A stretch of DNA of 55,046 nucleotides, filler included, from Sphacelaria rigidula (taxonomy: Eukaryota): NCBI GenBank assembly GCA_964200075.2. It is 6 parts of 6 records of this genome, joined end to end, with 100 filler letters (N's around TTAATTAATTAA, not from the genome) between each part and the next. Parts side by side here need not be neighbours in the genome. Positions count along the whole stretch, not along the records: positions 36,767 to 45,856 come from CAXNAA020009327.1; 5 more parts are not named here. The stretch is one strand, 5' to 3'. The notes beneath the pieces were generated by a model. The model saw only the letters and a program-made list of their open reading frames with translations. It was not told the origin of the DNA and did not search any database. This document shows, piece after piece, positions 1 to 55,046 of this stretch (its first letter is position 1; every line of letters begins with the position of its first letter). The translations under genes were made by a program, and so were the position numbers.

Positions 1-414
1 CGTTGGTCTCCCGTCTAATCGCACGCAGTCGGCTGGCCTCCTCTTCCTTCCTGTGCCATGAGGTCATGAAGCGTTATCCGCGAAAAATGTATGGATATCC
101 GCGGATAAATACCAAAAAGTACGAAAGAGGTTGTTTTGCTTTGGCTTCCAGCTGCTGGACAGGGGGAACGGCGGATTAAATAGCGCACATGTAAGGTCGA
201 ATCCCTGAAAAAGTCAAAAATCAATAGAGAATAATGAGCAGTACATATATGAATTTTAAATGTCACCCAACAGGACAGGGTGACGGGGGGCAGACGCCCA
301 ACAGCAGCAGCGCGTGCCCCAGGACTGAGGCTATCCACCACAAGAAAAGGCATGGAATACATTCCTGAAGAATGACGTCAAAAGCAGGACAGTAGTTTTC
401 AACTGAAGGAGATT

Positions 415-982
415 TTCGAGTGTCTTCGTAGTCGGGGATATTCGAAAGTGTTTTCGCTTACCACCGCTCATCGCAGTGGACATTTGATCCCAAAGTTTGG
501 GGATCTACTAGGAAACCCCTCCACATTCCAAAATAAGGTCGCATCTGCGCTCATCATTGAACACCTTACCGCCTGACCGGTTTTCGGGAGTCCTGAGACT
601 GCCCAGCCCCAGATTTTGACCCTTGAGTATTTTTGCTCGATTGAAGCAATCCCGATCGTTCTCGTCAACAGATGAAAGTGAGCTCTTTTCTTTTTGGTAT
701 TTCTCACTTTTTTCTGGCAAAAACTCCAACGAAATGCAGAACCTGACCCTCACCCCAACGAAATGCAGACCATGCACCGTCGGGCTAAAGCTGAAGAAAT
801 TATTTTTCGGACCAGTGACGGTCGATAACACCTCCTGATGAACAAGGTACTTACTCCGTGTCACCCTGGTAACAGCAACTGAGGATTGTGTTGTCAACAC
901 GATCTGCTTCTCTTCCCAATAAGTTGTGAAGCCAGGACTTTCGAGCGCCAACGACGGATACCACACGCGAAAATTCAGAAAT
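415..982 (+). repeat. ~550-bp interspersed repeat, copy 1 (probably TE-derived)
   Basis: Aligns by eye with the reverse complement of ~1645-2150 and with ~2335-2850. Example: 'aacaaggtacttactccgtgtcacc' versus 'ggtgatacggagtaagtaccttgtt'. Confidence 0.8.
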
Positions 983-987
983 TCATT

Positions 988-1520
988 CAGCGGTTTGATC
1001 TGAGATATGCTACGGAGAACGCACGGATGGGTTACGGAGTGCAGACTTTCAGAACCGTATCGGCGAATTGCTTATCCGGAACGATATTTTTATACTTCGA
1101 ATTCCAAGTTATCCGTCATTCAGAAAAAATTCGTCCGTGGAAATCCGTGTCTTTTTAGAAGTTCGATCCGTAAGTTATGCCACGGAGAGTGCACGGAGTA
1201 CCTACGGAGTGGACAAAACCGCACCGTAATAAACCGCGTTTCACGGTTCCAACCGCGCAGCTGTAATCTATACGGAGTGGAGCATTTTTTTTTCAATTGT
1301 GACGGAGCGGAGCGGATATCCGTACGTAGGAAAATTCACGGATTATTGCGGAGCGGATATCCGCCAACGAAAATGTCACGGTGCGAAGCGGATTTTCCGA
1401 ATATGGTACGGAGCGGAGCGGATATCCGCTCCCTACAAATGCCACGGAGCGGTGCGGATTGACAAACCGCACCGTAATAATCCGCCCCACGGATACATTC
1501 TTAATCCGTGCACATCCCTG
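988..1520. repeat. Segment rich in CGGAGCGGAGCGGATATCCG-type motifs; probable non-autonomous DNA transposon fragment
   Basis: Repeated acgga/tccgt motifs in both orientations. Ends CAGCGG...CCCTG; no TSD found. Confidence 0.45.
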
Positions 1521-1644
1521 CTTATTTTCGACTCAAGCGCACTGAATAGGTAGGAATAAAAAAATAAGAGCCCGTGAAATCATTCATGAGAGTGATTGGA
1601 ATTGGTTCACCCCTACCTGTGCTATGTAGAGCTCGGGTGGGCAA

Positions 1645-2150
1645 TTTTCTGATTTTTCTGGCGTAGTATCCGTCCTTGGCGCTTGAAAGTCCTAGCGTCG
1701 GTAGATATTGGGAAGAGAAGCAGGTCGTGCTCAGAACACAATCCTCAATTGGTGTTTTGGGGGTGATACGGAGTAAGTACCTTGTTCATCAGGGAGTGTT
1801 ATCGATCGCTAATGGTTCAAGAAAAACAGTTTTTCAGCTCTAGCGCAATAAATAGGAGAAAATTAAAAAAAATCATGCCTCTTCGTGTGTTCACGGAAAT
1901 GATTGGGATTGCTTCAATTGAGCAAAAATGCCCAAGGATCAGAACCTGGGGCTGGGTTGTCTCGGGGCCTCCGAAAACCGGTCAGCCCGTAAGTCGTTCA
2001 ATAATAAGCGCAGATGTGAACTTATTTCGGAATGTGGAGGGGATGCCTAGTATCTCCCGATCCCCAAACGTTGGTATCAAACGTTCATTGGGATGAGCGG
2101 TGGCACGCAAAAATACTTTCGAATATTCCCGACTAAAACTCCTGTACCCG
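1645..2150 (-). repeat. ~550-bp interspersed repeat, copy 2 (inverted)
   Basis: Reverse-complement similarity to 415-982. The spurious ORFs 468..707(-) and 1782..2096(+) translate to similar peptides. Confidence 0.8.
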
Positions 2151-2334
2151 AAATTTGGGGAGTGTTGAGATCATGTCCAGCTCTACCCAGTTTGGGATAC
2201 GTATTATGGCCGTATGAAAATGACACTATATACCCGAGTATTGCTCAGAGTATCCACCCCAGTATTTGGGTAGACTATTGACATCATAATCAACTCTACC
2301 CATTAGTTGGGTCCAGAGTCCACATACAAACTGG

Positions 2335-2850
2335 GCGAAAATCTATCATAGTATTTTTTGCGATTTTTCGCGTAACACCGCTCATCACAGCGGACGTTTG
2401 ATCCCGAAGTTTGGGTATCGAGAAATACAATCATCCACGTCACATTTCGAAAAAAATCATTTCTGCACTCAATATTGAACGACTTGCAGGGTGACCGGTA
2501 CTCGAGGGCCCTGCGTCTAAACAGTCCCGGTTTTGATTCCTCCATATTTTCGCTCGGTTGAACCAATCCCGATTGTTTTCGTAAACACAAATATATTTTC
2601 CCCCTAAAATTGTACCTGCTTGGTGCGTTCGAGCAAAAAAAAGCAAAAAAACTGCGTTTTTTATCAATGACGGTCGGTAACACTCTCTGATAAACGAGGT
2701 CTTTACTCCGTATCACCCCGACAACACCAACTTAGGGGTTTTGCCGTAAGCATGCCCTGCTTATTCCCCAAATATCTATCGACTCTTACATTTTCGAGTG
2801 CTAGGAAAGCATAATATACCAGGAATTGAAAAAACGACCAATTACGAAAA
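2335..2850 (+). repeat. ~550-bp interspersed repeat, copy 3
   Basis: Direct similarity to 415-982, e.g. 'caccgctcatcacagcggacgtttgatcccgaagtttggg'. Confidence 0.75.
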
Positions 2851-3648
2851 TTGCCCAGTTTGCACGCGGACTGCTATGACGTATTGAATTCATACCCACG
2901 TCTGCCCCAAAAAATGGGTGGCGTATTTGAGGTCGTACCCAATCTACCCAAGCCTTGGGTAGAAAAGATACCCGGATATAATACCTGGGTACTCAAGAGT
3001 ACATGCCCTACAAAACACACTCTTGGTACGTTTCTTGGACTACCCCGGGACGCGGACACTTTCTAGTTTTCGCTTTGGGGTACTCTCTACTGGCCCCCGG
3101 CGGTTTCCACGCCTAGATCCCCGGAAGTCGGTAAGGAGCGGATAAACTTTGAGCTCATTTCCAACAAGACATTTTTCCGCATGGAGTCCCAATACCTTCC
3201 GGACCGCTGAGTTTGAGGGCGAGCTGAGCTTTTCTACGACAGATACAAGGGAAATCGTCACGATCCTTTCTGGGCCTTTGATGCATATTATGAATGGAAA
3301 CCCGATGACACCGAAACCCTACATCCCCAAAATACCACGGTTTCGGGTATAATTCGATCCCACAGTCACCACTTTCAACTTGGTTTTTTTCCCAGTTAGA
3401 TCCCCGAGCTGATGGCGATTTCTGAGATTTAAAGCAGGTGGAGATTGGATAAAAAATGAAACAGGAATGCGTATTTTTATTTCAGAATGATTTCAAGGCC
3501 GCTGATTGGTCGAGGTACCTTTTCGTCCTTAGCACCATCGCTATGGCTTGAACGAAAAATCCGGCTATCTCACCCTCTTCCTTGTCCACGACGGTCGGTA
3601 TAATACCATGTATACGCCTATCGGGGAAGTAGGGCGGAAGGAATTTGG

Positions 3649-5064
3649 CACACGTAGGACAGCTCATGAGCTAGCTCATCTGCGGGTGGTAGCTCACTTG
3701 TCGTCAAACATGTACATCTGAGCTACGAGTTGGTAGCTCACCCAGGACAAACATGCGAAGCTCATGCAGCTCTCATAGCTCACCCAGGGCGAATATGAGC
3801 AGATGAGCTACGGGTTGGTAGCTCACCTAGGGCAAACATGCGTAGCTCATGCAGCTCTCATAGCTCACCCAGGACGAATCTGCGCTGATTAGCTACCGGT
3901 TGGTAGCTCGCCTATCGCAAATGTGCGTAGCCCATACAGATCCCATAGCTCACCCAGGGCACACATGTGCAGCTGATGTAGCTCTCACAGCTCACCCAGG
4001 GGAAACATATGCGGATGAGCTACGCTCGATAGCTCACCCAAGGCAAACATGTGTGGCTCACGCAGCTGTTGTAGCTCACACGGGAAAAGCATGGGCGGAT
4101 GAGCTACGCCCGATAGCTCACCCCAGGGACACATGGTCGTGGTTCACTCACGTCATATGCCTAGCTCGCCGCTAGCCAACCCCGTGTCGCTCATGATGTA
4201 ACATTCTTTTTCTAACGGATGGCGCCACATATCATTAGGTTGTGATGTTTTGCCTCACTCTTCGCGATAGGAAAAAAAGAAGCCAACACATATCCTCGTT
4301 CGCTTGGTCGGATGGTTAAAAAAAGTATTAATATTCACTGTCTACAATAATCGACCGATTCATTTTTTTTTATTGGTTGGCCGCGAGGGTACGAGTCCAT
4401 GTGATCATGCATTCGTTTTTCAAGTGAAATTGGAGCCGATTCAACAGATGACTCATGCTCGCCGTGAAGGGGTTAGCCCTTTGATCGCGAGGGTTGGCGA
4501 TCTCATAAATCAGCTCAATTCACTTTATTTTTCGGGTGTGAATGATGCCGATTGAGAAACCTCCTACCCTCGCGGTCAGAGGGATGCGCAATCGTAGCTC
4601 TCATAGCTCTCATAGCTCATCCAGGGCAAACATGTGTAGCTCATGCATCTCTCATAGCTCATCCGGGGCAAACGTGCGTCGCTCATGCAGCTCTCATAGC
4701 TCACCCACCGCGAATATGAGCTGATGAGCTACGGGTTGGTGGCTCATCCAGGGAAAACATGCGTAGCTCATGCAGGGCTCATAGCTCAGCCAGGACGAAT
4801 CTGAGCTGATGAGCTACGGATCGGCAGCTTACCTATCGCAAACGTGCGTAGCTAATACAGCTCCCACAGCTCCCCCAGGGCGAGTATGAGCTGATGAGCT
4901 ACGGGTTGGTAGCTCACGTACGGTAAACATGCGTAGCTCATAAAGCTCTCACAGGTCACCCCAGGAAAAACATGCGCAGCTCCTGTAGCTCTCATAGCTG
5001 ACTAGGGAGCTACGCTCAAAAAGAGCTAGCTTGAGCTATAGGCAGCTGATCTGTCCGACGTGTG
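3649..5064 (+). mobile_element. Non-autonomous hAT-like DNA transposon with AGCT-rich arms and internal cargo
   Basis: TIRs CACACGTAGGACAG / CTGTCCGACGTGTG. Perfect 8-bp TSD GAATTTGG (3641-3648, 5065-5072). Arms built of GAGCTAC-N6-GTAGCTC repeats; unique insert at ~4136-4592. Confidence 0.88.
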
Positions 5065-5664
5065 GAATTTGGGATGACACGAGACCGGGTACTGAGCATG
5101 AACCAGCTCGTGCAGTAAAACATGACATGATCTATAGCTACACCTTTCGATATCCGAGTAGTATCCCCTCATCCCGGAATCTCTGCTTCTAAATTAATTT
5201 GTGTTCCAAACTATCGGGAAGAAGTGGCACGTGCGTAGGAACAGCCTCCAACTCTGACGAACAGCATACAACCGCACCATCTTTACCGGCTATGTTATGT
5301 CGAAATGTGGTGAGGTGGCAAAAATAACCCATGTTATGTCGAAATGTCCGTGGCTCCCGAGATTACTTCTCCACACCCAAGGGTAGTAGCCTTGTAAGGT
5401 CCAAAGAAATATCACATGCCGTATCGCCCTCTCCAAAGTCCTAGCCCCATATCCCGCAGCCAACGCAAATTAATCCTTGCGCCATGCCCTCATGACCCCA
5501 ACCACTACTACTACTTGCATCAATTGGGACACTTTCCGACATGTGATGTATTGAATTTAGTTCTTGGCCTAACTTTGAACGGGTCCTCGACTTTGGCCGG
5601 GCGTTCAACATATTTTGATGAACTCGAAGGCCCAGACGAAATTGAGAGCCCGTTCGGAATTTTG

Positions 5665-7977
5665 CACGGTTCGGACGGATGAAATCGTGATTCGACTCAT
5701 GATCAACATGTGGACGAATAAATCATACGATTCGTACACAATTTGTGAATGTTTTGGGTTCGTGATTCGTGCGATACCACCTTGAGCGTACATATTCCAA
5801 GTTCGTGGTTCGTGCCGTACACCGCCAAAGGTACACGTTTCCTACCTTCCATTCGTAAGGCGTGAATCAGAGATACATGGTTCCACACGTCGGACAGGTC
5901 AGCTCCCTAGTGAGCTATGAGAGCTGTATGAGCTACGCATATTTACCGTACGTGAGCCACCAACCCGTAGCTCATCAGCTCATATTCGTCCTGGGTGAGC
6001 TGTGGAAGCTGTGTTAGCTACACACGTTTGCGATATGTGAGCTACCAACCCGTAGCTCATCAGCTCAAATTCGTCCAAGGTGAGCTGAGAGCTGCATGAG
6101 CTACGCACGTTTGCGATAGGTGAGCTATCAACCCGTAGCTCCTCAACTCACATTCGCGGTGGGTGAGCTATGACAGCTGCATGAGCTACGCATGTTTGCC
6201 CCGGATGAGTAATGAGAGATGCATGAGCTACACGTGTTTGCACTGGTTGAGCTCATGAGCTACGGGAGCTACGCCGATCTTGGGGTTGTTTCTGTTCCGA
6301 CGCTCATAGCACGTTGATATTGCAAGTACGTGACAACGGTTAGATATGCACACACCTGTTCCGTTTTGTGTAGCGATGGATTTGCTTCTTGTAAACATCA
6401 ACAATCACCATGGCTGCATCAGAAGTTATCCGCATCACAGCCACCACATACACACAACCACAGACGCACCCACAACCACAGTCACACACAAGTCGCCCTG
6501 CATGGCGACCGCGGGGGGCAGCAGCTCTAGCCGCGCTTTAGTCGGAAATGATGCCATGGATCTGGATCCTTCGCAACAGGCGATCGATGCGGAAGACGGG
6601 ATTACACTGACTCACATAAGCACATGCTTGCATTGGGTGAGCTATCGAGCGTAGCTCATCCGCATATGTTTTCCCTGCGTGAGTTGTAAGAAGTGCGTGA
6701 GCTACACATGTTTTTCCGGAGTGAGCTACAAGAGCTAGGTGAGCTACGCATATTTGCCTTGGGTGAGCTACCGGACGTAGCTCATCCGCGCATGTTTTCT
6801 CTGGGTGAGCTGTGAGAGCTACACGAGCTGCACATGTTTGCCCTGGGTGAGCGATCAGTCCGTAGCTCATCAGCTGATATTCGCCCTGAGTGAGCTATGG
6901 GAGCTGTATGAGCTACGCACGTTTGCGGTAGGTGAGCTACCAAACCATAGCTCATTAGCTCATATTCGCCCTGGGTGAGCTACCAACCCGTAGCTGATCT
7001 GCTCATACTCGCGGTGGGTGAACTATGAGAGCTGCATGAGCTACGCATGTTTGCCTGTGCTGAGCTATCGGGCGTAGCTCACTCGCGCATGTTTGACTAC
7101 AAGTGAGCTACCGCCCGCAGATGAGCTAGCTCATGACCTGTCCTACGTGTGCATGTTTCCCAATTTCCACTCTATCCAGAATGAATCATGCGCACACGTA
7201 CCCCGCCTTCCATTCATACGAGGTGAACCAAGCGTACTTATTTCCCAAGTTTTGTTCATGCAGCACGAACCATACGTACATGTTCCCCAACTCCCGTTTC
7301 ACACGAGACGAATCAAGCGTGCATGCTTCCCAATTTTCATTCATGCGGCATGAATCGTACGTACGTGTTCCCTACCTTTCATTCATAGAAGATGGATCAA
7401 GTGTATATGTTTCCCACCGTTTATTTATGCAGCGCGAATCATGCGTACATGCCCTTCACCTTCTGTCCGTAGGATATGAATCTTGTCAACATTTTGTTTC
7501 CCGCCTGTCAGTCCACTGGAGGCGATTCTTGGGTGGCGCGGCCCATGTGCAGGTGGGGTGGGCAAATAAGAGCGTACATGTCGCGAACCCCTCAAGAGCT
7601 AAATCCACAATAAACCCAATTTCAAATTTTGTACTCACACAGAACATATCAACTATTAACAGCCTTTGCACTTTCATTTTGCGTTCTATGGTACAGTTGA
7701 CCGGAACACACTGTATACAATACCACGAACACTGGCGAGGAACACAGCACCAGCACGAGTCGTCCTCGCATGCTCGTGGGAGTTTTCGGGGAAACTCCGG
7801 TAGCGTACTCTGAAGTTCGCGGACAGTACGGTACAGCATGGCACAACACGTATCTGCGCGCCTACAGTGATTATTCTAGCTGATCATTTTCCTATTTTTC
7901 ATACAGCATGAATCACGTGAGTCACGTACGTGTTTTTCACCTTGCGATCCTGAGGATGAATCATAGACACATGGTTC
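5665..7977 (+). mobile_element. Host repeat beginning CACGGTTCGGAC with degenerate 'gaatca...catgtttcc' tandem units, interrupted by nested insertions
   Basis: Start resembles the CA(C/A)GGGTCGGAC TIR family. Tandem degenerate units at 5780-5883, 7152-7500 and 7905-7977. Right end not identified. Confidence 0.5.
5884..7151 (-). mobile_element. Second AGCT-rich hAT-like element (inverted), with different internal cargo
   Basis: TIRs CACACGTCGGACAG / CTGTCCTACGTGTG. 8-bp TSD CATGGTTC / CATGTTTC (1 mismatch). Unique insert at ~6272-6620. Confidence 0.85.
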
Positions 7978-8377
7978 CACACGTCGGACGGATCAGCTCG
8001 TGACAGATCTGGGTCAGCTCATTTGGGGCATAGATCATGATCCGTCCGAGGTGAGCTATCACCCGTACACGTTTGCCCGATGCTGATCCGTAGGACTCGC
8101 TTGACCCGTACATGTTTGCCGAGCGACGAGCTGTATGACCCGCTTCACACACTCACTTTCGTGTACAACTGATCTGCAGACCCGTGTCATCTGTACAACA
8201 TCACATAGTTCTCATTTGTATCACTCAGATCAGGCAAGCGCAGTAGCTCGTCGATCCGTGCGATGTGAATCTCATGTACACCAAAAGCTACCCTCTACCT
8301 GTGGAATCCGAATCTAGTGTAGTATACAGTACAAGAAACCCTTTTCCGCACCCGTGAGATCCGGATCAAGTATGCAA

Positions 8378-8800
8378 GAAAACAGTATTCAGCTCCCTCA
8401 CCTGTTAACCTGTATGGCCCGGGTACAATGCATGTTCACAAGTCCGGACTTTGGCTGTGGCAACGCGGGCATATGGAACATGAAGTACGTATATTTTATT
8501 CCGAGTGGTTCCACGGTAGGAAGGCATATCTTTTCCGAAGATGTGCACTGTTGGCGCATCCGAATGGAGTGTACAAAAAACAGTATCAAGCATTCCTCAT
8601 CTGCTAAACTGGCCCTAGTACAATGTGCATGTTCACGAGTCCGTATGTTTGCTGTAGCAACCCGGGCCAATGGAGCATGAGGTACGCATATTTTATTCCG
8701 AGTGGTTCCACGGTAGGGCTGCATATTTTTTCTGAAGATGTACACTGTCTGCGCATCCGAATGAAGTATACAAAAAACAATATCCATTAATCCTCACCTG
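8378..8800 (+). repeat. Degenerate tandem duplication, ~190-200 bp unit
   Basis: 'tttattccgagtggttccacggtagg' and flanks occur at ~8496 and ~8692. Confidence 0.75.
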
Positions 8801-9002
8801 AACCGTACTACCAGTGCGATTCGTACATATCCGCCTGATGATGATCTGTATGACCCGTGTGATTCGTACATATATATGTCTGATGATCTGTATGACCCGA
8901 GGATCCGTACATGATCTCCTTGGGCACACCCATGTAATCCGAATCAGGTGTACACGAAACGTTAAGAAGAACCTGCGTATCCTTACAATCCGTACAAGAT
9001 AC

Positions 9003-9092
9003 CAAGGGTCGGACAAATAATGATTCGTCTAAAAATTACTTGGTTTCAGTATAATGAGTCGACTCGTGACGAATCAATCCCAAGGCTTTATT
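9003..9092 (+). mobile_element. Left end of a CAAGGGTCGGAC-family MITE, truncated by contig end
   Basis: Near-identical to 47190-47262. Confidence 0.75.
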
Positions 9093-9192
9093 NNNNNNNN
9101 NNNNNNNNNNNNNNNNNNNNNNNNNNNNNNNNNNNNTTAATTAATTAANNNNNNNNNNNNNNNNNNNNNNNNNNNNNNNNNNNNNNNNNNNN
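9093..9192. other. Artificial contig linker (N44-TTAATTAATTAA-N44)
   Basis: 100 bp with a six-frame stop 12-mer in the centre. Identical linkers at 18285-18384, 27476-27575, 36667-36766 and 45857-45956 delimit segments of 9092, 9092, 9091, 9091, 9090 and 9090 bp. Confidence 0.97.
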
Positions 9193-9992
9193 CAAACAGT
9201 TTGCAAGTCGGGTTGCCCACTTGAGCCTCAATTCAGAGTTAAACCTCAGTTTGCACAATTTACTGTGAAATGATGATCATCTCGTGATAGTGAAGTGACG
9301 GTTCATAACTTCTTTATCACGAGAAATCACGCGCCGTTCTAATCGAGTATGCTAGGGTGGGAAACAAGGGCCCTTACAGGCGTGATGTGTAACGTGTAAC
9401 CGTCCTCCTGACAACACACACCACATCAACCACCTCGCTGCTCGCGCAAGCACCAGAGCACACGCCCAGAACATGGCGAATCAACCGGTGATGGTGTGGT
9501 TGTGGTCTTCTTTTGAGGTCAGCACAGCAACATATGCACAAAGAAATTGTGTTTCGAGCACAACTTGACACAGACAGCAATTGGCGTGACGTGTATCCGG
9601 TTTGCACAGAAGTTGTTGAAGACCAGGAGAATCATTTTGATCACAAATCATGAATCACATGGGCACTAACGACGTACGTTTCACTCGTGGCCTGTCTTTG
9701 TGCCGACTGCCTGACCCCTCTTGTGTTGCCAACATAGCTTCACACTATAATGTTGCTGTGGAACACCAAGTAGAGACACCAGTAGCGTGCAGTAGACTGT
9801 TATGTTCAGTGCAGAACGATGTACGCTCACTGTTTCTTGCTGCTGAGTCCAACGAAGATAAACAACTGATGATGATTTTGTCCTCACTTGAGTGCGGGTG
9901 GGTGCAAAGTCGTGAGGGTTTCTTCTGTAGTATTTTCTCTATATTTGCGGAGCATCCAGGTAAACTCTAGGTGACATGGGAAGAACTATTAA

Positions 9993-10430
9993 CACGAGAT
10001 CTTACAAATTAGGGATGGATCTTTTATTGGGGATGAGAAACCCGGAGAATTAAAATCTTTGCATTCACACCAAATCTTCGAAATTTTGTTCCATCTACTC
10101 ACCCACTGATAGCTATTGAAAACAGCTACACGCCATAGAAATTTGGAATTCGATCACCGAAATGTTGGGGTCCTAGATGAAAAACCAACGCCGGAACCAT
10201 TTGGGCGTCTGTTCGGACACTCGGAATTCCCCAATATTGGTTTTCCACCTGAGACCCCAACATTTCGGTGATCGAATTCCAAATTTCCATGCGTGTAGCA
10301 GTTGTCAATAGCTATCAGTGGGTGAAGAAATGGAATCATATTTCGAAGATTTGGTGTGGATACGAAGATTTTAATTTTCCGGGTTTCTCATCCCCAAAAA
10401 AAGATCCATCCTCATTTGTAAGATCCCGTG
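9993..10430. mobile_element. Foldback MITE with ~200-bp terminal inverted repeats
   Basis: 'cacgagatcttacaaat...' and '...atttgtaagatcccgtg' are reverse complements over ~200 bp. Flanks are TTAA / TTTA. Confidence 0.85.
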
Positions 10431-11941
10431 TTTACTACATAGGACATCACGGCAGAGAGCTCCTTTCATCAAACGCTTGGGATAGAGCAGCTCCGTGCTG
10501 GCTCAGTTTGTTTGTCTCAACGTGCACGCGTCCGCCTTGCGTGTCTTCTCCGATCCCAGCACACGACTATAGCTGAAGTACGGACGGAGACGCAACAGAC
10601 AGCTGCACAGTCGTCGCGTGATCGTTTCATCGTGTCACCTTTGTGTACAGAAAGTAGCTAGTGTACAGCACTTTGATCTCATTCCACTTCTGTGCTTACC
10701 GGACCACCGCTTGCAGCACTACAACTTTTCAGGCATTCTCTAGCGCACATCACACCATGTTCGTCGTAGAGTGTTCAAATGCACAACAGCACAGCGATAA
10801 CTACAGCATAGAAATGATGGGTGTTGGAAGCGCCTTGTTCATTCGACTACATATTCTGAAAAAGGTATTGCTTTGTTGTAGTAGTACAGCAGCAGCAGCT
10901 GGACACTATTAACTTTGCAACAGCAGAATCTGATGCAAATTGTATAGACCTTTTGTTCAAGTTAAAAAAAAACACTGCAGAACTGCTGTCTTGTCTTGTG
11001 TTCAGTGTAGTACTCTGTACTCCATATACCACGGCAGAATTTTGTTGTGTTCAGTGCAGTGCCCTGTACTCCATATAATGGGGCACGTTTTGAGCAGTTT
11101 TTGAAACGTTCTGCTCGTTTTTTTTTCAAGTTCTCGAAACGTCTGCTTGCTTTCTGTCACAGAAATCCAATGCCGAATCTGGAATGGCCTGAGAAATTAC
11201 CCAACTTGAATATTGGAACATCAATGTGAGACACTACGTGCGCTGTGGCTTGAGATACACATACAGGTGTGGGATGAACGAGGATAATAAGTCGAAAGCC
11301 TTTTTCAGTCTCCGTGCCTTCATCCCAGGGCTCGAGACATGCACCTCGAGAATAGCACTGCATCATCCAGAGAAAGCTGCACATCTCTGCTGCATAAGTT
11401 GTACGTCAACAGCAGTGTCACGATTCATTTCGTGGCCGACTTCTACAGTGCATCTACCTTGGGGCAGCTCTCAGCACATGACTGCAAGAAATATGGCGAT
11501 TACATCTGTCGAGACCAAGGGTCCACGACACCCTGTTGGAACATAGCAGTGAGATATAAGGACCCCACAACCTTAAGAACTCTCTCGCATCGAGAGAGCA
11601 AACGAATCCATGCCAGCCACTTTCCGTTTAAGGTGACGGGTCGTGCAAGCTGGCGTCCAGCATACTCCCCGCGTAATCTGAACAAGATCAGTACAGGGAA
11701 CAGCACCATCCATCATCTGTCGGACGCCCCTCCTAGCTCCAACTTCACGCTTGAGCCCTCCAACGGCTCTAGTGATTCCACACCAGCAAACCCACCGAGA
11801 GACCCACATACAAATGCCGGCGAACCATAGAGCCGTCCCACACTCACACCACAACTGCTACTGCTGGAGCTACTCTTACCATCTGAGCTGCTCCAACCCC
11901 TCGAAGGGCCAGCATGCTTGCTACACTCTCCCATTCCAGCG

Positions 11942-14080
11942 TTACTGTGTATAGGAGAAGGAGCTGCCGCCTACCCTTGTCACCGAAGACACGTCACGAC
12001 CAGCCCCTGAGGATAGCTGGCCCGAAAGAAACAGTGGTGCTACACCACTACGCCTGGCAACAGGGTACACACTACGTCGAGCACCAATAACGTCGCTTCT
12101 GCCAGGGCTCAGGCATGGTGCGCGCTTGCGTTTTGTTCCTCGCACGCCAGCAACGCTTCCTCTACCACCCTCGGTTGTGCTACGGGTGTAGGTGGCCTCC
12201 TCAGTGCTGAGGCCTTCCATGTCGCACACTGTAGCTACGCTATGCGCAATGGGATGCTGTCGGCATAACACTGCCTCATCGAGGTTGTTGTTCTCGAGAA
12301 TATCCACTTTCAAGCGTCCCTCGTTGCTAGACTTGTGGCTCATCACATTAAGCATTCCCGCCCTGGCATGCTGAGAGCAGAACTCCGCCTCCTTGCTTCC
12401 CGCTACACGATACGACGACCTCTTGAAGCACCCCCCGTCGCCGCATTTGTTTTCGACCACGTCCGCCATTCCCGCCCTGGTGCGCGGAGAGCAGACCTTC
12501 ACCTTCTTGCTTCCCGCTACACCATACGACGGATTCTGGGAGCAGTCGTCATCGCCGCACTTCTTGTTGACCACATCCACCATTCCCGCCCTTGCACCCT
12601 GAGAACAGAACTCCGCCGTGTGGCTCCCGGCTACCCGAGGCGATGGCTGCTTGAGACAGCCCTCGTCGCCGCGCCTCTCCTTCATCAGATTCATCATTCC
12701 TGCCCTGGCATGCTGAGAGCAGAAGTCCGCCTCATAGCCCGGAACATCATACAATGGGAATTTCGAGAAGCCCTCGTCGCTACACTCTTTTTTCATCACG
12801 TCCACCATCCCTGCCTTGGCATGCTGAGAGCAGAACTCCGCCTTTTTGCTTCTCGCCACACCATACGACGGCTTCTTCGCGAAGCCCTCGAGGCCGCATT
12901 GTTTGTCCACCACATCCACCATTCCCGCCTTGGCATGCTTGGAGCAAAACTTGGCCTTGAAGCCGGGTACACCATACGATGGCCATTTCGAGCAGCCCTC
13001 TTCGCCGCATTTCTTGGTCATGACATTCACCATTCCTGCCTTAGCATGCTTGGAGCAAAACTCCGCCTTCTTGCTTCCCGCTACACCATACGACGGCTGC
13101 TTCGAGCAGCCCTCGTCGCCGCACATCTGGTGCACTACATCTACCATCCTCACCCTGGCATGCTTTGAGCAGAACTCCGCCTTCTTGCTTCCCGCTACAC
13201 CATACGTCGGCCTTTTGAGGCAGCCCTCGTTGCCGCAAGCCCTGCTCACCATATTCACCATTCCCGCTGTGGCATGCTCCAAGCAAAACTCCGTTTTCTT
13301 GCTTCCTGCTACACCACACGACGCCGCCTTGGAGCAGCCGTCATCGCCGCATCTTCTTGTCACTACATCCACCATTCTCGCTGTGGCATGCTGAGAGCAG
13401 AACTCCGCCTTCTTGTTTCCGGCTACACCATACGATGGCTTCTTGAAGCAGCTCTCGTAGCCGCACGACCTGTTCACCACATTCACCATTCCCGCCTTGG
13501 CATGCTGAGAGCAGAACTCCGCTTTTTTGCTTCCGGCCACACCATACGACGGCTTCTTGAAGCAGCCCTCGTCGCCGCACGTCCTCTTCACCACATCCAC
13601 CATTCCCGCCTTGGCATGCTGAGAGCAGAACTCCGCTGTTTTGCTTCCGGCCACACCATACGACGGCTTCTTGAAGCAGCTCTCGTCGCCGCACGTCCTC
13701 TTCACCACATCCACCATTCCCGCCTTGGCATGCTGGGAGCAGAACTCCGCCGTCTTGCTTCCCGCTACACCATACGACCGCCTTTTGGAGCAGCTCTCGT
13801 CGCCGCACGTCCTGTACACCACATTCGCCATTCCCGCCTTGGCATGCTTGGAGAAGAACCCTGCCTTCTTACTTCCCGCTACACCATACGACGGGTTCTT
13901 GACGCAGCCCTCGTCGCCACATTTCTTGCTCACCACATCCTCCATTCCAGCCCTGGCATACTTGGAGCAGAACTCCGCCTTCTTGCTTCCCCGTACACCA
14001 TACGATGGCACCTTGGAGCAGCCCTCGTTGATGCACTTCCTATTTGCCACGCTGGTCATCAGCTCTGTCGCGTGGTGTTC
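11942..14080 (-). CDS. EsV-1-7 domain (Cys/His repeat, putative zinc-binding) protein, large exon
   Basis: 15 tandem 37-38-aa repeats C-x4-C-xKxPSYGVAGSKKAEFC-x2-HAKAGMVDV plus one degenerate unit, followed by a tail with a KRKR basic patch. Probable acceptor TTTTCATCAG at 14090-14081, so upstream exons are likely; the in-frame ATG (MTSVANRK) is an alternative start. Confidence 0.9.
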   Translation of the reverse strand, partial: EHHATELMTSVANRKCINEGCSKVPSYGVRGSKKAEFCSKYARAGMEDVVSKKCGDEGCVKNPSYGVAGSKKAGFFSKHAKAGMANVVYRTCGDESCSKRRSYGVAGSKTAEFCSQHAKAGMVDVVKRTCGDESCFKKPSYGVAGSKTAEFCSQHAKAGMVDVVKRTCGDEGCFKKPSYGVAGSKKAEFCSQHAKAGMVNVVNRSCGYESCFKKPSYGVAGNKKAEFCSQHATARMVDVVTRRCGDDGCSKAASCGVAGSKKTEFCLEHATAGMVNMVSRACGNEGCLKRPTYGVAGSKKAEFCSKHARVRMVDVVHQMCGDEGCSKQPSYGVAGSKKAEFCSKHAKAGMVNVMTKKCGEEGCSKWPSYGVPGFKAKFCSKHAKAGMVDVVDKQCGLEGFAKKPSYGVARSKKAEFCSQHAKAGMVDVMKKECSDEGFSKFPLYDVPGYEADFCSQHARAGMMNLMKERRGDEGCLKQPSPRVAGSHTAEFCSQGARAGMVDVVNKKCGDDDCSQNPSYGVAGSKKVKVCSPRTRAGMADVVENKCGDGGCFKRSSYRVAGSKEAEFCSQHARAGMLNVMSHKSSNEGRLKVDILENNNLDEAVLCRQHPIAHSVATVCDMEGLSTEEATYTRSTTEGGRGSVAGVRGTKRKRAPCLSPGRSDVIGARRSVYPVARRSGVAPLFLSGQLSSGAGRDVSSVTRVGGSSFSYTQ

Positions 14081-17000
14081 CTGATGAAAAGTAACCTTCT
14101 CGCGGTAGCACAATTGGCAAAACACCGGAGGGTTCCGCTGTCAGCTGCAGGAGGAAGCAAGTTGAAAAAAGACGATATCGTCGCACATCAACGGGAAAAA
14201 CAGGAGCTACCTGCACTTACCGAAATGACACTTTACATAAACTGATCGCCACGACTACAACTCTAGTGCCCAAGGCAATTCAAGCGCATGGGACTTACTC
14301 ACCAATACGGCAGTATGGCTCTGGAGTACAAATAGCTTTGAAAGGATACAAGAGGAAAATGAAAGCAGACAAGCTTGAAGGCATAATACCACGTCGTGAT
14401 TCACCGGACATGATACATGCACTATTACACAACTCAGGGCTTGCAGAACACCTGCCAAAGGTTTTGGAGGTTGCTCTACACTGGCAGAGTGCCTGACAAC
14501 GTGGGAGGAGATCCTATACACCAACAAAGTTAGGGGAAACAGTCCTGAACTCGAAGATACCTTATCACGTTCCGAACTACTGGCCTGGTTTGATCCTGTT
14601 CTATTTCACTACCACAAAGTAGAGGAAAAAAAAAGAGGGAAGTCTTTTGTTTTCAACAGCAGTACACCCGACCGTCGAAAGCAAGTTATATCAATTTTGA
14701 TACCGAACTTGGTATGTGCACACACGTAACAAATTGTACATATCTGCCGAATCTCATTACACGCGCACATGTGCTCCCATGCTTGAATATGTTCATCTCT
14801 TTAATCATATCGGGTACCGTGTAAACCAACTGTAATGCATTGTAATACTTTCCACTTCAACCACACGTGAGTTCATATGTCGGGTTACCTGATGTTTGCT
14901 TCAGTCACTTCTACCTCACAAAGTTTGGCTCGTGTCGCGTCTACATGGTGTGCATGGTAGGACATGCTTGTTGCCGCCAGGGTCAGAGTGTCATGTCAGG
15001 AAAGCGCCGGAAGCTGAGTGAGCCGCAAAACTGTCAGGAGATGAAACAAGGCTTTCAGTACAGTGTATTGCATATCTGTTGGATAAGTATATCACGACTC
15101 TACGCGGTTAGTGGAAACATTCTAGATGACGCCGACATTACGATTATCGTCGCCGTGAAGATCCTTTCCTTGACAGCCCTCTTGGGAACCGGCAGACGCC
15201 TGACAAGAAGACGGGATTCTACAGATGAAGAATGGAGTTTTGAAGGGGAATGGACAAGGTCAAACATCGGAACGGAAAGTGCAAAAACGGTTCTTTGGAA
15301 ATATTGTTTTTTCACTTGTGAGATAGTCGCCCGAGGTTTCGGGGAGCCTTCAGCCGGGAAGGCGCGGGCAGTGGCGCCCGCCAATGCCGGGCCGCGAAGC
15401 AACCATGGTGGGTGTTGGCTGTAAGATATAAGGAGCCCGAAACCATGTCGAGGTAGTCAATTAAAAGTGTATGTGGGAGGATATCGTTTGTATTTGCGAT
15501 CCGATCGGATGGCACACATGCAAAACGTCCATTGCATCCGTGTAACACTTGTTTTTTATGGCAAACGCAGATTAGTTTCTAGATTTTTTCTTCTTTGTAA
15601 CTCGCCGTTGGACCTGCGCAGGACGTTGCGGGGCCCATTAAAACTACTCGAGGTTATCAAATCACTCATGTACATAGAAAACAACATCAAATTAGATTCT
15701 GTTCGATGTTCGGATGGATTGAAATCCAACGAGCAGCATTTAATGCCAACTCACTTACGATACATAGGAGTTTGTACGGATACCCCAAAATAGGTTTTGC
15801 ATTTTTGGGTACAACGTTTGACCTTGTCCATCCCCGAAACAGAATCCATCCCCGATTTGTAACATCCCGTGTTCAAGGGTGAAATACTCGAAACGCACCG
15901 ATATCTGACCAAACGCTGGGAAACCATCTTCGAGATTACCAGAATATCGCCGTTGTTGGACGCACATTTTAGCCTGATGAGGTGCCATCTCGCCTGTTTC
16001 GAACACACGTCCTGCGGTAAATATGTACTCCCTCTGATCGCGAATATAAGGAGGGTAAGGACAAAATGCGGCCTAAATCGGGCCCAGGATAGGTCTTTGC
16101 GAACTGCTTTTTGGCGGTTTCTCTGCTTTCCGTTTGAACAACTAGAACCGGTGTTTTTTAAACCTCCCTTTGTAAAAGGTTCTTCTACCCTATGAAGAGT
16201 AGCTCGAAATCACCACTCTCTTTCTGAGACTCCGGGCAAAAGCCTTCCCATCGCGTGATGAGATATGACTGCTGCTGGGAGTGCCGTTCAAGGGCCGAAG
16301 CGCAACAACTTCAATAATTCTGAGCAAGACGAAGTGATTCGGTGCCTCTCCGCCGGCAGCTTAGGGTAAGCGTTAGAGCTAGGATTAGGCAACCAGGGGA
16401 TGATCACGAGTCATCCCCGCCTTTTTTTCATGTTTTTGCTTACTTTTCGACCTGCATCAAACACGAGCACTCTAGAATGGACACGTATTTCGCGTATACC
16501 ACGCAAATACGTGCTACGTAAACGGGAACGTTAAGTTAGTTCGACACGAACGTTCTGAAGAAAACAGGTATTGTACACATGTGCTGCACAAACGCTCTCA
16601 CGTGAGATGTTTCATGTCCTGTTATGCCCAACGCGTGGGGTACTGTGGTCGTCGTGGTTCGAGGTCAACTGTAAATGTTTGGTGCAAGTTGACGAAGAAA
16701 CCGTCTACGCGGATGGAAAGACCCGCCGTTTATTTGCTGCTACTGTCACATCTGATTCCATCCCACATCTCTGTGACATGTTGCACTTGTCTTCTCATTT
16801 ATCTTGGTCGAACGAACATCCCATTACCCTTCAAGGAACCTTCACGTGTGCGCTAAGCATGTCATATACCCTCCATTTCGTTTATATGTGGTCCGGAGCA
16901 GCTGTGTGCTCAAAGGTGGAAAATGACCCCTAGCAGCACGACCGGTAGATGGTGTTTCAGGGCCTTGATCAAAGGGGGGGGGCGGTGGTACGCATACTCT

Positions 17001-17138
17001 CGAAATCGTAGATAGCGTGCACTTGTAAGGACACTTCGATCAGACACGATCATTTGCAGAGACGTTTGCCAACGCCTTTCTGCGTGTGCTAACCTGTGTA
17101 CTGTGCTGTTCCATCGCCAACAACACAACGCTTTGTTT

Positions 17139-17395
17139 CACGGGTCGGACGAGATAAGGATTCGTCTGGAAATGACTTGACTCGAGTGTGATTGATTCGT
17201 ACGGTACGCATCATTCGTAGGCTTTGTTTCCAGTGTTGCAACCCGGGCACGCGAAGCCCAGGGACGTGGAATGGCGCAAAAATTGCGGGGAGACATTTTT
17301 GACCACCGATAAACTTTCTTCTGTTTGTTGAGCAATCAGGCCTGGAAAATCGTGGGTTTGATGAATCGAACCGGGAATGATTCATCCGAATCGTG
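17139..17395 (+). mobile_element. hAT-like MITE (CACGGGTCGGAC TIR family)
   Basis: Ends CACGGGTCGGAC / ATCCGAATCGTG. Perfect 8-bp TSD CTTTGTTT. Internal similarity to 47190-47400. Confidence 0.82.
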
Positions 17396-18284
17396 CTTTG
17401 TTTCGTCTGGGCACATCCCTCAGCCGGGCACAGGTTTCGACTGATCGTCTGTGAACCGGACGGCAAAAGTGAACACCTCACAGGACCAGTGCTGCACCGC
17501 TTCAGGAACGTAGAAGCGTGAGAGATATACGCATGAAATGCTGGTCATTGGACAACCTGTCCATCCCATTTTTGTTTTTGCCATGTGCCTGGCAATGGCA
17601 CGTACAGTAAACAGGGTTTGACTGTGAAAATCTCAAACCCTCACGTATGATGTGCCCCCATCACGAAGGCGGGGTCAATGCACCACTACAATCACATGTA
17701 CCGTGTACGTACTTTGCGTGCCGAGAAAGCACATCATGCTTCCAAACGTCTGGAAACATATGTCCAGTCCTTCTTGCTGTCAACCAATGACTCCGTTCAA
17801 GTGCCACGGCTATATGGTGGTGGTGGTACCTTTCGACGACTATTATAGCAGTCCCGGATACTGGTGTTCGAATGTCCAGGAAATATTTTTCAAGTTATCC
17901 GAATCTACGACCATTCCGTTCGTGATTGCTGAGTACTCTTTTCACGTGGCTCCTGTCGCGAGACATGTTTCAGCTGCTCTTGCTGGAACACCGTGTCTGG
18001 GGTGGGGGGAATGCCGGTGGGTGAGTATACTCCCGAACACATGGTAAATACAACGCGCGCTTCCACGTGCACATTTATCACGACAACTATCATTGTCAAA
18101 CAGAGAGGGATGCTACGGTAGGGGTACACAAATATTTTCTGAGGTTAGAATTGTTAGGAGCCCTTTTTTTCATCCAAAACACGACTTATAAAAATATGTC
18201 AAAGTACGGCAGGATTACTATTCCAACGTGCCGGGGATATCCCGAATAAATCGGCAAACGGGGATGCCCTGACCCATATTCTTT

Positions 18285-18384
18285 NNNNNNNNNNNNNNNN
18301 NNNNNNNNNNNNNNNNNNNNNNNNNNNNTTAATTAATTAANNNNNNNNNNNNNNNNNNNNNNNNNNNNNNNNNNNNNNNNNNNN
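18285..18384. other. Artificial contig linker
   Basis: Same N44-TTAATTAATTAA-N44 structure. Confidence 0.97.
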
Positions 18385-21300
18385 CAAAATCCATCCACGG
18401 GAGAAAATCACCTGTAGACGGGCTGAAATCCTCATATTTGTACAAATCGAGATTCGTTGCCATAAAAGCGGGTCCAAAGCCTACCAAACTCTGTGCGAAG
18501 CTACCCCAGCAACTGACACGCGGCGGGCACACCCTACGCTGTCACGATACTGTCTTGTGCTGCGGTTGCAAAAATATCAAACGCCACATACCCTACCACC
18601 GCGCGTCAATGTACTACGTACGTTACCTCGTCAAAATCGGGAGGACCTCAGTTTTCCCCCCATTTTTGCGAAAAAATCGGGGAAAATCGTTCTGAAATCG
18701 TGACACCACGATTTTCTCCCCCGATTGGGCCCAGATCGGGGTCCATGTGAAATAAAATAATGGGTTCCCCGGTGTTTCCCCCCAATCTCCGTAAAACCAA
18801 GATTGACTGGTGAGTACCATGCGAGATGATAAAAAAAGCGGCCGAAAGGAGCAGCCTTAGCAAACGACTAAACGAGATTCTGCGAACAAAAAGAGGATCT
18901 GTCGGGACTCCAACTCGTGACCTCCATAACTGGAGTGTCCTGTATCACTTGGGTTGCAGGGCCAAGTACAAAATTCCGAAATTTCAGCGCCGAACTCCTC
19001 AAACTGAGCACCTTTTCACCCGATTACCAACGAACAATAGTAGCAGCCGGCCCAGCTCGTAGTGACTGCCATCATGTGTCACCATCGAAGCATGAAACTA
19101 CAAGCTGCAATCGACGAAAATGGTCCACGACGTCGTCATATATTTGCAGGATACTGTCCGTACTAACTACGGTATTACTGTTCCAGTATTTGGGTCAAAG
19201 ATGGTCGGGGGTTCTCCCTCACTAGCTTCTACAAACTGGCGTTTTCGTGTATATAGCCGCACGCTGTCACTTAGGAAGAACTGTTTCGAAGCCAAATCAA
19301 CCACGAGTAATCTTGGGCAATCTCGGTTTGGGAATCGACGTCAAGGGATCAGCCCCGTGAGCGCCGAGGGGTGCGTGTCTCTTACTTGGATCGGGATCAA
19401 GTTGCAAAATGAAAATGGATACGACGGGTACAGTCAGTACTGACTGTGGAGAAGCGCTGTGTCGGGGCTGGACCTCATTTGGGTGTTGAACCTCATTTTC
19501 GGGGAAACTTTGAAACTTTCTTTTTACGTGTAGTCGAAGAAGGGTTATACGGGCGGGGGGGATCCGTGAAGTCAGGTTGTGTTTTTCGGGCGAGCATTCG
19601 CACGGTCGCTCGCTGCTTCTCTCGTCACCATGGGGGGCGCGTCCATCACCATGCACCCTCTCACATCTAGATACTGCAACTTCACTCAACTCACTTTGGG
19701 CGAACTCACGCGAGCGCGCGTGCCAGCAGTTGTCGATAATCGCAGCTGCTTGCTCTGTCCAAGAATTGCCGGTCTCCTTGTTGTCCCCTGAGGTCTCGTG
19801 CTATCCACGGTATCGCTTCTTAGTTCGCAGCAATGCACCTTGCATATTTTCCCACGATCCGTCCTCTCTTCAGCCAACAGTTGTCCGCTACTTGGAGCAT
19901 GTACAAGCAAAGTATGGTACAAACAGTACAGTGTTGTAGTAAACTGTAACAGACAGCAGGGCAGCGAGCACCCCCTGAAGGTTAGTTGCTGCCTACTTTG
20001 CTATTTTGCGAGAAAAACGCCCGGGGAAGCACGGATCGCTCAACACTAGCTCGAGCATTCTAATCGATTCACATTGGCCGATCAGGCCTGAGGTGGACAG
20101 AGTATGGCGCTAAAGCCATAGGGGAGTAGGTCCGCGCGACAGAGATGGCATCGATCGGCTGCGGGCAAAATACGGCCTGCCATAAATCATGGAAGCGGGC
20201 AGCGTACTATTGCAATTAATGAGTGATACATTGTACATGTATATAATTTGCATTGAGTACGGCAATCTTCATAGCGAAAACAGTTGTCTTCTTCGGGTTG
20301 AGAGCAACTTGGACGCACTCGGTCGCTCAAGCCAGCATGCTGACATCAAATACGCTGTTTTGATCTAGCGGGTGCTGGGGCTGATATGCTGTGAGCTGTA
20401 TGCCCCTGTCAACTTGCCTTGTTCACGAATTGCCGTTGCTTGGAGTTTCACAGGCGAAGAATATGACAGGATTGCGGCCATCGAAAAAAAGCTTCCTCTA
20501 CGAAAGTGCGGGATAATCACAAAGAAACGAGAGTGCGGCGAGACCTTGCCAAATGAAACGCACGTAGGTGGGGCCGATCTTGAAAACTGTCAACCTCACA
20601 CCCCGTTGCTTCTCGGTTGCATTTCTGTTGTTTCCCTGTCTTACAACATCTGAAGCAAAACAAGGTGATCATACGCCAGACGGTCAAAAGGGAGGACAAG
20701 CTCAGCACAAAGCTACAGTCCGTCTGAAGGCGACCAGAGTGTGTGTCGTCCAAGGGAGTAGAAATCAACCATTAGACACTGGCAGCGAGGCGATCACTGT
20801 ACAAGAACAGCAACGTCGGCTAGATCTCCGACCTTCTACTGTAGTAATATCTAGTATTTGTAAACACGAAGCACCTGGTTGCCCTTAGCTCTCCGAAGGA
20901 AAGGCCTGTTTTCGTTGCAGCAGCAATCCTGTTCCTGTGTTGTTAGAGAGGCAAGGAGTGAGGGAGCTGCCGCCAGAAAGGGGACGTGGACATCATTCAG
21001 AGTAGGGGGTGCAGCGAGGCTGGTGAGAGTATAGCAATGAAAGAGGGCTTCGGCCGATCGCATGCCAATCCCAACATGCGTCCGACTAGATGAAACGGAC
21101 TCAGCGTGCTGTACTGTGCTGTAGGGTGATGGGAGTCCGCGTTTACACGCCTTGTACATTCGTTTTCGGCGCCGCTTATGCCCCACAGGCCACAGTACAG
21201 CATCTCGACTGCACTCTCTGTGATGTACCAAGTATATCCTGTCGCCTGGTGCAATTTTTCACGGTACAGCGGCCCGGGAGAAGACAGTTGTTCATAATGA

Positions 21301-21962
21301 TAGATCAACAAGCGGGCGGTCTGAATACAGTAGCATCATGGCAGCCAAGGTGCTAGCACAGCCGGTAGTAACGAACCGAACGAAAGTTGCCGTATCGAAG
21401 TTAAGACGTTCGCGGGCGGCACTGGCGACTCGCTGTTACTTAGTTTCGAATCAACCGAACACATTAAGGACATATGTGCTGCAGAGCGTGCCGGTTTGAC
21501 CATTCGAATACTAGTACCTCCGTCGCAGTGGTACGTTCAATCAAGCCTTGTTTGCGCTATGAGATCTGTTTTCCCCTCCAAGCCAACTTCGTCCATCCCT
21601 GTGGGACCGTACACGGGATACGACACTCTTGTCCGACATACGCCGTCATTTTTGTACGGCGTCTGTACTCCTATTGTATCGATGTTCATCGCAGCCAACA
21701 AGCTGCCGCCCAGCAAGCAAAGGGATCATCGTTCGCAAATTCAGTCCCCCCAAGTCTTCGGTGATGTACAGAGACTAGTTAATGTACGACAATAATCGAT
21801 CAATCTTTCAAAAATGGTCTGGATGTGCAAACGCATGCGAACTGTTTCCTTGAGCGGTCTTCTCCGATTATTTCGCTGCAAAGTTCCGTATGATAGCGTT
21901 CTACGGGAGGTACAGGTACACTGTTTCGCCATATCTCCTCTTTTTTTGCGCCCAACCGTGGA

Positions 21963-22299
21963 GGAGGTACCGCGGGGCTCGTCGCTCACGGCGGAATGCG
22001 GCGGTGCGCTCAACAACATCCGCTTCCTTCGCTTTCTTGCCTTCGGCCGATTTCTCTTGAGCAACCACAGCTAGCTGTTGTGACGAATGGTCCGCGCTCA
22101 CGTCTTCTGTGTGAATTGAATCTCGACCCACACGACAGCGATTCAATTCACGCAGAAGATGTAAGCACGAACATTTCGTTGCAATAGCTAGCTGTGGCTG
22201 CTCAAGAGAAAACGGCCGAAGGCGAGAAAGAGAAGGAGGCGGATGTTGTTGAGTGCACCACCGCATTCCCCTGTGAGCGACGAGCCCCGCGGTACCTCC
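21963..22299 (+). ncRNA. Long hairpin (two ~160-nt arms, 17-nt loop), candidate miRNA/hp-siRNA precursor
   Basis: 21963-22122 is the imperfect reverse complement of 22140-22299. Many differences form G:U pairs on the + strand. No TSD seen. Lies ~180 nt upstream of a splice acceptor. Confidence 0.55.
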
Positions 22300-22477
22300 A
22301 ATATCACCAACCAAGTCTAGCAGACACACAGTCGTTGCTGCATCTTCGATTGAAAGGGCGATCGCGAACGACAGTCAGAAAGCCTGTTGACTAACCCCGT
22401 CTCCGCTCCAGCGGCCGTGCTGCTGCCTCGAGTTTCACAGTGAGTTCCTAAAAGCACGTCTGTCTCCACGCAAGCAG

Positions 22478-24527
22478 AAACAATGGAGGGGAAGGACCCC
22501 AGAAACGCACACAACGACGGCAATGATAATTGTGACAGAAGGAAAACATTGATGAGGGAATCTTCGGAAAATAGCGCCATGTTCCCGCCGGCAGCCGCAG
22601 CGGCAGCGGCGGGTAAGGTGTCGGCGGCGGCGACGATCCCGCCGAAGAACTTGTCGGTCGGGAGTGGCTCCATGGCGCTGCGAGCGGGGAGCGCCGACAC
22701 GGCGACCCCAGGCGGAACGGCTTCGTCTGCATTTGGGTCTGTGACTACTGAGTCGACTGGGCGAGTAAAGTCATCGTTCGGGCCTGGTGAAGGAGAGGCA
22801 CTCATGAACGGGGCGATAGTGACGGCAAGCGGTGGTGATACTATAGTGAGAGAGGCTTCCACGACCGAGAAGGTCGAAAGGGAAGGCATGACGCCGAAAG
22901 CTCAGATGAGCGGGAAAGACAGGGCTAAGAAGCGAAAGGTCGTAGGTGAGCCACCGCAGAAGAGTGAAAATCCCGTCGAGGGTGTACTCCGTAGAAACGG
23001 TCATGACTGAACCATCCCCCTACGCGCTCAGATCTAGACTACTGCGTCACGAGCCAAGAAGAACTACATACCCCCCAAGAAATATATTGCAGGAGTTATG
23101 GAAGAGACGGCATATGTTCCCTTTGCTGTATGTGCACATGTGGAAGCCGTGGCACGCCTTTAAATAGCACTGTGTCAAGAAGGCTGCAAAGTCGCAGCCC
23201 TACAGTAGCAGGTCGACAGTTACTGCTTTGTTCCAAAGCAGCCCACTCCCAGAATTTCGAACATGAAAGCCTACCCCCACCATTCGCCAAACCCATCCGA
23301 ACGCCCCAGCCTACTGCCTCGTGAACCCCTCGATCCAAAGCACATCGTCGAGGACACACACACGCTTCCGTTGTCACCACACTCTGTGTTTTGATGGCGG
23401 TATGAGTTTTTAGCCTCTTGCAAACGCACTGACACGTCAAATCTCGTCAGAGATAATGGCAAGTAGTAGTAATTGAGCGGCTGACCGTATACTTAATCGT
23501 TTCGCCCTCGACGAGAAAAACGATAAATCTCAAATGTGGTGATCATTCATGGCGTTTTCGATTGCACAAAAAAAATGCAAGAAACCACTTGACTCTCCGC
23601 CCTCGCACTCCCACCCTCGCTGACAATTCACCAACGATGATTTTGTGCCGCCATGCACCAACAACATATCTCGTGCTACGCCCATCGATGTTCAGGATGT
23701 TCTTCAAGCGGCAGCAGCTCGACTGCGTCATCTGTGGCCACCGGGAGGGAAAGCTCTAGCGCGAAGTCTGCCTCCCCTGAAAAGCCAAGGGCGGCCGGCA
23801 ACGAGGACTTCGACTTCTCGTTTGAGAGAGACTACATGGGGTACAATCCCAGCGCTTGCGGGAGTCGTGCTGATCGACTGAAATTGCGAAACCTCAAGGC
23901 CGAAAGCTCGGCGGCAGCTGCGAAAGACTCTTTGGGGAAAAGGAAACGAAAGTGAGTCAGAGGCGTTTGCGCTTACGAACAATAATCAGTTTCGCTCTTT
24001 GGGTCGATCATAGTCGCTTGTTACATGACCTCGTTGTGGTTTAGAAGTAGAGTTGGCGATTACACCACCCGAGCATGCTTGGCGTTTTTTCTCATTTTGA
24101 TGCCCCGCGGAAGTGAACCCACCTGCCTTTGTGCTTCGTATGTAAGCCCTCTTGTTCCACTTGTTCTTGTTCCACTTGGTCTTGTACCACTTATTCTTGT
24201 TAGCACCAGACATGAGTCCTCATTCGGCATCATTTGCCACGCATGTATCATCTGGTGTAGTGGCTGCCCAGCATGTTCGAGAGGTACCCCCGCTCACTCA
24301 TCTCGTGCACGTTAATCGTTTGCTCACGGCTGGATTTGTGGCGAATAAGATCATGTGCGACAATCGATCAACCATTCAACCAGCCAATCAATCAACATGG
24401 CCTTCCCCAGGCCCTTCGCAATCTTGCGCCCCTTTCTCGTGACGTCTAGTGAACGTGATTCTATTCTTGCGCCAGACTCTCTGTTCGTTTCAGGAACTCC
24501 TCGGCGAGCTTCTGCACTTGGAGATGA
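22478..24527 (+). CDS. Tentative spliced gene of unknown function (Ser/Ala-rich, basic NLS-like motifs); exons 22478-22945, 23696-23951, 24494-24527
   Basis: Canonical CAG| acceptors and |GTGAGC, |GTGAGT donors. Phases (1, then 2) keep the frame open across the exons. KKRK and KRKRK motifs present. Possible upstream exon at 20454-20505. Confidence 0.6.
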
Positions 24528-25574
24528 TCGGCGATGAAATGTTCAGAAGCTATGCTATGACAGTTCGGGTTTTAATATCAACTGATGTTTGCGATTGTGC
24601 ACGCGCTGTTCCATTTATCTTGTTCGGACTCAACCGTACAGCGCAACCAGAAAAGACGATGAACACGCCTCGAGACTTATCAACACATCCTACGACGGGG
24701 TATTCCTGAAGCCCAAGCCCAAAGGCTGGGGAAAAGAGTGAGTTTCTCTTCTAGAGCTGTACACGTCGATTGAAAATTGATGGAAAACGATTTTCGTGCA
24801 TGAAGATTCTACAAAGGCGAAACGATAGTTATTACCCCTGTTCACTTCAAACATAATTTTGGCGGGAAAACTTGATTGTACTCGGCTCAACAACGATGAG
24901 ACACGAAAGAGTGCAGGGGGATCGACCGGTCGTCGTAGCTACATGAAACTTGTCCCATTCACCGCAACGACCATTCTGAGCGAGAGTGCATCATCGCCTC
25001 TTTGGCTTTGCGTAGGAGGTACACTACACGCTGACTGACTACAGCGCAGAATCGGTACGATGTGTTGTGGAACTTTGTAGTAGTAGAACACATCATGTTC
25101 TTTTGTACACCGATCAGTTGGTGTTGTAGTAATACCAAAATCTGGATTCGTTGCTGGGATGATAACTTGGTCTCAACTACGCATATATCCCACCAAATGT
25201 CGGCGAATGTGTTGTCCAATTGAATAACTACCCTGCTAGCGTCCAGGCAGTATGTTTTACCAGTTGCTTGTATCGTCAAAAACATGTGCCTTACATAGAC
25301 AGCGCCGTACAATTTCGTGGTGTGCACAAGATGGTGCATCTGTCATTAATCTTCGATTGTTTTGTGTAACTGTACGAGCGGGGCCAGCCGAGAAAAACAC
25401 GTTCCTTCATTCGGCAAACGATATCTTCTCCAGTTTCCCGAATCAGCCCGATAAGACTTCATCACCGTGAACGGCAGAACAACCTGCTGATCCAAGCTCT
25501 ACCACAAAAAAAAAAAGGTACCACAGAATATATGATCTCGAGAACGGAACAAGATTTTGTAGGATAGGGAAACA

Positions 25575-25640
25575 ATACGCCAGGATTCGAACCCGTGACC
25601 TGCCGCCCTTCTGGAAGTCTCTTATACTAGTTAGACGAAG
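25575..25640 (-). repeat. tRNA-derived (SINE-like) head
   Basis: Minus strand has A-box-like TCGTCTAACTAGT and B-box GGTTCGAATCC; no complete cloverleaf seen. Confidence 0.4.
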
Positions 25641-26902
25641 GGGTGCAGCGGTGTCATAGAAGGAGTGAAATACCCTGCCCAATTTCAAGACTTTCCAGCC
25701 GGACCTTTACGAGGACCTTCTACACACGACTTAAGATGGTTCACGGAAGCAACCAGTTTTTTCTTTCTTCGAGTGATGGAAGTTTGTGTTTTTCTTTCAG
25801 AAATTTCAAATAAACCTAAGTTTATGTTCTTTCATTTTTCAACGAGTGTTGGCATTTCCATCTTTTTCTCTCAGAAATTTCAATTCGCCCTGACATTTTG
25901 TGGGTTTTTTTTTCATAACAGAGTCATGATGCAATTTTCTCTTTTTCCCGGCAGTTTCAAATAGCCCCAGCTTTATTCGTCTTCTTCGTTGCTTCCGCTT
26001 CTTTCCGCATATTTATGGCATGGATCTCGTGTCGAAAATCTAGCTCATAACTCCCAAAATTAAGAAAGGCAGAGTTGTTCAATCGCCGACAGGAACTCTT
26101 GATTGACCCAGTTCGTACCGTAAAGATGTACACGTATACACCATGCGGGACAGGCGATTCTCGGATATGAATACAGATATGCAGGCTGGTTCGGGATGAA
26201 GGCCCAATTTTTATTCCCCACTTGACACAGAACGCAAAATTGACATATGAAAAGATAGTTGGTATTATCGTGACCCCACGAGCAAGGGGACAATGTCCAT
26301 AGTCATACTCTTTTCTTGCGTCCTTTGCCGAGGTGCTGGTAGTGAAAATGTTTCTGGACCAATCAGGGCCCTTCAAACTGTTCTGAAAGTCAAAATATGA
26401 TTTCCCGACAGAATTTACACCTAATCTCATCACGAATCAAACGTTAGTAATCACCATCAGCTGGGGAATCCCACAAAAATCGATTTTTTTGAAAAGGATT
26501 TGTATGCGATCGAGTTATACCCCATACCGTGGTGTTCCGGTGGTGTGGGGTTATGGCGTTATTATTGGATTTCCACCGAGAATATGCAGCATAGATTCGG
26601 GAAGCTTCTGGACGTTTTCCCTTGTAACTATCGTAGAGCCTTCATCATCTTCGAAAGATGCAGTTTCCTACACATGGATGCTACAAAGATTTCAACGTAT
26701 CCCTGCTCTCTACCGGCTTCCGGGGGTCCCAGCGTGAAGACCCCCGGAAGCCGTCACATATTGCGTCAAGAGAAAAAGTTCAAATTTGACTCGCCCCAAG
26801 GTAATCCAAGAAACGGTTTAACAAAATTTCGTCGCGCAAACTCGAAAAGCTGATCCCAAACTGTCGACGTAAGCTCAAGCATGCAAGGAAAACGTCGGCG
26901 GC

Positions 26903-27475
26903 TGTGACGGTTTAAGAGACTACCAACTAGACTACTGACCAGTCAGCGCTGACTGGTCAGTAGTCTAGTTGGTAGTCTCTTACACCGTCGAAAAAGTTAG
27001 TCGCTGGTTCGATTCCCGTCGGACGCACTTTCTTTGAAGAAAAAATGAGGAGAGAAAACCTCTGGTAATGAATTGAACCCAAGGAGAGAAAATCCCAGTA
27101 AAACCTTGGCCCAAAGAGAAAGGGTGGGGTATAGCCTGGTGGCTATGTTTGGAGTTGACTGCTAGCCCAGTGCAGACACTCTGGAAACGAGTGGGGTAGA
27201 CGAGTAACTCAAACAAAGGTACGGTGAGAAAGGACAACACTAGAAGTCCTGATGGCAGTCGATAGAGCGCTGGCAAGGGGAGTCGCCTTCCTCGGAGCGA
27301 AAGTGACGGGGTTCAAACCCCCACGACTAACTTTTGTGACGGTTTAAGAGACAACCAACTAGACTACTGACAAGGCAAGGGGAGTCGCCCTCCTCGGAGT
27401 GAAAGTGACGGGGATCATACCCCCACGACTAACTTTTGTGGGTGACGGTTTAAGAGACTACCAACTAGACCAATG
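26903..27475. repeat. Cluster of tRNA-like (A-box/B-box) units: 84-bp palindrome plus 102-bp tandem units
   Basis: Palindrome 26906-26989 (1 mismatch). The + unit has TAGTCTAGTTGG and GGTTCGATTCC. Homologous minus-strand units at 27272-27373 and 27374-27475. 27129-27175 recurs inverted at 36767-36820. Confidence 0.7.
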
Positions 27476-27575
27476 NNNNNNNNNNNNNNNNNNNNNNNNN
27501 NNNNNNNNNNNNNNNNNNNTTAATTAATTAANNNNNNNNNNNNNNNNNNNNNNNNNNNNNNNNNNNNNNNNNNNN
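27476..27575. other. Artificial contig linker
   Basis: Same structure. Confidence 0.97.
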
Positions 27576-30500
27576 GCCAATATCGCCAATATGAGGCGCT
27601 TCATGCAGCCTGAACCCGAACAGTAGGCGTTGTATGATCATTTTTTTCGCGACATTTTTAGCTGATTTTGGGGGGGGGCTATCGTAGAAAGTGTCGGTGA
27701 TAACCGTGAACCAGCTCGTACACCAATGCAAAAGTCACCCCTTGCTTGCTCAATTTCTCAAGCCACATTTCAATTGATGGAAGTGTTTCCCGCACACGTG
27801 TTCCTGCGTGAAATCCAACGTCCCCATTGTCTGGTGATCTCTTTCCTTACTCGGTTTCATCGATTTCTTGGGGTCCCCAACCCACCAGAAGTGGCTGTGG
27901 ACCCCAAGAAACGGGTGAAACCAAGCGAGGTTACAGCTCTCAAACGTATCCCTAGAGGTCTTGAACGGGTCACACAGCTCGTCACTCGGTAAATATCTAC
28001 GGATCAAACGTGTATTACAGAACTCCACCGGACAAACTTCCACGGGTGACAGACAGCACACCTATCACGATCTATGCTCCAAATGAGCCGACCCGGATAT
28101 GTCACGATATGATCCGTCCAACGTGTGGAAATTTCACACACATGTTTCTGAAGCCAAGCCCGAGGTTGCCAGTGTCTGTGCCTATTTAGTGTTGCTCGGT
28201 GTGTCACCAGCTTCCTTTTTCACCTTCCAGGGGAAACGGTCGGGGATCCCAAGAAATGGCTGAAACCGAGCGCAACTAAATTTGAAAAAGCACGGGTAAT
28301 CTCGGCCTTGACTTCCGGAACATATTTCGGAATTATTTGTTTCACCTCTCGAAACGCGTGATGGACGACGACTACACATATCTCGGTACTCCCGCACCAA
28401 CCAACCTGTGGGCCGGGGCTTTACGTAAGCTTTCATCAGTTGGTTATTTTTTACAGACCATACAAGTGTACCCAATCTTCCATCCTGGCGCAAAAGCCTC
28501 ATGGTACACCGACCAACCGTGTGGCTGTTTTACCCCGAGAAGAACAGTATTAAAAATGCTGGTCGAAGGATATTATATACAACACATATAACGGGCAGCA
28601 TGTTTTACGCCATGCCACCTAGGTTGTAGGTGCGGTCGTTTACTAGACATGGGTACCACGATCATTCGCTCATAGGATATGCTGTGCTACTATAGTATGG
28701 AACGCTTCCTATCAACCTTAGCGTGGGGCTGCAGCGCACGATAACGACGAGTGTAGGTCTTGAGTCGTACTGCGCGTAACGGTGACGAGATTCTATTGCT
28801 GAGTACACCTTCAAAACTATAGAGTTGCAGGATAGGCCCGCCACACTCAGCGAGTCGTGCACATTGCTGTAGTCGGGATACATACCCATCTCCGCCATAC
28901 CTTCTCAATGCAGATATTGCTCCGCGATCGGTCATCTTCTCACGTGCCTCTGCCACCAACGCGTGTTTAACACGCGGTGCTGATAGCTCCGTCGCCTGAT
29001 CTCGTCCACGCGGCAAAGTAGCTTGATATCTCGCGGTTTTGGGCACAGATGATGAGACAACACTCATCATACTCGCACCACAGTGTCTCTTAGTCAAAGA
29101 ATGAGTGCAATGCCGTACTGTATCACGCACGTACGTGCGCTACTGCCGCTCCGCCAGGCCGCACTTATTTGATTTCTGGTGTCACAAGAGCTGGGAGTTT
29201 AAAACAGGATCGTACAAACATCGAAATATGCGGGAAGATATCTGCCGCTTCAGCTACCTAAACATGAAGTGAAGTGGTTCGTCAAGCACCAGCCAGTTTC
29301 GGAATTACCGTGGCCAAGTCTCCTTTTTATATGATGACCTACAACTATTCATGCGGGTTTACTTCATATGTCTCCAATCCGCACTACTGACCAATTTAGT
29401 TCGCGTATCGCTCGCTCGATCAGACCTTGATGCACAGTGAACTCACAACGAAGACCGCGGGTCCACTATGAATGTCATAAATGAAGATGAAAATCTAGAA
29501 AACACTTCGCCCAAACCCCCGCACCGCCATAACGGCGTCTGCTCGTAGTTCGAGCCTGATACGCACCTGACGCCTCAAGGTTGGTGAGGACGATGGCTTC
29601 AGCCACCTTGGTGAAGAGTGCGATATGCCGGACGAGAACATGTGAGGATGACGGGAATCTAATCGTGTCCGTACTGATATGTAACGGATTATACCAGTGG
29701 GCATCAGTCGCGACCGTTTCGCAAAAAATAGCGGAAGGAAACGCGATGAGGAATCAGGATGGTGTTGGCAAAGGTGCTTTGACGATTACCACGAAGCGAA
29801 TGGAAGATCTGCGGCATTTTTACCAGGCTTCAGCTGCTCTTCATTTTTGCCAGGCGGCATCTTTATTTCTGTCTCTAGAGCTTTACATGCAACCTTGAGG
29901 TACGCCAGAGCTGACTATTTTAAAACGGCACTCAGTCTTGACCCAAAAAACAAAATGCAAGTCAAATGCCAAGATGCTCGCGTACCTGTACAACGATCAT
30001 ACGCACCTCTAGTATCTTTCGACGGTTTAGTACTGCGTACTCAGTACAAGTCAACCGTTACTTTGCTTGTGGATTTCTCCGCCGTGTCTGGAGGAACTGG
30101 CCTGAAACTTGGCACAGAGGTGAACCACGACATAGACAGCATATGCGGCACGTTTTGGGGGGTGCGTGAGACGCACCCCAAGAAGTGCAGAAATACCGTC
30201 GATATGCCCTCAAAACGGCGTCTCCGCCGCCCAGCCTGCGTGAGACGTCAGTGCATGCAGATGTTGATACGCAGATGCGCTCACTTCCACATCATGACCT
30301 GCTGGGTGGCTCCTGCACCGGCGAACAAACATCGATCCGTGTAGGGCACACTCTGGATGATGTCATTCTACGCGGTACCCATCTTGGTATCGCCTGTAGA
30401 GCTGCTCACTCAAGGAGGCACAGCCGTGCAAGCGCTGCCAGTGCTTTCACGCGCTGAAACTTCGACCGCATGTCATGTAGACAACAGACAACAAACCAAT

Positions 30501-32329
30501 CTTGCTGAATCTGGGGTTGCGCAGTCTGTGCGTGCGTATTTGGGCGAAAAGGTTTCGGATTCTGTTCCGTTTTTTTTTTGCTTAAGCTTGAATATAGTAC
30601 GAGTACTGTATACAGAAGATGAAACTTGTGCTGTTGCGACGACAATTGGTATCGCGAAAGCACGAACCCGCTACGCATCCTGTCCTTTCTGTCCAATCTT
30701 GTCCCGCCATGTCCCATCCTGTCGACCATAGCATAACTACATTTCATATTTAGCTCGCCCAAGGTACATATCAACAAGATCTCAGCGCTTCGGCTTGTCG
30801 CGTTTAGCACAGGGTGACTTGCCAGCGACCGAGCATTTTTCATCTCATCGTACCGTGCGCTGAGATCCCTTACCGTTGAGCACAGGGCTCTTGAGGAACC
30901 CGCGGAGTGCTCCGTGGAAATCACCCTGTCCGACAGAAACTCGCGTATTCAAGGTGTAGAAGGAAATCCTCGCCATGTGAGATCCGCGTGCTCAAACAAG
31001 TTGCGATCAGTGCAGTGTTTTGCTGAGAAGACACAATTCCAGCACATTTCTCGCGACTGTTATTCTCTTCACATTAAAAAAGCGATGCGAGTTATATCTT
31101 CATGGTTGAATGAGCGATCATTTGTTTGTTCCTGATTGACTGATTCGCTACGAATTCAGATGTTGGTCACAAGATTCACGTGTCCGAAGTAAAATAATCG
31201 GAAAAAGCCCTGGTCGAGACGGGGGCGAAATAAGAAAGCAGAGTAGCTGGAATAAGGAAAGTAAAGAAAGACAGGAAAACTTTACAATTAGGGATGCTAA
31301 TCGGGGCGCAAAAGGTGAAAGGGCTGTTCGAGGAACTCACAACTACCAGAGACAATGAATCCCCTTTTCTTTTCTTTGTCTTGGGATGCTCCGCCCAAAT
31401 ACACTTGGCTTTACAATCCAATCTCTTGCCGAGTTAGTCGCGCGTGCAGGCAACATCCTCCCTGTTCACACACTACATACCCTTGCTCACCACACACTAC
31501 ATACCCTTGCTCACCCTCTACATCCACCCACCCCAAAGCGTGAGCCTTGTCCTTGTGCTTTGAAGGCGAACACTCTAAATTTGATATATATATATATATT
31601 GCGGCTTTACTGATCTGCCCGCGGGACGTGTCCTGAAATGGGCCAATGCAGTATAATGGGTTTGAAGCACCCAACGCAACAATCGGCATTCGAATCGCGC
31701 ACGAAACCGTGGAGAATCACGCGGGCAAAATCTATCCCTCGATGGAGTGTCCCCAGCAACGCGCCGTCCCCAATAAATGCAAGTGAAAAATAATCACAGC
31801 CAGAAGGGGCTCGGGAGCAAAAGTCTGATGGCAGGTCTTTCAACGGTCGCCGAGTAACTTTGATTCGATGCGTGCGCATGTGCAAGTATGATGTACTCTG
31901 ACATTTTCTGTTGAGAAAAGCGCGACCGCTTGTGTACACAGCCGCACAGGGAACCCAGAGAAAAGAAACATGGCGTGTACTGGAACAGACAACACCATGG
32001 TGACTTGAGATATGCTCTGCTTTTCGTCTGTTGAGTTGATTGTATTGGTACCGTATTGGTACCGCAATTTTCGCCGTACCGCCTCTACAGCCTCCGTCCG
32101 CTGTGACTTGAGCTTGTACGTCGGGAATACACGAACACGTGTCACTCACCCCAGGGTCGGTCATATATGATTTATCGGCATACTTTTCGCTTGAAAAATG
32201 AATGCAAAACCCAGATGATCCATTCGAAGGTCGAAGAGTGCAACGTTAGAGCCGGTTATTGTAGGAAGAGGTTACCGTCTCCAGAGATTTTGACTTGAAA
32301 GATGAACGCAAGACACCACCCTGGCGATC

Positions 32330-32800
32330 AAGCGTCACTTTTACAGCGGGCGGCAAGGGGTGACGCTCTCCAAAGGAGTAATCCGATACTCGACGGTGTC
32401 CACAGAAGAAGGGAGGAATGCTGCAGGGGGCACAGAGAAGATAACACTGTACTGTACTGCGCTGTACTGTACTGCACTGTATTGTGCTGTACGGTGCACT
32501 TCGACTTTGTCTATTCACACAGACGACAGCCACCTCAGTCAGTTGTGTTTCATGTGCGTAGTATTTACTTCAGAAATGAATGCCCACCGCAGTCGAAGTA
32601 CTTTATTTTGCAGCTGGAGGCAGGAAGAGGTGACGCTGTCGAAGGGTTCGGTGCAATCTGATCCTTAGTGATACCAATGGACAAACGGAACGAACGCAAC
32701 GGGGGGGAGAGAGAAGACAACACCGTACTGTAATGTAAAGCATTGTACTGCTGTACTGCACTGTGCGTTTTCGATCGGCTATGTCTCGACCTATGCAGAC
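32330..32800 (+). repeat. Diverged direct duplication (~190 bp)
   Basis: 'gtgacgctctccaaaggagtaatccgatac...agaagataacactgtactg' at ~32360 is echoed at ~32630. Confidence 0.6.
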
Positions 32801-32904
32801 GGGCACCCCCAGGATTGGTCATCTGTGTTGCATTGTCACAGTTTCGACGTGTAAATTGATGATGAACAGACCGTACGGGTGATGCAAGGCATCAGGAAGG
32901 GGTG

Positions 32905-33900
32905 CGTGTCATGGGTGCAGTTGATGGCCTTCTGCGCTTCTTCTTCCGACCGACCGGTCGGCCCATTCGCTTCTTTGTCGACCGACTGGGCGGATCATTC
33001 CCATCTCATTGGCTCGTGCAATTTCCCCAACAGGAAGATCCGGCATACTTTTTGAATAACACTCGCATATGTTTTGGCCTCGATTTGCATCCCCAACAGT
33101 GTAGACGATGTGGAATATTTGAAAATATCACCAGAGTCACCACATTTTACAATGTTCAGTGAGAACAAGGTCATTTGCTAAAATTTAGGGCCCTCGGGAA
33201 TCGGGAAAAGTCGGCTAGGCTCCTCTCGGTGGTGGTATGCATAATTTCCAAGACATGCTGGGGCAACGTTTTGTGTTTGAGGTTGAAAAAGATTTCCACA
33301 TGCCACAATACAAATTTCTGGCATTCCTACTAGATGCGACGTAAGACCCATTGTAGCTCGTACCGGTTCCGAGAAAAACACGATAGGACCATGCTGGACC
33401 TTGACAGTGCTGCACCTTTTCAATAATATGGGGGCGGTATTTTTGGAGGTTGGGCACAAAAACACAGCACACCTTGCGTAGGATGATGCTAAAAATTCAC
33501 GGATGTACGGCTTGAAGCCGCAGGTAGTAGGTGTTGACGCAGCAGTTTCGATGACCGAAGGCGTTTGTGCTCTGCGTGACTTGAGATGATGATCGTGCAC
33601 GATGCTCCATTGATTCCGAAAATATGGTCACTTTCTATTCGACAATTCCCGAGGGAAACGATATGAAATCCGCGCGGAGGCAGGGGCAGATCTTGCCAGC
33701 ATTGTTGTGTACGTCGGTCGCCTGTCGGTCGAAGTTGCCACCAAGGAGGGAAATAACCGCCAGGTAAGGTTCTCCATATCTTGGAGGGAGATACCCTTGG
33801 CTTTTATCCGCCGTGTCGAGCACGCACGGCGGTACAGCCGAGCCGAGTGAAACAGTGTCCTGTGCCAAGGCCCACTGTGGGGCTGTTCGGGGTGGGAGCA
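32905..33900 (-). pseudogene. Possible decayed Mutator-like (MULE) transposase relic
   Basis: Interrupted minus-strand peptides 'CVLDTADKSQGY..RYGEPYLAVISLLGGN', 'VTIFSE' and 'GHRNC' follow MULE DDE-domain motif order. Downstream 'KKRMGRPVGRKKKRRR' resembles the MULE C-terminal basic GRP motif. Multiple stops and frameshifts. Confidence 0.35.
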
Positions 33901-35784
33901 ACGTCTCCTTCCAGACAGTGCCAGACTTTCAGTGCCGGGTACCACGACGGTCCCACGACGACAAGGGCGGTTGCTGTAGTTTGCTCCTAGCAGAAGCAAC
34001 CGGAGATTCGTTCTGCAGACACTCCCACGTCAATATCATGACCTATCTCCGACAGTCGTCTAGTCGTCCTTGTGCGGAATTTTTTTTTTGACATTTCACT
34101 TGGTTCCAGAATAGAAGAGAGTGCAAGTTGAAATTTTCAATTTTCACGGACGGATCGCGGGTATTGCAGCCTTGCCCAGGCATGGTTCGCATGGTACAGT
34201 CAGCATTGCAGTCTTCGTTGTACTGACGGCTAGTAACACACAGTATCACAATTTGTCTTGTATTTGTTCGCCGCGTTCCATGACGTGTATCAAGTGCTTC
34301 CTCTCTCAGCAGTGATATGCCTCCTTTTCCTTCCGGCTGCCTCAGCCTCTGCTGAGGTGTGTAGCGTCACCTCGCCGAGCTGAGCCGAACCCGTCTCCTC
34401 CAAGGGCGTCTACTCTTCAAGTCTCAGCACATTTTAGGCCTTGGAGCATGACCGTCTCTAATGGACGCCGCGGATGATGAATTATAATCACTGTGAGATG
34501 CCTCAAAAACACTGAAAAGAAGTTACACTGTTCAGGCATGAAGACCGTAAAAAGCAATGCCATGCAAACAGGCCCCGACTCAGCTATCTGGGACCGCACG
34601 ATGTGGGCGGAAGCTCTCACCCACCAGCTCTACAGGAACGAGACACATACTCCACCACGGCTCAAAGACATGATATAAAAATAAACGGAAAAGGAGAAGA
34701 CGACACTCAGAAAAAAAAACACAAAGAAAGCAGAAACTAAGGAAATACAGATTAGGACAGGCCCAGCTACCACGCGAAACACGGTTGAGGGGCTGTGTGC
34801 AAAGGCTAATGTACCCCGGGCTTTCCCTTCACCCCGATACCGTGTGCGCGCTGGTCGTGTGATCCTCCTTTTCATGCCTGCTGTACAGTAGCGACATAGT
34901 ATCCGACCGAACCGGACGATGTTGTTCCACTGGTAGACCTGAAGAAATGTTCGTACACGATGGCTGACAGGAATGACTGCTTGATCTTAGACTGAAGAAA
35001 GTTCTGAGAAAATTCATGGTTCTGGGCAGGTGAGTAGTAGACCCAGCTCGTCCAGAACATGTTTTTTGTCGAAATTGGCGCCTGCGGCGTCGATTTGAGG
35101 TCTTCCAACGCACATCTTGCCTAGGGGAATCTACGCACCCCCCTTGCCCGAGGGTCTCGTACGCTTTGGGTCGGGATTAGGGTTGGGGTTAGCATCATTG
35201 TTAGTTTGTAACATTCCATGATGTATAATCATCAACCAGTGTTTACGAACATTTCTTCAGGTCCCCTCTGTTGCACTCGGACGACCTGCAGGAAGGCCAG
35301 CATATGAAAATGAAGCTTCGAACCACGCCGCCATCAAGGGTTTGTTGTCAACAAGCGTTATGCTGTTGAGCGTACGAGAAAGCACCTCGGCTGCCCCTGA
35401 AACATTTCGCTGCGTGTGTCCTTGTCGCGGGATGCTAGTGTGATACGGCACAAACTTTTGAGTCGACGATAGCTGGCCGTTCTCGGCTTGACCCAAAGCA
35501 CATCTACCGGTTGGTTTATCGCTAATCCAACTTTAAATCCTGCTATAATTTTTAGTTATGCTTTAAAATCACCATCTGGTGGTGATGGATGGGTTGTTTC
35601 TAACAACTTCTCGGCGCCGTGCTAATAAATTGGGGGTTTTCCACTGTATTGTAGAGCTCGTGGGTGACAAATCATGCCCAAATATTGTGGTCCCCAATGT
35701 AGCCTCCACGACCTTTTTCTTTCCTTTTTTTCAGCGCGGTCTTCTTACTTGAAATCATGCTACAGGGGGCAGCTATTGCATCCT

Positions 35785-35855
35785 TATCGTCGTCATCGTC
35801 ACCATCATCATCATCATCATCATCATCATCATTATCATTGTCATTTTCATTTTCA
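35785..35855 (+). repeat. (CAT)n / (CGT)n microsatellite
   Basis: Direct observation. Confidence 0.9.
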
Positions 35856-36317
35856 TTGGGACCGGGTTTTGTTGTTTTTCTCTCTTTCATTTCCTGCGTT
35901 TACTGTGTCTCTCATCTCTATTCAGTCTATCTTGTGGATAATGACCAGGGCTGAATACAATGTGCAAGTTAATGTGCGACAATTAAAACAATCAAACCAT
36001 CAACCATGAAATTGCATCAGCGTTCGCACTACGAAAGACCAAAGTCGTAAAACACTCGCAAGCGGTATCCGTACACGGGGAGCGAAATCGACACATCTTC
36101 CTAGTCACCGAAAGAGCCCCACTCCACACCTGCACCTTCAGCGTGATCCCATAGATAATACCCCGGCGATGAACCATGGCGTAGTCTCACTCCCCTCGCT
36201 GTTTGTTTGTTCGTTTTTGATCCGTGCCGTCCGTCTTCTCTCGTCTGTGTGTTTGACTTTCCCGTGTCTACCGTATCTCGATTCTTGAATATACATATAC
36301 TTTGTATATATTATCAG

Positions 36318-36466
36318 CTAAGTTTCGGCCGAATCCGACGATGTTTTATTTCCCGGGGCTGTCGTCGACGCCATGGCACGATCCCGACGCGTTCTCGTGG
36401 CGCCGAGAATTGGAGAACAATGTTCCGGCCATCACGAAGGAATATGAGGAGCTCGTACACCGACGG
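36318..36466 (+). CDS. Internal exon of an aspartyl/asparaginyl beta-hydroxylase-family (2OG-Fe(II) dioxygenase) gene
   Basis: AG|...|GTACGT boundaries. Peptide KFRPNPTMFYFPGLSSTPWHDPDAFSWRRELENNVPAITKEYEEL matches the 'FYxPGLxxxPW...FxW..ELE.N...I..E' segment just before the Asp_Arg_Hydrox domain. The rest of the gene is cut by the contig end. Confidence 0.72.
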
Positions 36467-36666
36467 GTACGTGGGTTTTGGGCGTGCGCGCCAGCGGAGT
36501 CGACTAGGCCTTTTCTCTGTCAACGTACTTACCGGCCGTTTTTGAACTCTACTTTTCTTGTGAAGACTTTTGCCCCCCCCCCCCATACGGACCCCCTATG
36601 GGGTTGGCGTCGGTTGGCGATGACGCTGTAAAACACGCCCCCCACTGCGTAAGCTAGGCAACCCGG

Positions 36667-36766
36667 NNNNNNNNNNNNNNNNNNNNNNNNNNNNNNNNNN
36701 NNNNNNNNNNTTAATTAATTAANNNNNNNNNNNNNNNNNNNNNNNNNNNNNNNNNNNNNNNNNNNN
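36667..36766. other. Artificial contig linker
   Basis: Same structure. Confidence 0.97.
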
Positions 36767-37994
36767 TGCACTGGGGTCCCTAGCAGTCAACTCCATACAT
36801 AGCCACCAGGCTATACCACATTAATTCGTGGAACATCTCACTTTAAAAGTGCAGTAAGCGTTACTTCTTGCATCGGTGCGCTCTTTTGTCGTATAGTTTA
36901 CAGGGAAAATACAGTATCGACGAGAGGAGTCGACCGAGTCAGGGAAAAAAAACAAAAAACTCCCGCCCGCCGACTGTTGCGCACAATAAAAGTGACGATG
37001 TTTATTTATTTTTCGATGTTTTGTCATCCCACCCCCGCCTACCTTTTTCCCTTCAAGGGTTGCCGTTGGCAATAACGCTGTAAAACACGCCGCTCACCGT
37101 GTAAGCTAGGCGACCACGGTATCGCTTTTTTTCGCCCGCGTTGTTTTTGCGGTCACCATGATGGTGGTGGAGAACCCGAACCCCGCCCAAAGGGGATGAT
37201 CATACTACGTACTTTTTTATATGGTGAGGCGCCCATGAGGCAGAGTTTAACCCGAAAATGAAGCAACTCATCGGAGGCTGTAATCCAAATGCAAGATTAT
37301 CAGTGCGCTTCGGGTCGAACAAACTCAGCAAGATACAGCTCGCCCTTTATGCGACTCGCCAACCACGTCACGACGCTTTGCGCTTTGTGATCGTTTGCGA
37401 GCCTGGTCCCGGCGTGATCCGTCCCGGCATTGCAGGGATGCGAAGTCAATGGTCATACGACTACGGCATGCAAGATCATGAGTACCCCCCCCGCCCCCCC
37501 CCCCCCCCCCCCCCGCCGAAATAAATAGTTCGGTCACCGTATTTTTCTCGAGTTTTCCAAGACATTCGGACGAATTTCACGACTTGCAGCTTGTTTTAGT
37601 GGCTCTACCTATCGCGAGAAGATGCGAAGCCTTGTGGTCGTTCGCTTGTTGTGCATCACTTGATGCATGACGGCATCTACGATTGTGTGGAACAGTAAAA
37701 TTGCGTGCTTGCTTGAATACGGGGGAAACCATGCCGAAAAAATATTGTCATCGTTTTTTCTTGTACGCACGTTCTTCTTGGTCGGTGGCTCTGCGGTGCC
37801 CCCTGGTGTGTGTCTGAATCTACTCTGCTGCTCTGAATTCTTTGGGGCTTCACCACTTCTGTAGTCTCCTTCTCTGTTCTGCCTTTTCCCCATATTCCTC
37901 TCTCTCTTTATGTGTTCTTTCCTACCGGTGTATGGCAAAGCCGTGTGGTGATTCACTTAATTGTGTTCTTTCATGGATGAGAGGGTCCATACCC

Positions 37995-38485
37995 CAAGTA
38001 GAGCTGTGGATCTGCATGGCCCAATGGACGCGGCGAAAATTTGAAACTACGATTTTGGGTTTGGGACCTGGACCTGCCAGGGAGAAGAAATATATTCATC
38101 AGTAGTCGAGAGGAGGAGGGAGTAGATGCACAGAATTGCCCCTGTGGCAAAGCAATAGAGAGCGGAAGTTACATCATGGCAGAATGTGAGCTATACAAGG
38201 AGGGAACGGGACGTGCTAGAGTGGGAAATGCGGGACGTGAACGAAGGTGGCATGAACATGCTTGATGCATTAGACAGTAGCGCAAAAACGATGGCTATAT
38301 TAGGAGATGGACGGTGGCAACAGACGGCGAAACAGGACGAGGATAAGATGTGTAGAAGGTTTTTGTGTATGGAAGAAACGGAATGAGCACCTATGCTGCA
38401 GGTGTCTATTAGAAGCAGGAGCGGTGCTCCATCTCGAAAGGGATGCGTGGTCAATGGTCAAGCGACTAAGGCAAGCAAAAAATGA
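37995..38485 (+). mobile_element. Decayed 3' fragment of a non-LTR (LINE) retrotransposon ORF2
   Basis: Frameshifted peptide 'DLDLP.RR...SSREEEGVDAQNCPCGKAIESGSYIMAECELYKE...RDVLE.EMR...LDSSAKTMAILGDGRW' with a CxC-x4-ES-x2-(H)-x4-C zinc-knuckle remnant typical of LINE ORF2 C-termini. Confidence 0.7.
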
Positions 38486-38959
38486 GTACGCCCCCTCCCC
38501 TCTCCTAAATGGAGCGGTTGTAGTAAATGAGCTGCAAGCTTTTCCTTTGCACGGCCTTCTGTTTTCTACGACTGGATATGAGTGTGGGTCTGCGCAAGAC
38601 CTTTCCGCTGAAGCAATGAACTGGCCATTTTTTGCCCCCTTTTTTTTAATCTTTTTATTCATCTCTCTATCTCCTTTTTTACGTCTTAGTCGACAATGCC
38701 GTTGTGTTTTACCTTCTCTTATTCTTCTTTCTTCAGAGAGTGCTTCAGCTTTGTTTTGTGTCGGGTACGTCCATCATGTGACCACGGTTGTATCCCTGTA
38801 GGGTCAGTGAAAGTGCGACAATAAATCAATTAATCAAATCAATCAAGCTTTGTGCAATCGTAAGTGGAATACACAAGGCCTCGATGACTGAATTAATATT
38901 CAGACCCAGGGAATTCGTCCACCAAGTCATCGCCAGCAGTACCAAACAAACGCTTTGCA

Positions 38960-39400
38960 ATACTTTCGTATCCTTACTCGGTAGTTCTGTGAGTTCTGTA
39001 AGCCTCCCGTACCGTTACCGGCGGGCACGGGTATGCTCTTGGTAGGATATCCGGTTGCGGGTACGGTTTTCTGTGCAACCTCCATACCCTACCCGACAGT
39101 TTCTGTGAGTTCTGTAAGCTTCCCATACCCTTACCCGACAGCTCTGTGAGTTCTGTACAGAATGTTTACCCGTACACCTGGAGGGCGGGTATGCTCTTGA
39201 AAAAATACCCGATTGCCGGTACGATTTTTCTGTAAATCTCCCATACCGCACCCGATAAGTTCTGTAATTTCCGCAAGCCTTTCATTCAGTACCGGTACCC
39301 GACAGTTCTGTAAGCTCTGCAAGCCTCCCATAACCCTACCCGGGGTGAGGATATACCGTTGTAGATATACCCGATTGCAGGAACGAGCACAGGTATATAC
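38960..39400 (+). repeat. Fragment of the 'tacccgacagttctgtgagttctgtaag' repeat family
   Basis: Internally repetitive; similar to 40055-40870. Confidence 0.75.
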
Positions 39401-40039
39401 CTTGAGGAGATAATGATATATGTCCAAGCACAACCTGGTGACCTGAACATGTACCTCCCATCGATCAACCCACCTTACTCCTTCATTCAACGCTACACAC
39501 CAACAACAAATCGATGCTGGAAAGTTCTTCACTTTGGAACCTGACGGGATACGAGGTACTGCTGAGACAAAACACGAAACATGAGCAGCACTGCAGACCG
39601 TTAGGATGGATCACCCCAGACTCGACTGGTGGCTCGAGCGGGGGCGGTTCATCTACGCCACCAGGGGATCAAGTAGCAAGACGCGCGTCATCGACGTTGA
39701 TGGTTGTGTCGTGGTCATCAAACCTCAGCCCGTTATCGACATGCACAGCAAAGAGTATGAGCTGTCACCACCGGAAGTCGTCAAGACCGTCGACTATTTT
39801 GTCGTGCCGCAGGGCTTCCAGAGAGCGGGCAGCCATGAATAATGCTCCTCCATGTATTACTCTCTGGGAGTGTACGTGAAGCCGATAGATGTTGACGATC
39901 CCGTGCACATGTACTACTGCGAGTGTTCGTGTAGTCTTTTTTCATCAAACCCGTGAAGCGGTTCAGAGTTTTCGCGAGCTGTCATCTGTAGTTCGTCACT
40001 GCAGTGACGTGGGTCCCAGCAAAGGGGTTATGATAACAT

Positions 40040-40870
40040 CAAGGCTGTGTTTTGTAGGGTACGGTTTTCTGTATACCCGGGGTATTTTCCCGATAGTCAC
40101 CGTACCTTACAGTTCTGTGACTTCTGTAGGACTTTCATACCGGTACCCGACAGTTTTGTGACTTCTGTAAGACTTTCACACGTCGGACAGCTCATGAGCT
40201 AGGTGATCTGCGAGCTGTAGCTTACTTGTAGTCAAACATGTACATGCGAGCTACGCCCGTCAGCTCACCCAAGGTAAACGTGACTGGTAAGCTACGGGCT
40301 GGTAGCTCACCTAGGCTAAACATGCGTAGCTCATATTGCTCTTCTAGCTCACTCAGAGCGAATATGAGCTGGTGAGCTACGGATTGGTAGCTCACCTAGG
40401 GCAAACATGCGTAGCTCATATTGCTCTTATAGCTCCCCAGGAAAAACATGCGTCGCTAACGTAGCCCTCATATCTCATTAGGGAGCTACGCTAAAAAAGA
40501 GCTAGCTCGAGCTACAGGGACCTGATCTATCTGACGCGTCAAGACTTTCATACCGGTACCCGATAGTTCTATAATCTCCGTAATACTTTCATACCCTTAC
40601 CCGATAGTTCTTTGACTTCTGTAAGCCTCCTATACCCTTACTCGGAGCACGGGTATGCTCTTGAAGAAATACCCGATTGCCGGTACGGTTTTTCTGTAAG
40701 CCTCCCATACCGTACCCGACAAGTTCTGATTTCTGTAAGATTCTCAAACTGGTGCCCAATAGTTTTGTAATATCTGGAAGACTTTGATACCGGTACCCGA
40801 TATTTGTGTGAGTTCTGTAAGGAATCTTTCACCCTCCAGACATACCTGTACCCTACAGGACACAACTTGG
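40040..40870 (+). mobile_element. MITE-like element of the TACCCG/TTCTGT family hosting a nested insertion
   Basis: Imperfect TIRs 'caaggctgtgttttgtagggtac' / 'gtaccctacaggacacaacttgg'. Confidence 0.65.
40177..40540 (+). mobile_element. Short cargo-less copy of the AGCT-rich hAT-like element
   Basis: CACACGTCGGACAG ... CTATCTGACGCGTC with perfect 8-bp TSD AAGACTTT. Confidence 0.88.
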
Positions 40871-41094
40871 AATCTTGCAATAGTGTACGGTCTGCACTGA
40901 AGTGTAGTGTACTGTTGTAGTTGTCATTTAAAACCGCCGGATGAAAGACGCGTACTCACCAGGCGTCAGCAACTGTCCGAACTTCAAGCGTCGCCCCCAA
41001 ATAGAGAGGCACACGCAACGCACTACTTGTGCACATTCGAGCAAAAACGTTCGACCGAACAATATTCACCAACCACATCACGTCTTATGCACAC

Positions 41095-43534
41095 CTTGCC
41101 GGTAAGCGCACGCGCCAGAGGGGAGGTGTCGGCGTCCCGACGTTGCAAGGTGGAATGGTTGAACCGATCGAGGCATCAGGGGTGCGACGAATGAGGTAGA
41201 CTGCTGCGACCATAACGCGATAACCAAAGCCACCATCAGAGCATATCGAGAGCGAAGCGATGCATAGTAGGCCATGATGGAACGCGTGCGGTATACCTCC
41301 CAGTCGGACTCCTGAACTCCAGACTCAGGTTGTTCATGTGTAAGCTATGGCAAATGACACATACAGTGGAGCGATTGGAGATTAACTCTGCAGAGGCTTC
41401 ATGTATGTGTATGTTTATACTACAACCTTGCTAGAACCTCAACCCTTGGACAGCGAGAGTAGGTCACGTGTTGAATCGGTATCAATTTCACTTGAAAAAA
41501 GTGTGCATGATCCAGGAAAACTAACCTCGCGGTCTAAGGGTTAACAATGCTCAAAACTATTCTGAAACATAGTATCCCCGCACCTGGAAAATGACAATTA
41601 AACGGCGTACGAAACAAAACACTTCATGAACGACACAAAACACCGGCGGTTGCGGTGCTAAATCTCGCCCTACTATTCCAGGCGCGGAAAGGAATTCAAC
41701 GGAGAAAGGATTCGCAGCAGCTAGAACGGGCGGACATCAAGGTTAGCTTCAAAGATCACCCCTTCCCCCCCCCAATTCGGCAATTTTTGTATAACCTTGC
41801 CCGACGGCAGCGGCCACCATAACCGCACCCGGAAAGCTCCATGAACGACACCCCAGCCAGTTCTAGACCGCGTCACAGCGAACACGGAGATATCATTGTC
41901 TTTGCACCGGATCTAGAAATCATGAAGTCACCTAATACCATGTACGAAAAAGTTTCCTCCTATTTCGTCCCCACTGGCCTAGGCCACCAGCTGTCTGTGC
42001 AACGTCTGACTTGATTTAAAGATGCAGAACACCAGCTGCGTTTCTTGAGTAATTGTGGAAGACTGTTGTCCCTACCAGAGGCCACGAGTTGTTTACCGGC
42101 CTTGGGCTACAAATGTCCATGATTGACACACTTTCCCCAGTATCGCTACCCCCAACCATAATCCCAACTCAATGCATACCGAGAACCCTCGGGCAACGGC
42201 GATATGTACATTCCTCAGGAAAAATGCGGCCTTGGTAGACCCCAAATCGGCGCCTGTGGCGCCGATTTTGAACGAAAACGCATTCTGCGCACGCGGAGAG
42301 CACACGGGACTGTCAGCCCTACCAAGATTTCGATTCTCGTTGTGAACACTCTATTCACAAGTAGTATCAACCCTGAACATGTATAGCGCAACACCGGTAA
42401 ACTCTACTGCGGTGCGAACACGGAAGTCGAGTTATCATACCGTAGTGTACTGAAGATAAGCATCAGGTGCAGTCGGTACTGTCAAGTCGCACCCGCCAGA
42501 CTATCCAAGTTACCTGGGTGTAAACTTTTGTAATGTACTGGACAACACAGTACTGTACTCCACTTTCAAAATTTGAGTGGAGGTGTACTCTTGGTGGTGG
42601 GAATCAGGGGGGTGTTAGCCTCCCCAAAAAATGTCTGGGCTGCCCGACGACATTTTTACGATCATAGACAATTCATCTTCTTTTCTTTTCTTACATGCGG
42701 ATATACTTGATTCAAAAATGCATCCTTCTCATAGGCTAATCGTGCTTTTAGGCAGCGCCCTCCCTGTTCAGACGCTACATACACACATACACACCCCTGA
42801 TACCCACGTTCGGATATATATGCTCAGTCAATGTGCTTCGCACGCGTGAGTTCGAATCTCACTGGTGTCGCCAATGTGGAAGTCGTGAGACTCCCGGTGA
42901 CGGTGGAAACCGTCGAAGGTGGCCGATGATTTCCCTCGGGTTATGTAGTCAAGGATTGACCGTAAGTCGTGGGGTTGAGGCAAAGTGGATCACTCGGGAA
43001 AGCTCGACGAGCGCGAGCGAGTTAGCCCGATGACGAAGTCTGAGAGTCTTGGTCAAGAGTGATCCCCAGGGATAGCCAGCAGTTCGCTGGGAAGATCCCT
43101 GTTACCTTGGGGTCCCAGATCCGGCTGTACAGATATGGAAGTTTCGGGGCTCCTGCGAACTTACCCCTGTAACAGCCGTTCACTAGGTTACACGTCATAA
43201 AAGGAAATCTCTCCGCACATGCCCATATGGCGATCTCCACAATATGTCTCATAGGGAATAGGAGGGACGGCATTGGAGAGGTGAGCCTACGTCTGAGACC
43301 ACGGGTTCGCGAGATCGGACTAATGTGCGGAAATAATAATGATAATACTAGTAGTAGTAACGATGCGGCCAAATGATAGTGGTTGGGTACGATACTAGGG
43401 TACATTCCACACTGGGGGAATGCGGCCGTAAACAGCATAAAATTTTGATTTTAACCTACAGGATGGTTGGATACTTGGCAATTGAATACTCTGATAGTTT
43501 CACTTGACTGACTATACTGCTGTGGCTGCTGATG

Positions 43535-43565
<31 letters not shown>

Positions 43566-44461
43566 CACCACCACCACCACTGTAGGACAGTGGTCATGAA
43601 ATGAAGGTGTACCTTGTTCTTGACCTCTTCGGGATGCACTTGTTGTCCGCACGACTTCTTGTACTGCTCAGCGCTGAAAAGGCGTAGCCGGTGGACTTCA
43701 CCCGATTTCAGTAATTTTTTATCGAGAGCACACAGCACTATATTGCCTCCTCTCTACTTGTATCAACTATGATGGTACCGGCAGTTACGCGTATTGAATT
43801 CCTCTCAGAGTTTTGACCCCAGTCCATTCGATGCCACATACAGATTGGTTCACGGGTTCGACCCGAATTTCAATTATCAGCAAAAAATGTCTTCCGCGAT
43901 ACCTACCCAACCTTCGTATTGATTTATTGATAGATTGATTGATGGATTGTCGAACTTTAACTGACTCTCCAGGGATCCAGCCGTGGTCTCATGATAGACG
44001 TACCCAAGAAAAACGAAACTGAAACACGCTCTGAAGAAAGAAGGAACAGGAAAAAAAAAAATTGAGCAGAACGACATGGCAGACCAAGTTGTAAAAACAA
44101 AAAGTAATAAAGAAGTCAACACAAGCAAAGCACAGAAAGAAATGGCCGACCTAAAATGTATGCATGGCATCATACTGACAGCGATCGTCAACTGAAGAAG
44201 AGGGTGATATAACCAGGATTTTGTTCAAGACCATAGTGGTGGCGCTTAGAAGGGCGAAACAAAGGTCAAAATACATACCTCGACCAAACCGGCGGCCTTA
44301 AAACTGTTGTGAACATTGAAATGAAAATTCTCATCAGCTCGGGAACCTAACGAAACAACAAGTTTTGGAAACGGTTTCCGTGGGATCGAATTGTACCTCA
44401 AGCGGAGGTATTTTGATGATGTGGGTTTTTAAGCGTCGTCGGATTTCCACTGAGTCAACCG

Positions 44462-44503
<42 letters not shown>

Positions 44504-45120
44504 AAAAGTTTCCCATGAAAAAATCCAAGCCAGGAACGAGGTCTGAGAGGGGAGCGTAGTGTCCATTGTAGCTATGGCTGTGATTCGTCAAAATAGTCAG
44601 TATGCTGCACCTTAGACCTAACGGCATCCCCTTGAATCAAATCATCTTGCTACCGTATTGTAACGTGACCCATACTCATTTTGTTCACTAGCAACCCACC
44701 ACGTAAGAACGGCCTGGATTCGTTTTTGAGGTTCAACATTTGGGTGAGGTTCACCGGACCATCGAAATTTCATTTGTTTCGTCCAATAGGCTCGGGATTC
44801 GCAAGCGGTTTCGACCATGTAACCCTAACCTAGAAGCTTCTGTACGGCAGCGCAAGCATGATGGGCAGTCCAACAGAAAAATCACCGTCAAGCATATGCG
44901 GCATCTGTTGAGCAGGACCTGCGTCGAAGCGCTACGGAACACGTAACAAAGCATGCTGAAAACATACTTCTTTGGACTAGTCATCGAGGTTTCGAACGCC
45001 TCTTGTTGAGTATCTGAGAGAGATTTCATACTGTTGCGCCGGCGACGACCGCCGTCAGCGAAACGATCCAATACGGCGGCAGACGCCAGCGATATTCGGA
45101 ACGCAGCATCATTCTGCAGT
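41095..45120 (-). CDS. Tentative multi-exon gene of unknown function; candidate exons 45120-44968, 43673-43613, 42284-42210, 41912-41829, 41311-41095
   Basis: AG/GT boundaries with mutually compatible phases give an open frame (..SMKSLSDTQQEAFETSMTSPKN-AEQYKKSCGQQVHPEEVKNK-NAFSFKIG..-IRCKDNDISVF..-ESDWEVYRTRSIMAYY..). Some donors are weak and no domain was recognised. Confidence 0.4.
42821..42873 (+). pseudogene. 3' half (positions 33-76, including CCA) of tRNA-Ser(GCU), forming an extended primer-binding site on the minus strand
   Basis: T-GCT-CA-GTCAA | TGTGCTTCGCACGC (long variable arm) | GTGAG-TTCGAAT-CTCAC (T arm) | TGGTGTC-G-CCA (G73 discriminator). The 5' half is absent. Confidence 0.88.
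42875..43411 (-). mobile_element. Lone LTR (537 bp) of an LTR retrotransposon
   Basis: Terminal inverted repeats TGTGGAA...TTCCACA. On the minus strand it is followed after 1 nt by TGGCGACACCAGTGAGATT (PBS). No gag/pol follows. Confidence 0.85.
43515..43582 (+). repeat. (CTG)n-(CCA)n microsatellite
   Basis: Direct observation. Confidence 0.9.
44466..44496 (+). repeat. (GT)n microsatellite
   Basis: Direct observation. Confidence 0.95.
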
Positions 45121-45856
45121 CTGCTGAGGTATACCAGCACACCAGAGTACAGCATCACTACAGTACAGTCGTCAGTTGTTGGATAAAATGGATGCCCCAC
45201 AATAAAAGCTGCACACACACACAACGGGGGTAGGGGTTGGTCCCACGCTCGGGTTTGTTTCGCTAGTAGCGCCCATGCGAGGCGCTTCATCCAGTCTGAA
45301 CCAGCTATCACGCCTTGTATGGCTACTTCCGCTGTGGGTGTGTTGAGAACTGGTCTCGCGATGGGGCTGTCGAAGGATACTACTGTAGTAGTGCAACGCG
45401 CTTACAAAATCCGAGCCGTTTCTTTTTAATTTAAAACCCGCATCAGCTGTAGTTCGAATATCTCTCCTCCAGGTCTCAAATGGGGTCTGAACTAGCGACG
45501 GAAAGTGCTGGCACCCTCTCCCTCAGATAGGATTTGTGACAACTGTGGGGGTATTCGGGGAACATCGCTCGGAATGAAACATGTAGAATAGTATTCACGG
45601 GTATCGTAGTACATTTTTCCCTATTGAAAATCGAAATTTCCTTGCTTGAACTCTTTATACCCGTTGCAATGAACGACTGCTCTCCAAGAAAATCATCCGT
45701 TATTTCAGGGCTTATAATCTTCGTATCCACGTCAAATCCTCGAAATATGGTTCAATTCCTTCACCTACCGGTATGCTAGCTATTGACAACTACTAGTCAC
45801 AGGCACCGTAGGTAAGGTAGGTACCCGGTACCGGTATTTGGGACATCTCATACCCT

Positions 45857-45956
45857 NNNNNNNNNNNNNNNNNNNNNNNNNNNNNNNNNNNNNNNNNNNN
45901 TTAATTAATTAANNNNNNNNNNNNNNNNNNNNNNNNNNNNNNNNNNNNNNNNNNNN
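45857..45956. other. Artificial contig linker
   Basis: Same structure. Confidence 0.97.
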
Positions 45957-47189
45957 ATGTTCATGCTACACATCTAAACGTCTCGTCCCATTATCGGAAC
46001 CGTGGAAGCGACCCGTCGTCCGAATAAGACCTCACTCTCAATCATATCTTCAACTCTCAATCTCACGAAAACATTGTTATTTGTGGAATCGGCACCAGTT
46101 TTACTTGACAACGGTCGGGGTTTCATACTGGCTTTCACTTGGTTGTCATAGCACACTACCTTCCGAGGTACGGGGCACCTTCGCGCCACCGTACGCGGTG
46201 AGCTCCAACAAAACAAAATACTGCAGAAAGGAGGCAAACTGGGTTGTGATGGTCAAATAGAGAGGTAGGTGTGGCCAACAGCGGGAAAGGTGCAGAGGGC
46301 CAGCAGGAGATGGGACTCATCACAGAGAAACGACCGACCGCCTCTTGATTAATCGTCATCGTTTGCCTCCTTCAATTAAAATTCCGAGAGGTGCCGGTGT
46401 AAGAGGCTGTGCTAAATTCCGAGAAGGGGAGCGTGAGATTCACTGGTGAACGGTGGTGGCCACTGGTACGAAGGAGAGGCAAACGGCTGGCGAGATTCAC
46501 TGGTGTTCAGTGGTGTTCACTAGCACGTAGGAGAGGCAAACGGCTAGCGAAGTCCCTCGTCTCAGAGTGACGGGTTCCCTGAGAAAAAGCAAACGACTGA
46601 GGTAGAGTAATCAGAGGTGCCGAAGTGGCAGAAAGAGTGAAAATCCGTAAAAGTCCGCGACGAAATCGCAAGTTCCCAGAAAAAACAGGAGATGCAGTTG
46701 ACCACAGAGAAACAAAAGAATCAAATCCTGGCAGCTGGTACGCCGGAGTGCGGACAAATGCTGCGTTGTCAGGCATCATTCCTGCACACCTGCGTGCAGG
46801 AATGATATCTACGGACGAACATAATGGAATAGAATGATATAATACATTGCACTCACGTTAAGACCGTTGAGCAACTGCTAGACCGACACGAAGAACATCG
46901 CACCGGCGATGTCGCTCACGTTGTCGCTTTGTCACCAGATAGCGGACGCATTCACGGCAACCATGAATATCTGGCCCATCTTCACCTTGATTGACCCCTG
47001 CGCGGTATTGCCCACGGGGGAACAGGCCGGAAGGACTTCGTGCACCAGGATTCACAGCACATCCGAGCAGGTTCCTTGTGTTGTTGATCCTTCTGCCCCC
47101 AGGGCGTGGTCACCTGTTGAATGACCATCCTTTTTAACCTGAAACATGACTCCATGACACAGATGACCCACCATGGTGGTCGAACAGTT

Positions 47190-47400
47190 CAAGGGTCGGA
47201 CAAATAATGATTCGTCTGGAAATTACTTGGATTTAGTATGATGAGTCGACTCGTGACGAATCNNNNNNNNNGGAATGGCGCAAAAGTTGCGTGGATACCT
47301 CTTGGACCAGCGATCAACTTTTTTTCTCTCTTTTGGGCAATCAGGCCGAAGGAATCGTGAATTTGGTGATTTTGAGTCGTGACGATTTGTCCTAACCGTG
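47190..47400 (+). mobile_element. hAT-like MITE (CAAGGGTCGGAC TIR family), internal N gap
   Basis: TIRs CAAGGGTCGGACAAAT / ATTTGTCCTAACCGTG. Perfect 8-bp TSD GAACAGTT. Confidence 0.85.
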
Positions 47401-48824
47401 GAACAGTTATGGTACACTCACTAAAGGTACAGTGACGTCGCCGAGCCAATTTCACTAGATCGGTATCACTTCAAGATGTACAGAACCACAGTGTTGTAAG
47501 GCGCAAAATGAAGCTACAGAGCACTGCTGTACGCCACACACGATGTGATGAATAAGACTCCAGAAACAGGTGTTTGAGTAGCACATGACGCACATGACAC
47601 ACACGAGTGACGGACTATGTGGGCAATACGCTCTGTGTAGAATCGCTCATGTATGGTGTACTTCAGACACCATGGATTCACACATGACGTTGCACTCTTG
47701 AGTCAAGTGTAATACAGTATTAGCAGACAACCCACATAAAACCTTTTTTTATCCAGTGTAAAAACATTCGCAGGTTACCCGGCCATCACTCTGTTTACCC
47801 TGCAGCTTTGGATGGTAACTATTTGAGCATTTGCTTTTCTCGCGAGGTGTGTGGAGTACGTATTGCCATACGTTTGTTCACATTAAAGACGTCCCTCTTG
47901 TGAACACGGCTATATTCGTACGATATCTGCTCAGCGAAAGTATTCGACACCAAGCAAACCTCCTCGCAATGTCCCCCAGCTCGACGCTGACCACGAGTCA
48001 CCCTACACATCCCGGCGTTGGTCCTGTCACACTTATCCGTAAAAACACAAGAACATGCCGCAAATGTTATTTGAAGTATATCACCCCGGGACAATCATAG
48101 CCCCCTCTCCGATTATCGCGAAAGGCGAGGCCCGGTAGTTCCGTCAGATCAATCGATACCATTTTGCGGAAGACCTCGACGAGATCCTGCTGACGAGAAT
48201 ACTTGCGGCGGAGGTTGATGAGAAAAAACATAGCTCTGAGGCCATTGCTGGGGTTGGGGTTCTCAACGCTGCATCGTCCTCGCGTGATATACCCTGTAAA
48301 ATAACCTGCTTATTCGCCCCACCGTCGGGTTAACAACAGCATGAGACCCGTTGGTGGTCGAGGAGAAGTGTGCTTTGGTTCAAGCGCCGTCCTGTGACAC
48401 GCTTGGTTTCACTGTGCCCATTCATGATCTAGTTGGTCACCTTTTACAATGGTTCACTGGAAATCCGCTTCTACCATACTTGTGTTCTTGGTCGACATGG
48501 GACCGTCAAAATTGCAACAAGAAAAAACAACGACAGCAGCTTCTCCTACTACAATATTACAACAACGACTATAACTACAAGAACGTCACAGAGCTACAGT
48601 ACCACCTGGATACCTTTCTTACTTCCAGCACACACAGTGCCTTTGTAGCTATTTTGTAGAGAAGTCGTGAGGTGAGTGTTTTACGAAGTCGTCCAAGTCC
48701 ACTTTTCTCGTCTCAATATGCTTTTCACGATAAGCGCATCTCCCAAACCGAGAAAAATAATATCCACAAACATAAACCAAGAAGTACAAAACACAAGCAA
48801 CAACAACATCAACACCGGAAGTGA

Positions 48825-49236
48825 ACTTTAGGCTACTCGCGCATCTTCCTTCCCCAGCTTTGTCTACTTGACCGCCAGCGCTCGCTGCAACAACAACTCC
48901 GCTTGCCCGCCTGATCTAGTTTAGTTCAACACCGGGACAATTGATGTGACACTCAGGCCACCTGCACATCATCTGTCCCCACCTCAGCATGTTAGATCGC
49001 CAGCCCTCGACGGAACGACGAGTGCCCCCCCCCCGCCCGGCCGGTCCAGTGCGGTCAAGCACTTCCCAAACCATTTCACCGTATACACTACCCGTACATC
49101 CTCCGTTCCCGACATTGCTCCCTTGATCACCCGCACTCTCCCGAAAACCGACTCCGCCTCGCCCGCCCGGTCCAGCGTGTCTTGAACGCTTTGCCAGCTC
49201 ATGCAGCGTACAAGCTACCTCCACATCCTCCATCCC
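48825..49236 (-). pseudogene. ~3 degenerate TPR-coding 126-bp units downstream of the NB-ARC-TPR stop
   Basis: Continues in register after TAG (GMEDVEVACTLHELA), then frameshifts (LDRAGEAESVFGRVRVIKGAMSGTEDV) and accumulates stops. Confidence 0.85.
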
Positions 49237-52200
49237 CTACCTCGCCTCCTTGATCGCCAGCGCTCGCCGGAACAACACCTCCGCTTCCCCCGCCCGCTCC
49301 AGTCGAGTCAAACATCTGACCAACTCGTACAGCGTATAAGCTACCTCCACATCCCCCATCCCTAACCGCGCCTCCTTGATCGCCAGAGCTCGCCGGAGCA
49401 ACACCTCCGCTTCCCCCGCCCGCTCCAGTCGAGTCAAACATCTGGCCAACTGGTGCAGCGTAAATGCTACCTCGACATCCTCTATCCCCAGCCGCGCCTC
49501 CTTGATCGCGAGAGCTCGCCGGAACAACGCCTCCGCCTCCCTCGCCCGGTTCAGTTGAGTCAAACATCTGGCCAACTGGTGCAGCGTATAAGCTACCTCC
49601 ACATGCTCCGTCCCCAACCTCGCCTCCTTGATCGCGAGAGCTCGCCGGAACAACGCCTCCGCCTCCCCTCCCCGGTCCAGTCGAGTCAAACATCTGGCCA
49701 ACTGATGCAGCGTATAAGCTACCTCCACATGCTCCGTCCCCAACCTCGCCTCCTTGATCGCCAGCGCTCGCCGGAGTAACACCTCCGCTTCCCCTCCCCG
49801 ATCCAGTCGAGTCAAACATCTGGCCAACTGGTGCACCGTATAAGCTACCGACACATCCTCTATCCCCAGCCGCGCCTCCTTGATCGCCAGAGCTCGCCGG
49901 AGCAACACCTCCGCTTCCCCCGCCCGCTCCAGTTGAGTCAAACATCTGGCCAAGTCGTGCAGCGTATGAGCTACCTCCACATCCTCCATCCCTAACCTCG
50001 CCTCCTTGATCGCCAGAGCTCGCCAGAACAACGCCTCCGCCTCCCCCGTCTGCTCCAGTCGAGTCAAACATCTGGCCAACCCGTGCAGCGTAAACGCTAC
50101 CTCCACATCCTCCGTCCCCAACCGCGCCCCCTTGATCGCCAGAGCTCGTCGGAACAAAACCTCCGCTTCCCTTGCCCGGTCCAGTTGAGTCAAACATCTG
50201 GCCAACTGGTGCAGCGTACAAGCTACCGACACATCCTCCGTCCCCAACCTCGCCTCCTTGATTGCCAGAGCTTGCCGGAAAAACGCCTCCGCTTCCCCCA
50301 CCCGGTCCATTTGAGTAAACCGTATGGCCAACTCATACAGCAATTCTGACACAGGTATCGCACTGATCCCTAGCCTAGCCTCCGTGCTCACCAGCGCCTG
50401 GCGAAGCAAAACTCCCGCTTCGTGTAATCGTCCAGACTCTGCTAAACATCTGGCAAGCATCGCCCGTGCGTCCGCAATTTTTGCGGAGTCAGCATCGAGA
50501 TTCGCTTCCCCCGCTGCCTCTAATGCCCGCCTAAACCACAGCTCAGCCTTATCCACCCGCTCCAACGTATGGTAACACGAACCGAGCATCTGAAGGGATT
50601 GTACATACTCGGAAGTAGCAGCGACTCGGCCATCGGACCTCAACCGCGCATCTTCGACGTCTACCAAAGGTTCCATCAAACCTCGAAGACGCAAACTCTC
50701 CACTTCATCTCGGTGTCTCACCGATTCCTCACAGTGCCAGAGTGCAGTGAGAGAAGCATGAGGATTAGCCTCCGGGTTGCCCTCGCATCGCTCCCATACC
50801 TCCCGCATCACGGCCGCAGCACCATGAAAATCACTGTTGGTGTTATACAGCTCTGCCACAGCCGCCGCCGATGAGAAATACAACGGATCCGAGGAGTCTA
50901 GCGCAGACAGCGCAGAATCGTACGGGTGCAAGTTACGCAACCCTTTCCCCCCCACGAGCTCAACCGCCTCCCACAAACCCAGAAGGCTGTACACTTCCAC
51001 TAACCGCACCACCTCCAAGGTGGAAATATAGTTTTGCCATCTCTCCACCACCTCTCGGCGTATATCTTCACGAGTATCCACAAGAATCCTCCTAGCGTAT
51101 TCCGAGCGAGCGTCGTGCATGCGAAACATACCAGGTCCTGCCGCGGTGATGATTGCCCAACGCTCCAGAGCTGCCACCACTTCCCCAGCTCGCTCCAGAT
51201 CGTGCTCTGAATGCTCGTGACCGAATAACAACACACAAGCCTCGTACACCTCAAAAGCGTGACCGCCTGGCATTACCGCCAAGGCCAAGTAAAGCCACCG
51301 GCTCTGCGAATCCTCGGCCCCAAGGCACTCGAAGCCGGCTCGGAGAATCGCGATGCGTTTGTTCGCACTGGGGTCTCTATCTGCACTCCCACCATCATCA
51401 CCACCGACGTGTTTTTCTTCTTGAACCTTTTCTACATGATGCCGGATGACAGCAATCGCGTTGGACCATACGGCTGCATCCCTCCTCCCGTTCACCACCG
51501 TCCACCTTGCCACGGACTCCACGTACATGGGCATGTAGTCGCACAGCTCAAACAACTCACCGTACACAGATTCCGGCAAACGAGCGCCCTCAGGAAGTTC
51601 GGCGGCACTAGCCACCAGCGCCTCCGCCTCCTCCCGCCTCAGCCGCCCCAACACGATCGCCTTGCCACCAGCGTCATCTACCAGAACCTGATCTCGGGTC
51701 GTGAGCAGCACCCGCATGCCGGTCTTTCGCAGCTCCTGCACGACTTCCGTCTCCCACACGTCGTCCGCCACAAGTAGGCACTGCAGACCTTGGCGCTTCA
51801 TAGCCTCTTGGACATACGCTGTGCCGTTTTTCGGTTCGGTCGGCGACTGCCCGGGAGGATAGCCCCTGCTGTCTAGCACATTCTCGTACAACATCTGCGC
51901 AAGGTCCTGCATCAAACCTGGCAGACGCTCAGCCGCACCCCTACCCACGCGGAGCCATACCACGCCGTCGGAGAATAGCGCCCGCACTCGACTCAGCCGC
52001 TTGAGAGCCTTCTGGCGTGTCTCCCTGTCGAGAGTTCGGACCACACCCATCTCATCTCTTACTATCGTGGCCGCAGCGGTGGTCTTCCCCGACCCACTAC
52101 GGCCCACTAGCCCCGCCATCCACAGACCGTCCTTAGAGACGAAGTGGTTGTATACGTCATCTACCACAGTGTTGCGCACAACATGCCAGCCCTTCACTTT

Positions 52201-52308
52201 TGGAGCACCCGCTGGCACGGCAGAAAGCTTGGGTGACGACATAGAAGTACGTGCGAGGAGAGTCGCCATGTTCTCCCGCGTTGTTTGGGTGTCTCTCGCA
52301 ATGTGATG
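49237..52308 (-). CDS. NB-ARC (STAND NTPase) + TPR repeat protein, candidate NLR-like immune receptor; large exon, 5' exon(s) unresolved
   Basis: P-loop GRSGSGKTT, FSDGVVWLRVG, Walker B LLVADDVW, VLLTTRD and MHD motifs. 2-3 divergent TPRs, then ~8.5 near-identical 42-aa TPRs. Likely acceptor TTGGGATCAG ending at 52309. Confidence 0.93.
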   Translation of the reverse strand, partial: HHIARDTQTTRENMATLLARTSMSSPKLSAVPAGAPKVKGWHVVRNTVVDDVYNHFVSKDGLWMAGLVGRSGSGKTTAAATIVRDEMGVVRTLDRETRQKALKRLSRVRALFSDGVVWLRVGRGAAERLPGLMQDLAQMLYENVLDSRGYPPGQSPTEPKNGTAYVQEAMKRQGLQCLLVADDVWETEVVQELRKTGMRVLLTTRDQVLVDDAGGKAIVLGRLRREEAEALVASAAELPEGARLPESVYGELFELCDYMPMYVESVARWTVVNGRRDAAVWSNAIAVIRHHVEKVQEEKHVGGDDGGSADRDPSANKRIAILRAGFECLGAEDSQSRWLYLALAVMPGGHAFEVYEACVLLFGHEHSEHDLERAGEVVAALERWAIITAAGPGMFRMHDARSEYARRILVDTREDIRREVVERWQNYISTLEVVRLVEVYSLLGLWEAVELVGGKGLRNLHPYDSALSALDSSDPLYFSSAAAVAELYNTNSDFHGAAAVMREVWERCEGNPEANPHASLTALWHCEESVRHRDEVESLRLRGLMEPLVDVEDARLRSDGRVAATSEYVQSLQMLGSCYHTLERVDKAELWFRRALEAAGEANLDADSAKIADARAMLARCLAESGRLHEAGVLLRQALVSTEARLGISAIPVSELLYELAIRFTQMDRVGEAEAFFRQALAIKEARLGTEDVSVACTLHQLARCLTQLDRAREAEVLFRRALAIKGARLGTEDVEVAFTLHGLARCLTRLEQTGEAEALFWRALAIKEARLGMEDVEVAHTLHDLARCLTQLERAGEAEVLLRRALAIKEARLGIEDVSVAYTVHQLARCLTRLDRGGEAEVLLRRALAIKEARLGTEHVEVAYTLHQLARCLTRLDRGGEAEALFRRALAIKEARLGTEHVEVAYTLHQLARCLTQLNRAREAEALFRRALAIKEARLGIEDVEVAFTLHQLARCLTRLERAGEAEVLLRRALAIKEARLGMGDVEVAYTLYELVRCLTRLERAGEAEVLFRRALAIKEAR

Positions 52309-55046
52309 CTGATCCCAACGCAAACAATGGAAATATCGAGGGGAAACTGTTACAAGAGAGGATGGTCAGCTGCAGGAATAAGACTTCATCTTTCGGAAAC
52401 ATCAATGTCATGCTCCGAAGGGCTACCGTCGTTCATCTAGGTCGGTAATCAGATATTTTCAGAGGTAAAAGTCATGCTCAATAGCATTTTTGCCCTATTG
52501 GGCTTCAAACGCTACATTTGTTCGGGTTGAACCTGAAACTGTAAGGGGAGCAAGTGGCGTACAAAAATCGCACACACGCCGTGCAAAGCAGCATTCGGCC
52601 GAAAACATCCCCAGTTTCTTCTTAGGACAACAATGGAGAGAAAACAAGTGCGGGTTTGGTAAGGACTACAACAGATAGCAGAAACAAACAACCCTGCAGT
52701 ATGTTTTTTCAAACCAATGACGGGCTGAACTAGCCTAGTGTACCAAAAAGCTTGTGAGGTAAGAAAAATTGACAGATGGAATAGCTCTCCCAGTGCTGTC
52801 CTAGCGAATATCACTTTTCATTTGGACGTCGTCTGGAGAGCGCGCTGTGTGCTCGCCCTATTCACACAAATGTGTTGTATTGTTTTACCATCGCCCCCCA
52901 TGCTGGAAGGATTTGTATGTGATTGACGCGCACACCGCGGATGGACGGAGCTTGCTTCCCATCGGTCCCTGGGAAGTTGAACATTGACCACTTCGGAAAA
53001 GCGGTGGATTACTAGACCTACGATGTGCCTTATATCACGCATATGCGTAAGTGGTGGTGTGCGATGTTTGGGCGAATTGCGCTGCTCGCGTCGTACTATG
53101 TTCGTGTTCCCTTGCCGCAATGGTTCAAATTGGCGTGCCTCTCGAGCGAGGTAAACAGAGCTTGCTCGCTGTACTTTTTCTGGTGTTTTCCTTTAAGCTC
53201 GATGTGTCCGCCATCATAACGATATTGTCTTCGAAGGGTGACACGTGATCTTCTCAGTCGAGTGCGTCGTTCCTCGCGGGGTGTGCTTTGGCGCTACAGA
53301 ATCGATTGCGGTGCTTCTTGTTTGAGAATTCGCCCCCGAAACGTGTACGTTTCTGATAAAAGACTGGACAAAATGGCAATGGGTTGTGAGAAACTATGTT
53401 CGCTGCCTGTTGTGCCTGTGAGAAAAGGCTTACTCGACGAACAAAGTAATACACATGACCCACGGATGAATCATAACGGCCGTCAGACCTGTACAGACAC
53501 GCTCACAGTCGGGTCATGTGAAGACACATCTTGAGCTACCGCGCTTTCAATCATGGCACAGCGCCGCGTCCCGATGGTCTGACTGTTACACCTTGAAACC
53601 GGGTAGGGCACAGATGGGGATTCGAATCCGAGCAGAACCTGTTCTTCCCAGAATCATTCGATTTTGTCTGTTGAAAGCGAGACGACGTGAGCCGACGCGG
53701 TGCGGGAGTACCAATCCAAACCGCGGGACCAAGATGTGAAGCATGTAACAAAGATGGGTTGATCTATTGAGACCTCAGGCCCGTCGCGAAAAAAGGCAGG
53801 GATAGGGAGTAGACTAGGTGGACGAATACCAAGTATCCCCAACTAACGTATTCGACTTGCATGACGTATGTTTGTTGCAGGTGCCCCGGCTTTGTTATCA
53901 GCATGCTCCGGTGTACGAGCAATACCTGAGTACATGGCGACCCACACATACGCAAACTTACACCAGAGCACAGTTGGGATACACTGCTGAGGCTACCGTG
54001 CTTCCTCGCTCACTACGGCGGCTGGAGATATGTGCCCGTTGCGCATATGTAACGGGCAAAGCCCCTAGTCATGACAGGCAAAATCCCTCTTTTGCACAGC
54101 CTGACCCGTCGGGAAAAGAGCGGTGTTTTATTCCGAAACAAGACGCGTGCGAGAGACAGTTTCTGTCGCCAATCATGCCAGTGAACATCAACAAGACAAG
54201 TTGGGGAGGTCGTGTCTCCAATTTTTTGGGGCTGGGTTGAGTGGGTGTGAGGAGAATCGGAAATATTCCCGGAAATGAGAGGGCACGGTCGGCCATTGTC
54301 CTCTTTTACCGTGTGACCGCGAGGGTAGGTCATCCGGTCATGTAATCATTTTTCAAGTGAAATTGATGCTGATTAAACAGACGAACTATGCTCGCGGTCA
54401 AAGGCTTAACGATGAATGAGTACGTAAACTTTCGATTCCGAGTGTGCGTGATTGTGTTGTGTTCTGGCAAGTGATCACACTTTCGGAAATGAAACGGTAT
54501 GGGGGGGGTATCTATAATAGCCATTCCCCCGATACGGGAGGTCTAACCCTATTCGGACCGGGCCTCCAGAACGACCAATGAGGCTGGTTAGGAATGACGT
54601 GTCTGGCGTCTGNNNNNNNNNNCACGAAACAGGGGTGTGTTGCTGAAAATCCGCGTATGTAACCGCAGGGTTATGACGAAGACCGAAAGTTTCATCCAAT
54701 GTATTTTCAGGCGAAGGGTGCGCATTAGGTTGTATACATCTGCTGTAGCAAGCAGTATGGGTCACGGTTGAGAGCCTCCGACAGGGTGCGGCGACCGGCC
54801 TGTCGCCCGCCACTTGTGGCTTTGGATTATACTATTGTCCCCATCACCTTGCCACACAGCCCTTTGTGGTCGGGGTGGGCCACCATTTCCCCCTTCATTA
54901 CATGCGGCAAATTCTCTTCGAAGAGCATCAGCGTTGCGCCACGCATGCATACAACAGTATAGTACAGTACAGTGTAGTACGCCTCTCCGACTCAAGCAGC
55001 AGTTGCCACTGCATATTCCCTTGCACGTTCTGGGCAATTCTCAGCT

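Follow-up and report, generated by a model that had tools for sequence, protein, structure and literature searches.

The window analysed here, a stretch of 55,046 nucleotides (filler included) composed of six parts of the Sphacelaria rigidula assembly GCA_964200075.2, contains a single LTR separated by one nucleotide from a partial copy of a serine tRNA. The features of this locus, which are read directly from the sequence unless another basis is given, are as follows.

42423-42820, no strand assigned: left flank without an internal retrotransposon domain (depth of 79 in run X1 over 42423-42545)
42821-42873, minus (element strand): 3'-tRNA-Ser(GCU) copy, positions 33-76 (the last three being CCA), 53 nt, mature form, cytosolic-type
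42821, plus: U33
42822-42824, plus: anticodon GCT
42825, plus: C in place of the purine that tRNA genes carry at position 37
42827-42831, plus: 3' strand of the anticodon stem
42832-42845, plus: variable arm, 14 nt, with a 4-bp stem
42846-42862, plus: T arm, with a 5-bp stem and the loop TTCGAAT
42855, plus: A58, placed from the T loop TTCGAAT
42856-42873, minus: canonical PBS portion, 18 nt, tRNA positions 59-76, common to other family members
42863-42869, plus: 3' strand of the acceptor stem
42870, plus: G73
42871-42873, plus: CCA
42874, minus: 1-nt spacer that separates the PBS (TGG...) from the LTR end (...CA)
42875-43241, minus: LTR core of a very high-copy family, 367 bp (from depth, contig ends and inverted repeat I9)
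43242-43411, no strand assigned: U3 extension of a subfamily (537-bp LTR ending at 43411) or adjacent DNA (from depth and inverted repeat I7)

On the plus strand, 42821-42873 reads as the sense 3' portion of a tRNA with a long variable arm, and the same interval forms a 53-nt 'PBS' on the minus strand of the element. The traits of tRNA-Ser(GCU) are all present, namely the long variable arm, G73, the GCU anticodon following U33 and the T arm, and every stem pair that can be checked is intact (9/9, five in the T arm and four in the variable arm), as is the T loop. End-to-end alignment of 42821-42870 gives 42/50 identity with four tRNA-Ser(gct) genes of 83-85 nt from viral contigs; of the 44 Ser tRNAs compared, the four that match best in this way are Ser(gct) without exception, in a comparison set that is biased because its members were picked by exact T-arm match. 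An exact acceptor plus T-arm match, or an identical tRNA 3' end, was not found in viral_contigs. Rfam assigns the T arm within the 60-nt stretch to the tRNA/tmRNA clan (E 0.013); a plastid trnS-associated family matches weakly in antisense (E 0.48), and no relevant match was returned over 42000-44200. Folding of the 53 nt alone is no better than that of shuffles (z -0.36), a result that is expected for a partial tRNA and uninformative. Compared by eye, 42844-42864 agrees at 20/21 positions with the complement of a 'serine-tRNA' probe from Phytophthora published in a passage of PMC3804510. The earlier note had described a 53-nt copy of tRNA-Ser(GCU) running from CCA to U33 with an abrupt loss of tRNA similarity beyond, and direct reading and the 42/50 alignment confirm this description; no tRNA-like sequence lies 5' of 42821 (alignment A1).

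To our knowledge, CCA is never encoded in eukaryotic tRNA genes. Because CCA is present and the piece lies in PBS orientation 1 nt from the LTR end, it is regarded as a copy of a mature primer rather than of a gene, and the copied RNA is, judged by its sequence, cytosolic-type tRNA-Ser(GCU) acting as primer of the adjoining LTR family. A functional tRNA gene or pseudogene was also considered and ruled out: CCA is present, the 5' half is missing, and ARAGORN detects no cloverleaf here and no whole tRNA anywhere within the window.

The adjoining TG...CA repeat begins at 42875 with TGTGGAAG. The termini of its core, TGTGGAAGTCG and CGATCTCCACA, are complementary at 9/11 positions (inverted repeat I9), with the outer end ...CTCCACA at 43241; an alternative outer end, ...TTCCACA at 43411, yields a 7-nt TIR with 7/7 complementary positions (inverted repeat I7). 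In four public runs, 3806 (X1), 773 (X3), 3472 (X4) and 3693 (X5) contigs match 42300-43500, and the summed depth in X1 reaches about 141,000-302,000 over 42875-43242, compared with 79 in the single-copy flank. The family edge at 42875 is sharp, with flat depth and no 5'-truncation gradient. The proposal of a TG...CA repeat with relatives is thereby borne out by hundreds to thousands of contigs per run, and the family displays features expected of LTR retrotransposons, namely TG...CA termini with short inverted repeats and a recurring PBS behind a 1-nt spacer. Its length probably needs revision, since similarity is lost exactly behind 43241 in 48-60 contigs per run (X1, X4 and X5), and among 32 listed pieces 10/32 end at 43241 and 0/32 cross it. 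The 537 bp originally assigned to the LTR probably overstates it by 170 bp, or is true of a subfamily only, and the core measures 367 bp.

Beyond the core, 43284-43347 is a different and more abundant repeat, with an X1 depth of 1,115,986 at 43284-43324 versus about 250,000 over the LTR core and just 19,889 at 43243-43283. An A-rich/(AAT)n tract occupies 43331-43360, and the loose contig ends behind 43339-43347 are A-rich in many copies. Depth falls to 0 at 43366-43406 in 3/4 runs, a hole that is possibly a filter effect and not proof of absence, and the same caveat attaches to the missing cover over 43366-43500 in X1, X4 and X5. A tRNA-derived SINE on the plus strand was considered for the A-rich tails and rejected, the tRNA part not being family-wide and its 5' half missing.

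Over ~473 positions, the differences listed between this copy and the family majority number only five (42905, 43271, 43278, 43282 and 43296), and it is therefore considered young. The window holds no second LTR copy detectable by blastn at word size 7 and no second PBS detectable by a pattern search with up to 2 mismatches, while LTR copies sought in viral_contigs, metagenome_contigs and genome_contigs amounted to two chance matches, L001 (22 nt) and L002 (in a phage gene). Neither paired LTRs nor coding domains came to light for this family. Whichever outer end is adopted (43241 or 43411), the locus appears to contain exactly one LTR.

Measurement of the PBS in other copies separates this locus from its relatives. 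At the same spot, the tRNA complement is limited to about 13-18 nt in contigs of the four runs, which extend 210-829 nt past it: in pieces 10 (X3) and 26 (X5), the match stops at 42856, or tRNA position 59 (as read from minus-strand record coordinates), followed by 210 and 399 unmatched nt, respectively, and in piece 18 (X4) it starts from 42858, with 829 unmatched nt before. Contigs diverging before about 42861-42868 number five in X1, one in X3, six in X4 and five in X5 (a loose-end cluster before 42868), and depth drops from 278,896 at 42905 to 10,375 at 42865 and 7,287 at 42862. Inside 42821-42855, there are no variant rows and no loose-end clusters among those listed. Since the tRNA complement of other copies is only about 13-18 nt long, a length of 53 nt is not a family trait, which answers the question of family-wide PBS length that the earlier note had posed. 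The X1 depth of the bin 42833-42873 is 10,983, a value that cannot alone exclude other copies over 42833-42855. Contigs of three runs break at 42850-42855 and the X3 contig continues to 42897; the break leaves room for other loci in which the tRNA stretch is partly present.

Up to about 42710, the left flank consists of single-copy DNA, and a short ACATACAC repeat lies at 42777-42794. The 42820/42821 junction is crossed by contigs 1, 9, 17 and 25, i.e., in all four runs, and a single-copy X3 contig spans 42323 to 42897 without a break. To the left of 42821, the sequence also differs from the post-PBS sequence of other copies. Because single-copy DNA adjoins the tRNA piece on the left, the internal domain is absent, as had been claimed. 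The accompanying claim that no TSD exists stands for the 43411 end (flanks ATATA / CTGGG) and fails for the 43241 end, where ...ATATA and ATATG... have ATAT in common; this could be a short duplication, microhomology or a mere AT tract. No empty-site joint (42820-to-43242 or 42820-to-43412) occurs among the 15 joints listed of 44. With respect to the intron setting claimed earlier, 0/10 flanking ORFs have Pfam matches. No RNA run is listed as containing the stretch.

To account for this anatomy, the primer identity, a 53-nt copy outside the family norm and the single-copy DNA beyond it, we infer a strong-stop route followed by end joining. The best explanation, and a reasonably probable one, is that strong-stop synthesis continued beyond A58 as far as the anticodon loop and that host repair then joined the product to the chromosome. 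The element, on the minus strand, would belong to a very abundant LTR-retrotransposon family in a brown-alga-type genome, primed by cytosolic tRNA-Ser(GCU) and normally equipped with a PBS of about 13-18 nt one base past the LTR. Plus-strand strong-stop synthesis would have started at the U3 edge, copied the LTR, and next copied the primer still joined to minus-strand DNA. Without halting at A58, it would have run on through the T arm, variable arm and anticodon and ended once U33 was copied. Such a product would be a replication dead end, because its 3' tail cannot pair with the short PBS, and it may then have been joined to the chromosome by host end joining instead of integrase, which would explain the presence of one LTR, the lack of an internal domain and the absence of a clear integrase-type duplication.

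The locus is real and unusual, yet of a kind already known, the precedent being capture of Ty1 cDNA in yeast. Such capture at chromosomal double-strand breaks was reportedly described by Moore & Haber 1996, Teng et al. 1996, and Yu & Gabriel 1999. More recently, passages of Yu et al. 2024 (PMC11372161) describe yeast double-strand breaks that capture Ty1 LTR fragments, which, as is proposed here, are end-joined without integrase, many with cDNA-only nucleotides, and which likewise lack the internal domain. Those events arise at induced breaks in laboratory yeast, whereas the present one is a natural heritable insertion found in all four runs of a brown-alga-type genome. Its primer copy is 53 nt long and reaches the anticodon loop. 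Helenus TRIMs (Kojima 2024, in sections of PMC10886601) also combine an LTR element with tRNA-derived sequence; they contain a whole tRNA-like promoter unit in both LTRs, 4-5-bp TSDs, a PBS and a PPT, in contrast to the 3' partial tRNA with CCA found here, which occupies the PBS position next to, not within, a single LTR and in one copy only. A Helenus-type TRIM was accordingly rejected as an identity for the locus, the tRNA piece lying outside the repeat and only a single LTR being present. The main texts searched yielded no report of an integrated LTR with a long tRNA copy, and that of the Ectocarpus TE paper (PMC12477816) makes no mention of tRNA, PBS or solo LTRs.

The tRNA copy itself may retain traces of modified bases in the primer. 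A58 reads as an ordinary A. Since m1A read-through usually miscodes, copying as a normal A suggests that the primer molecule was probably unmethylated at this position, which is an additional assumption. Passages of PMC13191261 indicate that plus-strand strong-stop DNA normally terminates at m1A58, that TRMT6 mutants allow extension past A58, that unmodified tRNA is copied through to its 5' end, and that m1A58 of mouse tRNA-Ser(GCU) is inducible and hence not constantly present. A close parallel is HIV-1 with tRNA-Lys3, in which the polymerase passes A58 if m1A58 is missing or bypassed, minor products terminate at psi55, m5U54 or ms2t6A37, and long products are useless for strand transfer (same passages of PMC13191261). 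Unlike the present locus, the HIV-1 products are biochemical or cell-culture molecules and not integrated fossils, they derive from another primer, and their stop in the anticodon loop is at 37 rather than after U33.

At position 37, the earlier note expected A and read C, and both halves of that statement hold: C37 stands at 42825, followed directly by A38, and A37 occurs in 20/20 Ser(gct) and 44/44 Ser tRNAs of the 591 tRNAs that ARAGORN calls in 118 fetched loci (position 37 overall: A 514, G 69, T 8, C 0). Judged against this set (0/591), C37 appears not to be gene-encoded. C37 could also be a later substitution. A random change hitting exactly position 37 is a priori unlikely because the copy is young, and misincorporation opposite a bulky A37 modification of the t6A family has a chance only slightly short of even. 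According to sections of PMC4986895, the t6A signature U36-A37-A38 is present in tRNA-Ser(GCU), most t6A of certain protists and plants is in cyclised form, and i6A37, which retains the N6 hydrogen, causes no misincorporation. Because plain t6A likewise keeps this hydrogen, miscoding is expected only from ct6A, m6t6A and ms2t6A, whose presence in brown algae is an assumption of the misincorporation reading. At its U33 end, the copy stops exactly one base short of the residue that, in the same source, is m3C32 in all eukaryotic tRNA-Ser studied. An m3C32 block of this typical kind may account for the end after U33, at rather less than an even chance, a probability that it shares with cleavage of the primer within the anticodon loop. 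Taken together, the interpretation of the locus through t6A37 and m3C32 is plausible.

tRNA halves are made in the anticodon loop, where the copy ends. The strongest alternative, though an unlikely one, retains the same captured product and holds that cleavage between C32 and U33 had left a 3' tRNA half as primer (giving run-off), or that the end was trimmed, with C37 an ordinary later substitution. It is helped by there being one scorable mismatch only in a copy that has had time for about 1% change, and by the fact that an N6-substituted A37 keeping its N6 hydrogen need not miscode (sections of PMC4986895). At about 1% divergence, however, a substitution exactly at 37 has a prior of ~1 in 100, the nine stem pairs and the T loop are otherwise intact, and the end lies precisely one base before the m3C residue.

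The preferred route requires that a reverse transcriptase copied the primer; a distinctly less probable version has a break capturing minus-strand DNA with its tRNA primer, part of which was copied during repair by a host polymerase. The same anatomy of LTR, spacer and primer copy is predicted, and passages of PMC11372161 suggest that DNA:RNA hybrids and single-stranded intermediates may be captured, but 53 nt of modified RNA would have to be copied by a host polymerase, and minus strands normally extend past U3 into internal sequence, none of which lies on the right at either LTR end (43241 or 43411).

It is very unlikely that a long PBS is constitutive in the family or a subfamily of it and that the locus is a 5' LTR that has since lost its internal part by deletion. 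The X1 bin depth over 42833-42873 and the contig breaks at 42850-42855 are compatible with it, but the listed copies diverge after 13-18 nt, no variant or loose-end cluster among those listed falls inside 42821-42855, the single-copy X3 contig passes unbroken to 42897, and the single-copy sequence to the left of 42821 does not resemble that behind the PBS elsewhere. Least probable of all is a chance neighbourhood, with a tRNA pseudogene or tRNA-derived SINE head abutting an LTR or a plus-strand poly(A)-tailed retroposon, which would suit the A-rich/(AAT)n tracts and the excess abundance of 43284-43347 but conflicts with the CCA, a spacing of exactly 1 nt, the PBS orientation, the recurrence of these 13-18 nt at the corresponding site of other copies, the sharp, untruncated edge at 42875, and a tRNA part not common to the family.

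In the model of Ohshima and Okada, tRNA-derived SINEs are said to originate in strong-stop DNA of retroviruses together with the primer tRNA, and the tRNA-CCA-U5 junction predicted by this model is what the plus strand shows here; unlike such a SINE, however, the present sequence is single-copy and has no 5' half of the tRNA (A box). More tentatively, and well below an even chance, the locus may be a heritable 'tRNA-seq read' made by a retrotransposon reverse transcriptase, recording a primer without m1A58, a miscoding t6A-type base 37 and a blocking m3C32, and supplying the natural tRNA-CCA-U5 chimera needed by the strong-stop model of SINE origin.

As evidence for a fossil-based map of modifications, a single locus is suggestive and proves none of it. 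What it offers is the identification of tRNA-Ser(GCU) as the primer for one of the most abundant repeat families of this genome, and an indication that a brown-alga-type organism can acquire dead-end reverse-transcription products in its germ line without the action of integrase. Should further fossils of this kind exist, the positions at which they end or are miscoded would form a free, testable map of tRNA modifications that block reverse transcription; and if the 'tRNA-seq read' reading is true, a genome-wide census of these fossils could map such modifications in lineages without tRNA biochemistry.

On the plus strand, 42821-42873 reads directly as the sense 3' portion of a tRNA with a long variable arm, with the following parts:

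42821, plus strand, U33
42822-24, plus strand, anticodon GCT
42825, plus strand, C at tRNA position 37
42826, plus strand, A38
42827-31, plus strand, 3' strand of the anticodon stem
42832-45, plus strand, variable region of 14 nt with a 4-bp stem
42846-62, plus strand, T arm with a perfect 5-bp stem and the loop TTCGAAT, which places A58 at 42855
42863-69, plus strand, 3' strand of the acceptor stem
42870, plus strand, G73
42871-73, plus strand, CCA
42874, 1-nt spacer between the tRNA copy and the repeat

The repeat begins at 42875 with TGTGGAAG, one base past the CCA, and the junction reads '...CTTCCACA, T, TGG...' on the minus strand: an LTR end, then a single spacer base, then a primer-binding site (PBS) that extends over 53 nt. 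This reading bears out the earlier note, which had described a 53-nt mature tRNA-Ser(GCU) 3' end from CCA to U33 lying 1 nt from an LTR. None of the nine stem pairs that can be checked is disrupted, the ten bases upstream of 42821 align to no tRNA, and ARAGORN finds no complete tRNA across the entire window.

The family was assessed from Logan contigs of four public sequencing runs, matched to 42300-43500 at 80% likeness (3806 in X1, 773 in X3, 3472 in X4 and 3693 in X5); depths are summed contig depths and not copy numbers. Left of the tRNA copy lies single-copy DNA, which bears out the claimed lack of an internal domain, and each of the four runs has contigs spanning the 42820/42821 junction, so that no empty allele is seen there. 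Left-flank contigs end inside the tRNA copy at 42853 (X1), 42850 (X4) and 42855 (X5), and X3 reaches 42897. The 42855 break is the effect to be expected if a tRNA gene matched the copy at every base from position 38 on, an explanation that 42853, 42850 and X3 fit less simply; the ends may reflect words that also occur in tRNA genes or in other copies, or else a difference between alleles. Further left, 42300-42422 is another high-copy repeat, with several majority variants unlike the window and X1 summed depths of 22,136 (42300-42340) and about 2,700-2,800 (42341-42422) against 79 in the flank. The tRNA piece carries CCA, lies exactly at the PBS site in PBS orientation, matches the family's primer and has neither a 5' half nor an internal domain beside it; it can hardly be anything other than a primer-tRNA copy that arose in reverse transcription.

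Comparison tRNAs were obtained by scanning viral contigs for a 19-nt T-arm string; ARAGORN on the resulting 118 loci gave 591 tRNAs whose anticodon could be read, including 44 for Ser, a set that is biased because it was chosen by exact T-arm match from phages and giant viruses. Among these 44, only four align end to end with 42821-42870 (loci L013, L106, L067 and L101, the first two labelled giant-virus MAGs). Each is a tRNA-Ser(gct) gene of 83-85 nt with an identity of 42/50; they have the short variable-arm stem in common with the window copy, and position 37 is the sole difference in the anticodon loop. These eukaryote-type genes (4536-4618 in L013) share 84% identity with the algal primer copy across positions 33-73. 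Compared by eye, 42844-42864 also agrees at 20/21 positions with the complement of a 'serine-tRNA' northern probe given in a part of PMC3804510 for Phytophthora, another stramenopile. Of the 591 tRNAs, 514 have A at position 37, 69 have G, 8 have T and none has C; the T-arm-selected set has A37 in 44/44 Ser and 20/20 Ser(gct) tRNAs, and the C at 42825 thus stands, as claimed, where A is expected.

The copy ends one base short of position 32 and its sole visible oddity lies at 37, which fits m3C32 and t6A37. Passages of PMC4986895 report m3C32 in all eukaryotic tRNA-Ser examined and U36-A37-A38 of tRNA-Ser(GCU) as the t6A37 signature, and t6A37 is described there and in part of PMC8373065 as mostly cyclised in some protists and plants. 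From sequence, C37 may tentatively be taken as miscoding at a modified A37, at slightly less than an even chance, and a block at m3C32 could, with similar reserve, account for the end after U33. A random change at exactly position 37 has an a priori expectation of about 1 in 100 at about 1% divergence, and the intact stem pairs point the same way. Against this, A58 was read normally, and an N6-substituted A keeping its N6 hydrogen (shown for i6A) does not miscode according to a passage of PMC4986895, so that a t6A derivative would be needed at 37. The U33 end would be explained equally well by a primer that had been cleaved in its anticodon loop, U33 then being its 5' end, or by trimming of the product prior to joining.

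The LTR family is clearly among the most abundant repeats of the genome: X1 summed depth is 79 in single-copy flank against about 141,000-302,000 over 42875-43242. The window holds no second copy, and the viral, metagenome and prokaryote collections gave chance matches only. Of about 473 positions, just five are listed where the window copy departs from the majority letter, and it is therefore near the family norm.

The confirmed repeat unit is 42875-43241 (367 bp). Similarity is lost exactly behind 43241 in 59 (X1), 48 (X4) and 60 (X5) contigs, and what follows in them is long (median 250-255 nt) and differs from contig to contig (agreement 0.37-0.39). Among the 32 numbered contigs ("pieces") listed, none crosses 43241 and 10 end there, 9 of which continue for at least 285 nt. 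The termini 42875-85 and 43231-41 are complementary at 9/11 positions. The 537-bp LTR claimed earlier, ending in TTCCACA at 43411, is accordingly unconfirmed, and the claimed lack of a target-site duplication holds for that end (ATATA/CTGGG) and is less clear for 43241, where the flanks (ATATA/ATATG) have ATAT in common. Whether 43242-43411 is a subfamily U3 extension or neighbouring DNA with another repeat is about evenly balanced. An exact 7-nt inverted repeat at 43405-11 (chance expectation about 1%) favours the extension, as do the window copy's letters at 42905, 43271 and 43296, found at similar minor-variant depths (about 50-120 flank-depth equivalents). X1 depth is 19,889 at 43243-43283 and 1,115,986 at 43284-43324, above the LTR core; many copies continue after the latter segment into A-rich or (AAT)n tracts, and 43366-43406 has zero cover in three of the four runs, a gap that is no proof of absence.

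The short segment with A-rich/(AAT)n tract at 43284-43365, whose summed depth is about 4x (X1) to more than 20x (X3) that of the core, could represent the tail of a distinct retroposon of extreme abundance, or else a module common to several repeat families. Microsatellites lie nearby, (CTG)16 then (CCA)5 at 43517-43580 and (GT)18 at 44466-44501, and filtering of contigs bearing them may explain missing cover right of the element. Elsewhere on the minus strand, 11942-14140 is a 732-aa open frame with 15 EsV-1-7 cysteine-rich repeats (Pfam PF19114, E 1e-199), whose repeat structure also leaves the antisense frame open, and 49237-52365 is a 1042-aa open frame encoding an NB-ARC domain together with numerous TPR repeats, overlapped by a Gly-rich repeat frame (49199-50332). 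Both genes are in keeping with a nuclear genome of brown-alga type. The window contains 459 N, which show up as runs of X where open frames pass near 45913 and inside 47189-47470.

Toward the tRNA copy, X1 depth drops from 278,896 at 42905 to 10,375 at 42865 and 7,287 at 42862. Matches of pieces 10 (X3) and 26 (X5) end exactly at 42856, tRNA position 59 and the canonical 18 nt, an end point that depends on how minus-strand records are numbered (the numbering agrees across pieces 1, 2 and 27); they continue for 210 and 399 unmatched bases, respectively. Piece 18 (X4) matches from 42858 after 829 unmatched bases, and a cluster of 5, 1, 6 and 5 contigs (X1, X3, X4, X5) has about 13 nt in common before diverging. 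No listed variant or loose-end cluster falls inside 42821-42855, and a single-copy X3 contig is continuous over 42323-42897. Since the other copies listed diverge after about 13-18 nt, the 53-nt stretch is not the family's PBS, and the alternative of a constitutively long PBS, for which PBS length in other copies had been set beforehand as the measure, is very unlikely.

According to passages of PMC13191261, plus-strand strong-stop synthesis normally runs through the LTR and on into the primer, the first 18 nt of which it copies before halting at m1A58; tRNA-Lys3 gives longer minor products ending at psi55, m5U54 or ms2t6A37, an unmodified primer is copied through to its 5' end, and synthesis extends past A58 in TRMT6 mutants. 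The same passages describe long strong-stop products as unusable for strand transfer, and m1A58 of mouse tRNA-Ser(GCU) as inducible, so that unmethylated molecules exist. Synthesis passing A58 into the primer's anticodon loop would yield a dead-end LTR-plus-tRNA product, which would need host repair to enter the chromosome. A precedent is found in yeast, where double-strand breaks take up pieces of the Ty1 LTR, 40 of 56 of them with cDNA-only nucleotides according to the part of PMC11372161 concerned. The locus is thus probably a captured read-through product.

Read-through strong-stop DNA and the capture of cDNA intermediates are known processes, of which this locus is a clean natural instance; the literature searched contained no account of an LTR integrated in nature together with a long copy of its primer. 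The strong-stop model of SINE origin requires a tRNA-CCA-U5 junction, and it is this junction that the locus displays.
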